Assembly (NCBI GenBank): GCA_965232815.1
Contig: OZ247427.1
Coordinates: 3,609,602 to 3,673,601, forward strand
DNA from: Dehalococcoidia bacterium
GTDB lineage: Bacteria > Chloroflexota > Dehalococcoidia > Lucifugimonadales > UBA3495
Length of the DNA: 64,000 nt
Direction of reading: 5' to 3'
Both the position numbers and the translations under genes were made by a program. The notes beneath the pieces were generated by a model. The model worked only from the letters and a program-made list of their open reading frames with translations, did not search any database and had not been told where the DNA came from. This document shows positions 1-64,000 of the stretch, piece after piece (position 1 is the first letter of the stretch; every line of letters starts with the position of its first letter).

Positions 1-451
1 ACGGGTGGTCGATAAAGCGGTCGCGCGCGTTCCGGTCGCCGCCAAAATGGTGCGCGTAATAGTAGCTCTGGAACAGCCCGTGCTCCCGCACAATCCAGTA
101 GGTGCGCTCCGAAACGTACGGTCGCAGCACCGCCGCCGCCAACTCGCTGTGGTTGTGCGGTGACAGCAGGTCTCCGATGTCGTGCAGCAGCGCCGCCACC
201 ACCATCTCCTCATCCGCATCGTCGCGGTACGCTCGCGTTGCCGACTGCAACGAGTGCTCCAGCCGGTCCACCTTGTACCCGCCCAGCGACCCCGCCAGGC
301 CCCGCAGTTGCTCCAGCACCCGGTCCGCCGTGCTGGCGGCGAACTCCGCCTCCAGCCGCTCCAGCATCTCGTAGTCTTCTTTCGTTCCCGCCGCCATGCT
401 GGTGAACGACACCATCGCCGTTTCAACCTGTGAACCCTCGCTCATCGACAT
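1..451 (-). CDS. HD-domain metal-dependent phosphohydrolase/oxygenase-like protein (PhnZ/MIOX-like); C-terminus cut by the window edge
   Basis: Reverse-strand reading from ATG at 451 gives MSMSEGSQVE...LEHSLQSATRAYRDDADEEMVVAALLHDIGDLLSPHNHSELAAAVLRPYVSERTYWIVREHGLFQSYYYAHHFGG. The H...HD motifs are typical of the HD superfamily. The ORF runs off the left edge, so it is missing from the ORF track. Confidence 0.6.
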   Translation of the reverse strand, partial: MSMSEGSQVETAMVSFTSMAAGTKEDYEMLERLEAEFAASTADRVLEQLRGLAGSLGGYKVDRLEHSLQSATRAYRDDADEEMVVAALLHDIGDLLSPHNHSELAAAVLRPYVSERTYWIVREHGLFQSYYYAHHFGGDRNARDRFIDHP

Positions 452-524
452 GCTCCCATCATGTAGTATGTAGCCGGATTGTATCACCGCCCAGCGTGAA
501 TATTCGGCCCACGGGAGACGAACG

Positions 525-1358
525 ATGGCAGACTCGCAGCGACTCGACGGTAAGGTCGCCCTCATCACCGGCGGCGGCCGCGGCATCGGCCAGGCCATCG
601 CCCGCGCCTACGCCGCCGAGGGCGCGAATCTGGCCCTCGCCGCCCGCACCGACGCCGAACTCCAGGAGACCGCCCAGGGTATCCGCGATCAATTCGGCTC
701 CGATGTCATCACCGTTCTGACCGACGTAACCGACCGCGCCCAGGTGGACAACGCCGTCGCACGGACCATCGATCACTTCGGCGTCATCGACACCCTCGTG
801 AACAACGCCGGCAACTCAGGCCAGATTGGCCCGCTCTGGACCCTCGATCCCGATCGCTGGGCCAACACCATATCAATCCACATCCTCGGCACCTACTACG
901 GCTGCCGCGCTGCCATCCCCCACATGCTCGAGCGCGGCAGCGGCCGCATCGTCAACATGTCCGGCGTCGGCGGACCCAACGACACCTCCTACGACGCCGC
1001 CAAGATCGCCATCGTCAACCTCACCGAGAACCTCAGCGTCGAGTTGGCCGGCGCCGGCATCACCGTCAACGCCATCAGCCCCGGCTCCATCCACACCCGC
1101 ATGTGGGAGGAGGTCCGCGACATGGCCTACGAAGCCGGCGACATGGAGATGTACGAAAAAGGCGTCCAGGTAACCTCGGGCGGTGGCGCATCCATCGAGC
1201 GCGCCGCAGAACTCGCCGTCATGCTCGGCAGCGACCAGTGCGGCAACCTGTCCGGCCGCCTCATCCGCGCCAACCTGGACACCTTCGAAGACATCCCGGC
1301 CAACGTCGACGCCATCATGGCCGCCGACACCTACCTCCTCCGCCGCGTCAACCCCTAA
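525..1358 (+). CDS. SDR family oxidoreductase
   Basis: 277-aa ORF with the N-terminal Rossmann motif KVALITGGGRGIGQAIA and NNAG, typical of classical short-chain dehydrogenases. GGGAGA RBS lies upstream of the ATG. Confidence 0.9.
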   Translation: MADSQRLDGKVALITGGGRGIGQAIARAYAAEGANLALAARTDAELQETAQGIRDQFGSDVITVLTDVTDRAQVDNAVARTIDHFGVIDTLVNNAGNSGQIGPLWTLDPDRWANTISIHILGTYYGCRAAIPHMLERGSGRIVNMSGVGGPNDTSYDAAKIAIVNLTENLSVELAGAGITVNAISPGSIHTRMWEEVRDMAYEAGDMEMYEKGVQVTSGGGASIERAAELAVMLGSDQCGNLSGRLIRANLDTFEDIPANVDAIMAADTYLLRRVNP

Positions 1359-1424
1359 TCCGACCCAGACCAAGCCCGATAGCCTTAACCTACCAGGCCC
1401 GCACAAAAAACCGCCTCCCCGCCC

Positions 1425-1481
1425 GCTCATGGTGAGCCTGTCGAACCACGAGCCTGCCCACTGACAAGCTCAGGACAACCC
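1425..1481. repeat. REP-like palindromic element (gctcatggtgagcctgtcgaaccacgagc + ..gacaagctcagg..)
   Basis: 9-bp imperfect stem gctcatggt/accacgagc immediately after the SDR stop codon. Same family as the 15993-16103 copies (..ctcatcctgagcctgtcgaag..). Confidence 0.5.
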
Positions 1482-1602
1482 GCATCGTCGTTCCCAGTCC
1501 GTCTGAGCCGCATGCAATCTCGTCGAAACAGCAGGGCATCGTGTGCCGCGCAGGTCGCCAAGTCGCGCCGACCCTTCCGTTGACCAAGCATACGCGCGTG
1601 AG

Positions 1603-2928
1603 CTAATTGTCCCCCGGCTCACCCACCACCGCAGCAGCAGCCAGCGACGGATGCGTCGGCGGCCTCGCCAGCAGCAGCGCCGCTGCCGTCAAAACCCCCA
1701 GCGCCGCGTAGATGATGAACGCGATTCCGTAACCACCCGCCATGTGGTAGACCAACCCCGACGCCACCGCGCCTATCGCCTGACCCAGCGACGTGAACGG
1801 CTCCGTCACCCCGCGTATCGTCCCCAACGACTGCCGCCCGAAGAAGTTCGCGTACGCCACCGGCGGCACCACCAGGATTCCCGCCACTGCGATCCCGAAC
1901 AGGCCCGCCGCCAGATAGGTCAGCAGCACCGTGTCCGCGACCACGAAAATCGCGCACGCCACCGCCATCACCAGCGCGACAATCGCGTAGGTGTACGACA
2001 CCCTCAGTTGCTCCAGTACGCGACCCCACAGCAGGCTCCCGATGCCCGTGCCCAACGCGTTGATCACGATGCTGAACTGCGACAGCGCCAGGTCAATCCC
2101 CTTGGACCGCAACAGGTCGGCCTGATAGGTATTGGTGCCCGACTGCAGCAGGAACAAAAAGCCGGTCCCCAACGCCAGTACCCATAGGCCCGGTGTCCGC
2201 AGTGCCTCCCGCGTCGTCCATTCAATCCCTGATTCAGCAGCCTGCGCGTCCGGCGCAGCCGCGGTCTCTGCCGCCTCCGCGAGATCGTCCGGATTATCGC
2301 CATCCGGCAGCAATCCCACGTCCTCCGGCCGTTGCGCGATCAGCAACGACGCCGGCCCCAGCGCGACGACGTACACCATCAGACCCAGCACTATCCAGGC
2401 CGTTTCCCATCCCCAGACCACGCTGACCCACGTCGCCACCATCGGGAAAACCACCATGCCCCCCGAGTGAGACAGGAACAATAGCCCCGTCGCTCGTCCC
2501 CGCTGCCGCACAAACCAGCGTCCGACCACAGTCGCCGGCCCCACATTCAACGGACTGCTGAACATGATCCGCCCGATCGCCAGCGCCGCGTAAAAAATGG
2601 CGATATGCACCGACAGCCACGCCATCGCCATCGTGCTGATGCCGATGATGATGATCCCCAGCACCAGCACCACCCGCGCGCCATACCTGTCTATCGCCCA
2701 ACCCACGGGCGGGGAGGCCCCCGTAGCGAGCAAGCCGCCCACTGCCGCCGCGCCCCCGATCAATGCCCGGCTCCAGCCGGTGTCGTCGGCAATCAGCGGC
2801 ACAAACACCGCAAACGTCAGGCTCCCGGCGGCATTCCGCACGAACATGCTGCTGCCGGCCGATCCCAGCACGACCCAGCCATAATAAAACGGCAACCGCC
2901 GCGACAAATATCCAATCAGTATGTGCAT
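1603..2928 (-). CDS. MFS transporter
   Basis: 441-aa highly hydrophobic ORF with about 12 predicted TM segments and a central hydrophilic loop. It begins MHILIGYLSRRLPFYYGWVVLGS. Confidence 0.85.
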   Translation of the reverse strand: MHILIGYLSRRLPFYYGWVVLGSAGSSMFVRNAAGSLTFAVFVPLIADDTGWSRALIGGAAAVGGLLATGASPPVGWAIDRYGARVVLVLGIIIIGISTMAMAWLSVHIAIFYAALAIGRIMFSSPLNVGPATVVGRWFVRQRGRATGLLFLSHSGGMVVFPMVATWVSVVWGWETAWIVLGLMVYVVALGPASLLIAQRPEDVGLLPDGDNPDDLAEAAETAAAPDAQAAESGIEWTTREALRTPGLWVLALGTGFLFLLQSGTNTYQADLLRSKGIDLALSQFSIVINALGTGIGSLLWGRVLEQLRVSYTYAIVALVMAVACAIFVVADTVLLTYLAAGLFGIAVAGILVVPPVAYANFFGRQSLGTIRGVTEPFTSLGQAIGAVASGLVYHMAGGYGIAFIIYAALGVLTAAALLLARPPTHPSLAAAAVVGEPGDN

Positions 2929-2943
2929 CGCGCGAGTATGCCC

Positions 2944-3552
2944 CTAACCCGCCAATTCCCGCAACGCAGCGACCGTATCATCACGAAAACGCCGCCATGA
3001 CTCCAGCTGTTCTAACCTTCCGCCCACGGGGAGATTTTCCAGGAGAGTCCGCCGCAGGGTCGAAAATGACTTCCTGATCCTTTCTCGCCGCCGACCGGTC
3101 GTCTCGCTGGCTGTAATGAAAGCAGCCTCCAATATCGCCTTCGGATCAGCCCTTTGTTCGCATTCATGCGGCAGTGGCAAGCTCAGTGGTATTGTCCCGT
3201 TGGGCTTGCGCACGGCGTCCCTGATCGCGTGATCATCCAATAATAACCATGCCTCTGTCATACGCACCGGAACGACCCCAACCCACCGACGGTGAAAAGA
3301 CGCATTTTGAATCGCGTCTTCTATCTCTTGATATCTTCTTTCGGAATCAGCCGACTCAGCATCCCGGTGTACAAACACTAGATCGACATTACCTTGACTC
3401 GCTACGCCGTTCCGGATTTTGTCAACCAAATACCGGCCTTGTGTCCAAAAATTGCCGTCAGGTTCACACGCTCCAATTGCGAAAAGCAGCCGACGGATAT
3501 GCGTTACCAACGCTCCATCGGAGGACCCATCACAAACCAGCAGGAATTCCAT
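2944..3552 (-). CDS. TOPRIM-like (DUF4276/OLD-nuclease-like) protein, partner of the upstream ATPase
   Basis: Acidic motifs FLLVCDGSSD, VFVHRDAES and MTEAWLLLDD occur in the order expected for a TOPRIM fold. The ATG at 3552 lies 2 nt after the ATPase stop; an alternative TTG at 3570 would overlap it by 16 nt. AT-richer than neighbouring genes. Assignment is by motif recognition only. Confidence 0.6.
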   Translation of the reverse strand: MEFLLVCDGSSDGALVTHIRRLLFAIGACEPDGNFWTQGRYLVDKIRNGVASQGNVDLVFVHRDAESADSERRYQEIEDAIQNASFHRRWVGVVPVRMTEAWLLLDDHAIRDAVRKPNGTIPLSLPLPHECEQRADPKAILEAAFITASETTGRRRERIRKSFSTLRRTLLENLPVGGRLEQLESWRRFRDDTVAALRELAG

Positions 3553-3554
3553 CC

Positions 3555-4985
3555 CTATATCGTTGCCCAAAGATCGAGAGGGAGTGCGATCTGCGCTTCC
3601 TCTGGGGGTAGCAAATAAGATTGCAACGACAACAGGTCTATCCCATCCCGCTCATTGCTACACCGCCATGATTTCCGGTATGGATGACACTTGAGCAAAT
3701 GCTCCGTGATTCCTGCACCCGCGGACGGGACCATACCATCTCTAGCAAGTACCAAATCTTCTTTTTCTTGCAACTGCACAAAGTAAGGCGAATGAGTGGC
3801 CACGACTACCTGTCGCATTGGATTTTCGCCATCCACCAGTTCCTCTGCATCAACCGCGAGGTCGTGCAATAAGCGGTTCATAGCCCCGATCTTGCCGGGA
3901 TGTATCCCGTTTTCCGGCTCTTCCATGCACAGGATCCCGCCCTCATCAACCGATTCAGACAACGCGGCCAGTGCCAAAAACCTCAGCGTCCCATCTGAAA
4001 TTGAGTTGGCCCGGAGTTTTATCCCGGACTGCTCCTCCACCTCCAACGCCAGGAGTTGTCTTACGTCGTCTCTAACTATGCTCACCATTTTGACAGGCAC
4101 GAGTTCCGACAAAATGATGGAAACCATCTGAAAGATTACGTCAGGCTGATCTCCCTTTTCAGCGGCAAGGTTCGACAAATGCTGAAGGGTTGCAGGAATA
4201 TGTGCCCCGTTGGCGGCTATTCCCGGCGCTTGAGTGTAGCGGTCAGGTCGGCGCATGGCCGCCGGATCAAGTGCCAATACTCGCCAGCTTTGCATTTCGC
4301 GCCGTGCCGCCAGGATGGTAGGCGTAGCGGAAGTATTCTCTGTTCCGATAATGGTCCTGGTAGCGCCCTGGGCTGGAGATGGCCTGGGGTGCCCCCGGGA
4401 GCCGCCGTCCTGGTGAACATCGATGGCCGCTTGTTCGGTGTCTGGGTCTATTCGTGTGGAAATAAACCCGCTCCGCGCGTGCCGCTTGTTGAACACCACA
4501 CTGTCGCGAAATTTGCTCTTGCTGTGAGGGAACTTCAAATGTCTGGCCGCCCGGCCGGTTGTGATGGGTCGCAACTCTTCGCGCTCCAACGCCAACCCAC
4601 CGAGCAACCCCCCGGTGGGCGACGGCGGTTCGTAACGGAATGCAACTTCGTAACGCAGGAAGGATGATGATGGATTTGCTTGCCGACCAAAATCATCTCT
4701 GACCGTGTCCCGAACAATCATCTCGGCCGCGAACGACATGCGATTGCTCTGGTCGCCGCCGAAGAAGAGCAAATCCTTTATATCCCCGGTCTCCTCACCC
4801 GCATTGCGTATCTGTAGCGCCGCATCGTTGATGGTGTGATCGGTCAGCAACGATAGAAACCGAATCGCGTCAAAAATGTTGGACTTTCCCACCCCGTTTG
4901 GGCCCGCAATGCACGTGTACGGCCCGAAGTCCAGAGAAAAATTCACCAGGTTTTTGAATCCGTTTACTTCGAGCCGCGTAAGCAT
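3555..4985 (-). CDS. ABC/SMC-type (AAA_15/AAA_21-like) ATPase
   Basis: Walker A CIAGPNGVGKSN, signature-like ISDGTLRFLAL, Walker B ILCMEEPENGIHP, H-loop VVVATHSP. ATG at 4985 is preceded by GGAGG-cgatc. The GTG at 4997 used in the ORF track lies inside the RBS. Confidence 0.8.
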   Translation of the reverse strand: MLTRLEVNGFKNLVNFSLDFGPYTCIAGPNGVGKSNIFDAIRFLSLLTDHTINDAALQIRNAGEETGDIKDLLFFGGDQSNRMSFAAEMIVRDTVRDDFGRQANPSSSFLRYEVAFRYEPPSPTGGLLGGLALEREELRPITTGRAARHLKFPHSKSKFRDSVVFNKRHARSGFISTRIDPDTEQAAIDVHQDGGSRGHPRPSPAQGATRTIIGTENTSATPTILAARREMQSWRVLALDPAAMRRPDRYTQAPGIAANGAHIPATLQHLSNLAAEKGDQPDVIFQMVSIILSELVPVKMVSIVRDDVRQLLALEVEEQSGIKLRANSISDGTLRFLALAALSESVDEGGILCMEEPENGIHPGKIGAMNRLLHDLAVDAEELVDGENPMRQVVVATHSPYFVQLQEKEDLVLARDGMVPSAGAGITEHLLKCHPYRKSWRCSNERDGIDLLSLQSYLLPPEEAQIALPLDLWATI

Positions 4986-5037
4986 GATCGCCTCCACAAA
5001 AGGCGGGAGCCGGGTCTTTACGCAATTCTAGCACGCG

Positions 5038-6792
5038 CTATTCCGACGCCCTCCGCAACCGCTCCATCTCGCACGCGAACCACAGCGCCATGCTGCCCGT
5101 CCGGTCGTCGTGTCCGCTCAGCGCCGCCCGGTCCAGGTACGCCCGCATGTCCGGCATCACCCCCGTGCTGATACACCCGTCCACTACGCCGCCTTCGTCA
5201 TCAATCCGCTCGGACAACGCCCGCCAGCACGACTCAACGCCCGCCCGGTATCCGTCCTCATCGCCGTCCGGCAACCATCCCTCCCTCAACCCCCGCGCCA
5301 GCGAATACCCGACCATGCACGTAGAGGTCAGTTCGCCCCAAGCCCCGGGAACGTCCACCAACTCCCCGAACGTGCCCCACGGTTGCTGCCGCCTGAGCAG
5401 CGCGTCCAGATGCCTCCGGTGCCTCGCCAGCAGTTCCGACCACGCCGGGTGGTCCTGCGGTAAATAGGTCAACGCCTCCGCGTAACCCAGCGCCGCGAAC
5501 CCGTTGCCCCGGCTCCAGTGGAGCGGCGCGGAGCGGGCGTGCTTGAACAGCCCGCCGCCGTCCTGCACATCACCGCCTTCAATCAGGAACCTGGCCAGCA
5601 GGTCCGCGTATTTGCCGTCTCCCGATATCCGGAACGCACGGCCCAGCATCGCGCCGCACATGAACATGTCCTCCACGCGAAAATCGGGGTCGCACGGCGA
5701 TGGCGCTTCTCCCGGCCCGCGTGCGGCAAAACGGTCCGCCGCGTGGAAGAACAGCCGCCGGTACTGCTCGTCACCGGTGTAGTCCGACAGCCGCGCCGCC
5801 CACACCACGCCCGTCAATCCCGCGCCGCCCAGGTCGTCCAGATACGCGCTCGGCTCGGCCGCGATATGCGCGATCAGTTCCGCGATCTCCTTGGTCGGAT
5901 TCGCCCCGCCATCGTCCAGATCAGCCAGCCGCAGCCGCCCGCTGATGCCAACGCCCTGCGTGTAGTTCACCGGATCCAGCGCGTGCCCGTACCTGCCCGC
6001 CAGGATGCGCCCGATATCCAAGGGGGTCCTCGCTCTGCGCGCCTCCAGTGCCAACCGTCCCGGCGACGCTGGCACGTCCGCGTCCTTGCCGGTCAGCGCG
6101 TATAAATCTCGCAACGCGTCGGTGAGGCCGGTCCAATGAGTCGTCAGCCGCAACCCCGGTATCGCGCCCGGCATGCTCTCATGCGGCCGTCCCAGCGCCG
6201 CCACCAGCGAGTCATCATCCTCAATCGCAACCGCATTCATCGCGCTCGCGACGTTCCCGCTGGCCGCTGCTCCGTTGGCTTCCCACGTCGCTCCTTGGCT
6301 CTCGCTGTCAGAAAGCGCAATCTCTACCACCAGATCCGGAGCCTGGTAGCAGATCCAACGCCACAGGTACCGGAGTTCCGGCGCCGACTCATCGAAGTAA
6401 TAGCCCCCTTCGGGTGGGTAGCCGTTGGTCAGGTCCACCGCGTTCGCCGCCAGTTCCTCCCAGTCCCCGCCGGCCAGGGCGTCCGGATTCGTCGCCACGA
6501 TCGCGGACAGCGCGACGCCCGACGCTTGCGCCGCCGCCGTTCCGGTGAACCGCTCCAGCGCAACCAGGATCCTGGGCGTATCCGACGAGTCCCCGCGGAG
6601 TCCAGCCACCATCAGGATCGACGGCCTGTGTTGATTCTCGGCGAACGGCAGCGTCCGCGTATCTTGCAGCGCCATGATGGGCCGCAACTCGGGTGTCAGA
6701 CCAATGGAGGTCGATCGCCAGTACGCCGGCGAGCGTTTGCGCAGCAGGTTGATCAGGGCGGCATTGATGTCCGTGGGGTGCATCGTGGACAT
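5038..6792 (-). CDS. Glycoside hydrolase family 88/105-like protein with an N-terminal extra domain
   Basis: The C-terminal half carries HWSRGNGFAALGYAEAL and QQPWGTFGELVD...ELTSTCMVGYSLARG, matching the (alpha/alpha)6 GH88/GH105 signature WaRGNGW...Q..G.W...E.S. Start chosen at ATG 6792 (GGAG 5 nt upstream) rather than 6900. Confidence 0.65.
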   Translation of the reverse strand: MSTMHPTDINAALINLLRKRSPAYWRSTSIGLTPELRPIMALQDTRTLPFAENQHRPSILMVAGLRGDSSDTPRILVALERFTGTAAAQASGVALSAIVATNPDALAGGDWEELAANAVDLTNGYPPEGGYYFDESAPELRYLWRWICYQAPDLVVEIALSDSESQGATWEANGAAASGNVASAMNAVAIEDDDSLVAALGRPHESMPGAIPGLRLTTHWTGLTDALRDLYALTGKDADVPASPGRLALEARRARTPLDIGRILAGRYGHALDPVNYTQGVGISGRLRLADLDDGGANPTKEIAELIAHIAAEPSAYLDDLGGAGLTGVVWAARLSDYTGDEQYRRLFFHAADRFAARGPGEAPSPCDPDFRVEDMFMCGAMLGRAFRISGDGKYADLLARFLIEGGDVQDGGGLFKHARSAPLHWSRGNGFAALGYAEALTYLPQDHPAWSELLARHRRHLDALLRRQQPWGTFGELVDVPGAWGELTSTCMVGYSLARGLREGWLPDGDEDGYRAGVESCWRALSERIDDEGGVVDGCISTGVMPDMRAYLDRAALSGHDDRTGSMALWFACEMERLRRASE

Positions 6793-6950
6793 GAAAACTC
6801 CGGATGTCGGTCGAGTGGTTGAAATGAGATGCCAAAAAACGTCGCGTATTATAACCATTGCCAATCGCTGCTTGACCCGCGACCTTTTGACATAGCCCAA
6901 CGCCCGCTATACATTTCCACCCATTCCCATCCGCAACCGGAGTTGGCCGC

Positions 6951-8195
6951 ATGCCGCGTTTCGACGATTACACCGGCGAAAACCTGATTCCGCCCTACCG
7001 CATCCTCGATCTCACCGACCGACGCGCCGCGTTCTGCGGCCGTTTGTTGGCCGACTACGGCGCCGACGTCGTCAAGGTGGAACCCCCGGCCGGCGACCCA
7101 TCGCGCCATCTCGGCCCATATCCCGCCGACGATCCCGGTGCCGAGCGCAGCCTCGACTTCTTGTTCTACAACACCAACAAGCGGTCCATCACCCTCGACC
7201 TCAACTCCCAATCCGGCCGGGATCTGTTCCGCCGACTCGCCGCCGACGCCGACGTCATCATCGAGAGCTTCGACCGCCACTACCTCTATGACCTCGGCAT
7301 CGGTTTCGACGCCCTCCGCGCCGACAACCCCGGCCTGATCATGGCCTCCGTAACCCCCTTCGGCAACACCGGCGATTGGGCCGACTACCAGGGCGACGAC
7401 CTCGTGGTCATGGCCGCCAGCGGTTACATGCAGATCACCGGCGAACCCGACGAGCCTCCCGTGCGCCAGGGCAACGAGCACAGCCACTACCCGGCAGCCC
7501 AGTACGCTGCCGTCGGCATCCTCGCCGCCCTCTACCACCGCGACTTCGGCGGCGGCGAGGGCCAGCACATCGACGTCTCGTCCCAGGAAGCCCTCATCAC
7601 CTACTACACCGACGCCCACCCGGCGCTCCTGTGGCGCAAACTCGGTCAGAACGTCACCCGCGTCGGCACCAATTCCACCCTCGTCATCCCCCTTGGAGCC
7701 TACCCCTGCAAGGACGGTTGGATCGCCGCCGGCGTCATCACCCCCCGCGAGTGGGATGCCCTCGCCGAGTGGATCCACGAGGTCACCGGCAACGACGAGG
7801 TACTCAACGACGCTTACCGCGGCGGCAACCAGGACCGCGCCGAGCACATCGACATCATCACCGCCCTGTTCCTCGAGTTCGCCGAGAATTTCACCGTCCA
7901 GGAACTCTTCCACGAGGGCCAGCGGCGCAACCTCGTCTTTCTCCCCGTCAACGAAGTCGCCGACCTCCTCGCCGACCCACAACTCGCCGAGTCCGGTTTC
8001 TGGTACGACATCGAGCACGATGACCCATCCATCGGGTCCATCAAATATCCGTTGGGCATATTCCACAGCGATGAGGTCAAGGCCCGCAACCGCCCCGCTC
8101 CATCCCTCGGCGCGGACAATGCCGCCGTCTACCAGGGCGAACTCGGCCTGACCGCCGACGAGTTGGTCACCCTGGGTTCCGATGGCATCATATAG
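6951..8195 (+). CDS. Family III CoA-transferase (CaiB/BaiF)
   Basis: N-terminus YRILDLTDRRAAFCGRLLADYGADVVKVEPPAGDPSR is the canonical CaiB/BaiF family signature. Length 414 aa. Confidence 0.9.
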   Translation: MPRFDDYTGENLIPPYRILDLTDRRAAFCGRLLADYGADVVKVEPPAGDPSRHLGPYPADDPGAERSLDFLFYNTNKRSITLDLNSQSGRDLFRRLAADADVIIESFDRHYLYDLGIGFDALRADNPGLIMASVTPFGNTGDWADYQGDDLVVMAASGYMQITGEPDEPPVRQGNEHSHYPAAQYAAVGILAALYHRDFGGGEGQHIDVSSQEALITYYTDAHPALLWRKLGQNVTRVGTNSTLVIPLGAYPCKDGWIAAGVITPREWDALAEWIHEVTGNDEVLNDAYRGGNQDRAEHIDIITALFLEFAENFTVQELFHEGQRRNLVFLPVNEVADLLADPQLAESGFWYDIEHDDPSIGSIKYPLGIFHSDEVKARNRPAPSLGADNAAVYQGELGLTADELVTLGSDGII

Positions 8196-8220
8196 CTGAC
8201 AATCAACGGAGGTCGCCATC

Positions 8221-8913
8221 ATGGTCACCGTCAAATCCGAGCCAACGGACACCGCAGAAACTCAGGAACTCCCGGAGCCAAATTGGTCCCTGGTAGGCGA
8301 ACTGCGGCTGAACCTCACCGCCCTCGGCGTCGACCACCTCGCCGATGATTTCGGCGAGCGCCTGTGCCAGCTGTCCAGCGACAACCCAGGTTGGCAATTC
8401 GAATATTCCGCCAGAGGAGAACTAATCGTAATGGCTCCACCCGGCTCCGAAAGCAGCCTTGACGAGACCGAAGTTACTGTAGCAGTGGCTGTATGGCGGC
8501 GTAGTGGCGGCGGCATGAGCTACGGACCTACCATCGGATTCCGCCTGCCCAGCCGCGCGGTTCGTATTCCCGATGCCGCTTGGATTACCCAGGAACGTTA
8601 CGACAACCTCACACCGTCTGAACGCCGTGGAACCATCAACGGTGCTCCGGATTTCGTGTTCGAAGTCCGATCACCCTCCGACCGCCTGCCGCCCTTCCTC
8701 GCCAAGATGCAGGAATGGATGGACGGAGGCGCGCGCTTGGGGTGGGGCATCGACCCACTCAATCGCCACGTCTACATCTACCGGACTGGGCAGACCGGGC
8801 CAGAACTCCTCGAAGACCCGGAAACGTTGTCCGGCGAGGACACCCTGCCCCAGTTCACCTTCGAGGTGCGTCGCCTGATCTTCGACCGCCACACCGAGGA
8901 GTCGGAATCATGA
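8221..8913 (+). CDS. Uma2 family (DUF820) putative endonuclease
   Basis: 230 aa. ELIVMAPPG...DAAWI...PDFVFEVRSPSD...KMQEWMDGGARLGWGIDP is the PD-(D/E)xK-like Uma2 pattern. GGAGG RBS upstream. Confidence 0.8.
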   Translation: MVTVKSEPTDTAETQELPEPNWSLVGELRLNLTALGVDHLADDFGERLCQLSSDNPGWQFEYSARGELIVMAPPGSESSLDETEVTVAVAVWRRSGGGMSYGPTIGFRLPSRAVRIPDAAWITQERYDNLTPSERRGTINGAPDFVFEVRSPSDRLPPFLAKMQEWMDGGARLGWGIDPLNRHVYIYRTGQTGPELLEDPETLSGEDTLPQFTFEVRRLIFDRHTEESES

Positions 8914-10166
8914 CCGAATCTGGACCCACCCCCAACGCCCTCACCGGCATCCGCGTCGTCGAGTTCGGCCCTTACGTCGCCCTACCGCTCACCGGCCGCA
9001 TCCTCGGCTCCCTCGGCGCGGAGGTCATCAAGGTCGAGACCAACAAGGTCCTCGATGAAATGGCCTTCATCCCCGCATGGTCTCGCGGCGCCGGCCAGCC
9101 TGAGTACCAGCGCGGCAAGCGCCGCATCACCCTCGACGTACGCACCGACGCTGGCCGCGACCTGATCCTCGAAATGGTCCGCATCAGCGACGTGTTCATG
9201 ACCAACTTCCGCCGCAACGTCCTCGATCGTTGGGGCATCGACTTCCCCGCAATCCGCCGCCAGCGTCCCGACTCCATCATCATGTGGCAGACCGGCCTCG
9301 GCGGCCACGGCCCCTACTACACCTACAAGTCCTTCGGCATCCTCGTACAGCACCTCTCCGGCGTGTCCCTCATGACCGGCCTCCCCGGCGACCCGCCTGG
9401 TGTGGTCAACACCTCCTACTCCGACTACCACACCGGCGTTTTCCAACCCGCCGGCATCATCGCCGCTCTCATGCGCCGCAACCTCACCGGCAAGACCGCC
9501 ACCCTAGAATCGTCCATCTTCAAGTCCGGCGTCGCCACCTGCGGCCCTGCCCTGCTCGACTACCAGATCAACGACCGCCCACCCGAACGCCGAGGCAACC
9601 GCGACGCGTGGGCCGCTCCCCACGGCGTCTACCCTTGCGCTCCCGACCCCGTCTCAGGTGATGCCGACCGCTTCATCGCCATCTCCGTCGCCGACGACCA
9701 CCAATGGGCCAAGTTCCGCCAGGCCATGGGCGACCCTGCGTGGGCATCCTCGCCCGAATACGCGACCCGCATCGGACGCCAGCGCAACCAGGACTCCCTC
9801 GACGCCGCCATCGCCGGATGGACCGCCACCCAGGATTCCGCCGCGCTCATGGACTCCTTGCAACAGGCCGGGGTCCCGGCCGGCATGGTTTCCCAGGGTG
9901 CCGACCTCAACGCCAGCGCCCACCTGAAATCCCGCGATTTCTACCAGGACACCCAGTATTGGGAGGCGGAGCGCGGCGTGAAGGCCACCGAGTGGGTTGA
10001 GGGTGACAGCGTGTCTTGGTCAATCCCCGCCAAAATGTCCGGCACCCCAATCGCGTTCGGCCAATACAGCAACATCGGCGAGGACAACGCCTACGTTTTC
10101 GGCGAACTCCTCGGCCTCACCACCACCGAAATCTCCGAACTGGAGGAAGCGGGCGTAATCTACTGA
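8910..10166 (+). CDS. Family III CoA-transferase (CaiB/BaiF)
   Basis: MTESGPTPNALTGIRVVEFGPYVALPLTGRILGSLGAEVIKVE. The ATG at 8910 overlaps the Uma2 stop (ATGA). The 8715 start in the ORF track is an out-of-context extension. Confidence 0.9.
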   Translation: MTESGPTPNALTGIRVVEFGPYVALPLTGRILGSLGAEVIKVETNKVLDEMAFIPAWSRGAGQPEYQRGKRRITLDVRTDAGRDLILEMVRISDVFMTNFRRNVLDRWGIDFPAIRRQRPDSIIMWQTGLGGHGPYYTYKSFGILVQHLSGVSLMTGLPGDPPGVVNTSYSDYHTGVFQPAGIIAALMRRNLTGKTATLESSIFKSGVATCGPALLDYQINDRPPERRGNRDAWAAPHGVYPCAPDPVSGDADRFIAISVADDHQWAKFRQAMGDPAWASSPEYATRIGRQRNQDSLDAAIAGWTATQDSAALMDSLQQAGVPAGMVSQGADLNASAHLKSRDFYQDTQYWEAERGVKATEWVEGDSVSWSIPAKMSGTPIAFGQYSNIGEDNAYVFGELLGLTTTEISELEEAGVIY

Positions 10167-10186
10167 CCGCACCCGAAAATTGAATC

Positions 10187-10206
10187 GGGCCGCCCGATGG
10201 CGGCCC
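10187..10206. terminator. Perfect 8-bp GC hairpin between convergent genes (bidirectional terminator candidate)
   Basis: gggccgcc-cgat-ggcggccc, followed by gttattcg. It sits between the CoA-transferase stop (10166) and the end of the minus-strand small ORF (10246). Confidence 0.6.
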
Positions 10207-10245
10207 GTTATTCGTAACTCGCAATTCCACGCAGCGCCGGGCAGC

Positions 10246-10404
10246 TTATTCAGATCCGCTTTCGCCGCTCTTCGGTTTTGCGCTGGACGGCAACTTGCCC
10301 CCCGGCGGCTTCCCCTCAGGCCATGCAACGTACGTACCTTTACGCGGCGCGGTACCCTTGATCACGCGCTTCCTCACGTATTTGGCTTTATTGGATGGCA
10401 TCAT
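10246..10404 (-). CDS. Small basic protein (52 aa), hypothetical
   Basis: Read by hand because it is below the ORF-track length cutoff: MMPSNKAKYVRKRVIKGTAPRKGTYVAWPEGKPPGGKLPSSAKPKSGESGSE. It starts 8 nt after the stop of the upstream 228-aa gene, with a GGGAG RBS between them. Confidence 0.35.
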   Translation of the reverse strand: MMPSNKAKYVRKRVIKGTAPRKGTYVAWPEGKPPGGKLPSSAKPKSGESGSE

Positions 10405-10412
10405 GTCTCCCG

Positions 10413-11099
10413 TCAACCGTTAGGATCGCCGTTCTTCAACAATATATCGTGGACAGTGGTCGCTGACCAGCCTTGCGCCGACGTACCGTGTTCCAGATAT
10501 TCCCTGTTGAAGAAGTAAGAGTACACCAAGGCCGTTGTAACGTCCCGAGAAACTATGAACTCGCACGGTTCGTGATGATACGCTCCCGGTTCGATCACGA
10601 TCTCATTCGGCTCCAATTTCCGTGCGACATCATCGATGGTGGGCCATTCGATGTAGGCGCTGCCATCCTCGCGGAACGCCTCCACATAGTAGTGTTCTAC
10701 GTCATCGTCGCTCAGCGGTTGGACCTGGTGGATCTGAAATAGACACTCCCGCACCTCCACCCTGACCTTCGAGCTGTTGTGCAGCGTCGCCGTCACCGCG
10801 ATGTGCGCGTACCCACTGCCCACCACGCGGCTGCTAACCGTTTGCGTAACCGTCAAATGCGGCTCAAAATCCCGAAACAGTTGCAGCTTGCGGTGCGCAA
10901 ATATCCCGCCTGCCACCAGAAGGAAAGCGGCCGCAAAAACCTGCATCATCCCCACCGCATCGCTCACCCGACCCATTTCGGGTAACCAGAGGCTCACCGC
11001 TGCAACTATCCCCACCAACCCGACAAGGATAACCACAACGATGAGGGCATCAGCCGCCAGCCGTATGCGGGATCCGAACAGTGCCTTTAACCGGTTCAC
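10413..11099 (-). CDS. Hypothetical membrane protein (two N-terminal TM helices plus a ~140-aa soluble domain)
   Basis: 228 aa. TM1 ALIVVVILVGLVGIVAAVSLWL and TM2 MMQVFAAAFLLVAGGIFAH, then a non-repetitive beta-rich-looking domain. No family recognised. The region is visibly AT-richer than its surroundings. Confidence 0.6.
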   Translation of the reverse strand: MNRLKALFGSRIRLAADALIVVVILVGLVGIVAAVSLWLPEMGRVSDAVGMMQVFAAAFLLVAGGIFAHRKLQLFRDFEPHLTVTQTVSSRVVGSGYAHIAVTATLHNSSKVRVEVRECLFQIHQVQPLSDDDVEHYYVEAFREDGSAYIEWPTIDDVARKLEPNEIVIEPGAYHHEPCEFIVSRDVTTALVYSYFFNREYLEHGTSAQGWSATTVHDILLKNGDPNG

Positions 11100-11123
11100 C
11101 CGATAAGTCTAGGCGGATCTCCT

Positions 11124-11416
11124 CCGGACTGTCCCACGCCCAGCGTCACCAATAAAGCGCCGACGCCACCCATAGCGGCGCCGGCGCAATTTACCCAGGC
11201 TCGAAACGTGGTCAGTTCTCGAAGTCGGTGATCACGCTCCGTCGCACGCTGCCGGCCTTCATGTCGGCACCGGACTGTCCCACGCCCAGCGTCACCAAAA
11301 AAAGCGCCGACGCCACCCATAGCGGCGCCGGCGCAAATTACCCAGACTCGAAACGTGATCAGTTCTCGAAGTCGGTGATCACGCTCCGTCGCACGCTGCC
11401 CGCCTTCATGTCCGCA
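11124..11416. repeat. Tandem duplication, 2 x ~146 bp (~96% identical)
   Basis: Copy 1 is 11124-11269 and copy 2 is 11270-11416. They differ at 6 positions including a 1-nt indel. Each copy contains the last 58 nt of the ADH coding sequence (..SVRRSVITDFEN*) plus its downstream hairpin gcgccgacgcc..ggcgccggcgc. Confidence 0.9.
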
Positions 11417-12450
11417 AACGCCCGATTGATCTCGGACAACGGCACTTCCTGCGTAACCAGCTCGTCCAGCTTCAACCGTCCCTGCTTGTAGAACTCGATA
11501 TACCGCGGCATATCTGTCCGGAACCGGTTGGATCCCATCGTGCAGCCCTGTATCGCACGTCCTCGCCGCAGGAAGTTCCCGGCGTCCAGCTCAATTTTCA
11601 CGCCCTCAGGAACCATCCCGATGATGGTCGCCATCCCGCCGGGCCGCAGCATGTTGTAGCAGTCCTCGGCGGTCTGCTTCAGCCCGATGGCCTCGAAGGA
11701 GTAATCCACGCCGCCGCCGGTCAGCTCCACGATTCGCTCGGCCACGTTGCCTGACGTAGCATCGATCACGTCCGTCGCCCCGAACTCCCGCGCCAGCGCG
11801 AACTTGTCCTCCGTCGTGTCCACCGCGATGATCCGCAACGCTCCGGCGAGAGCAGCCGCCTGCACGCAGTGGATGCCGATGCCGCCGCAGCCAACCACCG
11901 CCACCGTGCTCCCCGGCTCGACCCGCGCCGTGTTCAGCACCGCGCCCAGGCCCGTCGTCGCGCCGCACCCGATCAGCGCCAACTGCGGGAACGGGATGTC
12001 GTCCTCCACCTTCACCAGCGCGTTCTCGTGCACCAGCATCTCGGCGGCATAGGACCCCAACTGCGCAAATTGCGTGATGGCCTCGCCATCCTTCCGCAGT
12101 CGGGGCGGCTCGTTGCGACCGCGCGTCACCGCCCTCCGGTCGCACAGGTACGGCTGTCCCCGCGTGCAGAATTCGCAGACCCCGCAGAACACCGACAGGC
12201 ACATGATCACCGAGTCGCCGGGCCGCACGTAACTAACCTGCTCCCCGACCGCCTCAACAGTGCCCGCTGCCTCATGGCCCAGGATGCACGGCATCGGCGT
12301 CGTGTAAAGGCCTTCCACAAAATGCAGGTCGCTGTGGCACACGCCCGACGCTCCCGTGCGTACCAACACCTCGCGCGGCGCCGGCGCATCCACCTGCACG
12401 TCCTCCACCACCACCGGTTGGTTCACCTCGCGCAAAACTGCTGCTTTCAT
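11359..12450 (-). CDS. Zinc-dependent alcohol dehydrogenase (MDR family)
   Basis: MKAAVLREVNQPVVVEDVQVDAPAPREVLVRTGASGVCHSDLHFVEG carries the GxCHSD zinc-binding motif, and VVGCGGIGIHCVQ is the NAD-binding motif. Length 363 aa. Confidence 0.9.
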   Translation of the reverse strand: MKAAVLREVNQPVVVEDVQVDAPAPREVLVRTGASGVCHSDLHFVEGLYTTPMPCILGHEAAGTVEAVGEQVSYVRPGDSVIMCLSVFCGVCEFCTRGQPYLCDRRAVTRGRNEPPRLRKDGEAITQFAQLGSYAAEMLVHENALVKVEDDIPFPQLALIGCGATTGLGAVLNTARVEPGSTVAVVGCGGIGIHCVQAAALAGALRIIAVDTTEDKFALAREFGATDVIDATSGNVAERIVELTGGGVDYSFEAIGLKQTAEDCYNMLRPGGMATIIGMVPEGVKIELDAGNFLRRGRAIQGCTMGSNRFRTDMPRYIEFYKQGRLKLDELVTQEVPLSEINRAFADMKAGSVRRSVITDFEN

Positions 12451-12696
12451 CGATCAATCCCTCCGAACGATTGCTTCTTGAGTGCGGCGATGTTAACCGC
12501 GCCGCCGGCGAGCGTCAACAAACATGGGTCACCCATCGCCACTCACGGTTGGGATAACAGCCCCGCATCAAAACCGTCATATCGCGAACGCCTAAACCGA
12601 GCACATCCCAACCCTGCTCAGTTTCGCCGGCGCCCGCGAGCTTCCTAGATTGCCGTTCCCGAATCACGCCGCATCATCCCGCTCCGCAGGCAAACG

Positions 12697-12722
12697 AAAA
12701 CGGCCCCCCTCAGGGAGCCGTT
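12697..12722 (-). terminator. Hairpin + U-rich tract downstream of tRNA-Asp
   Basis: On the minus strand: aacggctccctgaggggggccgtt followed by ttcgttt. The aacggc/gccgtt stem has a GC-rich interior. Confidence 0.5.
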
Positions 12723-12745
12723 GCAAGAATCGCGTAATTTTTTAA

Positions 12746-12821
12746 TGGCGACCCGGATCGGATTCGAACCGACGATCTCTGCCTTGACAGGGCAGTATGT
12801 TAACCACTACACCACCGGGCC
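12746..12821 (-). tRNA. tRNA-Asp (GTC)
   Basis: Hand-folded cloverleaf: acceptor GGCCCGG/CCGGGTC, anticodon stem CTGCC/GGCAG, loop CTGTCAA, T-arm GTCGG-TTCGAAT-CCGAT, encoded CCA end. 76 nt. Confidence 0.9.
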
Positions 12822-13089
12822 ACATCATCGCGCAGCGTAACTGCGTAACGATAATTTTAGGCAGCAACCCGTTCGATTGTCAAACCAACCGCGTTGCGTC
12901 GGACGCCCAGCATTGGTCACTTTCCCAGCGGCCCGGACATCTTGGTTACGGAATCCGAATCACCGTAACGTGGCTATCCTCAATCGCGAACGGCCTGCGG
13001 CCCCTGGCATCCCGGTTCCATCCATTCAGATCAGCGGACAGAACCGAGCCAGCGATTAATCGGCTATGAATCGACGCTATCAACCCTGC

Positions 13090-14445
13090 TCATGACAACC
13101 GGCCGGTCAGGACTTCGCTGCGGCTGTTCCAAGACCGGTCCACCAGGTGCTCCATCGCATCGTTCGGCAAATGATGGTGCTCCATCACCCAGGCCATCTC
13201 GTCGGCCAGCGTGGTCCCGAATATCCCCGGATCGTCCGTCGCGACGACGAACGGAGCATCGCTGGCAATGAACTCTTTCACCGGATGGTGTTCGGGCCGC
13301 TCGATCCCCGCAATCCTCCGGTTGGATGTCGGGCAAACCTCGATCACAGACCCCAGCGCCCGGATGCAATCAATCGCGTATCGTTGCCGCTGCCTCACCT
13401 CTGCCAGCCTGGCATCGTCGTACTCGATCGTGAGCCTTTGGTCCCGCGGACACTCCCCGATCGTCCTCAACTCTTCCGCAACTCCAACGGCATCAACGCC
13501 GACTCCAAACTTCCCCAGCCCCTCTCTGTGCCGCAGGTCATAGTTCAGTTGGTCAATGCGCTCGCTTACGCTTTCTGACCGTCTGTGATCCCCGAACCGT
13601 TTCGGATCAACCCCCAGCGAGATGGCATGACCCAGGCGATGCGCCCCCATCTCCGCAGCCTCATGCACCCAGCGCACCGCGCTTTCCAGCGACTTGTCCT
13701 CGAAACTTTCACCCACGTGATACAGGATCGCCAACGCCCGCTCGGGAAGTCGGCGGTTGAAATCCTGCACCGCTTGAAAAAGCTCAAGTTGTTCCTTGGG
13801 AGGGTGCCCCTCCTCGAAGTAACAGAAATCCACCCCTGTCAAAAGTTGCCCCAGCGGCCCTGATGCCACCTCCTGCGTAACCTCCCAGGCCGGCCACGGA
13901 TCGTCTCGCGGCAGGCTTATCGCCAACCGGGGCTGCATGTCGGCATCCTCGCACTCCGCCAACGAGCCCAGCATCGCCAGCACCAATTCCTTCGCCTGCG
14001 CACGCGTGTATTTCGACCCCAGCGTCATCCTCTGCTCGATGTATCCGACGTTCTCCCGGCGTTGCCTGGCAACGATTTGGCGTATGAACGTCCGTATCCC
14101 ATCGATGAGAGTGGGTAGCGAAACCTGCCCTCCCGAGTACCTGATCGAATCGACTCCATGGATCAGCATGTCATACTTGGCCTGAAATCGTTCGAAGCTC
14201 CCGCCGTCCCCGTCACCGAACACGAACAACCGCTCGAATTCCCGTTGTGCGCCCGGCGCCCCGCTGCGACACCGCCCTATGATCTCCTCTACACGAGGAT
14301 CCGTCCCGTACACCTGCAGATACTTACGGCGATAAGCGTCCCAGTCCACCTCCCGCCCTCGCAGAAACTTCAGGAAGTCCGCAGCCCCTATGCACCCGTA
14401 AAAATGCGTGTGCACGTCCGCCAGTTTTCGCCGATGCGCGTACAT
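13090..14445 (-). CDS. Adenosine/AMP deaminase-family amidohydrolase
   Basis: 451 aa with the metal ligand motifs DVHTHFYG, HVGES, HRLGHAISL, VCPTSN and ATDDPGIF, in the order found in the A_deaminase family. It is about 100 aa longer than typical Add enzymes. Confidence 0.8.
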   Translation of the reverse strand: MYAHRRKLADVHTHFYGCIGAADFLKFLRGREVDWDAYRRKYLQVYGTDPRVEEIIGRCRSGAPGAQREFERLFVFGDGDGGSFERFQAKYDMLIHGVDSIRYSGGQVSLPTLIDGIRTFIRQIVARQRRENVGYIEQRMTLGSKYTRAQAKELVLAMLGSLAECEDADMQPRLAISLPRDDPWPAWEVTQEVASGPLGQLLTGVDFCYFEEGHPPKEQLELFQAVQDFNRRLPERALAILYHVGESFEDKSLESAVRWVHEAAEMGAHRLGHAISLGVDPKRFGDHRRSESVSERIDQLNYDLRHREGLGKFGVGVDAVGVAEELRTIGECPRDQRLTIEYDDARLAEVRQRQRYAIDCIRALGSVIEVCPTSNRRIAGIERPEHHPVKEFIASDAPFVVATDDPGIFGTTLADEMAWVMEHHHLPNDAMEHLVDRSWNSRSEVLTGRLS

Positions 14446-14665
14446 GCGCCGAGTCTACCATTGCCCATCAACCATCCCTGCCGGCTCATTCGCCACGCCA
14501 TGCCCGTCGCCGCTCTGTCCGACCGTCATGTCAATTCCACCGGCGCGCAGCCTACCGGCGCTCGCGGCAATCTCTCTTTGCCTCTCCCGGTAGCGAACTG
14601 TATAGTCAGGGCCAGCAATCATCAGCCTCGGGACACCGCCGCCCGACGCGACACCGGAGCCCAAT

Positions 14666-15916
14666 ATGACCACCCACGCTCAAGCTAACCCCGCACTCCA
14701 GCCGTTGCCTCTGCAGGGCCTTCGCGTCCTCGACGCCACCCACATCGTCGCCGGCCCCTTCTGCTCCATGATCCTCGCCGACATGGGAGCCGAGGTCATC
14801 AAGATCGAACGCCCCGGCCGCGGCGATCAGGCGCGCCTCAACGATCCATTCGTCGAGGGCCCCGACGGAGCCAAGGTCAGCGCCCGCTACCTCGGCGTCA
14901 ACCGCAACAAGAAAAGCGTGTCCCTCGACCTCCGCGACCCGGTCGCCAAGCGCGCCTTCGAGAACATGCTCCGCGTGTCCGACGTCCTGCTCGACAACTG
15001 GGGCCCGGGAGCCATGGGCCGGCTGGGCTACCCCTACGAACGCCTCAGCGAAATCAACCCCGGCCTCGTGTACGCCAGCATATCCGGCTACGGCGACAGC
15101 GACGGTCTGCGTGGCCCCTACTCCAACTGGCCGGCCAACAATCCCTGCGTCCAGGGCATGGGCGGCTGGATGATCTCCACCGGCACTCCCGAAAGCGGCC
15201 CCCAGATGGTCGGCGACAACATGGGCGATTCCGTCCCCGGTGTTTGGACCGCCCTCGGCATCATGCTCGCCCTCGAGTCCCGCCGCAAGACCGGCAAAGG
15301 TCAGCATGTGGACATGGCGATGTACGACTGCATGGTCGCCCACACCACCAGCAGCATGCCCCTCTACCAGACCAACGGACAGGTCACGACGACGGCCCGC
15401 GAGAACATGTTCTCCGCCCAACTGGCCCTGCGCGCGTCCGATGGCTACGTCGTCCTCGCCGGTGCCGGCAACGCCGACGATAAGTGGCGCGCCATGTGGA
15501 ACCTAATCGGCCGTCCCGAGCTTGCCGAGGACCCCCGCTACCTCGGCCGCGGCGTGGCAGGCCAGTTCTACTTCACCAACATCGTTCCCATCATCGAGGA
15601 GTGGTCCCAGCACATACCCAAGCGTGAACTCAACCAGCACCTACTGGACTGCGGCTTTTCCATGGGTATGGTCCAGGACACCGCCGATCTCGACTCCTGC
15701 CCCCACCTTGAAGCCCGCAATATGTTCGTCGACAGCGGCGACACATTCGGCGGCCCGTTCCGCACCGTCAACACCCCCGTTCAACTCACCGACTGCGTGG
15801 ACACTCCGGCCAACCCGCCGCCAACCCTCGGCCAGCACAACGCCGACATCCTCTGCGACATCGGCGGCCTCACCCCCGAAGAACTGGAACAACTCCAAGC
15901 CGAAGGCAAGGCGTAA
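14666..15916 (+). CDS. Family III CoA-transferase (CaiB/BaiF)
   Basis: LQGLRVLDATHIVAGPFCSMILADMGAEVIKIERPGRGDQAR. Length 416 aa. Third paralog in the window. Confidence 0.9.
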   Translation: MTTHAQANPALQPLPLQGLRVLDATHIVAGPFCSMILADMGAEVIKIERPGRGDQARLNDPFVEGPDGAKVSARYLGVNRNKKSVSLDLRDPVAKRAFENMLRVSDVLLDNWGPGAMGRLGYPYERLSEINPGLVYASISGYGDSDGLRGPYSNWPANNPCVQGMGGWMISTGTPESGPQMVGDNMGDSVPGVWTALGIMLALESRRKTGKGQHVDMAMYDCMVAHTTSSMPLYQTNGQVTTTARENMFSAQLALRASDGYVVLAGAGNADDKWRAMWNLIGRPELAEDPRYLGRGVAGQFYFTNIVPIIEEWSQHIPKRELNQHLLDCGFSMGMVQDTADLDSCPHLEARNMFVDSGDTFGGPFRTVNTPVQLTDCVDTPANPPPTLGQHNADILCDIGGLTPEELEQLQAEGKA

Positions 15917-15992
15917 GCGTACTCCGCCCCGCACCTTTCGATCATTGCCCTGTACCGCCCCAATCCGCTCATCCATCGCCCTTTGGCAATGT

Positions 15993-16103
15993 AGTCCGCT
16001 CATCCTGAGCCTGTCGAAGCACGCAACCCAGTCCGCTCTCCCGAGCTTGCCGAAGCACGCAACCCAGTCCGCTCATCCTGAGCCAGTCGAAGGACGAGCG
16101 GAC
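15993..16103. repeat. Three tandem ~36-bp REP-like units, the last one a complete palindrome
   Basis: The units are agtccgctcatcctgagcctgtcgaagcacgcaaccc, agtccgctctcccgagcttgccgaagcacgcaaccc and agtccgctcatcctgagccagtcgaaggacgagcggac. Only the last has the 8-bp stem gtccgctc/gagcggac. Confidence 0.8.
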
Positions 16104-16538
16104 GGTGTGCGTCGTAACAGTCAGGTTCCGCCCGTGTCCTTCCATATGTGGATTGGGATAATCAAACGGCCCCGGTATTCCAGGGCAATCGCGTCTTCAA
16201 TCCAATCAACAGTAACAGTGAGTGTGCATTGCAATTACTGACAGTGTGCTTCCACATCGGCGTCTGTACCTCTCGGCGACCCGCCAATCATCCGAAAACA
16301 ACCGCCTCAAAATATCCTGTCTATCCCATTCATCCCGTTTATCCAGGTAAAATTTGCCGTTGATTACTGCCAACTTCAACGGCGCCGTCATCGCCGATTC
16401 AGACGCGATTGCCTTGCCCGGTATCCTCTGGGGCCAACTCGAAAAGTCCCGAATGGTACAATCCGTTACGGTATCCGCCTCAACTCGCCTTGACCTTACC
16501 TCCTCTCGGCCCACCTGCACGGAGCGCAAACCACCGCC

Positions 16539-17798
16539 ATGCCTACTTTCCAGGCCCCCAGGGGCACCACCGACCGCCTGCCGCCCGAGCAGAAATACTG
16601 GCGCTACATCGAGAGCAAGGCGATGGACGTCGCCCGTCGTTTCGGCTACGGCCGCATCGACAGCCCCATGTTCGAGGACGCCGGCTTGTTCGTGCGTGGC
16701 GTCGGCGAGGGAACCGACATCGTCGAAAAGGAGATGTACATCTTCGAGGATCGCGGCGGCGACATGCTCACCCTCCGCGCCGAGGGTACCGCTCCCGTCT
16801 GCCGCGCCTACCTGCAGCACGGTATGCAGAACCAGGCCCAGCCCGTGCGCATGTACTACATCTGCCCCGTGTTCCGTTACGAACGTCCCCAGGCCGGCCG
16901 ATTCCGCCAGCACCACCAATTCGGCATCGAGGCCATCGGCGACCCCGACCCGTCCGTCGACGCCGAGGTCATCGAGCTTGCCTGGACCTTCACGCACGAC
17001 ATCGGCCTCTCCGACATCACCCTGGTAACCAACAGCATCGGCGACCCCGAGTGCCGCCCGGAGTACATCCGCTCCCTCAAGTCCTACTACGAAAAGCAGC
17101 AGACCCACATCTGCCAGGATTGCAAGGGCCGCCTCGAACGCAACCCTCTGCGCCTCCTCGACTGCAAGGTCGAGACCTGCCGGGCCCTCGGTGAGGAAGC
17201 TCCCAAATCCACCGAATGTCTGTGCGCCGACTGCGACACCCACTGGAACCGTGTCCAGTCCTACCTTGACGCCATGGGCATCGCCAACCGCGTCGACCAC
17301 CGCCTCGTCCGCGGCCTCGACTACTACACGCGCACCGTGTTCGAGATCCAGCCCGCCGTGGAAGGCGCCCAGTCCACCATCCTCGGTGGCGGGCGCTATG
17401 ACGGCCTGATCGAACAACTCGGCGGCCGGCACACTCCCGGCATCGGATTCGGCAGCGGCATCGAACGCCTCGCCCTCAACGTGCAACGGGCCGGCGTCGA
17501 CGTCCCCGACGAGCCATCCCCGCAGTACCTCATCGCCACCATCGGTGAGGAAGCCCGCGTCGAGGGCGTCCGCCTCGCCAACAGCATGCGCGCCATCGGC
17601 GTCGGTGCCATCCTGGCCAACGGCGGTCGCGCCCTGCGCGGCCAGATGCGCCAGGCCAACGCGCTGGACGTCTCGTCCGTCCTGATCCTCGGCGAGGACG
17701 AGGTGCGCGACGGCACCGTCATGGTCCGCGACATGGCCACCTCCAGCCAGGAAGCCGTAACCACCGAAGCGTTCCTCACCGGCCTGCGCTCCGGGTAA
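16539..17798 (+). CDS. hisS: Histidine--tRNA ligase
   Basis: FQAPRGTTDRLPPEQKYWRYIESKAMDVARRFGYGRIDSPMFE...LTLRAEGTAPVCRAY...FRYERPQAGRFRQHHQFG are the class II aaRS HisS motifs. Length 419 aa. Confidence 0.95.
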   Translation: MPTFQAPRGTTDRLPPEQKYWRYIESKAMDVARRFGYGRIDSPMFEDAGLFVRGVGEGTDIVEKEMYIFEDRGGDMLTLRAEGTAPVCRAYLQHGMQNQAQPVRMYYICPVFRYERPQAGRFRQHHQFGIEAIGDPDPSVDAEVIELAWTFTHDIGLSDITLVTNSIGDPECRPEYIRSLKSYYEKQQTHICQDCKGRLERNPLRLLDCKVETCRALGEEAPKSTECLCADCDTHWNRVQSYLDAMGIANRVDHRLVRGLDYYTRTVFEIQPAVEGAQSTILGGGRYDGLIEQLGGRHTPGIGFGSGIERLALNVQRAGVDVPDEPSPQYLIATIGEEARVEGVRLANSMRAIGVGAILANGGRALRGQMRQANALDVSSVLILGEDEVRDGTVMVRDMATSSQEAVTTEAFLTGLRSG

Positions 17799-17987
17799 CG
17801 CCCCGCAGCATCGCAGAACGCGCCACCGGTCGTCCGGCCGGTCTTGCGCTGCACGGAATCCAGCCCGAATTAGAAAACAAATTCCAAAATTCCGTGTCAA
17901 AAACGCATTGACTTCGAACGCCCGTTTCGTAGAACATACAGCCAACACAAATGCGCTCCAAACCGCGCTGCAGGAGTATTGACTGTT

Positions 17988-18287
17988 ATGTTCACCAACG
18001 CCAGTATCATGGGAGCCACCACCGCCATCCGCACCACCACCATCCCCGACCGTGGCCGCAAGGTCTACTATCGCGGCTACATGATCCACGGTGAAATCCC
18101 GGGTATGTCCTATGTCATTTATGGGCGCAACCAGTTCGGTCAGGTCGCGGAATTGGGCGCGGCACGCACCTTTGAATCCGCCATGCGTTGGGTCGACCGC
18201 CATTCATTCCAGATGGGCAGCGTGATGCCCGTGGACACCCAGGGCCCGGCCGTCGCGCCTGCTGGACACCTCCCCGCGGCTGCGTGA
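17988..18287 (+). CDS. Hypothetical protein (~99 aa)
   Basis: ORF MFTNASIMGATTAIRTTTIPDRGRKVYYRGYMIHGE... with non-repetitive composition. GGAG lies 11 nt upstream, and a TTGACT...TAGAAC promoter-like pair sits near 17909. No family recognised. Confidence 0.4.
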   Translation: MFTNASIMGATTAIRTTTIPDRGRKVYYRGYMIHGEIPGMSYVIYGRNQFGQVAELGAARTFESAMRWVDRHSFQMGSVMPVDTQGPAVAPAGHLPAAA

Positions 18288-18302
18288 TGCGAGCGTAAAT
18301 CG

Positions 18303-19022
18303 TTGGTTCAGGACCCCGCAAAACTCATCACTTACCGTCGGGTCATTGACCTCAGCCATCCCATTGCGCCGGGTATCCCGGTTTGGCAGGGCGACCCGGC
18401 GGTCGCATTTCACGACGTTGCCCAGCGGGACCGCCACGGCTACTTCCTCCGCAAATTCAGCATGGGCGAGCACAGCGGCACCCACCTGGCCTCTCCATCC
18501 ACGTACTACGACGATGGCCCCGGCCCGGACGACGTGCACCCGCACTCACTGGTGATGCCCGCAGTCTCCATCGACGTCAGCGACTCCGCATCGCGGGATC
18601 CCGACTACACTCTCTCCGCCAGCGATATCGCAGAGTGGGAACGTCGCCACGGCCAGGTTCCGGTCGGTTCCGCCGTCCTCATCAACACCGGTTGGTACCG
18701 TTTCTGGGACTCCCCGCAGCGGTTCATAAATGCCGACACCGACGGCGTAATGCACACCCCCGGATTCGCCCTCGAGGCCGCTCGCTTCCTCCTCGAATGG
18801 CGGCACGTCGCCGGCTTGGGCATCGACACCCACGGCATCGACTCCGGAACGGACACTGAGTTGTCGGTTAGCAGGCTGGCCCTCGCGCGTTCCGCGTTGG
18901 TCCTCGAGTGCCTCAACAACCTGGAACTACTCCCGCCGACCGGCGCAACCATAGTCGTCGGGCGGCTGCGCCTCATCGGCGGCAGCGGCTCTCCGGCCGG
19001 CGTCCTCGCCCTCGTCCCCTGA
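18303..19022 (+). CDS. Cyclase family protein (arylformamidase/kynurenine formamidase-like)
   Basis: DLSHPIAPGIPVWQGDP...MGEHSGTHLASPSTY matches the HxGTHxDxP cyclase-family motif. 239 aa, with an apparent TTG start. Confidence 0.8.
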   Translation: MVQDPAKLITYRRVIDLSHPIAPGIPVWQGDPAVAFHDVAQRDRHGYFLRKFSMGEHSGTHLASPSTYYDDGPGPDDVHPHSLVMPAVSIDVSDSASRDPDYTLSASDIAEWERRHGQVPVGSAVLINTGWYRFWDSPQRFINADTDGVMHTPGFALEAARFLLEWRHVAGLGIDTHGIDSGTDTELSVSRLALARSALVLECLNNLELLPPTGATIVVGRLRLIGGSGSPAGVLALVP

Positions 19023-19096
19023 ACCCACCTACTTTCCCAAAATCCCATAACCCACACTCAGCCCCATCACCCACTCCCAATCCCGTCGCCCACCCC

Positions 19097-19123
19097 GTCA
19101 TTCCTGCGGAAGCAGGAATCCAG
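19097..19123. repeat. REP-like palindrome, 'gtcattcc(c/t)gcg-gaa-gc(g/a)ggaatcc' family
   Basis: gtcattcctgcggaagcaggaatccag with an 8-bp stem attcctgc/gcaggaat. Other copies are at 23243-23269, 24620-24644 and 39745-39768. Confidence 0.6.
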
Positions 19124-19200
19124 TCCCCCCAATCGTCTATCGCGCCGAGAAATATCCACCCAACCTCATCCAGCACCACGCCAGCCCCAAAACCAACATC

Positions 19201-19229
19201 AAAAACCCTCTCCCCGGTGAGGAAGAGGG
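19201..19229 (-). terminator. REP-derived hairpin with U-tract downstream of the DUF336 gene
   Basis: On the minus strand: ccctcttcctcaccggggagaggg followed by ttttt. The forward strand shows aaaaa-ccctctccccggtgaggaagaggg. Confidence 0.45.
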
Positions 19230-19290
19230 TCGAATCCCGCCCCGTACTTGCAACGGGGATTGAGGGAAAAATCTATCGGAGATACGCCGC

Positions 19291-19686
19291 CTAGAGCGCA
19301 GCCGCCCCGGCCGCAGCGCACTGCTCGTCCTCCTCGCTGGTGCCGCCGCCGACGCCGCACGCGCCAACCACGGCTCCGCCGCTGGTGATCGGTACCGCTC
19401 CCTGCCCGAAGATCATCTCCGAACCCGAACGCTCCCTGATCCCGGCCGGCGTCGGCGCCGTCGCCCGGTCCTGCATCTCACCGCTCGCTCGACCGAATGC
19501 CGCCGACGCCACCGCCTTGCCCTGGCAACCGTACGCCGACGCCCAGATCGCGCCGTCCATCCGTTGCAGGCCAACCAGCCGTCCGCCCGCGTCAACCACG
19601 GCCACGCTCACCTTGATGTTCAATTCCTCGGCCTTGGCGATCGCCGCCGCCATGATCCGGTTGCTGTCTGCTAGTGTAAGGGCCAT
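19291..19686 (-). CDS. GlcG/HbpS-like heme-binding protein (DUF336)
   Basis: MALTLADSNRIMAAAIAKAEELNIKVSVAVVDAGGRLVGLQRMDGA...GAVPI..GGAVVGACGVGGGTSEEDEQCA is the typical DUF336 pattern. ATG at 19686 is preceded by GGAGG-aatacaa. The longer 238-aa ORF is an upstream extension. Confidence 0.8.
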   Translation of the reverse strand: MALTLADSNRIMAAAIAKAEELNIKVSVAVVDAGGRLVGLQRMDGAIWASAYGCQGKAVASAAFGRASGEMQDRATAPTPAGIRERSGSEMIFGQGAVPITSGGAVVGACGVGGGTSEEDEQCAAAGAAAL

Positions 19687-19809
19687 TTGTATTCCTCCAG
19701 GTACCGGCCGCTCTGGGCCGGTGATTCGCTCGACATAGTATGTCCGTCGCGGGGCCACGGCAATAGCAACCCTGTAACAACCGGAACCGCCAGCCACGTA
19801 ATCGAAAAC

Positions 19810-19837
19810 GTAGGCGCGAATATTCATTCGCCCGCCC
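19810..19837. repeat. REP-like palindrome, 'gtaggggcgaatRatcattcgcccc' family (degenerate copy)
   Basis: gtaggcgcgaatattcattcgcccgccc. Related copies are at 36218, 43644 and 44541. Confidence 0.5.
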
Positions 19838-20452
19838 TTGGCAACACCACCCCGTCCATCCTGCAAATCGATCTGAAAAAACTCCCCCGACCTAGTGACA
19901 CCCGCCCATTGCCCACATGCGCACCCGCGTTCTATCCTAACTGTGTCAGGTTCCCCGCTCGGTACTCGAGAACCGGACGGGGTCGGCCGCATCGCATGCA
20001 GCGGCAAGCCACCAAACTACCAAAATTGGCGAGGTGTCTAACAGGGTTCGGGTCGCGAAACGGCCTGTCGGTTCCAATGCAGAATCTGGTTCATAAGGGG
20101 CATAGGGTCGCCATTTTCCGCGATCAAGCCCCCTGAACCCGGCGGGTGCCACCACCGCTCCGTGTCGTGGTCTCCGGTCTCAACGATCGGCGGACTGCGG
20201 GACATGGAAGTCTAGGGCAAAACTTTCTGCGCAAAAACAGTGTTGGCCGTGCTCCGACACGCAATCCGAACCCCAAGCCTGACACCAAGAATTCCCAAAC
20301 CAACCAACAACCAACCGGAGGCGAATCCCATTGAAATATGCCCCGCAACCAACATCCCAGCGCGGTTGAATCAACGCCACCGGGACCGACCCAGTGGCCG
20401 GCCCAATGCTATACTGTCTGCCCATCTCCCTCGAGCGGACTGTTCCACCAAC

Positions 20453-21262
20453 GTGTTGACTCGCCGTATCATCCCTTGCCTTGACGTTGACGCCGGCCGT
20501 GTCGTTAAGGGCACCAGTTTCGTCAACCTGCGCGACGCCGGCGATCCGGCGGAATTGGCGTCCCGGTACGACCAGGAAGGCGCCGACGAGTTGGTGTTCC
20601 TCGACATCACCGCCAGCAGCGACTCCCGCGACACCATGGTCGACGTCGTTCGCGCCGTGTCCGAGCAGGTCTTCATCCCCCTCACCGTGGGCGGCGGCAT
20701 TCGATCCATCGGAGACGTCCGCCGCATGCTCAACGCCGGCGCCGACAAGGTCTCCGTCAACACCGCCGCCATCAACACCCCGGAACTCGTCGTCCAGGGA
20801 TCCGCCCAGTTCGGCAGCCAGTGCATCGTCACCGCAATCGACGCCCGCCGCGTCGTCGCCGGCGAGTCCTACCCAGAGCCCAGGGATCCGACCATCGGAC
20901 TCGATGACACCTCCGGCTGGCAGGTCTACACCCACGGCGGCCGCAACCCAACCGGCCTCGACGCCGTCAAGTGGGCCGAACGCACCGTCTCCCTCGGCTC
21001 CGGCGAAATCCTGCTCACCAGCATGGATGAGGACGGCCAACTGGACGGCTACGACCTCCCGCTCACTCGCGCCATCTCCCGCGCCGTACCCGTCCCAGTC
21101 ATCGCCAGCGGCGGCGCCGGCAATCTCGACCACCTCTTTGACGCCTTCACCGACGGCGAAGCCGATGCCGTGCTCGCCGCCAGCATCTTCCATTTCGGCA
21201 CGTATTCCATCGCCCAGGCCAAGGATTTCCTCTCCGGCCGCGGCATCCCCATGCGAACCTGA
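20453..21262 (+). CDS. hisF: Imidazole glycerol phosphate synthase, cyclase subunit
   Basis: [54 protein letters not shown]...LTVGGGIRS. Start is placed at GTG 20453 to match the usual HisF N-terminus; the ORF-track start at 20240 is too far upstream. Confidence 0.9.
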
Positions 21263-21278
21263 ACCTACTACCGAAACT

Positions 21279-21315
21279 CCCTCTCCCCTGGTGCTAGAGG
21301 GTTGGGGTGAAGGGG
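21279..21315. repeat. REP-like element, 'ccctctcccc..agaggg..ggggtgaagggg' family
   Basis: ccctctcccctggtgctagagggttggggtgaagggg directly after the hisF stop. Related copies are at 19206-19229 and 23306-23345. Confidence 0.55.
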
Positions 21316-21339
21316 CGACCCACATTGCGAGGCAAGCAC

Positions 21340-22041
21340 ATGAGCGCTATCACCACCGTAATCTTCGACATGTTCAACACGATAGCGCAGGATGACCACG
21401 AAATGTGGCATCAGTCTTTCCGGCGTATCATCGAAGAGCAGGGGTTGGATACCACTCCCGAAACCCTCCGCCTCGCCTGGGATCAGGGCTCTGACAATTT
21501 CCGCAAGCGCCGCATTGACCCCGACGAACCCTTCATCTCGTACCTCGACGGTTGGGCCGACGCGTTCGCCCGGGCATTCGAGGATCTGAGCCTCCAGGGC
21601 GACCCCAAAGCCGCTTCCCGCCAATCCATACGCGACCTCGCTGGCCGCCCGTTGTTCCCGGACGCCCCCGAAGCCCTGTCCATCCTCTCCCGGAGTCGCC
21701 GGCTGGCCGTCCTGTCCAACGCCGACGACGCCTACCTCAATCCCGTGGTCGCGCGCATCCCCGCCACGTTCGCCGCCGTCGTCTCATCCGAAGGCGGACA
21801 GTGTTACAAACCCGAACCCGGCCTGTTCGAGACCATGCTTGACCAACTCCAGGCCGACCCGTCCGAATGCGTCTACGTCGGCGACAAGCAGTTCGAGGAC
21901 GTCAAGGGCGCCCGTGGCGTCGGAATGTCTGCCGTCTGGATCAACCGGCGCAGCGAACCGACCAATCCCGACCTGCCGGCTCCGGACGCCCAGATCCGCG
22001 ATCTCCTGGAACTGCCCGCCGTCCTGAACCGCCTCCGCTGA
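21340..22041 (+). CDS. HAD-superfamily hydrolase (2-haloacid dehalogenase-like subfamily)
   Basis: Motif I VIFDMFNT (D-x-F-x-T, no second Asp), LSNADD, and motif IV YVGDKQFEDVKGARGVGMSAVWINR. ATG at 21340 has GAGG upstream. The GTG at 21307 lies inside a REP element. Confidence 0.8.
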   Translation: MSAITTVIFDMFNTIAQDDHEMWHQSFRRIIEEQGLDTTPETLRLAWDQGSDNFRKRRIDPDEPFISYLDGWADAFARAFEDLSLQGDPKAASRQSIRDLAGRPLFPDAPEALSILSRSRRLAVLSNADDAYLNPVVARIPATFAAVVSSEGGQCYKPEPGLFETMLDQLQADPSECVYVGDKQFEDVKGARGVGMSAVWINRRSEPTNPDLPAPDAQIRDLLELPAVLNRLR

Positions 22042-22223
22042 CCAACCGCCGGCGAAATATCACCAACAGCTTTGTCCCCACGCACGTGTAGCAGAATTCA
22101 TAAATCCCGCGAGAGCGCGAACCCCGAAACGTCTCCCACGTGCCGCATTGACTGCCGCACCCGTCCGTTCCAACAACACCCCGACAGGAAACCTGCCCCC
22201 AACACGCCGAGGAGTCTCGCCAA

Positions 22224-22847
22224 ATGACCGAAGTAAAGCTGGATGACCGGGGCTTGGTCCCCGCCATCGCCCAGGACATCAACACCGGCCAGGTCCTCAT
22301 GCTCGGTTACATGAACCCAGGCTCCCTGAAGCGCACCGTCGAGGGCACCCAGGTCTGGTTCTACAGCCGCAGCCAGGAGGACCTCTGGCACAAGGGCGAG
22401 GTGTCCGGCAACTACCTCAACCTGCGCGAGTGGTACGTCGACTGCGACGCCGACACCATACTCCTCAAGGTCGAACCCGACGGCCCTACCTGCCACACCG
22501 GCGAGCCTACCTGCTTCTTCACTCGGATGGACGACCTCCCCGAGGAGTACACCACCTCCGAGGGCGGCCCCCGCGTCCTCGACGAATTGTTCGCCATCAT
22601 CAAGGATCGCCAGCGCGAGATGCCCGAGGGCAGCTACACCGCGAAAATCCTCGCCGAAGGCACCAGCCGCGTCGCCCAGAAAGTCATCGAGGAAGCCGGC
22701 GAGACCGCTCTCGCCGCCGCCACCGGCGATACCGAAAACCTCCCCGCCGAAATCGCCGACCTCCTCTACCACACGATGACCCTCATGGCCTCCGCCGGCG
22801 TCTCACCCAACGCCGTCTGGGAAGAACTCCGCAACCGCCGCGGCTAG
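22224..22847 (+). CDS. hisI: Bifunctional phosphoribosyl-AMP cyclohydrolase / phosphoribosyl-ATP pyrophosphatase
   Basis: HisI part: GLVPAIAQD..TGQVLMLGYMN...FYSRSQ..LWHKGE.SGN...DCD.D..L.KV...GP.CHTGE.CFF. HisE part: LFAIIKDRQREMPEGSYTAKIL..G...AQKVIEEAGE. Length 207 aa. Confidence 0.9.
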   Translation: MTEVKLDDRGLVPAIAQDINTGQVLMLGYMNPGSLKRTVEGTQVWFYSRSQEDLWHKGEVSGNYLNLREWYVDCDADTILLKVEPDGPTCHTGEPTCFFTRMDDLPEEYTTSEGGPRVLDELFAIIKDRQREMPEGSYTAKILAEGTSRVAQKVIEEAGETALAAATGDTENLPAEIADLLYHTMTLMASAGVSPNAVWEELRNRRG

Positions 22848-22860
22848 AACAAAAAAAGTT

Positions 22861-23269
22861 TCGCCATTCCCGCCAGAAATTCGACGCTCTAGCAAGAATT
22901 TCGTCATTCCAGCAAGGATTTCGTCATTCCAGCAAGGATTTCGTCATTCCCGCAAGGATTTCGTCATTCCCGCAAGAATTTCGTCATTCCCGCAAGAATT
23001 TCGTCATTCCCGCAAGAATTTCGTCATTCCCGCAAGAATTTCGTCATTCCCGCAAGAATTTCGTCATTCCCGCAAGAATTTCGTCATTCCCGCAAGAATT
23101 TCGTCATTCCCGCAAGAATTTCGTCATTCCCGCAAGAATTTCGTCATTCCCGCAAGAATTTCGTCATTCCCGCAAGAATTTCGTCATTCCCGCAAGAATT
23201 TCGTCATTCCCGCAAGAATTTCGTCATTCCCGCAAGAATTTCGTCATTCCCGCGGAAGCGGGAATCCAG
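22861..23269. repeat. Tandem array of a 20-bp unit (tcgtcattcccgcaagaatt), 19 units plus a terminal complete palindrome
   Basis: Units start every 20 nt from 22861. The first five are degenerate (tcgccattcccgccagaaat, tcgacgctctagcaagaatt, 2 x ..ccagcaaggatt, ..cccgcaaggatt). Units 6-19 (22961-23240) are identical. The array ends in gtcattcccgcggaagcgggaatccag (23243-23269). There are no spacers. Confidence 0.95.
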
Positions 23270-23305
23270 CCAGCGGTAGATCTGAAGAACGCGGCCCGTC
23301 TTGTT

Positions 23306-23345
23306 CCCTCTCCCTTGATGGGAGAGGTCTAGCGTAAGGGTGAAA
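23306..23345. repeat. REP-like element, 'ccctctccc..gggagagg..gtaagggtgaa' family
   Basis: ccctctcccttgatgggagaggtctagcgtaagggtgaa with the stem cctctccc/gggagagg. Confidence 0.55.
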
Positions 23346-23392
23346 ATCCCTTATACCTGTCTCGGGTGGGTCAGACCGGCAGCCGACAATCC

Positions 23393-24106
23393 CTAAGCCC
23401 CATCCACCGTCAAACCCGGTATCGGCTCTTCGTTCGCATACCGCCGCCACGCGCCGTCCCGGTACACCGTAACGTTGCCGCTCCCCAGCGCCGTCGCCCC
23501 GTCCGGCTCTAAAAGCGCACCGGAGCCGCCGTCTATCCCCAAGACCGTGAGGCCCACAAAGTCCCTGCCGGCCAACTGCGCTAGGGTCGCCTCCGGGTCG
23601 CTCCGCTCGTGGTGCGGCAGCGTCATCACGTTCGCCACGACGTTCAACGCAGCCGACACCGGCGATCCTGACGATGGCCTCCGCATCACCGCGCCCAGCA
23701 CCATCGCTCCCGCGCTCGAACCCGCTAGGATGGCCCCGGCGTTGTTCGCCGCCATCACCGCCTCCAGCAGCGGCGACCCGATCAGCACCGACAGCAGATG
23801 CTCCGGGCTCCCACCCGTGAAATAGATCACGTCCGCGCCGTCCAGTTGCGCCGCCATCCGAGGGTTCTCCGCGTCCGACCGCCGGATCACCTCAACGCCA
23901 TACGCGTCCGCCCCCAGTCCGCTGAAGTGCCGGATGCTATTCGAGGCTGCCAGTTGCGGGTTTTCGGAAGCCGCCGCCGTTGGTATGATAGCCACTCGGG
24001 GAGCGTTCTTGCCCGTCAATTCCAGTATGCGGCGGTCCATCCCAACAGCGGCCGGCCGGAATTCCTCGCCACCCACCAGTAGTATCCGCCGTACCAAAAT
24101 CGCCAC
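23393..24106 (-). CDS. Peptidase S51 / cyanophycinase-like (class I GATase-like fold) protein
   Basis: VAIIPTAAASENP...ADVIYFTGGSPEHLL...AILAGSSAGAMVLG is the S51 nucleophile-elbow pattern. 237 aa with an apparent GTG start. Confidence 0.75.
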   Translation of the reverse strand: MAILVRRILLVGGEEFRPAAVGMDRRILELTGKNAPRVAIIPTAAASENPQLAASNSIRHFSGLGADAYGVEVIRRSDAENPRMAAQLDGADVIYFTGGSPEHLLSVLIGSPLLEAVMAANNAGAILAGSSAGAMVLGAVMRRPSSGSPVSAALNVVANVMTLPHHERSDPEATLAQLAGRDFVGLTVLGIDGGSGALLEPDGATALGSGNVTVYRDGAWRRYANEEPIPGLTVDGA

Positions 24107-24146
24107 CTGCCTCTGCTCATCGATGGGAAACCATCAAGGGGGAAAG

Positions 24147-24548
24147 ATGTTCGAATTTATACATCACGTCCGTATACTTGTCCACGACGCCGACGCCATG
24201 GCCGAGTACATGGAGCAGAACTTCGGCATGGCTCCTGTCAAGATCGAAGTGTTCCCCGCTCGGGGCATGAAAAACGCCACCTTCAAGGTCGGCCAGACCA
24301 ACGTCGAATTCACCGAACCCCTCGACCCGGAATCCGCCATGGGCCAGTACCTCAAGACCTTTGGTCCCGGCCCCTACCACATGGCGTTCGGCGTCACCGA
24401 CATCGGCGACAAGGCCGCCGAGCTGGCCGCCAAAGGCAACCAGATGCGTGGCGAAAACGGCATGTCCCGCAGCGCCGAGGGTTACATGACCGCCAACGTC
24501 GACCCCGCCAGCGCACTGGGCTTCCCCTTCCAGATCGCCGAAGGCTAA
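24147..24548 (+). CDS. VOC family protein (glyoxalase / methylmalonyl-CoA epimerase-like)
   Basis: MFEFIHHVRILVHDADAMAEYMEQNFGM...VEFTEPLDPES..G.YL...GPGPYHMAFGV.DI. 133 aa, with GGGGAAAG RBS. Confidence 0.8.
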   Translation: MFEFIHHVRILVHDADAMAEYMEQNFGMAPVKIEVFPARGMKNATFKVGQTNVEFTEPLDPESAMGQYLKTFGPGPYHMAFGVTDIGDKAAELAAKGNQMRGENGMSRSAEGYMTANVDPASALGFPFQIAEG

Positions 24549-24562
24549 TCCCGCCGACCGCC

Positions 24563-24644
24563 GTCGTTCCCACAACCCACCTTCGTTCCCGCTACCCGCC
24601 GTCATTCCCGCTACCCGCCGTCATTCCCGCGAAAGCGGGAATCC
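24563..24644. repeat. Short tandem array of REP half-elements ending in a complete palindrome
   Basis: gtcgttcccacaacccacctt / cgttcccgctacccgcc / gtcattcccgctacccgcc / gtcattcccgcgaaagcgggaatcc. Same family and same architecture as the 22861-23269 array. Confidence 0.7.
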
Positions 24645-24724
24645 AAAACTCCCCCAAAATACTCATCGATCCTGGTTCCGCGCTCGCCACTAACCCCATC
24701 CGCCGGCAGCATCAGGAGGCCATC

Positions 24725-25126
24725 ATGTTCAACTCCGTCCACCACATCCATTACGTCGTCAGCAGCCGCGATGACATGGTCGAATACATCCGCGCCAACT
24801 TCGGCATGGAACCCGAAGATCTCCACACCATCGAGGACCGCGGCATGAAGGACGCCCTCTACCGCGTCGGCGAAACCCTCATCGAAATCACCGAACCCCT
24901 CGACCCGGAATCCGGTATCGGTAAGCACCTCGCCGAACACGGCCCCGGCATATATCACGTCGCCTTCGGTGTGGACAATATCCGGCAGGTCGCCTCCGAC
25001 TTGGCCGCCCGTGGCAACGCCATGCGTGGCGAGGGCGGAGTAACCCAGAGCCCGCGCGGTTACACCACCGCCAACATCGACCCCGCCAGCAGCCACGGTT
25101 TGTGGTTCCAACTCGCTGAGGGATAG
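24725..25126 (+). CDS. VOC family protein, paralog of 24147-24548
   Basis: MFNSVHHIHYVVSSRDDMVEYIRANFGM...IEITEPLDPESGIGKHLAEHGPGIYHVAFGVDNI is collinear with the upstream paralog and the same length (133 aa). AGGAGG RBS. Confidence 0.8.
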   Translation: MFNSVHHIHYVVSSRDDMVEYIRANFGMEPEDLHTIEDRGMKDALYRVGETLIEITEPLDPESGIGKHLAEHGPGIYHVAFGVDNIRQVASDLAARGNAMRGEGGVTQSPRGYTTANIDPASSHGLWFQLAEG

Positions 25127-25202
25127 TGGGTCAAACGGCCTACCCGGTGCTAACATATACCCCTTACCTTCGATCACCTGAATCTTGGTCGGATTACTCA
25201 AT

Positions 25203-26897
25203 ATGCTAGTCAGAGACACCATCGCCAACGCCGTCGCCGCCGCTCTCGAACAAGCCAGTCGCGACGGCGTCATCAGCGTTGATTCCGTGCCCGACATCGA
25301 GATCGAGCGGCCCAACAATTCGGAGCACGGCGACTTCGCCACCAACCTGCCCTTGCGCCTCGCCCGTTCCGCTCGCGCCAATCCTCTCCAGTTGGCCCAA
25401 CTCATCGCGGATCGCATCGAGCTTTCGTCCGAAATCGACAGCGTCGCTCCCGCCGCGCCCGGTTTCATCAACTTCAAGCTCAGCGAGTCCTGGCTGCAGC
25501 AGCAGGTCGAAACGGTGCGCGACGCCGGCGACTCCTTCGGCGCATCCAATGTCGGCGACGGCCGCAAGGTCATGGTGGAGTTCGTCAGCGTCAATCCCAC
25601 CGGCCCGGTGCACGTCGGGCACACCCGCGGCGCGGTCCTCGGCAGCGCTCTGGCCAACACCCTCGCCGCCGCCGGCTACGACGTCACCCGCGAGTACTAC
25701 ATCAACGACGCCGGTTCCCAGATGGAAGCGTTCTACCGTTCCGTCTGGACTCGCTACCGCCAGGCCCTCGGCCGCGACGCCGAGATGCCCGACAACGGCT
25801 ACCAGGGCGACTACATTGCCGACATCGCCTCCGAAATCATCGACGCCAAAGGCGCCGGTTACCTCGACCAAAGCGACGCTACCGCCGTTCGCGAAATCGG
25901 CGACGTCGCCCGCGAAAAGATGGTCACTTTGATCCGCGACGACCTCGACGCCATCGGCGTCACGTTCGACAACTGGTTCAGCGAGCGTTGGCTGTTCCAG
26001 AACCCGGACACCGCGGATAGCGATTACGACCGTGCCATGGCCCGTCTCCGGGAGGACGGCCACCTCGCCGAACGCAGCGGCGCCCTGTGGTTCATCTCCA
26101 CCGCCCTGGGCGACGAGCGAGACAATGTCGTCGTCCGATCCTCCGGAGAGCCGACCTACTTCGCATCCGACATCGCCTACCACTACAACAAATTCGCCCA
26201 GCGCGAATTCGACCGTGTCATCGACATTTGGGGCGCCGACCACCAGGGCCATGTGCCCCGCATGAAGGCCGCCGTCCAGGCGTTGGGCATGGAACCGGAT
26301 GATCTCACCGTCCTCATCTCCCAGATGGTAACCCTCAAGCGCGGCGACGAGACCGTGCGCGCCTCCAAGCGTACCGGGGATTTCGTCACCCTCCGCGAGT
26401 TGGTCGACGAAGTCGGTACGGATGCCTGCCGCTACTTCTTCCTTGCCCGCGCTCCATCCACCCAGATGGAGTTCGACCTCGAACTCGCCACCCGCGAGTC
26501 CTCTGAAAACCCGGTCTACTACGTGCAGTACGCCCACGCCCGCAACGCCAGCATCCTTAACCTGGCCCATGAGCGCGGTATCGATTACAGCCGGGGCGAC
26601 GTCAGCCTCCTGACCCACCCCAACGAACTGGAACTCATTCGCACCATGCTCCGCCTGCCCGAACTCGTCGTGCAGGTCGCCGAGAATCTCGAACCCCATC
26701 ACCTGCCTCACTACGCCACCGAACTCGCCACCGCGTTCCACCATTTCTACGAGAACTGCCGCGTGATCTCAGCCAACGCTGAGGACAACGATCTGACCCT
26801 CGCTCGGCTCAAGTTGGTCTCCGCCGCCCAGGTCGCATTCCGCCGCACGTTGAGCCTCATGGGAATGTCGGCTCCGGACCGCATGGACCGGGATTAA
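25203..26897 (+). CDS. argS: Arginine--tRNA ligase
   Basis: VEFVSVNPTGPVHVGHTRGAVLG carries the class I HIGH motif. GADHQGH, the KMSKS-like SKRTGDFVT and the C-terminal anticodon-binding domain are also present. Start at ATG 25203. Confidence 0.95.
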   Translation: MLVRDTIANAVAAALEQASRDGVISVDSVPDIEIERPNNSEHGDFATNLPLRLARSARANPLQLAQLIADRIELSSEIDSVAPAAPGFINFKLSESWLQQQVETVRDAGDSFGASNVGDGRKVMVEFVSVNPTGPVHVGHTRGAVLGSALANTLAAAGYDVTREYYINDAGSQMEAFYRSVWTRYRQALGRDAEMPDNGYQGDYIADIASEIIDAKGAGYLDQSDATAVREIGDVAREKMVTLIRDDLDAIGVTFDNWFSERWLFQNPDTADSDYDRAMARLREDGHLAERSGALWFISTALGDERDNVVVRSSGEPTYFASDIAYHYNKFAQREFDRVIDIWGADHQGHVPRMKAAVQALGMEPDDLTVLISQMVTLKRGDETVRASKRTGDFVTLRELVDEVGTDACRYFFLARAPSTQMEFDLELATRESSENPVYYVQYAHARNASILNLAHERGIDYSRGDVSLLTHPNELELIRTMLRLPELVVQVAENLEPHHLPHYATELATAFHHFYENCRVISANAEDNDLTLARLKLVSAAQVAFRRTLSLMGMSAPDRMDRD

Positions 26898-26998
26898 GTT
26901 TGGCCGGCGTTGAACCGCCTGTGATGAGTTCGGTGCGCGTCAACCGACCGCGTTCTCGAAATCGGTAACAGACCGAGGCAATCTTGTCGCGGTCTAAC

Positions 26999-27027
26999 TT
27001 GCCCTCACCTTTTGGCGGGTGTATATT
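26999..27027 (+). promoter_or_regulatory. Sigma70-like promoter candidate upstream of the ABC exporter operon
   Basis: TTGCCC - 17 nt - TATATT, about 180 nt upstream of ATG 27208. Pattern match only. Confidence 0.35.
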
Positions 27028-27207
27028 GATGCCCCCATGGTATCGAGTTTCTTTACTGCGCCCCGGGCCATGCTCCCAGGGCGAATCGCCCCCCAAACCA
27101 GCGACGCGTGTTTTTTTGCGGAGTCTCGTCCCGCCCCGATGCGTGCGTTATTCTCCGGGCAGGTACCCGGCGGGACAGTACTTGGCGGGCAAAGGATGGG
27201 CCTCTAG

Positions 27208-29022
27208 ATGAACGTCCTGGCTCGCATTATCGGGATGGCCGCCCACTACCCGTTGCGGCTGATCCTCGCGTACGCTTCTGCCCTGGCTGCCATCGCGTTC
27301 TCCCTGGCCCTTCCCTGGCTATTCGGCAACGCCATCGACCTGATGGTGGTTCGGGACGCAGTTACCGGCAAGTTCGTTAAAGCCGACTTCACCCTCGCCG
27401 CGCTGGTTTTCCACGGCGTTGGCATCCTGGGCGTCAGCCTTGGTCGCGGCTTCTGCGATTTCGCCCGCACCTACACCACCGAGTCCCTTTCGCAGAAGGT
27501 TTCCTTCGATTGCCGCAACCTCCTTTACGACAAGCTGCAAAACATCAGCTTCGCCTTCCACGACAAGGAGCACACCGGCGACCTGATGTCCCGCGCCACC
27601 GCCGACGTCGAGGCGATGCGCCGGTTTGTCAACATGGGCATGATCCGCTCCCTCGACGTGGTGGTGCGCATCATCGCCATCCCATTCATCCTGGTATTCC
27701 TGAACTGGGAACTGGCCTTGGTCAGCATGATCTTCGTGCCGGCCATCGTCCTGCGCTCCTCCTTCGTCATGCGCGCCCTGCGCCGCAAGTGGCTCCACGT
27801 CCAGGAGGTGATGGGCGAGTCCGTCACCGTCCTCCAGGAAAACCTGGCCGGCATGCACGTGGTCAAGGCTTTCGCCTCCGAGGACTACGAACGCAGGAAG
27901 TACAATCGCAAGGCCGAGGAACTGCGCGTCGAGTACTTCGATGCGGAGCGGATGCAGGGCACCAACAGCGCATGGATGACCTTGTATTTCACCTTCGCCC
28001 TTGGCGTGGTCCTCTGGTATGGCGGCTGGCAGGTGGTCACCGGAGACCTTACCGCCGGCGATCTCGCCAAGTTCTTCCTCTACCTGAACCAGCTCACCTT
28101 CCCAATCCGGGCGTCCGCCCAGATCATCAACACCTTCTCCCGCGCCATGTCCTCTGGCCAGCGCCTCTTCAACGTGCTGGACGCGGCCTCCCCCGTGTCG
28201 GAAAAGCCCAACGCGGCAGAATTGGGCCGCGCTACCGGGCACGTCCGCTTCGAAAAGGTCGGATTCTCGTACGAAGATCGCTCGCCAGCGTTGCGCGAAG
28301 TTGACTTGGACGCCAAACCCGGCCAGGTTACCGCAATACTCGGCGCCCCGGGCAGCGGAAAAACCACCGTCGTCAACCTGCTCCCCAGGTTCTACGACGT
28401 TACCGACGGGCAGATCACCATCGACGGCGACGATATCCGCGAGTTCACCCTCCAATCGCTCCGGCACAACGTCGGCATCGTCCACCAGGATGTCTACCTG
28501 TTCAGCGCCAACATCCGCGACAATATCGGCTACGGCGTCAAGGGCGCCACCCACGAGGACATTGAACGCGCCGCCAAAGTGGCCCAGTTGCACGACCAGA
28601 TCATGTCCCTGCCCAACGGCTACGACACCTGGGTCGGCGAGCGTGGCACCACCCTCTCCGGTGGCCAGCGTCAGCGCCTCTCCATCGCCCGCACCATCCT
28701 TATCGACCCGCCCATCTTGATCCTCGATGACTCAACCTCCAGCGTTGACGTGGAAACCGAACGCCAGATTCACCGCGCCATGATCGAGGTCATGAAGGGC
28801 CGCACCACCTTCGTAATCGCCCACCGCCTGAGCACCGTCCGCGAGGCTGACCAGATCCTCGTCCTCGACCGCGGCAACATCGTCGAACGCGGGAACCACG
28901 AGGAACTGATCCGGTCCGGCGGCATCTACCAGAGCATCTACGAATTGCAGTTGCGCCCCCAGGAGGAAGTCCTGCTGGAAGCCTCTGTTCCGGCCATGGC
29001 CGACGGGAGGGCAGCGCTATGA
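27208..29022 (+). CDS. ABC transporter, fused permease/ATP-binding protein (exporter half, MdlA/MsbA-like)
   Basis: Six-TM N-terminal domain, then Walker A GAPGSGKTT, signature LSGGQRQRLSIAR and Walker B ILILDD. Length 604 aa. Confidence 0.9.
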   Translation: MNVLARIIGMAAHYPLRLILAYASALAAIAFSLALPWLFGNAIDLMVVRDAVTGKFVKADFTLAALVFHGVGILGVSLGRGFCDFARTYTTESLSQKVSFDCRNLLYDKLQNISFAFHDKEHTGDLMSRATADVEAMRRFVNMGMIRSLDVVVRIIAIPFILVFLNWELALVSMIFVPAIVLRSSFVMRALRRKWLHVQEVMGESVTVLQENLAGMHVVKAFASEDYERRKYNRKAEELRVEYFDAERMQGTNSAWMTLYFTFALGVVLWYGGWQVVTGDLTAGDLAKFFLYLNQLTFPIRASAQIINTFSRAMSSGQRLFNVLDAASPVSEKPNAAELGRATGHVRFEKVGFSYEDRSPALREVDLDAKPGQVTAILGAPGSGKTTVVNLLPRFYDVTDGQITIDGDDIREFTLQSLRHNVGIVHQDVYLFSANIRDNIGYGVKGATHEDIERAAKVAQLHDQIMSLPNGYDTWVGERGTTLSGGQRQRLSIARTILIDPPILILDDSTSSVDVETERQIHRAMIEVMKGRTTFVIAHRLSTVREADQILVLDRGNIVERGNHEELIRSGGIYQSIYELQLRPQEEVLLEASVPAMADGRAAL

Positions 29023-30947
29023 TGCGAGGCGGCGGAGGCATGGGCGGCGGCATGATGCGGGGGATGCGCGGCACCTCTGCGGACAGCATGTTCGCCCCCA
29101 CCAACGACAACCTCACCGACGAGGACGTGGTCGGTCGCGTCTACGACAACCGCGTTGTCATGCGGTTCATGTCCTTCATCAAACCTTATAAGACCTACGC
29201 CCTGATCGCGTTGGCATCCCTGCTGGTCTACGCGGCAGTCAACGCCTCCATCCCGCTCCTGATCAAATGGGGCATCGACTGGGCGATCGCCGAAGGACAG
29301 GTCAACCGCGTCCACATCATCGGCGTGGCCTTCATGGTCATTACGGTGATCCACTTCCTCTCCAACCGCCTCCAGTTCATTTTCATCTCCCGGACCGGCC
29401 AGCATGTCCTGTACGACCTGCGGTCCGGCATGTTCAGCCACCTGCAGAACCAGTCCAACGCCTTCTACCACCGCACTCCCATCGGACGCATCATGTCCCG
29501 CATGCAGTCCGACATTCTCCAGCTCCAGGAAACTTTCGAACTCCTCGCCCTCGCGTTGGCCGAACTGGTAACCGTCGTCGCCATCATCGCCCTCATGCTG
29601 ATCGTCAACTGGCAGTTGGCGCTGGTTTGCATGGTCGTGGTGCCCGTCCTCACCGTCATCATGATGTACTGGCAGCGTTTCGCCCGCCATTCCTTCATGC
29701 GCATCCGTCGCGCCATCGCCATGGTCAACGGCGAATACAACCAGAACATTACCGGGGTCCGCGTCGTCCAGAGCCTGAATCGCCAGGACGAAAACATGGC
29801 CCACTTCCGCACGCTCAACTCGGAATACCTGGACGCCAACCTCGAGGCCGCCCGCTATTCCGGTATGTTGCAGCCCCTTGTCGAGCTTCTCATCGGCCTC
29901 GGCATCGGCATCGGTGTCGTCCTGTTTGGCGGCTACCTCCTGCAACTCGACGCCCTCGAGGTCGGAACCCTGATCGCATTCGCCTTCTGGATCCAGCGTT
30001 TCTTTGAACCCATCCGCCAGCTGACCATGCAGTACAGCCAGTTGCAGCGTGCCATGGCCGCCGGCGTCCGGATCTTCGAAGTCCTGGACCTCGAACCCGA
30101 CATCATGGATAAGCCTGACGCGGTGGAACTGCCCGAAGTAAAGGGCGAAATTCGCTACAACGACGTCAACTTCCACTACAATGCCGGAGTCCCGGTCCTG
30201 AAAGGTGTGAACGTCCACATCAACGCCGGCGAGAATGTCGCCCTCGTGGGATCCACCGGCGCCGGCAAGAGCACCTTCGTCAATCTCCTGCACCGCTCCG
30301 CCGACGTTACCGAAGGCTCCATCACCGTCGATGGCTACGACCTCCGGGACGTCAAGCGCGAGTCCTTGGTGCACCAGATGAGCATGGTCCTTCAGGAACC
30401 GTATCTGTTCTCCGGAAGCGTCCGCGAAAACATCTGCTACCAGAACGAAGACCTCACTGAGGAACAGGTGGTGGAAGCGGCCAAAGCCGTCGGCGCCCAC
30501 GACTTCATCATGGAGATGGACAACGGCTACGACGCCGAACTGGCCGAACGCGGCATCAACCTCAGCATCGGTCAGCGCCAGCTCATCAGCTTCGCTCGCG
30601 CCATCGCCGGCAACCCCCGCATCCTCGTACTCGACGAAGCCACTGCCAACATCGACACCCACACGGAACTGCTCATTCAGCAGGCCCTCAGCCGCATCCT
30701 TAAGGGCCGAACCTCCATCGTAATCGCCCACCGCCTGTCCACCATCCGCAACGCCGACAAGATCGTTGTGCTGGACCGTGGCCAGGTTGTCGAGATCGGC
30801 AACCACGATCAGCTTCTGGAAGCCGGCGGAGTCTACGCCCAGCTCTACGCCATCAACTACGGCCTCTCCGGACCCAGCGTCGGCGTCGCGCCAGTTGGCG
30901 GTGAGGTCATCGGAGCCGACGGCCTCTCAACCGCCGCCGCCGACTGA
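29019..30947 (+). CDS. ABC transporter, fused permease/ATP-binding protein (exporter half, MdlB-like)
   Basis: Start overlaps the upstream stop (ATGATG). Walker A GSTGAGKST, signature-like LSIGQRQLISFAR, Walker B ILVLDEAT. Gly/Met-rich N-terminal tail MMRGGGGMGGGMMRGMRG. Confidence 0.9.
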   Translation: MMRGGGGMGGGMMRGMRGTSADSMFAPTNDNLTDEDVVGRVYDNRVVMRFMSFIKPYKTYALIALASLLVYAAVNASIPLLIKWGIDWAIAEGQVNRVHIIGVAFMVITVIHFLSNRLQFIFISRTGQHVLYDLRSGMFSHLQNQSNAFYHRTPIGRIMSRMQSDILQLQETFELLALALAELVTVVAIIALMLIVNWQLALVCMVVVPVLTVIMMYWQRFARHSFMRIRRAIAMVNGEYNQNITGVRVVQSLNRQDENMAHFRTLNSEYLDANLEAARYSGMLQPLVELLIGLGIGIGVVLFGGYLLQLDALEVGTLIAFAFWIQRFFEPIRQLTMQYSQLQRAMAAGVRIFEVLDLEPDIMDKPDAVELPEVKGEIRYNDVNFHYNAGVPVLKGVNVHINAGENVALVGSTGAGKSTFVNLLHRSADVTEGSITVDGYDLRDVKRESLVHQMSMVLQEPYLFSGSVRENICYQNEDLTEEQVVEAAKAVGAHDFIMEMDNGYDAELAERGINLSIGQRQLISFARAIAGNPRILVLDEATANIDTHTELLIQQALSRILKGRTSIVIAHRLSTIRNADKIVVLDRGQVVEIGNHDQLLEAGGVYAQLYAINYGLSGPSVGVAPVGGEVIGADGLSTAAAD

Positions 30948-31109
30948 CCCCCACGGCCGGGTCGGCCTCAGCGCAGCGCCGTCCTCCCCGCGCGGTCGGG
31001 AAACAACCCGACGGGATATCCAACGGCATTCGGTACGCTGCGTCCTTACGACTGCCGCTACCTCACCCTGGCAGCAGCAATCGCCACAGGCGCAAGCCTC
31101 CCATACCGC

Positions 31110-31997
31110 CTAACCCGTCTCTCCCAAAAACCCGCGGATTACCGCCGCCAACTCCCCCGGCTTGTCGTACCCAATGTCGTGGATCGTCTCCGGGATCCAG
31201 TGGACCCGCCCGTTCGGAAGCGCCTTTTCGGCAGCCGCAACCGCCACCTCGCGCTGCGATGAGAACGACGAAGCCGCCCTCTCCGGCCGTGGCCCCGCTG
31301 CCACCACCAGCGTCGGCGCGCTGACCTTCGGCAGCACTACGGACGGCGGCTCACCCCACATGGTTTCCAGCACCTGCGCGTGATTGTCCGGGCGCAGGAT
31401 GTCCCGCATCTGCCCGTCCGCGCCCTCGTACACCATCGTCAGCGCGATCTCTTCCAGGTCATCGCCCCAGCAGAACGACAGGTTCGCCCGCAACTGCGCC
31501 AGGTACTCGGACCGTGTCCCCGCCACCAATCGCGGAGCCAGCCGCCGCTTGAACGCCTCCCACGTCGGCTCGGGAAGCAGCGTGCCGTCCTGGAACCCTC
31601 CGTCAATCATCACCAGCCTGTCCACCCGGTCGGGGAACCGCATTGCCAGGTTGCTCGACACGTGCCCGCCCCACGAATGTCCCAGCACCACCGCCCGCTC
31701 GATACCGAAGTGGTCCAGCACCCTCACCGCATCCTCCGCCAGCGTTTGCCAGTCGTACCCCGACGGCGCTTGCGTGGTCGCGCCGTGCCCCCGCTGGTCC
31801 GGCGCGATTATCCGGTGGTCCACCGCCAGGTGCGGGGCCACCCTCCGGTACCAGTGTCCCGACGACGCCAGCCCGTGCAGGGCCAGCATCGGCGCGCCGT
31901 TCCCGCCCCAGTCCAGGCAATGAACGTCCAAGTCTCCCAGCCGGATCGTTTCGGCGGTGGGTTGCGGGGTTCCGGAGTCGTAAGTCTGCTCTGACAT
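31110..31997 (-). CDS. Alpha/beta hydrolase
   Basis: HGLASSGHWY, the nucleophile elbow VLGHSWGG, and the C-terminal IPETIHDIGYDKP. ATG at 31997; the ORF track uses TTG at 32003. Confidence 0.85.
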   Translation of the reverse strand: MSEQTYDSGTPQPTAETIRLGDLDVHCLDWGGNGAPMLALHGLASSGHWYRRVAPHLAVDHRIIAPDQRGHGATTQAPSGYDWQTLAEDAVRVLDHFGIERAVVLGHSWGGHVSSNLAMRFPDRVDRLVMIDGGFQDGTLLPEPTWEAFKRRLAPRLVAGTRSEYLAQLRANLSFCWGDDLEEIALTMVYEGADGQMRDILRPDNHAQVLETMWGEPPSVVLPKVSAPTLVVAAGPRPERAASSFSSQREVAVAAAEKALPNGRVHWIPETIHDIGYDKPGELAAVIRGFLGETG

Positions 31998-32124
31998 GCT
32001 CAATGACCCTCTTGGGATATACGGTTCCTGCGAATTATACTCCCGACACCCGGCGCCAATGTGTCTCCCGGGTTATATGCTAGAATCGCCCTATAGAGGA
32101 TGCCACGATGGCGAGGTGGTTGCC

Positions 32125-33768
32125 ATGACGACCGACCGTTATCACCTTGGCGCAAACGCTGCGGCAGTTTCACTCATGGCGTCCCGGCTGGACGCTGAAC
32201 ACGTTACCGCCCGGCTCAACGCCCACGACCACACCCTGTGGAGTGCCGATCCCACCGAGATCTCCGACCGCCTGGCGTGGCTGACTCTGCCCACCGACAT
32301 TCGGACCGAAGTCGACGATCTCCGCCGGTTCGCCGATGCCGCGCACGCTGAGGGTTACCGCCACGTCGCCCTGCTGGGCATGGGCGGCAGCAGCCTCGGC
32401 CCCGAGGTTATTCGGCAGGTAGTCGGATCCTCGAACGGCGACCTCCGCGCCGACATGTTCACCCTCGACAGCACCGTGCCTGCGTGGGTCGCAGCGACCA
32501 CCGCAGCCATCGACCCGGCGCGCACTATCTTCGCAGTCTCGTCCAAATCCGGCACCACTACCGAACCATTGGCGTTCTACGCCCATTTCCGCCACCTCGT
32601 CGAGTCAACGGTCGGGGCCGAAAACGCCGGACGCAGCTTCATCGCCGTAACCGACCCCGGCACCCCCTTGGTATCCCTCGGGCAAAACACCGGTTTCCGG
32701 CGCGCGTTCATCAACGATCCTGATATCGGCGGACGCTACTCCGTCCTCTCGTATTTCGGCCTGGTCCCGGCGGCCTTGATGGGCGTCGATCTGTCGCGCC
32801 TCCTCGACCCGGCAGAACGCATGCAACAGGCTTGCACGGCTGCCGGTCCCGTCTCTGAAAACCCCGGCGCCTGGTTGGGCACGGTCATCGGCGCGTTGGC
32901 TGCCGAGGGCCGCGACAAGCTGACCTTGGTGGCATCCCCGCGCATCGCCGGATTCGGCCTCTGGGTCGAGCAGTTGTTGGCGGAAAGCACCGGCAAAAGC
33001 GGCGCCGGCATCATCCCGGTTGCCTCCGAGCCGTTGGGCAGCCCCGAGCATTACGGCGCCGACCGGTTCTTCGTCCAGCTGCGGCTTGCCGACGACGACT
33101 CTGAGGAAGCCCTCGCCGCCGACCGCATGCTTGAAGAGTTCAAGAAAGCAGGCCACCCCGTCGCCCGCCTCGAAATGTCCGACGCCTACGATCTCGGCGC
33201 CGAGTTCTACCGTTGGGAATACGCCACCGCAATCGCCGGCCACATTCTCGGCATCCATCCTTTCGATCAACCCGACGTGCAGGGCGCGAAAGACCGCACC
33301 GTCAGCGTCCTCGATCGCTACCAGGGCGAGGGACAGTTGCCGCAGTTGCACACCGACGAACCCGCGGCCCTGGTCAACCTGCTGGATCAATCCGCTGCTG
33401 GCGATTACCTGGCCGTCATGGCCTACCTGCACGACTCTCCCGGCACTGCCGACGCCATCCAGGAACTGCGCCGCAGCATCATGAAGCGATACGGAATCGC
33501 CACCACCGCCGGTTACGGCCCCCGTTTTCTGCACTCCACCGGACAACTGCACAAGGGCGGCCCCAACTCCGGCATATACCTGCAGTTGACCCAGAGACAT
33601 TCCGCGGATGTACCGATACCCGATTGGCCTTTCAGTTTCGGCGTGCTCGCCGACGCTCAGGCGTTGGGAGACATCCAGGCCTTGCGCGGACTCGGCCGAC
33701 GCACCGTGTCCCTCCGCTTGGAAGGCGATCCCGCCGCCGCAATTCGACACCTCACCCAAACCCTATGA
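32125..33768 (+). CDS. pgi: Glucose-6-phosphate isomerase
   Basis: LGMGGSSLGPEV, SKSGTTTEP and DIGGRYSVLSYFGLVPAAL are PGI/SIS-domain signatures. ATG at 32125 has GAGGTGG upstream. The 31996 start overlaps the divergent gene. Confidence 0.85.
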   Translation: MTTDRYHLGANAAAVSLMASRLDAEHVTARLNAHDHTLWSADPTEISDRLAWLTLPTDIRTEVDDLRRFADAAHAEGYRHVALLGMGGSSLGPEVIRQVVGSSNGDLRADMFTLDSTVPAWVAATTAAIDPARTIFAVSSKSGTTTEPLAFYAHFRHLVESTVGAENAGRSFIAVTDPGTPLVSLGQNTGFRRAFINDPDIGGRYSVLSYFGLVPAALMGVDLSRLLDPAERMQQACTAAGPVSENPGAWLGTVIGALAAEGRDKLTLVASPRIAGFGLWVEQLLAESTGKSGAGIIPVASEPLGSPEHYGADRFFVQLRLADDDSEEALAADRMLEEFKKAGHPVARLEMSDAYDLGAEFYRWEYATAIAGHILGIHPFDQPDVQGAKDRTVSVLDRYQGEGQLPQLHTDEPAALVNLLDQSAAGDYLAVMAYLHDSPGTADAIQELRRSIMKRYGIATTAGYGPRFLHSTGQLHKGGPNSGIYLQLTQRHSADVPIPDWPFSFGVLADAQALGDIQALRGLGRRTVSLRLEGDPAAAIRHLTQTL

Positions 33769-33783
33769 CACGGGAGGAATATC

Positions 33784-34701
33784 TTGGAACTGGGAATGAT
33801 CGGCTTGGGTCGCATGGGCGCCAACATGGTTCAGCGACTGCTGAACGGCGGCCACAGCGTCGTCGTCTACGACCAGAACGCTGAGGCCGTCGCATCCAGC
33901 GCGTCCGGCGGTGCCGTTCCCGCTCAGTCGGCCGCCGATTTGGTATCCCGGCTCTCCGCGCCCCGCGCGGTATGGGTCATGCTCCCGGCCGGCCCCGTCA
34001 CCGATACGGTCATCGACGAACTCGGCGGCTTGCTGCAACCCGGCGACGCAGTGATCGACGGCGGCAACGCCAACTACAAGGACACCCTCCGGCGCGGCGC
34101 GGCGTTGTCTCAACTCGGCATCAACCTCATGGACGCCGGCACCAGCGGCGGCGTCTGGGGCCTCGTCCACGGTTACTCCCTCATGATCGGCGGCGACCCC
34201 GATGCCTACTCCCGCCTGGAGCCCATCTTCCAGACCTTGGCCCCCGGCGAAGACAAGGGCTACAGCCACGTCGGCCCCACCGGCGCCGGTCATTTCACCA
34301 AGATGGTGCACAACGGCGTGGAGTACGCCCTGATGCAGGCCTACGCCGAGGGTTTCGAACTCCTCCAGGCCAAGCAGGATGACTTCGACCTCGACCTCGC
34401 CGCCATCGCCAAAACCTGGCAGCACGGCAGCGTGGTTCGATCCTGGCTCCTCGACTTGGCCGTGTTGGCGCTCGAAGCCGACCCCGGGCTGGAAAACCTC
34501 TCCGCCTACGTCGACGATTCCGGCGAGGGTCGCTGGACCGTCAACGAGTCCGTCGATCTGGCGGTGCCCACCCCCACCATCACCGCTGCTCTCTACGAGC
34601 GTTTCCGGTCTCGCCAGGAGGAACCGTTCGGCTTCCGGTTGCTCGCCGCCCTCCGCAATCAGTTCGGCGGACACGCCGTCCGCGAGGCCAACACGCCATG
34701 A
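33784..34701 (+). CDS. gnd: 6-phosphogluconate dehydrogenase, decarboxylating (short form)
   Basis: MELGMIGLGRMGANMVQRLLNGGHSVVVYD...GAGHFTKMVHNGVEYALMQAYAEGF. Length 305 aa. Confidence 0.9.
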   Translation: MELGMIGLGRMGANMVQRLLNGGHSVVVYDQNAEAVASSASGGAVPAQSAADLVSRLSAPRAVWVMLPAGPVTDTVIDELGGLLQPGDAVIDGGNANYKDTLRRGAALSQLGINLMDAGTSGGVWGLVHGYSLMIGGDPDAYSRLEPIFQTLAPGEDKGYSHVGPTGAGHFTKMVHNGVEYALMQAYAEGFELLQAKQDDFDLDLAAIAKTWQHGSVVRSWLLDLAVLALEADPGLENLSAYVDDSGEGRWTVNESVDLAVPTPTITAALYERFRSRQEEPFGFRLLAALRNQFGGHAVREANTP

Positions 34702-36197
34702 CCACCGTCGGGGCAAACCTCCTGACCGACGATGGCGACGACGTAACCGCCCTGGTGATACTCGGAGCCAGCGGCAACCTGACCCAGCAGAAGTTGGGCC
34801 CCGCGCTCTACAGCCTGTACCACAAGGGCCGTCTGCCCCAACACGTCCACATCGTCGGCGTCGCCCGCAATGAAATGACCGACGAGCAGTTCCGCAACCA
34901 GTTGCGCGATGGCTGCGGCCAGCCTCCCGCCGACGAGTGGGACGAGTTCGCTGCGCGATTGTCCTATGTGACGGCTGACGTGACCGACCCCGGCGCGTTG
35001 TCCGAAGCCGGCGCCCAGATCTCCCACCTGCCCTCCCAGGGCGACGGAAAGCTCAACTGCCTATTTTACTTGGCGCTGGCCCCTGTCCTGTACGAACCCG
35101 CCATCGCCGCCCTGGCCGCTGCCGGCCTCGCCGACGAACGCGATGGCTGGCGCCGCGTGGTGATCGAAAAACCCTTCGGCTCCGATCTGCAAACTGCCGG
35201 GCGGTTGAACGCCAACATTCACGACGTCTTCCGGGAGGATCAGGTCTATCGCATTGACCACTACCTGGGCAAGGAGACCGTCCAGAACCTGCTGGTGTTC
35301 CGTTTCGCCAACGCTATTTTCGAACCCGTCTGGAACCGCAACTACATCGATCAGGTGCAGATCACGGTCACCGAAGACCTCCTGGTCGGCGAGCGCGGCG
35401 AATACTACGACCGCGCCGGCGTTCTCCGCGATATGTTCCAGAACCACCTCCTCCAACTGCTCGCCCTGGTGGCGATGGATCCCCCTTACGCCTTCGAGGC
35501 CGACGCCCTGCGTAACGAGAAGGTCAAGGTGCTGAACTCCGTGCGCCGCATGTCCGTGCATGACCTGCACCGGAACCTGGTCATCGGTCAGTACGACGGC
35601 TACCACATTGAACCCGGCGTCGCTCCCGGTTCCCAAACCCCGACCTACGCCGCCCTCCGCCTGTTCATTGATAACTGGCGGTGGCAGGGTGTCCCGTTCT
35701 ACCTGCGCTCCGGCAAGGGTCTCGCCCGCAAGACCACCGAGATGGTGATCCAGTTCCACTCTCCTCCGCACATGCTCTTCCCCGTCCCGGACGATGTCGC
35801 CATCCCCGGCAACACCCTTTCAATCTGCGTCCAGCCCAACGAGGGTATGCGCTTGGAGTTCCAGTCCAAGGTGCCCGACGCAGAACTGGATATGAAGGGC
35901 GTCTCCCTGGAGTTCCACTACGAGGAGGGGTTCGCCGGTATCGACATCCCCGACGCCTATGAGCGCCTGCTGCTCGACGTCATGGAAGGCGACGCCGCCC
36001 TGTTCACCCGCAACGACGAGATCGAGTTGGCGTGGAGCATCATCGACCCCATCATCGACAGCCTCGACATGCCCGGCGCGCCCGCTCCGTATCGTTACCT
36101 GCCGGGCATGAGCGGCCCGCCTCACAGCGAGGAACTCCTGCACTCCGACGGCCGCTACTGGCTCCCCGGTTGCGCCGACGTCGGCTACGCCGTCTGA
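34698..36197 (+). CDS. zwf: Glucose-6-phosphate dehydrogenase
   Basis: ILGASGNLTQQKL and RIDHYLGKETVQNLLVFRFAN are the Zwf active-site signature. Start overlaps the gnd stop (ATGA). Confidence 0.95.
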   Translation: MTTVGANLLTDDGDDVTALVILGASGNLTQQKLGPALYSLYHKGRLPQHVHIVGVARNEMTDEQFRNQLRDGCGQPPADEWDEFAARLSYVTADVTDPGALSEAGAQISHLPSQGDGKLNCLFYLALAPVLYEPAIAALAAAGLADERDGWRRVVIEKPFGSDLQTAGRLNANIHDVFREDQVYRIDHYLGKETVQNLLVFRFANAIFEPVWNRNYIDQVQITVTEDLLVGERGEYYDRAGVLRDMFQNHLLQLLALVAMDPPYAFEADALRNEKVKVLNSVRRMSVHDLHRNLVIGQYDGYHIEPGVAPGSQTPTYAALRLFIDNWRWQGVPFYLRSGKGLARKTTEMVIQFHSPPHMLFPVPDDVAIPGNTLSICVQPNEGMRLEFQSKVPDAELDMKGVSLEFHYEEGFAGIDIPDAYERLLLDVMEGDAALFTRNDEIELAWSIIDPIIDSLDMPGAPAPYRYLPGMSGPPHSEELLHSDGRYWLPGCADVGYAV

Positions 36198-36217
36198 TCC
36201 AACCCCGCCGGCAATAT

Positions 36218-36241
36218 GCGGGGGCAAATAATCATTCACCC
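36218..36241. repeat. REP-like palindrome, 'ggggcgaatRatcattcgcccc' family (degenerate)
   Basis: gcgggggcaaataatcattcaccc, 20 nt after the zwf stop. Confidence 0.45.
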
Positions 36242-36372
36242 TAGCCGCGCCAAACCCGCATCCTCCGCTACCGCATCCGACGTGCATCCACCCCTGTCGC
36301 GCTGAACCCTGCACGCGTGGGGGCGGGTATGAAGCCCGCCCCATTCGTCCCCCGCCCGCTCTCGCCGGCGGG

Positions 36373-37158
36373 TTACGCGTTCGCAAAAATCTCGTTCGCA
36401 ACGTCCATCGCGCCGCGCGCGAACGGTATGCCGGCGTACAGCGTCATGTGCCCGAACACCTCGATGATCTGGTCCTGCGTCAACCCGATGTTCAGCGCAC
36501 CACGGATGTGGCTCCGCAACGGCCCCTCGCGTCCCAGCGCTGCCAGGCAGGTCATCGTACAGATGCAGCGGCTCGGCAGATCCAGGCCCGGCCGGGTCCA
36601 CGTCGCACCCCAGTAGTACTCGCCCGTAATCCGCCCCAACTCGGCCTCGGCCTTGGTGGGAGGCGCCGGCCGGCTCCCGCCACCGCCTCCCATGTAGTTG
36701 CGCCGATACTCGTCCCCCCGCTGGAACAGGCTGTCAGGGTCCTCGTTCGAATCGTGAATCTGGGCCGGCGTGAAGTCGATCCCCCGCTCCTCGAAAACCG
36801 ACTTGCATATCGTCAGCGCCTGGATTCCTCCCGGCGCTCCGGCGTACCACGTATCGTGGATGATCAGTTCAACGACTTGCTCGGGCGTCAGACCGATGTT
36901 CAGCGCGTTCCCCAGGTGTCGGCGCAACTGCACCTCCCGGTTCAACACGATCAGCGTCGACAGCGTGATCATTTCGCGCTGCACTGGCGTCAGCGCCTCC
37001 CTCGGCCATATCGATCCGAACAGTCCCTCTCCCAGTATCCGCTCCAGATCCGGCGCAATGTCCCAGGCTCCCGGCGACGACCCTCCGGTGATCTGCCCTC
37101 CGCCGAACATTCGGCGCGTCTCCTGCCCGCGTTCGTAACGCGCATCCAACTCACTCAT
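36373..37158 (-). CDS. Carboxymuconolactone decarboxylase (AhpD-like) family protein, two CMD domains
   Basis: REMITLSTLIVLNREVQLRRHLGNALNIGLTPEQVVELIIH and CICTMTCLAALGREGPLRSHIRGALNIGLTQDQIIEVFGH form a duplicated CMD motif. ATG at 37158 is preceded by GGAGGA. Confidence 0.8.
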   Translation of the reverse strand: MSELDARYERGQETRRMFGGGQITGGSSPGAWDIAPDLERILGEGLFGSIWPREALTPVQREMITLSTLIVLNREVQLRRHLGNALNIGLTPEQVVELIIHDTWYAGAPGGIQALTICKSVFEERGIDFTPAQIHDSNEDPDSLFQRGDEYRRNYMGGGGGSRPAPPTKAEAELGRITGEYYWGATWTRPGLDLPSRCICTMTCLAALGREGPLRSHIRGALNIGLTQDQIIEVFGHMTLYAGIPFARGAMDVANEIFANA

Positions 37159-37246
37159 CTTGTCCTCCGTTCGTATCCTGTGAATCCCCGGCAGTGTACG
37201 GGCGCACATCACGCCACGCAACCGCATCCGCCCACCCGCCGTACAG

Positions 37247-38083
37247 TCAGGGTCGGTCAATCAAGTTGATGGTGTCCGCCGTCATGGCCACCGACGCGCC
37301 CGGGTCAGCGGGAACGGTTTCAATCTCCGGGTGTCCCAACAACTCCGAAATACACTCGCGGCTCCCTCCGACGTATGTCGAGTCGAGGTCAATGTCGGTG
37401 GCTACGAACCAGGCGCGATCGGCCGGCCACCAGATGTTGGGTGGCTGGGACCGGAAATTGGTGAAAAACTCCGTTATATGCGCCAACCGACCCCGGTAAA
37501 GCAAATAGTCGCGATCCACCCCGCGCACCCTGCGCGCCCGACTGATGTCGCTCGGCATTCCCAACCGGCGACCGCCATCTGCGGTGAGCATGGCCGCGCC
37601 GCCGGAGTACTGACCATAACCGTCCCAAACCCCGAAACAACACTCATCAGGAGTGGAGGTATATCGCGCCAGAAAGCGCGACAACTCCGTCGCCTGCTCT
37701 TCGGCCATGCTCCCGTGTTCCGGGTCATCATCCCACGGTCGTGGGCCGACCCCGTGGCCATCAACCGGGCTGCTGATGCCCTCAAACGACATCACGGCGT
37801 GATAAACCCGTCCGGACCACTCCACGACCGCCGACCACCGTACGGGCTGGTCCGATGCGTCTCGAGCCGGGTGCAGCATGCGTGCGTACCCTTCGTATCC
37901 AACCGGTACCAGCGAACCCACGCATCCAAAATCCGGCGACAGGCTTTGCTCGACCCAACGCCCGGCCGCGGCATCAGTCAGAAATGCGAGATTTGGCGGA
38001 TGTACGCCGTACTCGAATGGATCACGACTGCGGTCGCTCCCAACGGTCAACCGACGCCAAAGTTCCGACAGCCAATGCAACAT
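37247..38083 (-). CDS. Hypothetical protein (278 aa)
   Basis: Non-repetitive ORF with coding-like composition (..PNIWWPADRAWFVATDIDLDSTYVGGSRECISELLGHPEIE..). No family recognised from memory. Confidence 0.55.
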   Translation of the reverse strand: MLHWLSELWRRLTVGSDRSRDPFEYGVHPPNLAFLTDAAAGRWVEQSLSPDFGCVGSLVPVGYEGYARMLHPARDASDQPVRWSAVVEWSGRVYHAVMSFEGISSPVDGHGVGPRPWDDDPEHGSMAEEQATELSRFLARYTSTPDECCFGVWDGYGQYSGGAAMLTADGGRRLGMPSDISRARRVRGVDRDYLLYRGRLAHITEFFTNFRSQPPNIWWPADRAWFVATDIDLDSTYVGGSRECISELLGHPEIETVPADPGASVAMTADTINLIDRP

Positions 38084-38117
38084 GTTCCCGTTCCGAGTGT
38101 CGTGCTATCATCCGACC

Positions 38118-39698
38118 ATGATAGACCTGCTGATCACCAACGGCGACGTAATCGACGGCTCCGGCAGCCCCGCCTTCAAAGCCGCCGTCGCCATCACCGG
38201 CGACACCATATCCATCCATCGCGGCGATGACTCCGACCTCCAACGCGACGCCGGTCGGGTCATTGATGCCACCGGCCACGTGGTCTGCCCCGGTTTCATC
38301 GACCTCCACTCCCACGCCGGCCTTACCATCTTCGGCGAACCGCACCATGACCCCAAGGTGCGCCAGGGCGTAACCACCGAACTAGTCGGCATCGACGGCA
38401 TATCCCACGCGCCTTTCAAGACCCAGGAGGAACTGCACCGTTACATCTGGCTGGACGCCGGGCTCAATGGCTACCCTCCCATGCCCGCCGACTGGCTCAC
38501 CGTTGCCGACCTGCTTGGCAAATACGACAACTCCGTCGCGATCAACATGGCATACATCCTGGGCAATTCCCCCGTCCGCATCTGGAGCGTCGGCTGGGGC
38601 CAACGCCCTGCCACGCCAGCCGAAATCGCCGACATGCAGTCGGTCGTCCGCGAGGCCATGGAGGAGGGAGCGTGGGGCCTCTCCACCGGCCTCGACTACC
38701 CGCCCGGTGCCTACGCCGACACCGACGAACTGGTCGCCCTCTCCGAAACCGCCGCGTCGATGGGCGGCCACTACCACACCCACACCCGCGCCAGCCTGCT
38801 CAGCCAGGGCTACCTCGCGCCGTGGCACGAAGCCGTGGACATCGGCCGCCGCAGCGGCATCCCCGTCCACCTCACCCACTACCGCCAATCGGTCTCCGGT
38901 GTGGGCAGCCACATCGGACACCTCGAACTCGTCGAAAACGCCCGCGCTGAGGGCATCGATTGCACCTTCGACTGCTACACCTATCCCTACTCCGGCACCA
39001 CGCCTACCATCGGCCTGCCCCATTGGGCCAAGGATGGCGGACCCGAGCGTCTCATCGCCGCCCTCCAGGACGCTGACGACCGTGCCCGCATGAAGCGCGA
39101 GATCACCCCCAGTCGCCTGGAAAACAACTGGCTCACCAACTTCACGCGTCCCGAGAACGAAATCTACGACGGCCGTCTCATCACCGACATCGCCGAGATG
39201 CGCGGCCAGGATCCTGCCGACACCCTCTTCGACCTCCTCCTCTCCGAAAACCTCGGCATCAGCACCGTCGGCCTCGGCACCAACGCCCAGACCCTCTACG
39301 CCTTCGTTTCCCACCCCTACGGCATGATCGCCTCCGACGCCATCCTGTTCGGCGAATATCCCAACCCGCGCACCTACGGCTGTTTCCCCATCGTCCTCGC
39401 CGAATTCGTCCGCGCCGAGCAGCACCTCCGCCTTCCCGAGGCCATCCGCAAGATGACCTCCTTCCCTGCCCAGCGCCTTGGCATCCCCGATCGTGGTCTC
39501 CTCCGGGACGGCTTCAAGGCCGACGTCGTTGTCTTCAACCCCGACACGGTCAAAGCCCTCGCCACCAAAGAAAACCCCAAGCAGTATCCAGTCGGCATCG
39601 AGTACGTCATCGTCAACGGCCAGGTGGTGATCGATACGGGCACCAACACCGGCGCCCTCCCCGGCCGAGGCCTCCGCCGAGGCCACACCTCCACATAA
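38118..39698 (+). CDS. D-aminoacylase / N-acyl-D-amino-acid deacylase family amidohydrolase
   Basis: MIDLLITNGDVIDGSGSPAFKAAVAITGDTI...VVCPGFIDLHSHAGL...QGVTTELVGIDG is the typical D-aminoacylase N-terminus. Start at ATG 38118. Confidence 0.85.
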   Translation: MIDLLITNGDVIDGSGSPAFKAAVAITGDTISIHRGDDSDLQRDAGRVIDATGHVVCPGFIDLHSHAGLTIFGEPHHDPKVRQGVTTELVGIDGISHAPFKTQEELHRYIWLDAGLNGYPPMPADWLTVADLLGKYDNSVAINMAYILGNSPVRIWSVGWGQRPATPAEIADMQSVVREAMEEGAWGLSTGLDYPPGAYADTDELVALSETAASMGGHYHTHTRASLLSQGYLAPWHEAVDIGRRSGIPVHLTHYRQSVSGVGSHIGHLELVENARAEGIDCTFDCYTYPYSGTTPTIGLPHWAKDGGPERLIAALQDADDRARMKREITPSRLENNWLTNFTRPENEIYDGRLITDIAEMRGQDPADTLFDLLLSENLGISTVGLGTNAQTLYAFVSHPYGMIASDAILFGEYPNPRTYGCFPIVLAEFVRAEQHLRLPEAIRKMTSFPAQRLGIPDRGLLRDGFKADVVVFNPDTVKALATKENPKQYPVGIEYVIVNGQVVIDTGTNTGALPGRGLRRGHTST

Positions 39699-39744
39699 GC
39701 CGCCAACTCCACCCGTACGCATGCCACGCGCTACGCCGACCGCC

Positions 39745-39768
39745 GTTCCCGCTTCCGCAGGAATCCAG
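39745..39768. repeat. REP-like palindrome (degenerate copy of the gtcattcccgcg..gcgggaatcc family)
   Basis: gttcccgcttccgcaggaatccag. Confidence 0.45.
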
Positions 39769-39820
39769 TGGCTCCACTGCCTTCTCGCCGGACCGTAGCA
39801 CACACCCCTGATTCACCCCC

Positions 39821-40348
39821 ATGTCCGATTCCCTGTCCCCCGACTACCGCTACTGCCCTCGTTGCGCCGACCCATTGGCCCCCACCATACGCGGCGGTCT
39901 CCCCAGGCCAACCTGCGCGTCCTGCGGATTCGTCCATTTCCGCAATCCGGCCGTGGGCGTCGCCGTCGTCCTCCTCGATGACGACGGCCGCATCCTGATG
40001 GGTCGACGCTCGGCCGGCGGCAACGTAGGCGAGTGGTGCATCCCCTGCGGCTACGTCGAATGGGGCGAGGATATCCGCGACGCCGCCCGTCGTGAGTTCG
40101 CCGAGGAAACCGGCATCGATGTCGAAGTCGGCGAAGTCTGCGCCGTACACTCCAACTTCCACAACACATCATCTCTCACCGTCGGCGTGTGGTTCTACGC
40201 AAAACTATTGGCCGGCCAACCCAACGCCTCCGACGACCTCGACCAGGTCGACTGGTTCCCTCCCTCCGACCCGCCGGAACCTCTTGCCTTCCCCACCGAC
40301 CGCCTCGTCCTCGCCCAACTGGCTTCTGATCAGCGCGACATCGCATGA
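39821..40348 (+). CDS. NUDIX hydrolase with N-terminal zinc ribbon (NudC-like architecture)
   Basis: CPRC..(x17)..CASCG zinc ribbon, then the Nudix box GEWCIPCGYVEWGEDIRDAARREFAEETGI. Length 175 aa. Confidence 0.85.
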   Translation: MSDSLSPDYRYCPRCADPLAPTIRGGLPRPTCASCGFVHFRNPAVGVAVVLLDDDGRILMGRRSAGGNVGEWCIPCGYVEWGEDIRDAARREFAEETGIDVEVGEVCAVHSNFHNTSSLTVGVWFYAKLLAGQPNASDDLDQVDWFPPSDPPEPLAFPTDRLVLAQLASDQRDIA

Positions 40349-41121
40349 CCAAACAAGCCGTCATCATCCAGCACATCGCCGTCGAAACCCTCGGCGGCAA
40401 TTTCAGTCGCACCCTGTACGACGCCGGATTCTCACTGACGACCATCCCCCTTTTTGACGGCGCACCGGATTTTCCGTCATTCGACGCCCCCGCCCTCTCG
40501 GAAGTTGACCTGATCATCGCCCTCGGCGGCCCCATGTCCGCCAACGACAACTACCCGGCGCTGATCCAGGAAATGGCCTATCTGCGATCTGCCGCCACCG
40601 GCGATGTGGGCAATGCGCCCCCAACCCCGGTGATCGGTATCTGCCTTGGAGCCCAACTGCTCTCCCGCGCCCTTGGCGGCGCAGTCGCCCCCACCGGCGG
40701 CTACCAGTTCGGCCTCCGCAAAATCGACATCACCGCCGACGGCGCAGCCGACCCGGTATTCGGCGAGATCAAGATCCCATTGGTTCCCACCCTCCACGGC
40801 GAGCAGTTCACCGTGCCGCCCGGCGCCTCGAAGCTCGCTGAGGCAACCATGCTCCGACGCGACGGCGGTTACGTCCGCTTCCCCATGGCCTTCCGCCACG
40901 GTTCGTCCTACGGGTTCCAGTTCGAACCCCAACTCACCCTGGACGAACTCCGCACCTGGAACCGCGAACTTGCCGGCGACTACGCGCTAATGGGCGACCG
41001 ATTCGACCCCGCCGAGGAAGCAGCCCGTAACCTCCGGGAGTTCGAGTCCTTCGCTCCCCACCACGAAGCCCAGATGGGCAAATTGCTGACAGCGCTCCTG
41101 AGCCAGGCCGGCCTGTCCTAG
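40345..41121 (+). CDS. Class I glutamine amidotransferase-like protein (atypical triad)
   Basis: Nucleophile elbow VIGICLGAQLL is present, but the usual QFHPE motif reads FQFEPQ, so the catalytic His/Glu are not conserved. Start overlaps the NUDIX stop (ATGA). Confidence 0.75.
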   Translation: MTKQAVIIQHIAVETLGGNFSRTLYDAGFSLTTIPLFDGAPDFPSFDAPALSEVDLIIALGGPMSANDNYPALIQEMAYLRSAATGDVGNAPPTPVIGICLGAQLLSRALGGAVAPTGGYQFGLRKIDITADGAADPVFGEIKIPLVPTLHGEQFTVPPGASKLAEATMLRRDGGYVRFPMAFRHGSSYGFQFEPQLTLDELRTWNRELAGDYALMGDRFDPAEEAARNLREFESFAPHHEAQMGKLLTALLSQAGLS

Positions 41122-41146
41122 CTCGACATTTTGCTAAACTCCTTCT

Positions 41147-42169
41147 ATGGAGCACCTCTTCTACTCCGGCGACAATCTGGACGGCCTGCGCCTGCTGGCC
41201 GAGATGAACATCGCCATCGATTTGGTGTACATCGACCCCCCTTTCGCCACCAACAACGAATTCCTGATCGACGACGACCGCGCCAACACCATTAGCGCCT
41301 CCGGACGTCCGGCCTACTCCGACCGCCTCCGAGGTTCTGAATACCTCGACGCCTTGGCTGCGCGCCTGACCGCCATCCGCCATGTCATGTCCCGCACCGC
41401 ATCCATCTACGTCCATATCGACGTCAAGATGGAACACCACGTCCGCCTCATCATGGACGGCGTGTTCGGCCCCGAGAACTTCCGCAACGCTATCACCCGC
41501 ATCAAGTGCAACCCCAAAAACTTCGAACGCTACGGTTACGGCAACTTCAAGGACACCATCCTGTTCTACTCGAAAACACCGGGCCCCATAACGTGGCATC
41601 CCCAGCGAGAACCGCTGACCGATGACGAGGTGGCTCGGCTGTACCCATTCACGGACGATAACGGTCGCCGCTACACCACTAACCCTCTGCATGCTCCGGG
41701 AGTCACCGAAAACGGCCCCACCGGCCAGCCGTGGCGCGGAATGCCTCCGCCGGCCGGGCGTCACTGGCGCTACCCGCCGCACAAACTGGACGAACTGGAT
41801 GCCGCCGGCCTTGTCGCATGGAGCAAGACCGGAAACCCTCGCAAAATCCGCTACGCATCCGAAGCCGCCGGCAAACTCCCCCAGGATGTCTGGCTCTACA
41901 AGGACCCCCAGCGCCCGAGGTACCCGACCCAGAAGAACGCCCGCATGCTCGAGCGCATCATCCGCACATCCTCAAACGCCGGCGACACGGTCCTCGACTG
42001 CTACGCCGGCAGCGGCACAACCCTCCTGCAAGCCGCCCGTTTCAACCGCCGCTTCATCGGCATGGACGATTCTCCGGCGGCTCAACGAATTTTCTGCGCT
42101 CGTGCCAACGGATTGGATGTGCATCCCCTGGACCAGGTTATCCAGTTTGACACCCCGCATACCGGATAG
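41147..42169 (+). CDS. Site-specific DNA methyltransferase (beta-class N6-adenine/N4-cytosine type)
   Basis: Motif IV DLVYIDPPFATN lies near the N-terminus and the AdoMet motif I VLDCYAGSGTTL near the C-terminus. This IV-before-I order defines beta-class amino-MTases. Length 340 aa. Confidence 0.85.
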   Translation: MEHLFYSGDNLDGLRLLAEMNIAIDLVYIDPPFATNNEFLIDDDRANTISASGRPAYSDRLRGSEYLDALAARLTAIRHVMSRTASIYVHIDVKMEHHVRLIMDGVFGPENFRNAITRIKCNPKNFERYGYGNFKDTILFYSKTPGPITWHPQREPLTDDEVARLYPFTDDNGRRYTTNPLHAPGVTENGPTGQPWRGMPPPAGRHWRYPPHKLDELDAAGLVAWSKTGNPRKIRYASEAAGKLPQDVWLYKDPQRPRYPTQKNARMLERIIRTSSNAGDTVLDCYAGSGTTLLQAARFNRRFIGMDDSPAAQRIFCARANGLDVHPLDQVIQFDTPHTG

Positions 42170-42260
42170 TAACCTGCGAATCGTTCGCCTGCGGGCGACT
42201 GACTTTCAGCACTGAAACTATCTATAGACCCACCACTCTACTGCAATCGGAGGATTCAAT

Positions 42261-43007
42261 ATGCCACAGCAAGGAATGACGGCCGAACACATCTGGGTCG
42301 AAGGCCATAACGGCGACCGTATCAATGCGTACCTGGCGCGGCCCATGGGCCCGGGCCCCTTCCCGGCGGTCCATCTGTTCCACCACATGCCCGGTTGGGA
42401 CGAGGCCAGCAAGGAAATGGCACGCAAGTTCGCGCACAACGGCTTCATCGCCATCATGCCCAACCTGCACTACCGCCAGGGCCACGACGACCCCGTAGCC
42501 AACAGCAACAGCATCCGCGAGGCCGGCGGCATGCCCGACGCTCGCACCCTAGGCGACGCCGCCGGCGCAATCAGCTACCTGCAGCACCTGTCCAACTATA
42601 ACGGCAAGGTCGGAATCATCGGCTTCTGCTCCGGCGGACGCCAGGTCTTCCTGGCCGCTTGCAAGCTGTCCGGCATCAACGCTGCCGTTGACTGCTGGGG
42701 CGGCGGAGTAACCCCGCGCGACAGCGAGCCTCCCACCGAGGCCATGCCTCACGCTCCCATCGAGTTCGTTTCCGATCTTTCGTGTCCGATGCTGGGAATC
42801 TTCGGCGCTGACGACGCACGACCCACCGTCGAAGAGGTTGCGGCCACCGACGCCGCCATCAAGGCCGCTGGCAAGTCCTGGGAATACGAGATCTATCCCA
42901 ACGCCGGCCACGGCTTCGTCGCAGTCGACCGGCCCAGCTACGCCGTCGAGGCGTCAAACGCAGCTTGGCCGCGCATCTTCGATTTCTACCGCCAGCACCT
43001 GTCGTAG
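42261..43007 (+). CDS. Dienelactone hydrolase family protein
   Basis: VHLFHHMPGWDE...VGIIGFCSGGRQVFL...YPNAGHGF is the DLH Cys-His-Asp pattern. Length 248 aa. Confidence 0.85.
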   Translation: MPQQGMTAEHIWVEGHNGDRINAYLARPMGPGPFPAVHLFHHMPGWDEASKEMARKFAHNGFIAIMPNLHYRQGHDDPVANSNSIREAGGMPDARTLGDAAGAISYLQHLSNYNGKVGIIGFCSGGRQVFLAACKLSGINAAVDCWGGGVTPRDSEPPTEAMPHAPIEFVSDLSCPMLGIFGADDARPTVEEVAATDAAIKAAGKSWEYEIYPNAGHGFVAVDRPSYAVEASNAAWPRIFDFYRQHLS

Positions 43008-43032
43008 AAACGCCGGCAACTCCCAAATTCGT

Positions 43033-43066
43033 AGGGGCGGGTTTGAAACCCGCCCCTCTTTCTTCT
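43033..43066 (+). terminator. Perfect 11-bp hairpin + T-rich tract after the DLH gene (REP-type 'aggggcgggtt-tga-aacccgcccct')
   Basis: aggggcgggtt tga aacccgcccct followed by ctttcttct. It sits between convergent genes. Confidence 0.65.
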
Positions 43067-43086
43067 CTCCGTTGTCTTCGGTTTCC

Positions 43087-43608
43087 CTAGTTATCCGTCG
43101 CCTCAAACGCCAGCGTCGCGAACCGCATGAAGATCCCGCCCCTCGGCGCAGCCAGCGGCCCGTTTAGGCACAGGCACGCGATCACATACTGCGAACCCGG
43201 CTCCCCGACCTCGGCAATCTCTACCCGGTGCGGCGTGTTCAGACCCACGATACTTCCGGCCGCTCGGTCAATCTCTCCGTTCACCCACACCTCGCCGTAG
43301 TTGTCGAAGTTCGTCTCGAACCACACCCGGTAACCGGATACGTCCACACCGTCGATGGACCCCGGCAGGGTGACGGCTATCCGATACCACGCGAACGTGA
43401 ACCCCTCAGACAGGCTTTGCCGCACGTTGTCGCATTCGTCCCACCCCGAGTCGTCGAAGTCCGCCAGGCGCGGCGCCGCCGCCAGCAAGCGCGCGCTCAA
43501 CCCCTCGTTCGGCTCTCCGGGCACTAAACCCGGCGCGACCCGCCACGGCTGTCCTCCCACCGCCGCGCGACCCTCCGGCGTGTTCAAATCAACTGCAAAT
43601 CTTGGCAT
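43087..43608 (-). CDS. Hypothetical protein (173 aa), possibly with a galactose-binding-domain-like fold
   Basis: WDECDNVRQSLSEGFTFAWYRIAVTLP...GYRVWFETNFDNYGEVWVNG resembles the sugar-binding jelly-roll of GH2-type enzymes. Weak, motif-level only. Confidence 0.55.
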   Translation of the reverse strand: MPRFAVDLNTPEGRAAVGGQPWRVAPGLVPGEPNEGLSARLLAAAPRLADFDDSGWDECDNVRQSLSEGFTFAWYRIAVTLPGSIDGVDVSGYRVWFETNFDNYGEVWVNGEIDRAAGSIVGLNTPHRVEIAEVGEPGSQYVIACLCLNGPLAAPRGGIFMRFATLAFEATDN

Positions 43609-43643
43609 GATTCATCCTCCTGTCTTGCGGTGTCAAACAATTC

Positions 43644-43669
43644 GTAGGGGCGAATAATCATTCGCCCCC
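43644..43669. repeat. REP-like palindrome gtaggggcgaataatcattcgccccc
   Basis: 9-bp stem ggggcgaat/attcgcccc. Lies just downstream of the amidohydrolase pseudogene. Confidence 0.65.
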
Positions 43670-43695
43670 GTGCTGTTCTTCAACAATCGTCCCGC

Positions 43696-44506
43696 TTATC
43701 TGAACTCCCACAGTTTGGCTGCTGTCCCCCCAAACACCATGTCCCTGGACTCCGTGCTCGGATAATCGATCAGCTCCATCGGAAACCGCAACGCGTTGCG
43801 GTAACCCTCGCGATTCGCCGATGGCGGGAAGTCGCTGCCCCACATCAGTCGGTCTCCTCCGAACGCCTACACCGCCATCTCGATCAGCGGCGGCACGTTT
43901 TCGAACGGGATCGGCTGTCGGAACGGCATCGGCCTCGGGCAGAACTCGGCCAATCCGGGAACCTTGACGTACACGTTGGAATACTTGGACAGCGCCAACG
44001 CCCGCTGGTACGCCTCCATCGGAATCTCTGCGTCCGCACGCCCGGGTCCCCAGAACGCCCCCACTCCGGCTAGGTGCTCCATGATAACGTTCAGATTCGG
44101 AAACTCCTGGATGATCGCCTTCAAATTCAGGGTCCGCGTACTGCTCACACGTTCCCATGACGCTGGCCGTCACACCTAGTTCGGCGCACTTGCGCCACAG
44201 CGCCAGCGGATCATCGCCCGGAGATCTGAACCCGCAGTTGAACCGCAATCCATCAACCCCCTGATCGTGCAACTCAACCACCCGATCAGTCGCGTCCGGC
44301 TGCGTATGGTCCACGATGGCGATCACCGCAAACCGCCCGGGAAAACGCTTGACCGCCTCCACCAGGTAGCTGTTGTCGAACACCCCGAAGAACTGCGTCA
44401 GTACCGCCTGGTCAACACCGGCGCGCTCCATTTCGTTGAGCAGAATCTCCACCGGCTCGAACCAGTACTGCGACGCATGGCAATGTGTATCAATCACTGG
44501 TGGCAT
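43696..44506 (-). pseudogene. Amidohydrolase-2 family gene disrupted by one frameshift and one in-frame TAG
   Basis: Three collinear pieces: MPPVIDTHCHASQYW...TCEQYADPEF in the 44506 frame; KAIIQEFPNLNVIMEHLAG...PPLIEMAV in the frame of ORF 43867-44148; then, after TAG at 43867-43869 and in the same frame, AFGGDRLMWGSDFPPSANREGYRNALRF...KLWEFR*. The frameshift lies within about 44119-44131 (cctgaatttgaagg). Confidence 0.75.
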
Positions 44507-44540
44507 ATTTCCAATTCCTTGCGCGGAGTCGTCTGACCGG

Positions 44541-44566
44541 GTAGGGGCGAATGATCACTCACCCCC
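44541..44566. repeat. REP-like palindrome (degenerate) gtaggggcgaatgatcactcaccccc
   Basis: Same orientation and family as 43644-43669. Lies just upstream of the pseudogene. Confidence 0.55.
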
Positions 44567-44584
44567 GATGACTGTCGACCAGCG

Positions 44585-45340
44585 TTACGCGGCGGTCGTC
44601 CCGCCGTCGATCACCACTTCTGACCCCGTTACAAACGACGACTCATCGGACGCCAGGTATATCGCCCCGTACGCGATCTCGCTCGGCTTCCCGACGCGCC
44701 CCAACGGCAGCCGCTGCATTCGTAGCGCCATATTGGCTGGATCGTTCAGCGTATCCGCGATCATGTCCGTCTCGATCGGACCGGGGTGAATCGAGTTGCA
44801 GCGAATCCCTTCCCTCGCGTGCTGGATGGCAGTGGACTTGGTGAACAGCCGCACCGCCCCCTTGGTCGCCGTGTAGCTCGCCGATCCGTTCGGACTCCCC
44901 ACCAGTCCCGCCGTTGACGAGATGTTTATGATCGAACCGCCGCCATTCTCACGCATCGCTGGAATGGCCGCTTTCGTTCCCAGGAACACCCCTTTGGCGT
45001 TGATCGAGAAGATGCGGTCCCAATCCTCTTCCGTCGTTTCCTCAATGTTCTTGCGAATCAGGATTCCAGCGTTGTTCAGCAGGATATCCAGCTTGCCGTA
45101 GGTGCTGATCGCAGCCTGCACGGCCGCGTCCCAGTCCGATTCGCTCGTCACATCCAGATGAATGTAGGTGACGTTGTACCCCAACTCCTGTAACTCGGCT
45201 TCCGTCTGCCGCCCTTGGTCGTCCAGAATGTCGCCGATAACGACGCTGGCTCCCTCTTCCGCAAACATCCGGGCTTCCACCGCGCCTTGCCCTCGCGCGC
45301 CGCCGCTGATCAGGGCAACCTTGCCTTCCAGTCTGGCCAT
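44585..45340 (-). CDS. SDR family oxidoreductase (FabG / glucose 1-dehydrogenase-like)
   Basis: LEGKVALISGGARGQGAVEA, NNAG and SYTATKGAV (YxxxK). Length 251 aa. Confidence 0.9.
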   Translation of the reverse strand: MARLEGKVALISGGARGQGAVEARMFAEEGASVVIGDILDDQGRQTEAELQELGYNVTYIHLDVTSESDWDAAVQAAISTYGKLDILLNNAGILIRKNIEETTEEDWDRIFSINAKGVFLGTKAAIPAMRENGGGSIINISSTAGLVGSPNGSASYTATKGAVRLFTKSTAIQHAREGIRCNSIHPGPIETDMIADTLNDPANMALRMQRLPLGRVGKPSEIAYGAIYLASDESSFVTGSEVVIDGGTTAA

Positions 45341-45511
45341 GTTTTACCTCCGAGCGGCGCCCGAATCCAATCCCGGCGCCGGGTTGCGCTCACTTTATAA
45401 GGATTGACAATAAGGCGCAACCGAACGTCGGCTCTTCAAATCCAGCGCTGTCATATAATCAAAACCGATTCATAGGTTCGCCAGCGATTGCGTTTTTTAG
45501 GAGATAACATC

Positions 45512-46360
45512 ATGGCAATATTGGGCAGGATCGGTACCGCAGTCCGCGACGCCCTGACCGGCACGGTCGAAGGCACCGGCCGCGTGGGCAACATCGCAAT
45601 TGACACCGTTAGGGACACCACCGCCAACACCCTCAGGAGCGCGCGATCCGTCGGCGGCGAGCTCGGCGCGTTGGCCCAGGACGCAGTTGTGGGCACGTTG
45701 CACGCCGCGGGCAATATCAGTGGGGCAGCCGGCAGCGTGGTTCGGGATTCCGTCATCGGCGTCGTCGAAGGCGTTGGTATGGTCGGTACCGCTACCACCA
45801 CCATGCTGCACGACGTTGTGGTCGGAGCCATTCGCGGCTCCAGCGATGCCGGCGCCGAACTCGGCTCGGCCACCCAGCAGGCGGTTGAGGGAGCGCTGCG
45901 CGGCGGCGCATCCGTCGGCTTGGCCGCAGAGGAATCTGTCGTCCAGGTAACCCGCGGCACCATCGACGGCACCCGCGAAATCGGCGGCGCTCTCTCCGAT
46001 GCGGCTCGCGCCACCGTGGCCGGCGTGGTCACCGCCGTGGCGGGTACAGCCGGCGACGTCACTGCCGCCACCACCGCTACCACGCGCCAGTTGGTCAGCA
46101 GCGCGGCCCAGACCGGTGAGGACGTGGCCCAGGTCGCAGTGTCCGCCGTCAACGGCGCAATCGACGCCGCCCGCACCACCGGCGAGAACGTGGAGCAAAC
46201 CGCAGCCGCAGCCGCCAGGGGAGCCGTCGACGCCGCCTACGATGTCAGCGATGCCGCCGGCGACGCAGTGCGAAACGCCGTTACCGGAACCATCAACGGC
46301 GTGCGCGTCACGGTCGACTCCGCTTACGGACAAACCAACAACCAGAGCGACCGCTCGTAA
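45512..46360 (+). CDS. Repetitive Ala/Gly/Val/Thr-rich protein of unknown function
   Basis: 282 aa built from degenerate ~11/22-residue repeats (..VRDALTGTVEGTGRVGNIAIDTVRDTTANTLRSARSVGGELGALAQDAVVGTL..). Strong RBS AGGAGA 7 nt before ATG 45512 and a clean terminator downstream. Confidence 0.6.
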   Translation: MAILGRIGTAVRDALTGTVEGTGRVGNIAIDTVRDTTANTLRSARSVGGELGALAQDAVVGTLHAAGNISGAAGSVVRDSVIGVVEGVGMVGTATTTMLHDVVVGAIRGSSDAGAELGSATQQAVEGALRGGASVGLAAEESVVQVTRGTIDGTREIGGALSDAARATVAGVVTAVAGTAGDVTAATTATTRQLVSSAAQTGEDVAQVAVSAVNGAIDAARTTGENVEQTAAAAARGAVDAAYDVSDAAGDAVRNAVTGTINGVRVTVDSAYGQTNNQSDRS

Positions 46361-46387
46361 TCTCAGAATCTACCCTTCAATCGCAGG

Positions 46388-46419
46388 ACGCCGGCTCTCG
46401 GGCCGGCGTTCATTTTTTT
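46388..46419 (+). terminator. Rho-independent terminator
   Basis: acgccggc-tctcgg-gccggcgt followed by tcattttttt. Confidence 0.7.
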
Positions 46420-46471
46420 AAGATCACGCGCTGATTCCATTGAGTGCCGGTGCCCATCGAGTGGCTGCGCC

Positions 46472-46921
46472 TTAAGAATCTGCCCTCCAACGCAGCCTTG
46501 CCCCAACCTCTGCAAATCCCGCTCGTCGATAGAACTGGATTTGCCGCTCACCGTGATACGGCGTGCCCAACTCCACCGTATGGCATCCATTTGCCACCGC
46601 GTGGTCCAGCGCGAATCTCAAGACCTCCATGCCAATCCCGGTGCTGCGCCATTCAGGCTCCACGAACATCTCTTGAATAATCGCATACCGGCCCCGCGTG
46701 CGCATCGCCTGCATAAATGAAACTGTGCACACCGCGATGGCCCGTCCCTCCGATTCGCCCAACGCCACAAACCCGGCCTCCGTGCCGTCTGCGAATCTCC
46801 CAAACACCCGGGACATCACGTCGGCGGGTGGCGGTGTCCGTCCCAGCTCGGTGAGCAACCTGCCCACCAGTTCCACAACAGCATCCCGGTCTGCCTCGGC
46901 CGCGATCTTGATGTTCGTCAA
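46472..46921 (-). CDS. GNAT family N-acetyltransferase
   Basis: IQEMFVEPEWRSTGIGMEVLRFALDHAVANGCHTVELGT...FYRRAGF is GNAT motif A. Length 149 aa. Confidence 0.85.
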   Translation of the reverse strand: MTNIKIAAEADRDAVVELVGRLLTELGRTPPPADVMSRVFGRFADGTEAGFVALGESEGRAIAVCTVSFMQAMRTRGRYAIIQEMFVEPEWRSTGIGMEVLRFALDHAVANGCHTVELGTPYHGERQIQFYRRAGFAEVGARLRWRADS

Positions 46922-46987
46922 TCTGTCCTCATCCTTGGCGATGCGAGCGCAATATCAGCCTGAGCCGTCCTACTGAACTCCGGTTCG

Positions 46988-47413
46988 TTATCTCCTGTCC
47001 GTCAGATTGTCACGGATCCGTTCTTCCTGTGCCTCAATCTCAGGAGTCATCACGTCGCCGAAATCCTCCATCTCGTACAGCGGACGAATCTCGATCTCAC
47101 TCGGCCCCGGCATCGGGTTCGGACAGCGTTTCACCCACTCCAGAGCCTCCTCCATGTCCTTCACTTCCCACAGCCAGTAACCGGCAACCAGCTCGCCCAC
47201 CGCCGGGAACGGCCCGTCCACCACAGTTCGGTCAGCTCCGTCGAATCTGACACGGTGGCCTTCCGAAGACGGCTTGAGTCCTTCTCCGGCTAGCATGATG
47301 CCAGCTTCCGCCAACGCCCCGTTGAACGCCATCATTGCCTCCAGGAGTTCCGTCGAAGGCATGAGACCGGCCTCGCTGTCATCCGTCGCTTTCACCAGCA
47401 CCATTACGCGCAT
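46988..47413 (-). CDS. YciI-like (DGPF domain) protein
   Basis: MRVMVLVKAT...VVDGPFPAVGELVAGYWLWEVKDMEEALEWVKRCP. ATG at 47413 is preceded by AGGAGG. The 199-aa ORF in the track is an upstream extension. Confidence 0.8.
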   Translation of the reverse strand: MRVMVLVKATDDSEAGLMPSTELLEAMMAFNGALAEAGIMLAGEGLKPSSEGHRVRFDGADRTVVDGPFPAVGELVAGYWLWEVKDMEEALEWVKRCPNPMPGPSEIEIRPLYEMEDFGDVMTPEIEAQEERIRDNLTDRR

Positions 47414-47614
47414 CGCATTTCCTCCTGATTCCACCAGGCGCAGCCTGAGTGCCTGCCCTTTCGGTACGATATCCGGGCCCGCGATCCGGCGCCGGGCTGC
47501 ATAGCAGGACATTGTACTCAGGGGCCGATTAACGCGGTCCATCCGCCCGAATCCATGAAGCGCATTACTAACATCATCCGCACCCACTTGTATCGGATAG
47601 GCTCTTGACGTTGC

Positions 47615-48021
47615 TCAAAGTTCGTTGCACGCCTCGGCAACATTGGCCTTGTATCCCTCGTGGGTGTCCACTCGTACCGTCAACTCGGGTCCGCCGTCAG
47701 CCTCTCTGAGTTTGTACGTCTCACGGCTGCCCACCCACACACGGCTAATTCACTCTCGGCATCATGGTTCCCCGCGTTGACCACGCCGGCCGACCTCATC
47801 GACCGAATATCCGGCGGCCGGTTCTCCTCGATCAAGCAAATCATGCCGCTGCCGTCCGGGTCCATGGACCGCACGAGGTCAACCATGCGCCAATCTACGC
47901 CATTCCAGCGCCCTGTTACGAAACTCGCCGTCCATTGCCTGAACGTATCGTCATCCGCCAACTGCCGGCAGAACAGGTACTTGGAGGCTATGGCGCTGGC
48001 GTTGAGGCTGAGCGTATCCAT
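47615..48021 (-). pseudogene. Possible frameshifted small gene (SRPBCC-like C-terminus?)
   Basis: The frame of ORF 47680-48189 gives MDTLSLNASAIASKYLFCRQLADDDTFRQW...NHDAESE. A different frame continues ISRVWVGSRETYKLREADGGPELTVRVDTHEGYKANVAEACNEL* down to 47615. The junction is near 47740-47750. Both pieces have coding-like composition. Family assignment is tentative. Confidence 0.3.
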
Positions 48022-48128
48022 CCCAGTGTTGCGCCCTGTACGGCGGCTGGGTGCGCGCCCAATGTCCTCGCCGCGTATCGACGCGGTGGGCCGCCCAACC
48101 CGGATCTCACGTCCGGGAATGCAACGTC

Positions 48129-48204
48129 TGGTGGGCCGTGTGGGGGTCGAACCCACGACACCCGGATTAAAAGTCCGGTGCTCTACCAACTGAGCTAACG
48201 GCCC
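48129..48204 (-). tRNA. tRNA-Lys (TTT)
   Basis: Hand-folded: acceptor GGGCCGT/ACGGCCC, D-arm GCTC-AGTTGGTA-GAGC, anticodon stem CCGGA/TCCGG with loop CTTTTAA, T-arm GTGGG-TTCGACC-CCCAC, encoded CCA. 76 nt. Confidence 0.9.
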
Positions 48205-48293
48205 TCAAAAATGCCGTGCGATCACTCTGCCAAGTATAGCATAGCGACCCGCGTCCCTCGTTCGGCATTTATTCGAAAAGACGCGAAAATGAC

Positions 48294-48322
48294 TTGCCAA
48301 ATATCGGAGTTTCATGGATAAT
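48294..48322 (+). promoter_or_regulatory. Sigma70-like promoter candidate for the 5S rRNA gene
   Basis: TTGCCA - 17 nt - GATAAT, ending about 15 nt before the 5S 5' end. Confidence 0.45.
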
Positions 48323-48336
48323 ACCCACGTTGACTT

Positions 48337-48453
48337 TCTGGTGGTTCAAGCGGGGTGGTCCCACCCGTTCCCATCCCGAACACGGAAGTGAAACGCCCCA
48401 GCGCCCACGATACTGCTCTGGTGACGGAGTGGGAAAATAGGTCACCGCCGGGA
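48337..48453 (+). rRNA. rrf: 5S ribosomal RNA
   Basis: Contains GGTCCCACC..CCCGAAC..GAAGTGAAACGCC..AGCGCC..GAT..GGGAAAATAGG, collinear with bacterial 5S. Helix I pairs ctggtggt with accgccgg. End coordinates are good to a few nt. Confidence 0.9.
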
Positions 48454-48472
48454 AGTAATCAACGGAGTGTGA

Positions 48473-48495
48473 GGGAGCGATTTACAATCGCTCCC
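48473..48495 (+). terminator. Perfect 9-bp hairpin just after 5S (no U-tract)
   Basis: gggagcgat-ttaca-atcgctccc. Confidence 0.45.
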
Positions 48496-48672
48496 CCGTC
48501 CGTATAGAAAAGATTCCGAAAAGGTGCGATGGCCTCCTTGACGGTCGCCTAACTCCTGTTCGGGGCCGACGACAATCACAATCGTCAAACTTTGGGGTGG
48601 GCGTGATGGCGCACCAGGGCACGGCTGATAGCATAAACAAATCGCTATTAGGCTACTGATTTCAATCGTAAA

Positions 48673-48718
48673 GTGGCTGCGCCGGTATTGAATCGGCGAA
48701 ACAGCCGCTTTTATTTTT
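48673..48718 (+). terminator. Rho-independent terminator in the 5S-clpC intergenic region
   Basis: gtggctgcgccg-gtattgaat-cggcg-aaa-cagccgc followed by ttttattttt. Confidence 0.6.
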
Positions 48719-48795
48719 AGCCAAATGCGGTAGAATGACGCTGTCAATGCCACCTAACGGTGCGGCATAGCCCTATCCCAACCCAGGAGAGTCTC

Positions 48796-51270
48796 ATGGG
48801 CAGCAGATTCGAGAAGTTTTCCGAAAGGGCACGCAGGGTCCTGTCCCTCGCCCAGGAAGAAGCGCAGCGGTTCAACCACAACTACATCGGCACCGAGCAC
48901 ATCTTGCTCGGTCTGGTACGGGAGACCGAGGGCGTAGCCGCTCGAGTACTGTCCGGCCTGAATGTTGACCTTACCAAGGTACGCTCGGCCGTCGAATTCA
49001 TTATCGGCCGAGGCGAGCGACCCGCTCAGGGCGAAATCGGCTTGACCCCTCGGGCCAAGAAGGTTGTGGAACTCGCTGTCGACGAAGCTCGACGCATGAA
49101 CCACACCTATATCGGCACCGAGCACCTGCTCATCGGTCTGCTGCGTGAGGGCGAGGGCGTCGCCGCTGGCGTCCTGGAAAGCCTCGGCGTCAACCTTGAA
49201 AAGGTCCGCGCCGAGACCCATCGCATTCTCAGCAACTCCGGTAGCGGCAGCTCAACCAGCTCCCGCTCCAGCACCCGTACGCCCACCCTCGACCAGCTTG
49301 GCGTAGACCTCACCAACGCTGCCTTGGGCGGCAAACTCGACCCCGTCGTAGGTCGCGACACCGAGATCGAGCGCGTCACCCAGATCCTCAGCCGCCGCAC
49401 CAAGAACAATCCGGTTCTGGTCGGAGAGCCCGGCGTCGGTAAGACCGCCATCGTCGAGGCCATGGCCCAGCAGATCTCGTCCGGAGACGTGCCGGAAACC
49501 CTCCAGGGCAAACGCCTGGTCACCCTCGACATGGGCGCGCTCGTCGCCGGCACCAAATATCGAGGCGAATTCGAGGAACGGCTGAAGAAGGTCATCGAGG
49601 AAATCAAGACATCCGGAAACTGTGTCCTGTTCATCGACGAGATCCACACCCTCGTCGGCGCTGGTGCTGCTGAGGGCGCCGTGGACGCGTCCAACATCCT
49701 CAAGCCCTCGCTGGCCCGTGGCGAAATCCAGTGTATCGGGGCCACCACCCTTGACGATTACCGCAAGTACGTGGAACGCGACCCCGCGCTCGAGCGCCGG
49801 CTCCAACCCGTACGCGTTGAAGAACCCGACGCCGACATGACCGTCGACATCCTGCAGGGCGTCAAGGGTCAGTACGAAGAACATCACAATGTGGAGATCA
49901 CCGACGACGCTGTCAAAGCCGCGGCGACGCTCTCCACGCGCTACATCCCCGACCGATTCCTGCCCGACAAGGCCATCGACCTGCTGGACGAAGCCGGTTC
50001 CCGCGTCAGACTCCGGGGCAGCCACGCTCCCCAGGAGGTCAAGGACGCCATGGAAGTCCTTGAGCGTGTCCGAAAGGAAAAAGACGAAGCCATCGCTTCC
50101 CAGCAGTACGAGATCGCCGCAGAACTGCGCGACCGCGAACTGCACCTTTCCGAAAACGTGGGCAACCTCGAACAGGAATGGAAGAACGACCGCAGCAAGG
50201 AACGTACCCAGGTAACCGAAGAAGACATCGCCGAAGTGGTCAGCATGTGGACTGGTATCCCGGTCACCCGCTTGGCCCAGGAAGAGACCCAGCGACTCAT
50301 CTCGATGGAAGAGGAACTGCATAAGCGCATCATCGGTCAGGACGAAGCCATCGTCGGTATATCCAAGGCTGTCCGCCGCGCTCGCGCCGGGCTCAAGGAT
50401 CCGCGACACCCCATCGGAGTGTTCCTGTTCCTCGGACCCACCGGTGTCGGCAAGACCGAACTCGTCAGGGCCATGGCTGAGTTCCTGTTCGGACACGAGG
50501 ACAACATGATCCGCTTGGACATGTCCGAGTTCCAGGAACGTCATACCACCGCCAGGCTCATCGGCGCCCCTCCGGGCTACGTCGGCTACGACGAGGGTGG
50601 TCAACTCACCGAGGGTGTGCGCAAGAAGAATTACTGCGCCATCCTGCTCGACGAGATCGAAAAGGCCCACCCGGAGATCTTCAATATCCTGCTCCAGATT
50701 TTCGATGCTGGACAACTGACCGATGCTCGCGGCCGTCGCGTCGACTTCCGCAACTCCATCATCGTCATGACCAGCAACCTTGGGTCAGACCTGATCAAGC
50801 GCGACACCTCGTTGGGATTCGCAGTCAAGGCCGATGATGCGCAAACCGACCGGCACGCTTACGAGCGCATGAAGGACAAGGTCATGGAGGAAGTCAAACG
50901 CTTCTTCCGCCCTGAGTTCCTCAACCGCTTGGACGCGACCATCGTTTTCCACGCTCTGAGCCAGGAAGAAATCCACCAGATAGTCGACCTCATGATGAAC
51001 ATGGTGCGCGACGAACTGAAGGAACGCGAAATCCACATCGAACTCACCGAAGCCGCTCGCGAACACTTGGGAGCCAACGGGTTCGACCCGGTGTTGGGTG
51101 CTCGACCGCTGCGCCGCCTTATCCAGAACGAAGTCGAAGACAGAATGTCCGATGTGCTTCTAGGCGGAGAGATCTCCGAAGGTGATACCGCCATCGTCGA
51201 CTTGGACGAGGATGGAAAGATCTGCATCAAGGTGCGTAAGGAAGAATTGGCCGCGCTGTCGCCGGCCTAG
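48796..51270 (+). CDS. clpC: ATP-dependent Clp protease ATP-binding subunit ClpC
   Basis: Clp-N repeats ([36 protein letters not shown]), two AAA+ modules ([18 protein letters not shown]) and the UVR-like [13 protein letters not shown] linker. ATG at 48796 has AGGAGA upstream. Confidence 0.95.
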
Positions 51271-51405
51271 CCCGAACCGCCAAATCATGCGGTCCGTACG
51301 ACGGAAAAATCAGGGGGCGTCAATCATGGCGCCCCCAAGTGCTACAATTGTTTGACTATAAAAGACGACTTACGGGATCGGGACCGGCATCATCCTCACG
51401 GCAGA

Positions 51406-51434
51406 TTGACGGGTATCCCTCCCCTCGATAAATT
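51406..51434 (+). promoter_or_regulatory. Sigma70-like promoter candidate upstream of the guaB3-type gene
   Basis: TTGACG - 17 nt - TAAATT, 35 nt before ATG 51470. Pattern match only. Confidence 0.3.
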
Positions 51435-51469
51435 CTCGTAACCTTCCCAGCTGACACCGAGGTGAGACT

Positions 51470-52606
51470 ATGGCTAGGCGTTTGCTCAAGGAATTAGAAA
51501 GGTCGTACGGGTTCGACGAAGTCGCCATCGTTCCGGGCGACGTCACCATAAACCCGGAGATGGCCTCCACTCAGATGAGCATCGGGCCTTTCTCTTTCGA
51601 CGCGCCAGTAATCGCCTCCGCGATGGACGGTTCAGTCTCCCCGCGCTTCGCAACCTTGATGCACGAAATGGGCGGTTTGGGCGCCCTCAACGGCGAGGGC
51701 CTCTACACCCGCTACCATGACCCCTATTCGGTCCTGGAAGAGATCATCTCCATGGACCAGAGCGAGGTCACCGAATATCTCCAGGAGGTCTATAGCGAAC
51801 CCGTCCAGGAAAACCTGATCGGTGAGCGCGTCCAGGAAATCAAGCAGTCCGGCGCCATCGCTGCCATCGCATTCACGCCGCAAACCACCAAGCACCTTTC
51901 CCCTCTTGCCGTCGAAGCCGGTGCGGACATCATCATAGTCCAGTCCACCGTAACTACCGCCCGGCACATGTCGCGCAGTTACCGGGGCCTGATATTCGCC
52001 GAGCTTATCGAGAGCCTGAAAGTTCCCGTCGTCGTCGGCAACTGCGTCAGCTACAACGTCGCCAGCGAACTCATGGAAACCGGTATCGATGCCGTACTCG
52101 TGGGTGTCGGTCCAGGCGCAGCCTGCACCACCCGCGAAGTCACTGGCGTCGGCGTCCCCCAGGTTACGGCCACCCTCGAGTGCGCCGCGGCCCGCGAGGA
52201 CTATTTCGAACGCACGGGGCGCTACGTCAGCATCATTACCGACGGCGGATTGCGCACCGGCGGCGACGTCTGCAAGGCCATGGCCAGCGGCGCGGACGGT
52301 GTCATGTTGGGCACCCCCTTTGCCCAGGCCGCCGAAGCCCCCGGCCGCGGCTATAACTGGGGAATGGCCAACGCTCACCCTGAACTCCCCCGGGGAACCC
52401 GCATCAACGTCGGAACCAAGAGCACTCTCAAACAGTTGATGCACGGACCCAGCAGCGTAACCAACGGCACGCAGAACCTCGTCGGCGCACTGCGCGTCGC
52501 CATGGGCATGTGCGGCGCTCACACCGTGCGCGATTTCCACAAAACCGAAATGGTGGTCGCCCCCGCCATAAAGACCGAGGGCAAACACTACCAGATGATG
52601 GGATAG
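51470..52606 (+). CDS. GuaB3-type IMP dehydrogenase-related protein (no CBS domains)
   Basis: [19 protein letters not shown]...PVIASAMDG...[20 protein letters not shown]...[16 protein letters not shown]. 378 aa and lacks the CBS pair. Confidence 0.85.
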
Positions 52607-52659
52607 TCTCTGACCCTGAACCCAGGGTACATCCATTGAAATCTGAACGGAGGATAGCG

Positions 52660-53199
52660 ATGACCACAGCGACAATCCAGATACTCGACCCGAGGCCGGA
52701 GCACAAAACTGCAGAGCGCGCCTCCGCAGGGCGGTTGCCGAGCTTGGCCGGAAAGACCATCGGCCTGCTGGAAAACACCAAATTCCATTCCGACAACTTC
52801 TTGCAGGAACTGCAGGTGATCCTCGAAGAGGAATACGCGGTCGAAAAGGTCGTCTACCTCAAGAAGTTCAGCTTCAGCGCTCCCTGCTCCGATGAGACCA
52901 TCGAAGAGCTTGTGGATCAGTGCGATGCGGTGGTGCACGGAATCGCGGATTGAGGAAGCTGCACGGCGTGGGGTCTCCACGACACAGTTATCACCGAAAG
53001 CCGCGGCGTTCCCTCAGTGAGCGTCATCACCGAAAGCTTCACCCGAGCCGCGCACGCGCGTGCGTCCTCGCTGGGCATGCCCACGGTCCAAATCCTGGCG
53101 CTACCCAGCCCACTTGCTCCGCGCTCGATTCCCGAAGTCAGGCAGATGGCCCACGAGTACATCGGGCAGATCGCAGATATGCTCACCAACGGAGCATAG
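52660..53199 (+). CDS. Probable selenoprotein, 'UGSC' motif family (in-frame TGA at 52951-52953 read as Sec)
   Basis: ORF 52660-52953 (...QCDAVVHGIAD) and ORF 53017-53199 share a frame, with no other stop between them. Read-through gives ..HGIAD-U-GSCTAWGLHDTVITESRGVPSVSVITESF..TNGA*, 179 aa. GGAGG RBS lies 6 nt before ATG 52660, and a SECIS-like hairpin starts 8 nt after the TGA. Confidence 0.7.
52959..52987 (+). promoter_or_regulatory. SECIS-like stem-loop
   Basis: ctg-cac-ggcgtgg-GGTCT-ccacgac-a-cag. The apical stem cgtgg/ccacg has loop GGUCU about 21-25 nt after the UGA, a position compatible with bacterial SECIS elements. Confidence 0.5.
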
Positions 53200-53230
53200 C
53201 GCGATCAAACTGGCAGCGAATCCATGTGCC

Positions 53231-53989
53231 ATGACCCTCAGGGTTGTCAACCGGAATGTTCAATGGGCTACGCCTCGGTCGAAGCGTAGCCCTGATATTG
53301 TGAGTAGCATCTCGAATCTCTCACCGGACGTCGTTTGCCTCACGGAAACCAACGAAAACCTTTTGTCCGATTTGGGCGGCCACACCATCTGCTCGAAGCC
53401 AGACTACGGCCACAAGATCGTGAAAGGTCGCCGCAAGGTGATGCTGTGGTCAGCAGAGCCTTGGCGGGACATAGACTGCATCGGCGACTATGATCTGCCA
53501 CCCGGGAGGTTCGTATCCGGGGTAACCAAGACCCCCATCGGCGAAACCATGCTAATCGGGGTGTGCATTCCTTGGTCCGGATCTAGGACACGGCGGTTCA
53601 GCGGGCCTCAACGTCAATGGCAAGACCACGAAGAGTACTTGGACGTGCTGACCACCCTCCTCTCGCGCATAGATGCCTGCAGCGTGGTGGTGTTGGGCGA
53701 TTTCAACCAGGCCATCGGTCAACGCACCAACGTGCCGGTACGGCTGCGGGACAAGTTGCAAGCTGCCTTTTCACCGCGCTTTGACATCCCCACCGCTTTG
53801 CTCAACCACCATGGCAAATCCTGCATCGACCACATCGCCTTGGGCCCCGGCCTTTCGCACGACTCCTTGGACACCATCAGCCATATAGGTTCGTCCGGCC
53901 AACCACTTTCCGACCATTTCGGCGTCACCGCCACCCTTACGACGCAAACCGAGCCAATCTCCAAACATTCGGAAGAGTACGGTAAATGA
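53231..53989 (+). CDS. Endonuclease/exonuclease/phosphatase (EEP) family protein
   Basis: VVCLTETN, VVLGDFNQ, CIDHIAL and LSDHFGV are the EEP catalytic motifs, in order. 252 aa from ATG 53231. Visibly lower GC than its neighbours. Confidence 0.8.
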   Translation: MTLRVVNRNVQWATPRSKRSPDIVSSISNLSPDVVCLTETNENLLSDLGGHTICSKPDYGHKIVKGRRKVMLWSAEPWRDIDCIGDYDLPPGRFVSGVTKTPIGETMLIGVCIPWSGSRTRRFSGPQRQWQDHEEYLDVLTTLLSRIDACSVVVLGDFNQAIGQRTNVPVRLRDKLQAAFSPRFDIPTALLNHHGKSCIDHIALGPGLSHDSLDTISHIGSSGQPLSDHFGVTATLTTQTEPISKHSEEYGK

Positions 53990-55059
53990 CCATCAGCAAC
54001 CGCGCCCTGAGTTCCCGCCGCATCGACGTGCCGGATACCTACGACGCAATACAGGACTACTACGAAGAACAGGGTTGGACCGACGGGATGCCCGTCGTGC
54101 CTGCCACCGAAGAGGCTGTCCGCAGGATGCTCGGCCCGTGGGGCGAGGATCCGTCGCTGTCATTGGGCGTGGCCCAACCATCCAACGCCGAAGTTACCAT
54201 CGAAAAGGTCGCCGTCAACGCGGTGATGGCAGGCTGCCGCCCGGAGTTCTTCCCCGTAGTCGTAGCCTGCGTCCGGGCTGCCTTGCAGGGACCCTTTAAC
54301 CTCGCCGGCTGCCAGGCCACCACCGGCGGCGCCGCTCCCGTCGTAATCGTCAACGGCCCCATCGCCGAACGTCTCGGAATCAACGGCGACTCCGGCGCCT
54401 TCGGGCCCGGCTACCGCGCCAACGCCACCATCGGACGTGCCCTCCGCCTGTTCGTGCGCAACGTTGCTGGCCTCATCATCGGCGATATGGACAAGGCAAC
54501 CCTCGCCATGCCGGGCCGCTACTCCTTCTGTTTCGCCGAAAACGAATCTCGCAGCCCTTGGGAACCCCGGCACGTCGAGTTGGGCTACGATCCCGAGGAC
54601 AGTCTGGTCACCCTGCACTCCATTCGCGCCTTCTACCCCGTCATGGAAACCACCGTCTCCCGCGGCATCGAGGTTCTGAACACCCTGGTACAGGCCACCC
54701 GCGCTACCGGGTTCTCCAACTACTATCAGATCGGCACCGGGGCCCAGGTGACCCTCGTCCTGAGCCCGGAACATGCCGCCGAAATCGCCGCTGATGGGTT
54801 GAGCAAAAAAGACGTACGCGAGTACATCTACGCCAATGCCCGCATGTCCATCGAGGAACTCTCCGGCCTGGGACATTGGGGCAACCGCAACTACCCGGCT
54901 TGGATCGACGACAGCAAACCCGATACCATGGTGCCCATCGCACCGCAGGCCGATGATATTGTCGTCGTCGTTGCCGGGGGCGACGGGCGCCATTCCGCCT
55001 GGCTGGCCGGCTGGGGCGTGACCCGCGTCGTTACCCAAAAGATAGAAATCCCCGGGTAA
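53986..55059 (+). CDS. Conserved hypothetical protein (357 aa)
   Basis: Start overlaps the EEP stop (ATGA). Non-repetitive, with motifs YYEEQGWTDGMPVVPATEE, AVNAVMAGCRPEF and NLAGCQATTGGAAPVVIVNGP. No family name recalled. Confidence 0.7.
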   Translation: MTISNRALSSRRIDVPDTYDAIQDYYEEQGWTDGMPVVPATEEAVRRMLGPWGEDPSLSLGVAQPSNAEVTIEKVAVNAVMAGCRPEFFPVVVACVRAALQGPFNLAGCQATTGGAAPVVIVNGPIAERLGINGDSGAFGPGYRANATIGRALRLFVRNVAGLIIGDMDKATLAMPGRYSFCFAENESRSPWEPRHVELGYDPEDSLVTLHSIRAFYPVMETTVSRGIEVLNTLVQATRATGFSNYYQIGTGAQVTLVLSPEHAAEIAADGLSKKDVREYIYANARMSIEELSGLGHWGNRNYPAWIDDSKPDTMVPIAPQADDIVVVVAGGDGRHSAWLAGWGVTRVVTQKIEIPG

Positions 55060-55252
55060 CCCCGCGAAACCCGCATGCAACTGCACGGACCCGGCCCCAA
55101 TATGGGGCCGGGTTCGCCCATTTAACGGCGGATTCTCGCGTCGATTGGTGCGCCAGTATTTGGGTCCTTTCTTGGCGGTTAACGTCGCCGGCTGCTATCA
55201 TTTACTGGCCAGATCGGCCCCCATAAAAACCCGAAATTTAGGTTACAACATC

Positions 55253-58200
55253 GTGTTCACTCATCTGCACACTCATACCGAATACAGTATGCTCGACGGC
55301 ATCAGCCGTATCCCCGATCTGGTGAATCGCACCCGCGAACTCGGGATGGATGCCATGAGCATCACCGACCACGGTTCCCTCTACGGCGTCGTCGATTTCT
55401 ACTCCGAATGCAAGGAAGCCGGCATCAAACCCATCATCGGCTGCGAACTCTACGTCGCCCACGGCAGCCGTCGCGACCGCACGCCCAACGAACGCACCGC
55501 CAATCATCTGGTAGTCATCGCCAAGGACAACACCGGGTACCGGAACCTCCTGCAGCTCGTCACCAGGTCCCATCTTGAAGGTTTCCATTACCGGCCGCGC
55601 ATCGACAAGGAACTCCTGCACGAGCACCGGCAGGGCCTGATCTGCCTCTCCGGGTGCCCGTCCGCCGAGGTTCCCATTCTGCTGGCCGACGGCAACTACG
55701 ACGCCGCCAAAGAACAGGTCGGGTGGTATCGGGAACTCTTCGGCGAGAACTATTTCCTCGAACTCCAGCAGCATGATCACATCGAGCAGCTTCCCAGGAT
55801 CAACGAGGGCTTGATCCGCCTCAACAAGGACACCGGTATCCCCCTGCTCCTCACCAACGACGCCCATTATGTCCGCCAGTCCGACTATCCATTCCAGGAT
55901 GTCTACATCTGCATCCAGACCGGCACCAACCTCCAGGACGACAAGCGTCTCCGCATGGAGGACTCTTCCTTCTACATCAAGTCACCTGCAGAGATGGCGG
56001 CCCTGTTCCCGCAATTCCCCCAGGCCGTCGACATTACGGGCGAGGTAGCCCAACAGTGCGACGTTTCCCTGGGATTCGGACAGATGCACCTTCCCCGCTA
56101 TCCGACCCCCAATAACGAGGATGCCGACGCATATCTGGAGCGGTTGTGCTGGGAAGGATTCAACAAGCGTTACGGCCACAACAACGAGACTGCCCGCGCC
56201 CGCATGGAATACGAACTGGAGGTGGTGCGCCAGACCAGTTTCGCCAACTACTTCCTCGTTGTGTGGGACATCATCTCCTTCGTGCGACGTCAGGAGATCC
56301 TGTTCGGCGTACGTGGCAGCGCCGCTGCCAGCGTCGTCCTCTATTGTTTGGGCATCACCGACATTGACCCGATGGCCTACAACCTCGTGTTCGAGCGTTT
56401 CCTGAACTTTGAGCGCAAGGAAATGCCCGATATCGACATGGATTTCCAGGACGACCGCCGTGACGAAGTCCTCCGTTACGTCATCGACCGTTACGGCAGC
56501 GACCGGGTGGCCCAGATCATCACTTTTGGCACCATGGGACCCAAGGCAGCCCTGCGCGACGTCGGTCGCGGCCTCGGCATGAGCTATGGCGACGTCGACC
56601 GTATCGCGCGCATGGTGCCGTTCAAGTCCCGTACCCTGTCCGATGCAATCTCCGCCAGCGCCGAACTCAAGGAAAATTACCAGGGCGACGCGGCCATCCA
56701 GAACCTCGTCGACAACGCCCAGGCCCTTGAGGGGATCGTCCACCACGTTAGCACCCACGCCGCCGGCGTGCTCATCGCCGACGAACCGCTCACGGAAACC
56801 GTTCCCTTGCAGCGACCCGCCCGCGGCGACGAAAACAGCCCGGTCATGATGACCCAGTACTCCATGGACCCGGTTGCCAAACTGGGCCTCCTCAAAATGG
56901 ACTTCCTCGGGTTGACCAACCTCACCATCCTGGATCGCACCATCAAACTCATCGACCAGGAGCGCGGAATTCGCATCGACCTCAATCGGTTGGCTCTCGA
57001 CGACGAGGCCACCTACGATCTGCTCGGCACCGGCAACACCTCCGACCTGTTCCAGTTGGAAAGCGCTGGCATGCAGCGCTACATCAAGGAATTGAAGCCG
57101 TCCGACCTCGGCGACATCGCCGCTATGATCGCCCTCTATCGTCCCGGCCCGATGGAGCACATCGACCGCTTCATCCGTTCCAAGCATGGGGAAGAGAAGG
57201 TCTCGTATCCCCATCCCAGCTTGCAGGAATTGCTGGACGAAACCTACGGTGTGATCGTCTATCAGGATCAGGTCCTACACGTCCTGCAAAACTTCGCCGG
57301 CTATAGCCTCGGCGAGGCCGACACGGTGCGCAAAGCCATGGGCAAGAAGATTCCCGAGCTCATGGCGGAAGAACGCGACCGGTTCGTTTCCGGGGCGGTT
57401 CAGCAGGGGTATACGGAGGGCATGGGTGTTGAGATATTCAATCTCATCGAGCCCTTCGCCGGCTACGCGTTCAACAAGGCACACAGCGTCAGCTACGGTT
57501 TGATCTCCTACTGGACTGCCTACTTCAAAACCCACTACCCGTTGGAATACATGGCGTCCGTCCTGAACTGTCGCCTTGATCACGGCGACCGCTACGTCGC
57601 GTCCATCAACGAATGTACCCGCATGGGCATCGAGATCGGTCTGCCGGACGTCAACAGCTCCGGCGTCCTCTATACCATCGACCGTCCAGCGGACAAATCC
57701 CAGAAAGACGCCAAGCTCCGTATCGGCTTGGCCGCCATCAAAACCGTGGGAGAGGGCGCCGTCAAGCCTATCGTCAGTGAGCGCGCCGCCAAGGGGCCGT
57801 TCGCGTCAATTAGCGACTTCTGCCGCCGCGTCGATGTGTCCGGACTGAATCGGCGCACCCTAGAGGGCTTGGCCAAGGCCGGCGCGTTCGACTCGTTGGC
57901 CCCCCGCACCTCGGTCATTGCCGGGTTGGATCGTATTTGGGCCGTCGCCCAGCAGGAAACCCGCAACCGGAACTCCGGGCAGTTCGGAATGTTCGGTGAA
58001 GAGTTGGACAGCAGTGCCGGCGGCTCGTTGCTGGAACTCGATACGTCATCGCCCGACTACACTCCCCAGGAAAAAGCCGCCCTCGAAAAGGAATACCTGG
58101 GCGTCGCCCTATCCTACAATCCCCTGCTGGCCCTTGCCGCCCTCAATCCCGGCGACGCTTACACGTCGGTGGACCAACTCGACGAGGAAATGCTGGGCAG

Positions 58201-58873
58201 CACCGTTACCCTGCTGGGCCACATCGCGGCCGTTACGGAGCGTTACACCCGCGACAACCGCAAATTCCTCCGGGTCGACATGACCATGGTCGGCGGTCAG
58301 GTGGAAACCATGGTGTGGCCGGACTCTCTCGACAAGACGGCGCATATCTGGCAGTCGGGCCGTATCGTTCGCGCTACTGGACGCCTCCAGATCCGCGGCG
58401 ACGATTTCTCCATATCCTGCTACGACGCGCAGGAATTTCAGTTGCCTGACCAACCCGAGGCAGAAGAACCGGGTCAACACCCCGTCACTCCCAGTGGTGC
58501 CGCCCGCTCTAATGGGCGAGGATCCGGCCCCGGCTCATCCAATGGGACCGGCAACGGCCACAAGCCCGCGGCGGCTCCCGCTGCGCCCAGCCCCAATGGC
58601 AACGGCCACAAAAACGGCGACAGCGGCGTACTCATCAAGATGGCCGAGACGGACGACGCCGAGGAGGACCGCTACCGCTTGCGCCAGGCCATCCGGGTCA
58701 TGCTCGAATACACCGGAGAAGACAGGGTCTACCTCGAGCTCTACCTCCAAGAGGGAAGGCGCGTGCTCATGGAAATTCCCACCGTCTCCACCGGTTCCTG
58801 CGACGAGCTCCAGAATCGGCTCAGGGAACTCCTCGGCGAAGATTGCGCAGAATATCGGGAAGTTATCGCCTGA
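55253..58873 (+). CDS. dnaE: DNA polymerase III subunit alpha
   Basis: PHP domain FTHLHTHTEYSMLDG, the palm/fingers region (..PDIDMDF..), HhH and an OB fold. Start is placed at GTG 55253 to give the usual N-terminus; the ORF track starts at 55145. About 150-aa C-terminal extension. Confidence 0.95.
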   Translation: MFTHLHTHTEYSMLDGISRIPDLVNRTRELGMDAMSITDHGSLYGVVDFYSECKEAGIKPIIGCELYVAHGSRRDRTPNERTANHLVVIAKDNTGYRNLLQLVTRSHLEGFHYRPRIDKELLHEHRQGLICLSGCPSAEVPILLADGNYDAAKEQVGWYRELFGENYFLELQQHDHIEQLPRINEGLIRLNKDTGIPLLLTNDAHYVRQSDYPFQDVYICIQTGTNLQDDKRLRMEDSSFYIKSPAEMAALFPQFPQAVDITGEVAQQCDVSLGFGQMHLPRYPTPNNEDADAYLERLCWEGFNKRYGHNNETARARMEYELEVVRQTSFANYFLVVWDIISFVRRQEILFGVRGSAAASVVLYCLGITDIDPMAYNLVFERFLNFERKEMPDIDMDFQDDRRDEVLRYVIDRYGSDRVAQIITFGTMGPKAALRDVGRGLGMSYGDVDRIARMVPFKSRTLSDAISASAELKENYQGDAAIQNLVDNAQALEGIVHHVSTHAAGVLIADEPLTETVPLQRPARGDENSPVMMTQYSMDPVAKLGLLKMDFLGLTNLTILDRTIKLIDQERGIRIDLNRLALDDEATYDLLGTGNTSDLFQLESAGMQRYIKELKPSDLGDIAAMIALYRPGPMEHIDRFIRSKHGEEKVSYPHPSLQELLDETYGVIVYQDQVLHVLQNFAGYSLGEADTVRKAMGKKIPELMAEERDRFVSGAVQQGYTEGMGVEIFNLIEPFAGYAFNKAHSVSYGLISYWTAYFKTHYPLEYMASVLNCRLDHGDRYVASINECTRMGIEIGLPDVNSSGVLYTIDRPADKSQKDAKLRIGLAAIKTVGEGAVKPIVSERAAKGPFASISDFCRRVDVSGLNRRTLEGLAKAGAFDSLAPRTSVIAGLDRIWAVAQQETRNRNSGQFGMFGEELDSSAGGSLLELDTSSPDYTPQEKAALEKEYLGVALSYNPLLALAALNPGDAYTSVDQLDEEMLGSTVTLLGHIAAVTERYTRDNRKFLRVDMTMVGGQVETMVWPDSLDKTAHIWQSGRIVRATGRLQIRGDDFSISCYDAQEFQLPDQPEAEEPGQHPVTPSGAARSNGRGSGPGSSNGTGNGHKPAAAPAAPSPNGNGHKNGDSGVLIKMAETDDAEEDRYRLRQAIRVMLEYTGEDRVYLELYLQEGRRVLMEIPTVSTGSCDELQNRLRELLGEDCAEYREVIA

Positions 58874-58907
58874 TACTCGGCCTCTTACACGTGGTTAGCC
58901 CTCGCCT

Positions 58908-59429
58908 CTACGACGTCGGTATCTGTAGACCCAAACCCGCGGCGATGAATCGCTTGGCGTTCTCCTTGTAGCGCGCAGTCGGATCCTCCAGCCGCTTGCG
59001 GTGCACCTCCGGAAGCTCGCGGATCCTTCCCGGCACTCCGATGACTAACGATTCGTCTGGAATCGCCGTACCGGTAACGATGGCTCCGGCCCCGATCAGC
59101 ACGTAGTTCCCCACATCGCAATCTTCCAGGCACACCGCGTTGACGCCGATCATCACGTTGCTGCCGATCTTCCCGCCATGCACCACCGCTCCGTGCGTCA
59201 TCAGAACGTTGTCCCCGAATTCCAGGTAGTCATCCGTGTGGATCACGCAGTTGTCCTGGATCGAGCAGTCCTTCCCAATGATGATACGGCCGTAATCGCC
59301 CCGAATTACCGCGCCGGGCCATACGTTCGTCCCCTCTCCGATGACCACGTCGCCCACTACGTATGCAGCCTCGCTGATGAACGCGCTCGGGTGGATCTGC
59401 GGTGTTTTGCCGTCGATGCTTCGAATCAA
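58908..59429 (-). CDS. Gamma carbonic anhydrase-like / hexapeptide-repeat (LbH) protein
   Basis: IRSIDGKTPQIHPSAFISEAAYVVGDVVIGEGTNVWPGAVIRGD is the typical gamma-CA N-terminus. TTG start at 59429 is preceded by AGGAGG-actctt. The ORF-track start at 59516 is an extension. Confidence 0.85.
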   Translation of the reverse strand: MIRSIDGKTPQIHPSAFISEAAYVVGDVVIGEGTNVWPGAVIRGDYGRIIIGKDCSIQDNCVIHTDDYLEFGDNVLMTHGAVVHGGKIGSNVMIGVNAVCLEDCDVGNYVLIGAGAIVTGTAIPDESLVIGVPGRIRELPEVHRKRLEDPTARYKENAKRFIAAGLGLQIPTS

Positions 59430-59597
59430 AAGAGTCCTCCTGTGTGGATCGATTCCGTAGATTATAGCCTCCCGAAACCGGGTCCACTCAAGGCTCCACA
59501 TGGATGTGCCGAACAATTAGGCTAAATGGCTTGACCTTTGCGAACATACAGACTATACTAACGTTCGTAATTAGAACATCTGTAACGGAGGACCCCT

Positions 59598-60572
59598 ATG
59601 GCAGCCGCTCAGGTCACGGAAATCAACTGCAAGACTTTGATCAACCGGGTCAGCGCGCCCGATTTCCCATTCCGTTGGACGATAAACCCCTACCGGGGCT
59701 GCCGCCACGCCTGTCGATACTGTTACGCCCGCTCTACGCATCAGTATTGGGGAATGGATGCCGGTACAGACTTTGAAAGCCAAATTTTCGCCAAGATCAA
59801 CGCGCCGTCCGTGCTGCGCCATGAACTCTCGCGCCCCCGGTGGAGCGGAGAACCCATCGTGATCGGCACCGCATCCGATCCCTACGAGCCTGCCGAGGCC
59901 CAATACCGTCTCACCCGGCAGGTGTTGGAGGTCATGGCTGAATTCCGCAATCCAGTTTCAATCACTACCAAGGGGACTTTGGTGCGCCGCGACATCGACG
60001 TGCTGAAACGTCTCAACGACGTGGCGGGCGTCCAGGTCGTGTTCAGTGTCGGCACTATTGACGAAACTATCTGGCGCCAAACTGAACCCGGCGCTCCAAA
60101 CCCGATGGCCCGCCTTGAAGCCATGCAGTACCTGGTGGAACACGGTATCCCCTCCGGCGTGCTGGCCGCTCCCCTGATCCCTGGTCTATCCGATACCTCC
60201 GACAGCATCAACGCTCTGGTTGCGGCCGTTGCTCAACATCGCGCCCGGTTCCTGTCTGCCAACCTGCTTTTCCTGCGCCCCGGCAGTCGAGAGTGGTTCA
60301 TGCCGTTCATCAGGGAATCCTACCCTCATCTCGCGCCCGGTTACGCTCGACTCTACCGTGGCGAACACGCTCCCAGGGACTACACCAATTCGGTGCTTGG
60401 CCTTGTCGACGACGCCCGCCTCCGTTGGGAACTGCCCCGCATGCCATCGGTCAACACATTACAGCCTGCCGAGCCGCCACTGTTCGGCGATTTTGCCCCG
60501 AACCTCGACCCCGTCTCGCTAGACTCCGAGAACGCGCGGCCTGTCCAGTTGGCGTTGCAGATGGCCGCCTAG
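59598..60572 (+). CDS. Radical SAM protein (SplB/COG1533-like)
   Basis: NPYRGCRHACRYCYAR is the CxxxCxxC cluster motif, in the N-terminal context seen in spore-photoproduct-lyase-like proteins. Length 324 aa. Confidence 0.85.
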   Translation: MAAAQVTEINCKTLINRVSAPDFPFRWTINPYRGCRHACRYCYARSTHQYWGMDAGTDFESQIFAKINAPSVLRHELSRPRWSGEPIVIGTASDPYEPAEAQYRLTRQVLEVMAEFRNPVSITTKGTLVRRDIDVLKRLNDVAGVQVVFSVGTIDETIWRQTEPGAPNPMARLEAMQYLVEHGIPSGVLAAPLIPGLSDTSDSINALVAAVAQHRARFLSANLLFLRPGSREWFMPFIRESYPHLAPGYARLYRGEHAPRDYTNSVLGLVDDARLRWELPRMPSVNTLQPAEPPLFGDFAPNLDPVSLDSENARPVQLALQMAA

Positions 60573-60634
60573 GCGAAAAGTTAGGGCGAGCATCTCTGCT
60601 CGCCCCCAAACTTGCGTGGCCTTTCCGGGCCGCG

Positions 60635-61096
60635 TCAGTTGTTCGTGGGTACCCAGATTTGACCCCGCTCGCGCACCGGTTCCAGCAGCGATTCGTCAAA
60701 TGGCAGCGGATCGTAATCCTGCCGGTTCGGCGCTCGGTAACTCAACGCGTTGGTCACCGTTTCATGGGTGTAATACCCCCGGTACGTTTGCGTAACCAGG
60801 AACTGGAAAAACTCGGGAGCGCTGCTCTCGACCGCCCGCAGCGTATCCGTCTGCGCATCCGACGACAGGGAGGAGAAATCGCCGCCTCGCTCGGCGGCGG
60901 CCAACTCTATCTGTACCAGCCCCTCCAACACCAGGCGGCGCCGGGCAGCGCGTTCAGCAACGAAGGCTTCGATGAAACTTCCGATGCCTATTTCGCCGGC
61001 CGCTGGCATTTCACCCTCTGCCGGCACGACGCAATTCAAGACCGCACTCAGCAGCCCACTCTGTTCAGCGCTCAAGATATTGTTTGTCGTAGTCAT
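60635..61096 (-). CDS. Gluconate 2-dehydrogenase subunit 3 family protein
   Basis: LSAEQSGLLSAVLNCVVPA...FFQFLVTQTYRGYYTHETV matches the small-subunit family normally paired with GMC flavoproteins. Length 153 aa. Confidence 0.65.
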   Translation of the reverse strand: MTTTNNILSAEQSGLLSAVLNCVVPAEGEMPAAGEIGIGSFIEAFVAERAARRRLVLEGLVQIELAAAERGGDFSSLSSDAQTDTLRAVESSAPEFFQFLVTQTYRGYYTHETVTNALSYRAPNRQDYDPLPFDESLLEPVRERGQIWVPTNN

Positions 61097-61179
61097 TCAA
61101 ACCGTCCCGGTCCATCCGATTTCGGGCGCGATGATACCACAGCAGCGTTCCCGCCGATTGATGGATGCGATCCGCTACC

Positions 61180-61719
61180 TCAAAATATGATGCTCAACGC
61201 CCCATGGTCCGAAAGCTCTTCCAAGTCTAGGATCGCCCGTTTGTGGCATAGTCTCAACTGCCCATCCACGCGTCGCATTTTCACGTCGTACCGCCCCACG
61301 TAGGGTGACGATTCGCCCGCCCGAAAACGCCACACGGCCACCGAGGCCGTGGCTTCGATCTCATCCCCATCCACCGCCGTGACCATCACGTTGCTGATGA
61401 ACCGGCGCGTCCTCGACCATGGGTATTCCCGATGGGCATGTCGGCTCTTCAAACGGACGGTCCGTGCCGTCATCCTTGCGTAGTCGTCATCGATGAATAC
61501 CAGGTCGAACTCCGGGTTTCCCTCGGGTAAATCCGTCGTGGGTACGACGTATCGCGCGTCCTCCGTGTACAGCGTCAGCCACTCATCGAGATTCCAATCG
61601 TCCAACAGCCGAGCCTCTCTGTACAACAACTGCTCCACCTCGTGCTGTAGCAACAGCGACTCTGCTGTGGCGGGCAGGCCGGAAACCGTAGGCGGCATTG
61701 GTACAGTTGGGGTTACCAT
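61180..61719 (-). CDS. Aromatic-ring-hydroxylating dioxygenase, beta subunit
   Basis: EVEQLLYREARLLDDWNLDEWLTLYTEDARYVVP...RTVRLKSRHAHREYPWSRTRRFISNV is the SnoaL-like RHD beta pattern. Confidence 0.85.
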   Translation of the reverse strand: MVTPTVPMPPTVSGLPATAESLLLQHEVEQLLYREARLLDDWNLDEWLTLYTEDARYVVPTTDLPEGNPEFDLVFIDDDYARMTARTVRLKSRHAHREYPWSRTRRFISNVMVTAVDGDEIEATASVAVWRFRAGESSPYVGRYDVKMRRVDGQLRLCHKRAILDLEELSDHGALSIIF

Positions 61720-61738
61720 GCTCGTTGGCCTCCGGTTC

Positions 61739-63076
61739 TTAGTTGTCCGCCGCGACCGACAGTTCCGGGGACGGCGTCACTTCTGGTTGCTCGTAAAGGC
61801 CAAGTCCGCGTTCAAAATTCTCCACATGCGGCAGATCCGCAACCAGCGACTGCCACCGGCGCCAGAACGATCGCATCTGCAACTCGTCGTCCCCCCTGGG
61901 ATCGCGGTGGAACCCTCTGGAAAGGTCCGACCACTCCACGCCGCCTGATCTGAATCCGTGCTGGCACGACTCCAGCGCTTCCGTGTCGTCCGGCGTGGCA
62001 AATCCGCCCGGGCCAAGGAATGTCAGGAAGGAATCGAGCCTGCGGCGCAGCATGCTGGCCGTTTCGTCGCCGGGCGCCATTTCCCATGCCGTTACGTCCA
62101 TGCTGTCGGGCCCAGTGGGTTGGAAGACCCTGATGGTAACTGCCATGATGTCGTTTATGACCAGGTTGGGGAAGATCACCATGTTGCGGGTTTTTTCGCA
62201 CATCCGCAGCGCCTTGTCACGCCCCTGACGGCCGATCAGTTCATCCTTGATGCGGTCAATTTCCTGCCTCGATTCTTCGCCAAAGTACGGATGCCACATG
62301 GCCACAGGCCTGCCGTAGATCGCGTCGTTTTCTACTACGCCGTGACCGTTGCCCAGAGCCCGGCCCAACCCCTTCCGGTTGCTGATCGACGGAACGTTTC
62401 CTCCCACCTCGTTTGCCATGTAGTCAAAATAGGTCTTGTGAGTGGGCAGCGCGTGGTATCCATCCATGCTGTTTTCCGCCAGCAATTTCCAGTTGGCTTT
62501 GATGGTGTAACGGTTCGAACCCGGTATCACCTTCATCCCGGCCGGCGACTGGTCCGCCACCAGGTCCAGATACTCCGCTGCGCCCGCGAGATAATCCACC
62601 AGCGATTCTGCTTCATGGTCGAAGCAGACAAATATGAACCCTTTGTAGCTGTCAAACCTGGGCGACCGTAGGCTCAACTCCGCTCGGTCGAAATCCGGTC
62701 CATACCCTTCAGCGTCGGGCAACCCGATCAACTCGCCGGACGTGTTGAAACTCCATGCGTGATAGAAGCATTGGAAAACCTGTGCGTTCCCATGGTCCGT
62801 GCGGCAAATCAGCGCCCCTCGGTGTGGACAGGTGTTGTGGAACACCGCCAATTCCCCATCCCGATTCCGTGCGAAGAATAACGCCCGTTCCGCAACCACC
62901 CGCCTGACGTAGTCGCCCGGGTTCGGCACCTCCGACTCGTGCCCGAGGTACAGCCAGCACTTGTCGAATATATGCTGCCTCTCCAGTTCATAAATCTCCG
63001 GCAGCAACATGCTGGAGCGATGCACCCGGAATTTTCCCTGATCGGGCCGGTCATATACCAGTTCGCTGATTTCCAT
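61739..63076 (-). CDS. Rieske-type aromatic-ring-hydroxylating dioxygenase, alpha subunit
   Basis: Rieske motif CPHRGALIC...CFYHAWSF plus the catalytic-domain motif NSMDGYHALPTH. Length 445 aa. Confidence 0.9.
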   Translation of the reverse strand: MEISELVYDRPDQGKFRVHRSSMLLPEIYELERQHIFDKCWLYLGHESEVPNPGDYVRRVVAERALFFARNRDGELAVFHNTCPHRGALICRTDHGNAQVFQCFYHAWSFNTSGELIGLPDAEGYGPDFDRAELSLRSPRFDSYKGFIFVCFDHEAESLVDYLAGAAEYLDLVADQSPAGMKVIPGSNRYTIKANWKLLAENSMDGYHALPTHKTYFDYMANEVGGNVPSISNRKGLGRALGNGHGVVENDAIYGRPVAMWHPYFGEESRQEIDRIKDELIGRQGRDKALRMCEKTRNMVIFPNLVINDIMAVTIRVFQPTGPDSMDVTAWEMAPGDETASMLRRRLDSFLTFLGPGGFATPDDTEALESCQHGFRSGGVEWSDLSRGFHRDPRGDDELQMRSFWRRWQSLVADLPHVENFERGLGLYEQPEVTPSPELSVAADN

Positions 63077-63140
63077 CCTGGACCCTCCTCACGTCTGTCA
63101 CGTTGACGCCATCCGTCTCATCCACCCGCCGCTGGGAGCC

Positions 63141-64000
63141 TTATCTCGGTATCACCGGCAGCGTGATATGCCCCGGATATTGCGCCGAGTGATGCACCGT
63201 CTGCCTGGCCGTATCCAAACGCGTGTCCACGCCCAACGCCGCTCCGGTGTTGGGATTGCGGTCAAAGCGCGGGAAATTGCTGCTCGATACATCCACTCGA
63301 ATCCTGTGCCCTTCTTTAATCACATGGCTGGTTGCCCAGAGGTCGATCTCGTAGCGGTAAACCTCTCCGGGTTTCACGGGCGCAGGCTCCCGCACCGACG
63401 TCCGGTACTTCGCCCGAACGATGCCATCCTGCAGGTTGTGTGCGAAACCGTCCGGCCGTACGTCCACCAGCTTGGCGGTGAAGTCCGTGTCTGCCGCGGT
63501 GGTCGCCGCATAAACTGTCGCCTTGATCGGCCCTGTGATTTCCAGGTCCGAAGCCAACGGCTCCGACGTGAACGAGAGCACGTCCGCCCTGTCTTCCGCC
63601 GGTCCTTGGTCAAAAACCCCGTACTCTATGATCAGCGTGTTCCCACCCAGCGTGGGTACCGGATCCGACGGGTCGTAAGTGAATTGATCTGCCGGTTCAT
63701 CCGGATTCGGCGGAATCGTGGACAGCGTCCCGTCGCCGTGCCGAGTATTGGCGTTGCCGCCGGAGTGAAAATACCAGCGTGTGTACTGCGTGCGAGCCAG
63801 CGGCCACTCCTGCTCGTCCCTCCACTTGTTGTCACCCATCACGAACAACCGCACCGGCGGATCATCCATGATCCCGGTTTCCTCACCCTTCAGCCAGTAG
63901 TCGTACCAGCGCAGCAGGAAATCATGCAGTTCGATGGCCGCCTCGGGTCCGAAATCTATGTTGCCCGCTCCGCCGGTGGTTGGCTCGGTGAACGGCCGCA
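63141..64000 (-). CDS. CocE/NonD family hydrolase (X-Pro dipeptidyl-peptidase C-terminal domain); N-terminus beyond the window
   Basis: PVRLFVMGDNKWRDEQEWPLARTQYTRWYFHSGG...VSSSNFPRFDRNPNTG is the CocE/NonD C-terminal jelly-roll. The frame stays open upstream to the window edge (..WYDYWLKGEETGIMDD..). Confidence 0.8.
   Translation of the reverse strand, partial: RPFTEPTTGGAGNIDFGPEAAIELHDFLLRWYDYWLKGEETGIMDDPPVRLFVMGDNKWRDEQEWPLARTQYTRWYFHSGGNANTRHGDGTLSTIPPNPDEPADQFTYDPSDPVPTLGGNTLIIEYGVFDQGPAEDRADVLSFTSEPLASDLEITGPIKATVYAATTAADTDFTAKLVDVRPDGFAHNLQDGIVRAKYRTSVREPAPVKPGEVYRYEIDLWATSHVIKEGHRIRVDVSSSNFPRFDRNPNTGAALGVDTRLDTARQTVHHSAQYPGHITLPVIPR

Follow-up and report, generated by a model that had tools for sequence, protein, structure and literature searches.

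A chromosomal copy of the HEC-01 candidate anti-phage system, an ABC ATPase gene followed by a small Toprim-like gene, in a Dehalococcoidia bacterium

The ATPase gene and its downstream partner

In the window, that is, the whole 64,000-nucleotide stretch of Dehalococcoidia DNA that was analysed, two adjacent genes on the minus strand, here called A and B, lie between a GH88-like gene (5038-6900) and an MFS gene (1603-2928), with gaps of 52 bp and 15 bp, respectively. The four genes are co-directional, as a preliminary description of this DNA had stated. Gene A (3555..4985, minus strand) is assigned from its open reading frame, Pfam and PADLOC as an OLD/AAA_21-type ABC ATPase (HEC-01A) of 476 residues and 52.3 kDa. 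A GGAGG Shine-Dalgarno sequence, read at 4991..4995 on the minus strand, precedes the ATG (4985-4983) by 5 nt and favours this start over a second possible one, a GTG at 4997. The sequence motifs quoted in the preliminary description are all present, in order, and conserved among 48 homologues. They comprise the Walker A motif or P-loop GPNGVGKSN (aa 28-36; 4878..4904), the ABC signature-like motif SDGTLRFLAL (aa 330-339; 3969..3998), the Walker B motif ILCMEEPENGIHP (aa 351-363; 3897..3935) and the H-loop VVVATHSP (aa 393-400; 3786..3809), all on the minus strand. Residues G28, N30, G31, G33, K34, S35 and N36 of the P-loop are invariant in the 48 homologues, as are E355 and E356 of the Walker B motif, which has the form EEPE instead of the usual DEPE.

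Gene A matches the Pfam families AAA_21 (3.9e-27) and AAA_15 (4.2e-17); "AbiEii toxin", only Pfam's label for AAA_21, was rejected as its identity. The best PADLOC model is HEC-01A (PDLC04184, 1.4e-91), which aligns with aa 1-405 of 476. HEC-01 stands for Hma-embedded candidate 01 of PADLOC-DB v2 (Payne et al.) and has been in PADLOC since 2023-24. Outside the model alignment falls a variable, acidic C-terminal tail (aa 406-476; 3558..3770, minus strand; pI 4.9), with a mean identity of 0.56, equal to that of gene B, against 0.93 for aa 1-60. Within the syntenic group the identity of the tail correlates best with that of B (r = 0.78). Judged from these sequence comparisons the tail is likely the region that contacts the nuclease, although the covariation could reflect shared recombination tracts instead of physical contact. 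Matches of gene A to PDB sequences are limited to the P-loop N-terminus of OLD, SMC and Rad50. The AlphaFold2 (AF2) model of gene A is poor (pLDDT 58), and a Foldseek search with this low-confidence model, which returns PtuA, SMC and Rad50 heads, says only that the protein has an ABC ATPase head.

Gene B (2944..3552, minus strand) encodes a protein of 202 residues and 22.9 kDa when read from its ATG, and is placed in the Toprim-like DUF4276 branch (HEC-01B) by PADLOC, Pfam, AF2 and Foldseek. The junction of the two genes reads TAG-GG-ATG (3550..3557, minus strand) and leaves a 2-nt spacer, as described before; a start at the TTG at 3570 would extend B to 208 aa and create a 16-nt overlap with A. 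The ATG is supported as the start because homologues of B begin with M-R/E-F-L-L-V-C. Such a junction makes translational coupling of A and B likely.

The best PADLOC model for B is HEC-01B (PDLC04210, 1.2e-23), and ten more HEC-01B models match less strongly. The alignment to the best model is confined to aa 51-201, so that the first 50 residues, including the first acidic motif, are left unaligned. Against Pfam DUF4276 (PF14103) gene B reaches 20.5 bits (aa 55-154, E 6e-4), short of the gathering threshold of 30.2 bits, whereas 97 of 120 diverse relatives match this family (E ≤ 0.01; best 1.4e-9). The window protein therefore represents a divergent DUF4276 branch and is not a formal Pfam member. 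Neither a DUF4435 match (Pfam) nor an AriB match (PADLOC) was found, profiles of B built from 40 and from 120 sequences found nothing meaningful among PDB sequences, and an exact-sequence look-up of B returned no record.

Domain organisation and acidic site of the small protein

The AF2 model of B is confident (pLDDT 94.1), and two domains are distinguished. The N-terminal one (aa 1-105; 3238..3552, minus strand; pI 5.2) is a Toprim-like α/β domain of four β-α units, with strands at residues 2-6, 32-36, 58-62 and 89-93 according to DSSP. The C-terminal domain (aa 106-202; 2947..3237, minus strand) is helical and basic (pI 9.75), carries conserved DPK and GRRR motifs, and possibly provides a nucleic-acid-binding surface. 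In a Foldseek search with the B model, the two best-ranked PDB entries are 6njv and 6nk8, C-terminal regions of the Xanthomonas and Burkholderia OLD proteins that include the Toprim domain. These matches have probabilities of 0.96-0.97, yet E-values of 0.011-0.035 and TM-scores of 0.39-0.45, and no match reaches E ≤ 1e-3; a fold search of BFVD returned nothing significant. The predicted model thus lends moderate support to a Toprim fold. The three acidic motifs from which a TOPRIM/DUF4276-type fold had been proposed earlier are all present (LLVCDGSSD, aa 4-12; VFVHRDAES, aa 59-67; MTEAWLLLDD, aa 98-107).

The positions at which Toprim domains carry a glutamate after strand 1 and a DxD motif after strand 3 are both acidic in B, by way of a conservative coupled swap. 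D8 (3529..3531, minus strand) occupies the glutamate position after strand 1, where 178 of 196 relatives have Glu and 17 have Asp. The DxD position after strand 3 is taken by D64-A65-E66 (3355..3363, minus strand), in which D64 is invariant (196/196), whereas position 66 is Asp in 160, Glu in 18 and Asn in 18 of the relatives. E100 (3253..3255, minus strand), in the motif PVRMTEAW after strand 4, is likewise invariant in the 196 sequences. Where the family consensus is CEG...HRDAD, the window protein instead has D8 and D64-A-E66. This speaks to some extent against Toprim chemistry, as Asp stands for the canonical Glu and DxE for DxD. Of the 17 relatives with D8, 16 have E66 (E8D/D66E), spread over about eight separate clades, and this recurrent pairing argues for a selected, shared metal site. 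B is probably a small Toprim nuclease that depends on metal and belongs to the DUF4276 branch.

Linkage, composition and history of the locus

Searches seeded with B recovered 80 loci in more than 10 phyla, and in all of them gene A lies directly upstream of B on the same strand. The 80/80 figure is biased by its B seed, since a sample seeded with the MFS gene shows A without B. Among the B-seeded loci B never occurs without an upstream A gene or A remnant. No fused A-B forms were found among the top 150 family representatives. Of the 80 B-seeded species genomes, 27 have the order GH88-A-B-MFS, and each of these 27 carries a Dehalococcoidia or Chloroflexi label; the order is also present at all 8 distinct MFS-seeded loci, which stem from related Dehalococcoidia.

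The compositional contrast with the flanking genes that the preliminary description had noticed is evident. The A-B pair has a GC content of 0.5475 against a window mean of 0.6226 (z = -3.5). No other 2-kb stretch of the window is poorer in GC, and just 0.16% of 2042-bp windows have a value as low. The deficit is located at third codon positions, with GC3 values of 0.61 (A) and 0.54 (B) compared to 0.76-0.89 for flanking and core genes (Uma2 left out), and in 83 of 83 loci the GC content of the cassette is below that of its flanks. No tRNA gene adjoins the pair, and neither an integrase nor notable flanking direct or inverted repeats were found. Rfam gives no family match in the region, and promoter and terminator scans remain at about chance level. 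A clean empty site was not found, as all 8 MFS-seeded loci retain at least remnants of the pair; in a metagenome scan with the MFS protein for an empty GH88/MFS site, the MFS genes obtained were all distant (≤55% identity) and had neither a GH88 gene nor the pair nearby.

It had been proposed that the AT-rich stretch is an inserted island. The shared gene order instead indicates an old resident locus, and a recent genomic-island insertion is rejected in view of the clade-wide synteny and the absence of an integrase or tRNA gene. What holds of the proposal is the anomalous composition and a cassette history that is uncoupled from that of the flanking genes. Within the cassette, synonymous sites have reached saturation (pS 0.6-0.9) relative to the flanks (0.2-0.55), which indicates allele replacement, and B diverges far faster than its neighbours (52-60% versus 76-95% identity).

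The fixed position among metabolic genes, without mobile-element hallmarks, would also suit a housekeeping role, in which the ATPase and the nuclease take part in DNA repair or RNA processing (SbcCD/RecF/RNase M5-like) and resemble defence modules by chance, the more so because both genes are under purifying selection and the N-terminus of A is like the SMC, RecF and Rad50 heads. Such a role is difficult to reconcile with the fate of the pair within its own clade, where it is lost or degraded, mostly in the nuclease part, in 5 of the 8 independently and unbiasedly sampled MFS-seeded loci. In addition, IS elements interrupt the pair in 2 loci, and the family has a patchy distribution across phyla. 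The aberrant GC3, the allele replacement, the rapid divergence of B and the fact that defence-candidate models are the best profile matches all point away from housekeeping as well, and we regard it as distinctly improbable.

The many degraded sister loci could suggest that the window copy is itself a decaying, non-functional remnant. This is highly improbable, because both open reading frames are full length, all invariant family residues are present in A and B, neither the Shine-Dalgarno sequence nor the coupled junction is damaged, and comparison with the closest relative gives dN/dS values of 0.041 (A) and 0.13 (B).

The losses are asymmetric. At loci L165 and L169 gene A is present without B, and at L166 and L170 deletions take out the Toprim domain. 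Together with the constant presence of A or its remnant beside B and the 2-nt coupling that keeps both genes co-expressed, this asymmetry fits a toxin-antitoxin-like addiction module, in which B would be a toxic nuclease and A its ATP-dependent restraint, with a selfish or stress role and no dedicated anti-phage role. The original test of HEC-01, in which no defence was seen against any phage tried (10.1101/2024.01.29.577857), and the weak association with defence genes agree with this explanation. However, abortive-infection systems such as PARIS, in which AriB is sequestered by AriA (PMC11464382), predict an equal asymmetry, and for one HEC-01 representative, protection of E. coli has been reported against T4, T5 or T7, or more than one of these phages (PMC12881386). 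Relatives of the pair also sit inside Hma and MADS defence loci. The family is near-absent from plasmid records (2/72,556), although plasmids are the usual home of addiction modules, as it is from phage records (1/50,697), and a blastn search against plasmids gave no match. Furthermore, at L039 and L036 gene A is IS-disrupted or frameshifted while much of B is kept, which is unexpected if loss of the antitoxin is lethal, with the proviso that an assembly error in these MAGs is possible. An addiction module is unlikely.

Enrichment near defence genes, which the preliminary description had suggested surveying, is weak. In the clade of the window the neighbours are metabolic and not defence genes, and outside the clade about 8% of 256 neighbouring ORFs look defence-related by a rough count; some non-syntenic loci adjoin type I, IIG or ISP restriction genes, HEC-02, HEC-05, Zorya or Dpd genes.

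Taken jointly, these observations allow a wider reading that is conceivable but doubtful, namely that HEC-01 in this group of related Dehalococcoidia is a long-lived immune locus at a fixed chromosomal position and not part of a mobile island. The complete A-B cassette would occur there as old, strongly diverged alleles that are exchanged or maintained at this one site, with diversification at the protein level centred on the nuclease and on the tail of the ATPase. Deletion of the nuclease would recur once its cost exceeds its benefit, and the coupled E8D/D66E swap, which is recurrent, would reflect an adjustment of the metal site. If so, the clade would constitute a natural allelic series for HEC-01 specificity and for the restraint of the nuclease by the ATPase.

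Proposed function and comparison with known systems

The best explanation, which we consider probable, is that the pair is an intact chromosomal HEC-01 copy, in which an ATPase-controlled Toprim nuclease serves in defence or abortive infection. With PARIS, OLD and Gabija taken as analogues, the ATPase would oligomerise and hold or regulate the nuclease, probably through the fast-evolving acidic tail of A and the C-terminal half of B, which is basic and helical. Upon sensing an infection-associated cue, the ATPase may then license B to cut nucleic acid, either DNA or tRNA/RNA. Cleavage by B would stop phage or plasmid propagation, possibly at the expense of the cell. The complex, the sensing step, the activity and target of the nuclease, and the defence phenotype in this organism are inferred from such analogies.

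[quoted passage not shown] For the DUF4276 branch, consisting of HEC-01 and Mad3/4, the phenotype data are contradictory, and the present comparisons offer several testable handles: the five conserved acidic positions of B, where the coupled E/D swap suggests that one metal site is shared; the C-terminal tail of the ATPase as the likely contact with the nuclease; natural nuclease-deleted and fused variants; and cassette turnover at a fixed locus in uncultured Dehalococcoidia.

The placement of the pair with the OLD/PARIS-like ATPase and nuclease defence candidates, as proposed in the preliminary description, is supported by Pfam, PADLOC and Foldseek, and so is its split architecture of an ABC-type ATPase and a small Toprim-like protein, which is placed in the DUF4276 branch at the family level (97 of 120 relatives). 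Small Toprim-superfamily effectors are also combined with an ABC ATPase in the Menshen NsnC variants, which have a DUF4276 effector domain, in AbiL, and in the RloB-type Toprim partners of type I R-M systems (PMC12065111, PMC11464382), but the partner architectures differ and the PADLOC models NsnB (5.4e-15) and AbiLi (1.3e-13) match gene A weakly. In OLD proteins of classes 1 and 2 and in Gabija GajA, an ATPase of this clade is likewise combined with Toprim catalysis. In these proteins the domains are fused in one polypeptide, whereas the window pair consists of two open reading frames parted by a stop codon. Gabija moreover requires the GajB helicase, while the pair, with its GH88-like and MFS neighbours, has no helicase partner. 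Both assignments were rejected on these grounds; the PADLOC GajA and Old models match gene A at 7.4e-12 and 1.4e-13.

[quoted passage not shown] AriB is a DUF4435 protein of ∼35 kDa, however, and the DUF4276-branch protein B of 22.9 kDa is indeed smaller, as had been noted before. PARIS is often found on phages and satellites, unlike the family of the window pair. The PADLOC AriA models match gene A at 5.4e-26, compared to 1.4e-91 for HEC-01A, and as B also lacks a DUF4435 domain, PARIS was rejected as an identity. It nevertheless suggests how the pair could plausibly work, with the nuclease first restrained by the ATPase and later set free.

Another comparable pair is Mad3/Mad4 of MADS, the methylation-associated defence system of Pseudomonas aeruginosa, which likewise consists of an AAA_15/21 ABC ATPase and a DUF4276 Toprim protein. 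The Mad3 and Mad4 genes contribute to MADS defence. MADS3-4 has been counted among the ABC ATPase and TOPRIM systems (PMC11464382), and both DUF4276 and Mad4 have been assigned to the Toprim superfamily (PMC12065111). Gene A matches the NCBIfam model MAD3 over aa 1-417 (8.5e-40) with 137.2 bits, far below the cut-off of 420 bits. Since in addition the Mad1, Mad2 and Mad5-8 genes are missing nearby, with no methylase or other mad gene within the flanking 10 kb, MADS was rejected.

[quoted passage not shown] The HEC-01A and HEC-01B models both match, A and B adjoin each other on one strand, and the order of an ABC ATPase gene followed by a gene for a small TOPRIM/DUF4276 protein is the same. It differs in that the pair stands alone between a GH88-like and an MFS gene and not inside an Hma (helicase-methylase-ATPase) system, that the HEC-01B model leaves the first 50 residues of B unaligned, and that the catalytic residues are D...DxE, not E...DxD. 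The preliminary description took the pairing for an uncharacterised subtype; this view does not hold, because PADLOC already lists HEC-01, which has been tested against phages twice, with one null and one reportedly protective outcome. The window copy adds no new system type to this catalogued candidate anti-phage system, and pairs of this kind that are annotated as an AAA family ATPase and a hypothetical protein can carry the HEC-01 candidate label.

Organization and identity of the gene pair

Gene A (window 3555–4985, minus strand) encodes an ABC ATPase of 476 residues from its ATG, with a GGAGG sequence 5 nt upstream of this start, and is followed by gene B (2944–3552, minus strand), which encodes a small Toprim-like protein of 202 residues. 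The genes are joined by a TAG-GG-ATG junction with a 2-nt spacer. An alternative TTG start of B at 3570 gives a 16-nt overlap with A; the ATG start is favoured, because homologues open with the motif M-R/E-F-L-L-V-C. All motifs that the preliminary description quoted for A and B are present at their positions, and the AT-rich stretch with co-directional flanks that it reported is equally evident. The pair has a GC content of 0.5475 versus a window mean of 0.6226 (z = −3.5), forms the lowest-GC 2-kb stretch within the 64 kb, and is flanked on the same strand by a GH88-like gene and an MFS transporter gene. The GC shortfall sits at the third codon positions: GC3 is 0.61 in A and 0.54 in B, compared to 0.76–0.89 in the flanking genes and core genes, Uma2 excepted.

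The remaining window is ordinary chromosome, including DnaE, a ClpB-like gene, ABC exporters, tRNAs and 5S rRNA. In the GH88-like ORF (5038–6900, minus strand) the Pfam GH88 match is limited to residues 457–615, the N-terminal ∼450 residues being without family assignment; the true start probably lies downstream of the TTG at 6900, since homologues comprise 582–587 residues and align from residue ∼24–37. The Uma2-family gene (8221–8913, plus strand; PF05685, 1.1e-29), putatively restriction-endonuclease-like, is flanked by two CoA-transferase genes, shows a GC3 of 0.70, below that of its neighbours, and keeps the same synteny in relatives. A second low-GC patch (10000–11000, GC 0.55–0.58) contains a 228-residue ORF (10416–11099, minus strand) that includes a hydrophobic stretch at its N-terminus and matches no Pfam family. 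The 5S rRNA gene (48337–48453, plus strand, 89 bits) adjoins a divergent tRNA-Lys(TTT) gene (48129–48204, minus strand) and appears unlinked from an rRNA operon, as no 16S or 23S rRNA was detected in the 64-kb window.

Protein A matches Pfam AAA_21 (3.9e-27) and AAA_15. Its residues 1–405 align end-to-end with one PADLOC model (1.4e-91) for HEC-01A, the ATPase of Hma-embedded candidate 01, whereas the rival PADLOC models AriA (5.4e-26), Old (1.4e-13) and GajA (7.4e-12) are far weaker; the NCBIfam MAD3 model aligns at 137 bits, with a cut-off of 420. The Walker B motif of A (3897–3935, minus strand) reads MEEPE, where AAA_21 ATPases usually have DEPE, and E355 within it is invariant in 48/48 aligned homologues. 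Protein B matches the HEC-01B partner models, at best with 1.2e-23 over residues 51–201. The pair is very probably a HEC-01 module.

Fold and putative active site of the small protein

The match of B itself to Pfam DUF4276 is weak (6e-4) and, at 20.5 bits, does not reach the threshold of 30.2 bits. A profile of B homologues retrieved 2074 clusters at 50% identity from 1.8 billion representative proteins, and nearly all of the best 150 of these matches are stand-alone proteins of 200–220 residues. DUF4276 is matched by 97 of 120 diverse family representatives, at best with 1.4e-9. Judged from these profiles, B is a divergent DUF4276 protein, and the family as a whole clearly lies in the DUF4276 branch. 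DUF4276 (Mad4) has been assigned to the Toprim superfamily (PMC12065111).

The AF2 model of B (pLDDT 94.1, pTM 0.90) contains four β-α units, with strands at residues 2–6, 32–36, 58–62 and 89–93, after which the C-terminal half is helical. Searching the PDB with B at the sequence level gave no match. In a Foldseek search of the PDB the top two matches are OLD proteins of Xanthomonas and Burkholderia, in each case the C-terminal region that contains the Toprim domain (probability 0.96–0.97), with modest figures (E 0.011–0.035, TM 0.39–0.45) and no match at E ≤ 1e-3. Among 196 relatives D64 and E100 are invariant and D12 is nearly so; position 8, after strand 1, is Glu in 178 and Asp in 17, and position 66, after strand 3, is Asp in 160, Glu in 18 and Asn in 18. 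By alignment and model, the acidic residues of B are placed where Toprim chemistry requires them.

The family consensus is E...DxD, whereas B of the window has D8 and D64-A-E66. D8 is paired with E66 in 16 of 17 relatives, while E66 occurs in just 2 of 178 E8 sequences, and in a neighbour-joining tree the D/E state appears in about eight separate clades, including distant actinobacterial ones. This pattern indicates that the D8/E66 state is not random drift. A recurrent, length-compensating carboxylate swap is expected if both positions contact the same metal site; the coupling can be taken to suggest, indirectly, that the active site of B is functional and under selection. The halves of B differ in charge, the N-terminal one being acidic (pI 5.2) and the helical C-terminal one, in which DPK and GRRR motifs are conserved, basic (pI 9.75); the latter may bind nucleic acid.

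Distribution, history and loss of the pair

When GTDB species, each represented by a single genome, were scanned with the B profile, at least 493 relatives emerged. An A homologue or remnant lies directly upstream of B on the same strand in all 80 B-seeded loci retrieved, which, the search being seeded with B, shows merely that B never occurs without an upstream A gene or remnant. Most hosts are Dehalococcoidia; others are Pseudomonadales and other Gammaproteobacteria, Alphaproteobacteria, Spirochaetia, many Actinomycetota, Acidobacteriota, Armatimonadota, Myxococcota, Gemmatimonadota, Cyanobacteria, Binatia and Rhodothermales. In RefSeq such a pair is labelled 'AAA family ATPase' and 'hypothetical protein'. 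The family is all but absent from phages (1 of 50,697 records) and plasmids (2 of 72,556 records, both large non-mobilizable replicons).

The gene order CoA-transferase, Uma2, CoA-transferase, GH88, A, B, MFS, SDR recurs in 27 of the 80 B-seeded species genomes, all 27 labelled Dehalococcoidia or Chloroflexi, and in three loci retrieved via close B homologues. No tRNA, integrase or flanking repeat was found at the pair, which together with the shared synteny argues against a recent island insertion. Of the inserted island proposed earlier, the low-GC anomaly and a cassette history unlike that of the flanks remain; GC of the pair is below that of the flanks in 83/83 loci, by 7 points on average. 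Between the window and four syntenic relatives (L013, L021, L028, L002) the flanking genes share 79–95% protein identity, A 76–81% and B 52–55%. The uncorrected synonymous difference is 0.2–0.55 in GH88 and MFS, reaches saturation (0.6–0.9) throughout A and B, and drops back at the first MFS codons. In the closest relative, L081, cassette and flanks have diverged equally. The most parsimonious interpretation is that whole-cassette alleles of ancient divergence were exchanged, or maintained, at a single conserved site. At the protein level, divergence centres on B and on the C-terminal 70 residues of A (identity 0.56 each, versus 0.93 for A residues 1–60). The identity of this tail follows that of B best (r = 0.78; other A segments 0.22–0.51), which could reflect a co-evolving interface or merely shared recombination tracts. 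The dN/dS ratios versus L081 (A 0.041, B 0.13) point to purifying selection on both genes, and that the pair is a dead remnant is extremely improbable.

The same synteny was also reached via the MFS gene, independently of B, giving eight distinct loci. The pair is intact in three (L164, L171, L172). In two (L165, 3002–4438; L169, 2736–4169) A is intact, as a divergent allele ∼58% identical to A of the window, and B is lost: at 4420–4500, L165 retains only its last ∼30 nt, and in L169 a short repeat array (4188–4423; a 55-bp unit ×3.4 and a 22-bp unit ×2) takes its place. An in-frame deletion in L166 (3022–4488) creates an A(1–446)-B(141–202) fusion devoid of the whole Toprim domain, a deletion in L170 (3453–4485) spans ∼A residue 240 to B residue 98, and in one locus present in two assemblies (L167, L168) A is fragmented and B degraded. 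The Toprim domain was removed at one locus position by three different deletions (L165, L166, L170). Insertion sequences disrupt the pair in L030 (6600–10000; IS110-family transposase and DDE fragment between A and B) and L039 (6937–8643; DDE_Tnp_1_4 transposase inside the 5′ part of A).

These deletions, degraded copies and disruptions indicate that the module is dispensable and often lost, with preferential loss of the nuclease. Such frequent loss argues against a housekeeping repair or processing pair, which is quite unlikely. The pattern fits a costly effector that requires its ATPase; a toxin-antitoxin-like addiction module is a somewhat less unlikely alternative, though still improbable.

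Neighbourhood and relation to known defence systems

In the clade of the window the neighbours of the pair are metabolic genes, and the nearest 256 ORFs of 53 non-syntenic loci are also mostly metabolic. A restriction or defence minority, about 8% in an approximate tally of pooled family counts that has no background control, comprises type I, type IIG and ISP restriction enzymes, AbiLi, HEC-02A/B, HEC-05, RmrA, PLD-SNF2 helicase, ZacA, DpdF and methyltransferases. In four Micromonospora loci an ORF of ∼1140 residues lies directly upstream of A (L055 5109–8552, L067 5120–8542, L070 5106–8552, L078 5104–8535); it is probably the source of the Type ISP/IIG restriction-methyltransferase matches, whose counts are pooled over loci. 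In a Pseudomonadales MAG (L007, 10631–13801) the gene immediately downstream of B, encoded on the other strand, specifies a 1056-residue PLD+SNF2 helicase (BrxH/PbeA/DrmD-like).

Payne and colleagues, who defined HEC-01, described it as a pair of ABC ATPase and TOPRIM protein inside Hma systems; they predicted a conserved metal site and detected no defence in E. coli against the phages tried (bioRxiv 10.1101/2024.01.29.577857). According to a cold-seep metagenome study, one representative protected E. coli B from one or more of the phages T4, T5 and T7 (PMC12881386). In MADS, deletion of mad3 or mad4 lowered defence (10.1101/2023.03.30.534895), and MADS3-4 are counted among ABC ATPase + TOPRIM systems in the PARIS paper (PMC11464382). 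In BREX-related systems, modules that pair OLD-type ABC ATPases with Toprim or other nucleases have been described as back-up effectors (PMC12839542). The statement that such pairings have no experimentally defined function is therefore outdated as to cataloguing and essentially still true for mechanism. The preliminary interpretation as a whole is partly supported, its underlying observation being confirmed.

The pair consists of an intact ABC ATPase tightly coupled to an intact Toprim-like protein; purifying selection acts on both, the linkage holds wherever B occurs, and the module is dispensable. A role in defence or abortive infection is the rather likely overall reading. By analogy with PARIS, OLD and Gabija, A would oligomerize, bind and restrain B, sense an infection cue and then license B for nucleic-acid cleavage; the contact may use the acidic, variable tail of A and the basic C-terminal half of B. 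Any specific target of B, whether DNA (cut by OLD and GajA) or tRNA (cut by AriB), can be proposed with much less confidence than the defence role. The pair belongs to the already catalogued candidate kind HEC-01 and is not a new type; the coupled E/D swap, the variable ATPase tail, the natural nuclease deletions and the allele turnover at a fixed locus provide handles on the mechanism of this family.

Follow-up and report, generated by a model that had tools for sequence, protein, structure and literature searches.

Selenocysteine very probably encoded by an in-frame UGA in a UGSC-family gene of a Dehalococcoidia genome

The UGSC-containing protein was described as a selenoprotein family in GOS, with 255 selenocysteine (Sec) forms against 21 cysteine (Cys) forms (PMC2398784), and reviews include the family as well (PMC9312934, PMC13188914), one of them reporting that no member has been characterized experimentally (PMC13188914). 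The family is thus already known, computationally since the 2000s, and it has been curated and repeatedly reviewed; it is not novel here. In aquatic metagenomes, few selenoprotein families are more abundant than UGSC. The SECIS element of Escherichia coli fdhF, the sequence of which was verified in 5419 of 5426 E. coli genomes, is an experimentally defined hairpin that lies within the coding sequence a few nucleotides 3′ of its UGA, with 11 nt between UGA and stem and an apical loop at nt 22 to 26 counted from the U of UGA. G23 and U24 in the apical loop are important for SelB binding.

We analyzed a 64-kb stretch of a Dehalococcoidia/SAR202-type (Chloroflexota) genome, referred to here as the window, in which a UGSC-like frame is interrupted by a UGA. 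The frame opens at ATG 52660 and runs to TAG 53197-53199 with TGA 52951-52953 as its sole interruption, in the order ...DQCDAVVHGIAD, TGA, GSCTAWGLHDTVITESRGVPSVSVITESF...TNGA, TAG. The product would have 97 + 1 + 81 = 179 residues, and the peptide predicted across the UGA position is ...HGIAD-U-GSCTAWGLHDTVITESR. A sequence-only reading of this DNA had claimed one frame through the UGA with a GGAGG before ATG 52660, had read it as a single 179-aa selenoprotein, and had given the label "UGSC family (seleno)protein". Translation and sequence confirm the frame and the GGAGG, the label exists as NF041046, and the selenoprotein reading is supported by the family models spanning the UGA, the conservation of TGA, and the Cys-aligned column presented below. 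The features are as follows.

52649 to 52653, + strand: Shine-Dalgarno-like GGAGG, 6 nt 5′ of ATG 52660, read from the sequence
52660 to 53199, + strand: very probable single coding sequence, TAG included, for a 179-aa UGSC-family selenoprotein with Sec98-Gly-Ser-Cys101 (translation, family HMMs, frame open in 81 of 81 loci)
52951 to 52953, + strand: in-frame UGA, very probably Sec98 (TGA in 80 of 80 related genomes; Cys column in Cys-form homologues)
52965 to 52983, + strand: candidate SECIS core hairpin, stem nt 15-21/27-33 (GGCGUGG/CCACGAC), loop GGUCU at 52972 to 52976, nt 22 to 26 from the U
52959 to 52987, + strand: weakly supported extended hairpin with a lower ctg/cag helix, present here and inconsistent among orthologues
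53986 to 55059, + strand: conserved partner gene for a 357-aa protein with invariant Cys84, which other lineages carry as a fusion with the UGSC domain

The reading frame across the UGA

Family searches were performed with the 179-aa product in which U was replaced by C. NF041046 (NCBIfam) matched at 137.1 bits against a curated cut-off of 125, over model positions 2 to 147 of 147, and Pfam PF24696 matched at 172.7 bits against a cut-off of 25, over positions 1 to 171 of 172. Both matches run across the UGA and need both halves of the product. The N-terminal half stops one column before CGSC and the C-terminal half begins with GSC, and every Cys form carries Cys in the column left between them. 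Moreover, the Cys-form relatives are single proteins carrying D/N-C-G-S-C-T-S-W with Cys at the UGA column, and homologues do not end at that position with a separate gene downstream. Sec in some homologues and Cys in others at one position is the standard mark of a selenoprotein (PMC9312934).

For comparison, 20-kb loci were taken from 80 related Dehalococcoidia/SAR202 species-level genomes (1.6 Mb in total; protein identity, 64 to 92%), giving 81 loci with the window. The DNA of distant Sec-form relatives was gathered by single look-ups and by a scan with P0136, a Cys homologue 39% identical to the window protein. The motif UGSCTAWG was found in all 81 loci. The codon at the UGA site was TGA in 80 of 80 related genomes, with no TAA, TAG, or sense codon in any, and TGA was also the codon at all Sec-form loci obtained from other lineages; Cys-form loci (L091 to L095) instead have TGC or TGT at the same column. 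TGA terminates 15 of the 34 long open reading frames of the window, dnaE included, so the code is not reassigned. GAU at codon −1 was considered as a general recoding context and rejected, as distant Sec forms have either GAC or GAU.

The same DNA could be read as two genes or a pseudogene, with a 97-aa product ending at UGA 52951 and the downstream 81 codons forming either a small separate gene or the remains of a decaying one. Gene callers yield exactly such a split: 23 database entries of ~99 aa end at ...HGIAD, several C-terminal fragments have been called from an internal GTG or ATG, and an in-frame GTG is available at 53017. All public gene calls found for the Dehalococcoidia orthologues are cut to ~99 aa, and ~19 more clusters at 50% identity stop exactly before the UGA column, with TGA in every one for which DNA could be retrieved. 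Against two genes, the 11 codons that precede any restart encode an unchanged peptide (GSCTAWGLHDT) in 81 loci and align with the CGSCTSW core, and both family models require both halves. Codons −88 to +76 contain no other stop in 81 of 81 loci, and dN/dS is 0.146 after the UGA, like the 0.131 before it. Judged by these ratios, the reading frame on either side of the UGA is under uniform purifying selection, and a pseudogene would not retain TGA, and TGA alone, over 80 species. We conclude that the split reading is extremely improbable and effectively refuted. The gene should be annotated as one 179-aa selenoprotein, which ordinary gene finders split at the UGA, and because of the truncated orthologue calls, selenium use is underestimated in this abundant marine and sponge-associated lineage.

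The hairpin 3′ of the UGA

The sequence-only reading had also described a hairpin starting 8 nt after the UGA, composed of a seven-position upper stem, a lower ctg/cag helix, and a GGUCU loop given as that of the fdhF SECIS. The hairpin and its loop are present, and the fdhF loop was named correctly: in both elements, the pentamer occupies nt 22 to 26 counting from the U. The distance of 8 nt holds only when counted from the U, as 5 nt separate the UGA from the first base. The upper stem is likewise present but contains a G16/A32 mismatch, which is due to the A that replaces S after the motif (UGSCTAW). The lower helix, between ctg 52959-61 and cag 52985-87, exists in the window but is poorly conserved: position 36 varies among A, C, and G, and positions 7 to 9, 36, and 39 vary among orthologues without clear covariation.

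The hairpin is the minimum-free-energy fold of the isolated 29 to 40 nt. Its folding energy was no better than that of shuffled controls (z = −0.4 to +0.6), and the minimum-free-energy structures of 60-nt and 101-nt stretches were not the hairpin. Rfam covariance models returned no SECIS at gathering thresholds or at E ≤ 10, and only a chance-level snoRNA (E = 2.6) over 52850 to 53100, a null that says little, as short bacterial SECIS elements of such a type may be unmodelled there. A scan of the 1.6 Mb of related loci for a UGA followed by a GGUC-loop hairpin and an open frame gave ~17 other sporadic matches, with ~0.7 expected per window and no second candidate within the window; the motif scan thus gives no independent evidence for Sec decoding. 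It is comparative evidence, not thermodynamics, that makes the hairpin more than chance.

Nucleotides 16 to 35 (52966 to 52985) are identical in all 81 loci, five synonymous sites included, such that the hairpin is conserved in 80 of 80 TGA-bearing orthologues. Conserved amino acids with degenerate codons fill 94 columns, of which only six use a single codon (codons −1, +5, +7, +8, +9, and +10), and five of these six, for the entire gene, fall in the hairpin. The dS is 0.26 in the hairpin versus ~1.0 to 1.3 elsewhere. A hairpin in the same register was found in 16 distinct Sec-form sequences of other lineages, and in a 17th, divergent sequence (L107), 3 of 7 pairs are left. Distant Sec forms differ in their loop and in part of the stem, but the pairing register is kept and the hairpin holds its position throughout the family: 92% of cells are paired, versus 19 to 49% when the register is slid, with two compensatory pairs and a level of pairing matched by 4 of 500 shuffles.

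The invariance of 52966 to 52985 could have a cause other than a SECIS, for instance a very strong codon bias over a conserved peptide or an overlapping element of the other strand, with Sec inserted by way of another signal. The hairpin overlies the conserved peptide (S/A)-W-x-x-H-D, the codons of which alone account for much of the stem complementarity, and two Cys-form lineages with the same peptide retain 5 of 7 and 6 of 7 pairs. Moreover, the stem never varies within the clade and so gives no evidence of covariation there, and minus-strand open reading frames are present at 52588 to 52980 and 52917 to 53189. Within the gene, however, single-codon columns are restricted to the recoding site (codons −1 to +10), and the 4-fold and 6-fold sites of GCG, GGU, and CUC are frozen while neighboring Gly, Ser, Thr, and Val use three to four codons each. 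The register pairing and compensatory changes of the distant Sec forms, together with an 11-nt interval from UGA to stem and a loop position that are those of the fdhF element, also argue for a SECIS, and we regard a non-SECIS cause as very improbable.

If the hairpin is a SECIS, the established bacterial mechanism predicts that its stem (nt 15-21/27-33) and GGUCU loop would bind SelB carrying Sec-tRNA(Sec) during translation, and that SelB, rather than release factor 2, would then act at the A-site UGA and deliver selenocysteine there. No selA, selB, selD, or tRNA-Sec was found in the 64-kb window or the 80 related 20-kb loci by ARAGORN and by tblastn with E. coli SelA, SelB, and SelD; a lone tblastn match, in L070, was rejected because it is ThiL. 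SelA and SelB have been reported in most sponge-symbiont bins, from various phyla (PMC5649159).

The machinery result, and a hairpin that is short and thermodynamically unremarkable, would also fit read-through without selenium, in which a near-cognate tRNA (Trp or Cys) or a suppressor decodes the UGA, the hairpin only slows termination, and residue 98 is Cys or Trp. Were Cys acceptable there, TGC or TGT would be expected in some of the 80 species, all of which have TGA, and across the family UGA is strongly favored over Cys codons, at the GOS ratio given above (PMC2398784). In addition, the loop matches the fdhF SelB-binding loop in both sequence and distance, the U-x-x-C site is typical of Sec, the Sec/Cys pairing is the selenoprotein signature (PMC9312934), and the sponge-symbiont SelA and SelB (PMC5649159) provide indirect support for Sec insertion. 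Selenium-free read-through is in our judgment very improbable. We conclude that 52660 to 53199 is, with high confidence, one gene encoding a 179-residue UGSC selenoprotein.

The partner gene and the predicted fold

Downstream of the UGSC gene, a gene for a 357-aa protein is found on the same strand in 80 of 80 loci, directly adjacent (31 to 149 nt) in 17. The protein matched no Pfam or NCBIfam family, even at E ≤ 10. By phmmer, it is similar (E values of 1e-72 to 1e-13) to the C-terminal portion of Cys-form and Sec-form UGSC fusions and, in Frankia and Mycobacterium avium, to a gene that overlaps the UGSC stop codon, the two genes there being translationally coupled. Such fusions, in which UGSC domain and partner form a single chain of ~550 to 590 aa, occur in many lineages, and Cys84 of the partner is invariant (29 of 29). 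An AF2 model of the partner (pLDDT 83, pTM 0.86) had no convincing neighbor in the PDB by fold, and the protein had no PDB relative by sequence. Its best PDB matches were class I fumarate hydratases, at a probability of 0.97 with a TM of ~0.25 and an rmsd of ~18 Å, and these were rejected as a fold assignment.

Gene fusion and gene order suggest that the UGSC protein works with the 357-aa protein; the two would probably form a two-part enzyme in which UGSC is the small subunit, with a redox or catalytic role. Tentatively, and as a possibility that falls somewhat short of probable, UGSC may be the small Sec-bearing subunit and the 357-aa protein the large subunit, rather than UGSC acting as a free-standing thiol-disulfide oxidoreductase. 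Elsewhere, UGSC genes neighbor those for a CoA-transferase, acyl-CoA dehydrogenases, an AMP-ligase, an HpcH/HpaI aldolase, a ChsH2-like hydratase, and an IlvD/Edd dehydratase, neighbors that would fit organic-acid or CoA-ester catabolism, if true. Organic-acid and CoA-ester catabolism is a hallmark of SAR202. GuaB3, which lies upstream in 78 of 80 Dehalococcoidia loci, was rejected as a family-wide functional partner because it is absent from the UGSC loci of Frankia and M. avium.

The fold of the UGSC product was approached through P0136. Its AF2 model (pLDDT 84) has five beta-alpha units with CGSC at the N terminus of a helix, and Foldseek comparison of the model with the PDB returned only flavodoxin, WrbA, AzoR, and TIR-like folds, at TM values of 0.4 to 0.58. 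A helix N terminus after a beta-strand is the usual place of a low-pKa redox nucleophile. By analogy with the Cys-homologue model, Sec98-Gly-Ser-Cys101 would lie at a helix N terminus directly after a beta-strand, and Sec98 and Cys101 could cycle between selenol/thiol and a Sec-Cys selenenylsulfide, acting as such a nucleophile. A thioredoxin-like fold had been guessed for UGSC (PMC2398784); the P0136 model, with its five beta-alpha units and flavodoxin-like neighbors, does not show a thioredoxin fold in which the redox motif opens helix 1. The UGSC product is predicted from the model to be a small flavodoxin-like alpha/beta domain and not thioredoxin-like.

The new leads added here are the conserved 357-aa partner and a predicted fold that is flavodoxin-like rather than thioredoxin-like. 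Both are experimental handles, the ~350-aa partner, apparently an obligatory one, being tied to UGSC by fusion and gene order in at least two phyla, and the Cys-form pairs of Frankia and M. avium are more tractable than uncultured SAR202.

Comparison with described systems

The window gene is a member of the UGSC family (NF041046/PF24696; Zhang and Gladyshev, PMC2398784) in its stand-alone form of ~180 aa, with U-G-S-C in the defining column and, like most environmental members, very probably with Sec. Its clade differs from other UGSC lineages in having A rather than S after the motif and in a GGUCU loop where others have CUUGU, AUGGU, and so on.

Like the fdhF SECIS, the window hairpin lies within the coding sequence a few nucleotides 3′ of the UGA, with the same spacing and loop position. 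The two differ in that the fdhF fold has a bulge at nt 18 (U17/U18), whereas the window hairpin is unbulged, its upper stem being made up of 5 bp, the G/A mismatch, and a single G-C pair beyond it. The window element also has no conserved counterpart of the long lower helix seen in fdhF.

Glycine reductase (GrdA/GrdB) and D-proline reductase (PrdB) combine a Sec polypeptide with a larger partner and a U-x-x-C motif, the latter noted in PrdB (PMC2398784). The analogy is functional only; no similarity in sequence or fold was detected: Pfam at E ≤ 1 gave UGSC and one chance-level match, and no Grd or Prd chain was among the top 50 PDB fold matches.

Finally, the small U-x-x-C/C-x-x-U redox selenoproteins of marine metagenomes (Trx-like, Prx-like, SelW-like, and AhpD-like) resemble UGSC in placing Sec two residues from Cys. 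They and UGSC also have Cys-form homologues in common, are abundant in aquatic and marine bacteria, and have all been identified computationally only. UGSC differs from these families in its predicted five-stranded, flavodoxin-like fold and in its tie to a partner of 350 aa.

The UGSC gene and its in-frame UGA

The UGSC reading frame (52660-53199) is preceded by a candidate ribosome-binding element:

52649-52653, + strand: Shine-Dalgarno-like GGAGG, six bases ahead of ATG 52660

Translation from ATG 52660 gave 97 codons, the last residues of which were ...DQCDAVVHGIAD, followed by TGA 52951-52953, and beyond the TGA the frame continued for 81 sense codons (GSCTAWGLHDTVITESRGVPSVSVITESF...TNGA) to TAG 53197-53199. 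The frame layout, the in-frame TGA and the GGAGG were as the sequence-only reading had described, and mechanical ORF calling cut the frame in two (52510..52953 and 53017..53199). TGA terminates 15 of the 34 longest non-overlapping ORFs in the window, dnaE among them, and UGA is therefore not reassigned genome-wide.

When GTDB species were scanned at one genome each, 80 loci were recovered, all from Dehalococcoidia, SAR202 or Chloroflexota MAGs, and in each the match to the query covered both halves, at 64-92% identity. TGA followed by GSCTAWG was found in all 80 loci, TAA, TAG or a sense codon in none, and no locus had a further stop between codons -88 and +76. The dN/dS ratio (Nei-Gojobori, 600 random pairs) was 0.131 on the N-terminal side of the UGA and 0.146 on the C-terminal side, indicating that the segment after the UGA is translated and under selection equal in strength to that on the preceding segment. 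A search for related proteins gave 23 entries of approximately 99 amino acids, all ending ...CDAVVHGIAD, as well as a number of C-terminal fragments and two relatives of the Cys form, in which the junction is D/N-C-G-S-C-T-S-W. Moreover, in the alignment with homologs that had been suggested from the sequence, the N-terminal half broke off a single column short of CGSC and the C-terminal half began at GSC, and the column absent between them, that of the UGA, was Cys in all of the approximately 40 Cys forms aligned.

The Dehalococcoidia ortholog entries found (P0001-P0023) were either cut at the UGA at approximately 99 amino acids or were C-terminal fragments from internal starts, and none carried a selenoprotein annotation. 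One C-terminal UGSC fragment of 131 amino acids (P0034) ran approximately 90 residues past the usual stop with a Cys-rich tail (…CLCGCGEDKNPKSRFKQGHD…), perhaps because the stop codon was lost or a fusion arose in that genome. Two UGSC paralogs were present on one contig (L090, 548-841 on the - strand and 1501-1788 on the + strand).

Family membership was assessed with the 179-amino-acid protein, Cys being substituted at the UGA. NCBIfam NF041046, whose name "UGSC family (seleno)protein" the sequence-only reading had given correctly, matched with 137.1 bits against a curated cutoff of 125 (model positions 2-147 of 147), and Pfam PF24696, "UGSC family," matched with 172.7 bits (model positions 1-171 of 172). 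As both models span the UGA, neither half alone is a family member. An exhaustive representative search placed UGSC relatives in 855 clusters at 50% identity, many of which stop exactly ahead of the Sec column, and Frankia members are already named "UGSC family (seleno)protein" by NCBI. The "UGSC-containing protein" was among the most abundant selenoprotein families in Global Ocean Sampling data, with 255 Sec forms versus 21 Cys forms (PMC2398784), and reviews of 2022 (PMC9312934) and 2026 (PMC13188914, which refers to NF041046) still name the family and assign it no function. UGSC is an established selenoprotein family, defined computationally, and because it is already curated and NCBI named, the gene in the window represents correct recognition of a known kind and is not novel. 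The observation made from the sequence is confirmed, and its interpretation as a selenoprotein is supported by the family models, the 80 TGA orthologs, dN/dS and the Cys column. We conclude that 52660-53199 is very probably a genuine Sec-encoding UGSC gene.

Predicted fold, partner gene and neighborhood

A structure was modeled for P0136, which at 39% identity to the window protein was the nearest Cys form of full length; the input alignment comprised 50 sequences, both halves of the window protein among them. The model (mean pLDDT 84, pTM 0.77) contained five beta-alpha units, with CGSC at the N-terminus of helix 101-116, right behind strand 92-96. Foldseek against the PDB returned nothing beyond generic folds of the flavodoxin type (flavodoxin, WrbA, AzoR and TIR; TM 0.4-0.58), and no solved structure was related by sequence. 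The thioredoxin-like fold proposed for UGSC in a study that also recorded a "UGSC/Unknown_1" fusion (PMC2398784) is not supported by the model of this 39%-identical Cys form. The predicted position would make the U/CGSC motif a helix-dipole-activated nucleophile and would be compatible with a selenol/thiol-to-selenenylsulfide cycle, such that a redox role for the protein can reasonably be inferred from the model. Cys-form proteins of approximately 280 amino acids from Actinomycetota (P0033, P0091, P0095, P0146 and relatives), with genes also in the Frankia locus L108 (7001-7861) and the Mycobacterium avium locus L109 (7001-7846), carry an extra N-terminal domain with C-x-x-C that is weakly NifU-like (Pfam PF01106 on some; PDB 2z51, E 0.09), and this points towards Fe-S or thiol chemistry.

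Three genes flank the UGSC gene in conserved or recurrent positions:

51470-52606, + strand: GuaB3-family IMP-dehydrogenase-related gene (TIGR01304, 431 bits)
~53231-53989, + strand: endonuclease/exonuclease/phosphatase-family gene, filling the UGSC-partner gap in the window
53986-55059, + strand: partner gene, 357 amino acids, conserved downstream of UGSC

The partner gene followed UGSC in the same orientation in 80 of 80 loci, directly adjacent (31-149 nt) in 17 and spaced by approximately 700-850 nt in about 50, the window among them. The endonuclease/exonuclease/phosphatase-family gene was detected in 37 of the 80 loci and looks like an insertion in one subclade. Searches of the partner against Pfam and NCBIfam gave no match even at E≤10. 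With phmmer, matches at E 1e-72 to 1e-13 were the C-terminal 350 amino acids of UGSC fusion proteins of approximately 550-590 amino acids, the part of Sec-form fusion genes that is reached by read-through, and, in Frankia sp. QA3 and M. avium, a gene that overlaps the stop codon of UGSC. The family is very large (7700 matches among 8000 candidates scored), the relatives among the matches listed were all hypothetical proteins, and Cys84 was shared by all 29 sequences aligned. The AF2 model of the partner was confident (pLDDT 83, pTM 0.86) and had no convincing neighbor in the PDB; class I fumarate hydratase had a probability of 0.97 yet a TM of only ~0.25. Fusion, together with an adjacency that is conserved across phyla, argues for joint action of UGSC and the partner. 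This relationship is a new lead outside the earlier finding, and the most useful one.

The GuaB3-family gene immediately precedes UGSC in 78 of the 80 Dehalococcoidia loci and is absent from the Frankia and M. avium loci, and its link to UGSC is therefore more likely inherited synteny. Around the UGSC-partner pair in M. avium (L109, 4579-11578) and Frankia (L108, 5451-12371) were genes for acyl-CoA dehydrogenases, a family III CoA-transferase, an AMP-dependent ligase, TetR regulators, a nitroreductase and a ChsH2-like hydratase with a thiolase-like protein, which are contexts of organic-acid/CoA-ester catabolism. Elsewhere in the window, a solitary 5S rRNA gene (48337-48453, + strand) lies beside a divergent tRNA-Lys(UUU) gene (48129-48204, - strand) that is syntenic in most related loci, and neither 23S nor 16S rRNA had a match anywhere in the 64 kb.

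The candidate SECIS and Sec machinery

The hairpin that the sequence-only reading had described after the UGA is present, with nucleotides counted from the U of UGA:

52965-52971 / 52977-52983, + strand: stem (nt 15-21 / 27-33), GGCGUGG / CCACGAC, G16 facing A32
52972-52976, + strand: apical loop GGUCU (nt 22-26)

Isolated stretches of 29-40 nt folded into a hairpin with a 5-bp CGUGG/CCACG stem and a lower helix; in 60- and 101-nt stretches the hairpin was not the minimum-free-energy structure, it was no more stable than shuffled sequence, and Rfam contained no family matching the region. The combination of a UGA, a suitably spaced GGUC-loop hairpin and an open frame occurred in ~17 unrelated matches in 1.6 Mb of related DNA. 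Since the background rate of this crude pattern is ~0.7 per window, the hairpin by itself is not evidence.

The hairpin was conserved in orthologs that carry the TGA: nt 16-35 (GCGUGGGGUCUCCACGACAC) were identical across 81 loci, in which the flanking synonymous positions 6, 15, 36, 39 and 42 were free to vary. Across the whole gene, 94 degenerate columns conserve their amino acid, and only 6 of them used a single codon, namely GAU at codon -1, which was limited to the window's clade, and GCG, GGU, CUC, CAC and GAC at codons +5, +7, +8, +9 and +10, which make up the hairpin core. Synonymous divergence was 0.26 at codons +1 to +11 versus ~1.0-1.3 elsewhere.

Because the stem was invariant within the window's clade, Sec-form genes of other lineages were compared, all of which had TGA and G-x-C-T/V-S-W/Y...H-D. 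A 7-bp stem, GUCGUGG/CCACGAC, was found in unchanged register in 16 of 17 distinct Sec-form sequences, around 5-nt loops of CUUGU, AUGGC, CUUGC, AUUGU, AUGGU, AUGAU and AUUAU, and one divergent Sec form (L107) had 3 of 7 pairs. Paired cells amounted to 92% (18 distinct sequences) versus 19-49% when the 3′ partners were slid by 1-3 columns, and compensatory changes occurred at two pairs (in L086 G18-C30 became A-U, and in L088 G21-C27 became C-G); this level was reached in only 4 of 500 shuffles. The stem overlies a conserved peptide, and Cys forms with the same peptide in two independent lineages retained 5/7 and 6/7 pairs, such that the Cys/Sec control is only suggestive. A fusion-type UGSC gene with TGA (L087), whose contig accession (DAOUJZ01...) neighbors Dehalococcoidia MAG accessions in the set, has the loop CUUGC versus GGUCU in the stand-alone gene, and one SelB may have to take both.

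Neither tRNA-Sec nor homologs of E. coli SelA, SelB and SelD were detected in the 64-kb window or the 80 flanking loci, and the sole match in the SelA/SelB/SelD search was rejected as Sec machinery, the gene being ThiL. As the search covers just 64 kb of the genome, it is uninformative rather than negative. SelA and SelB were reported in most sponge-symbiont bins of various phyla (PMC5649159), and several related loci have MAG names suggestive of sponge-associated samples, which supports Sec machinery here only indirectly. As an explanation of the whole, a Sec-encoding UGSC gene with a SelB/SECIS mechanism is very likely, slightly less so than the gene itself since the mechanism is also included.

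The fdhF SECIS sequence used for comparison is real, lying within fdhF in 5419 of 5426 E. coli genomes. In the fdhF element a U is bulged out at nt 17/18 and the lower helix is long, features that the window element lacks, but the two are alike in carrying GGUCU at nt 22-26.
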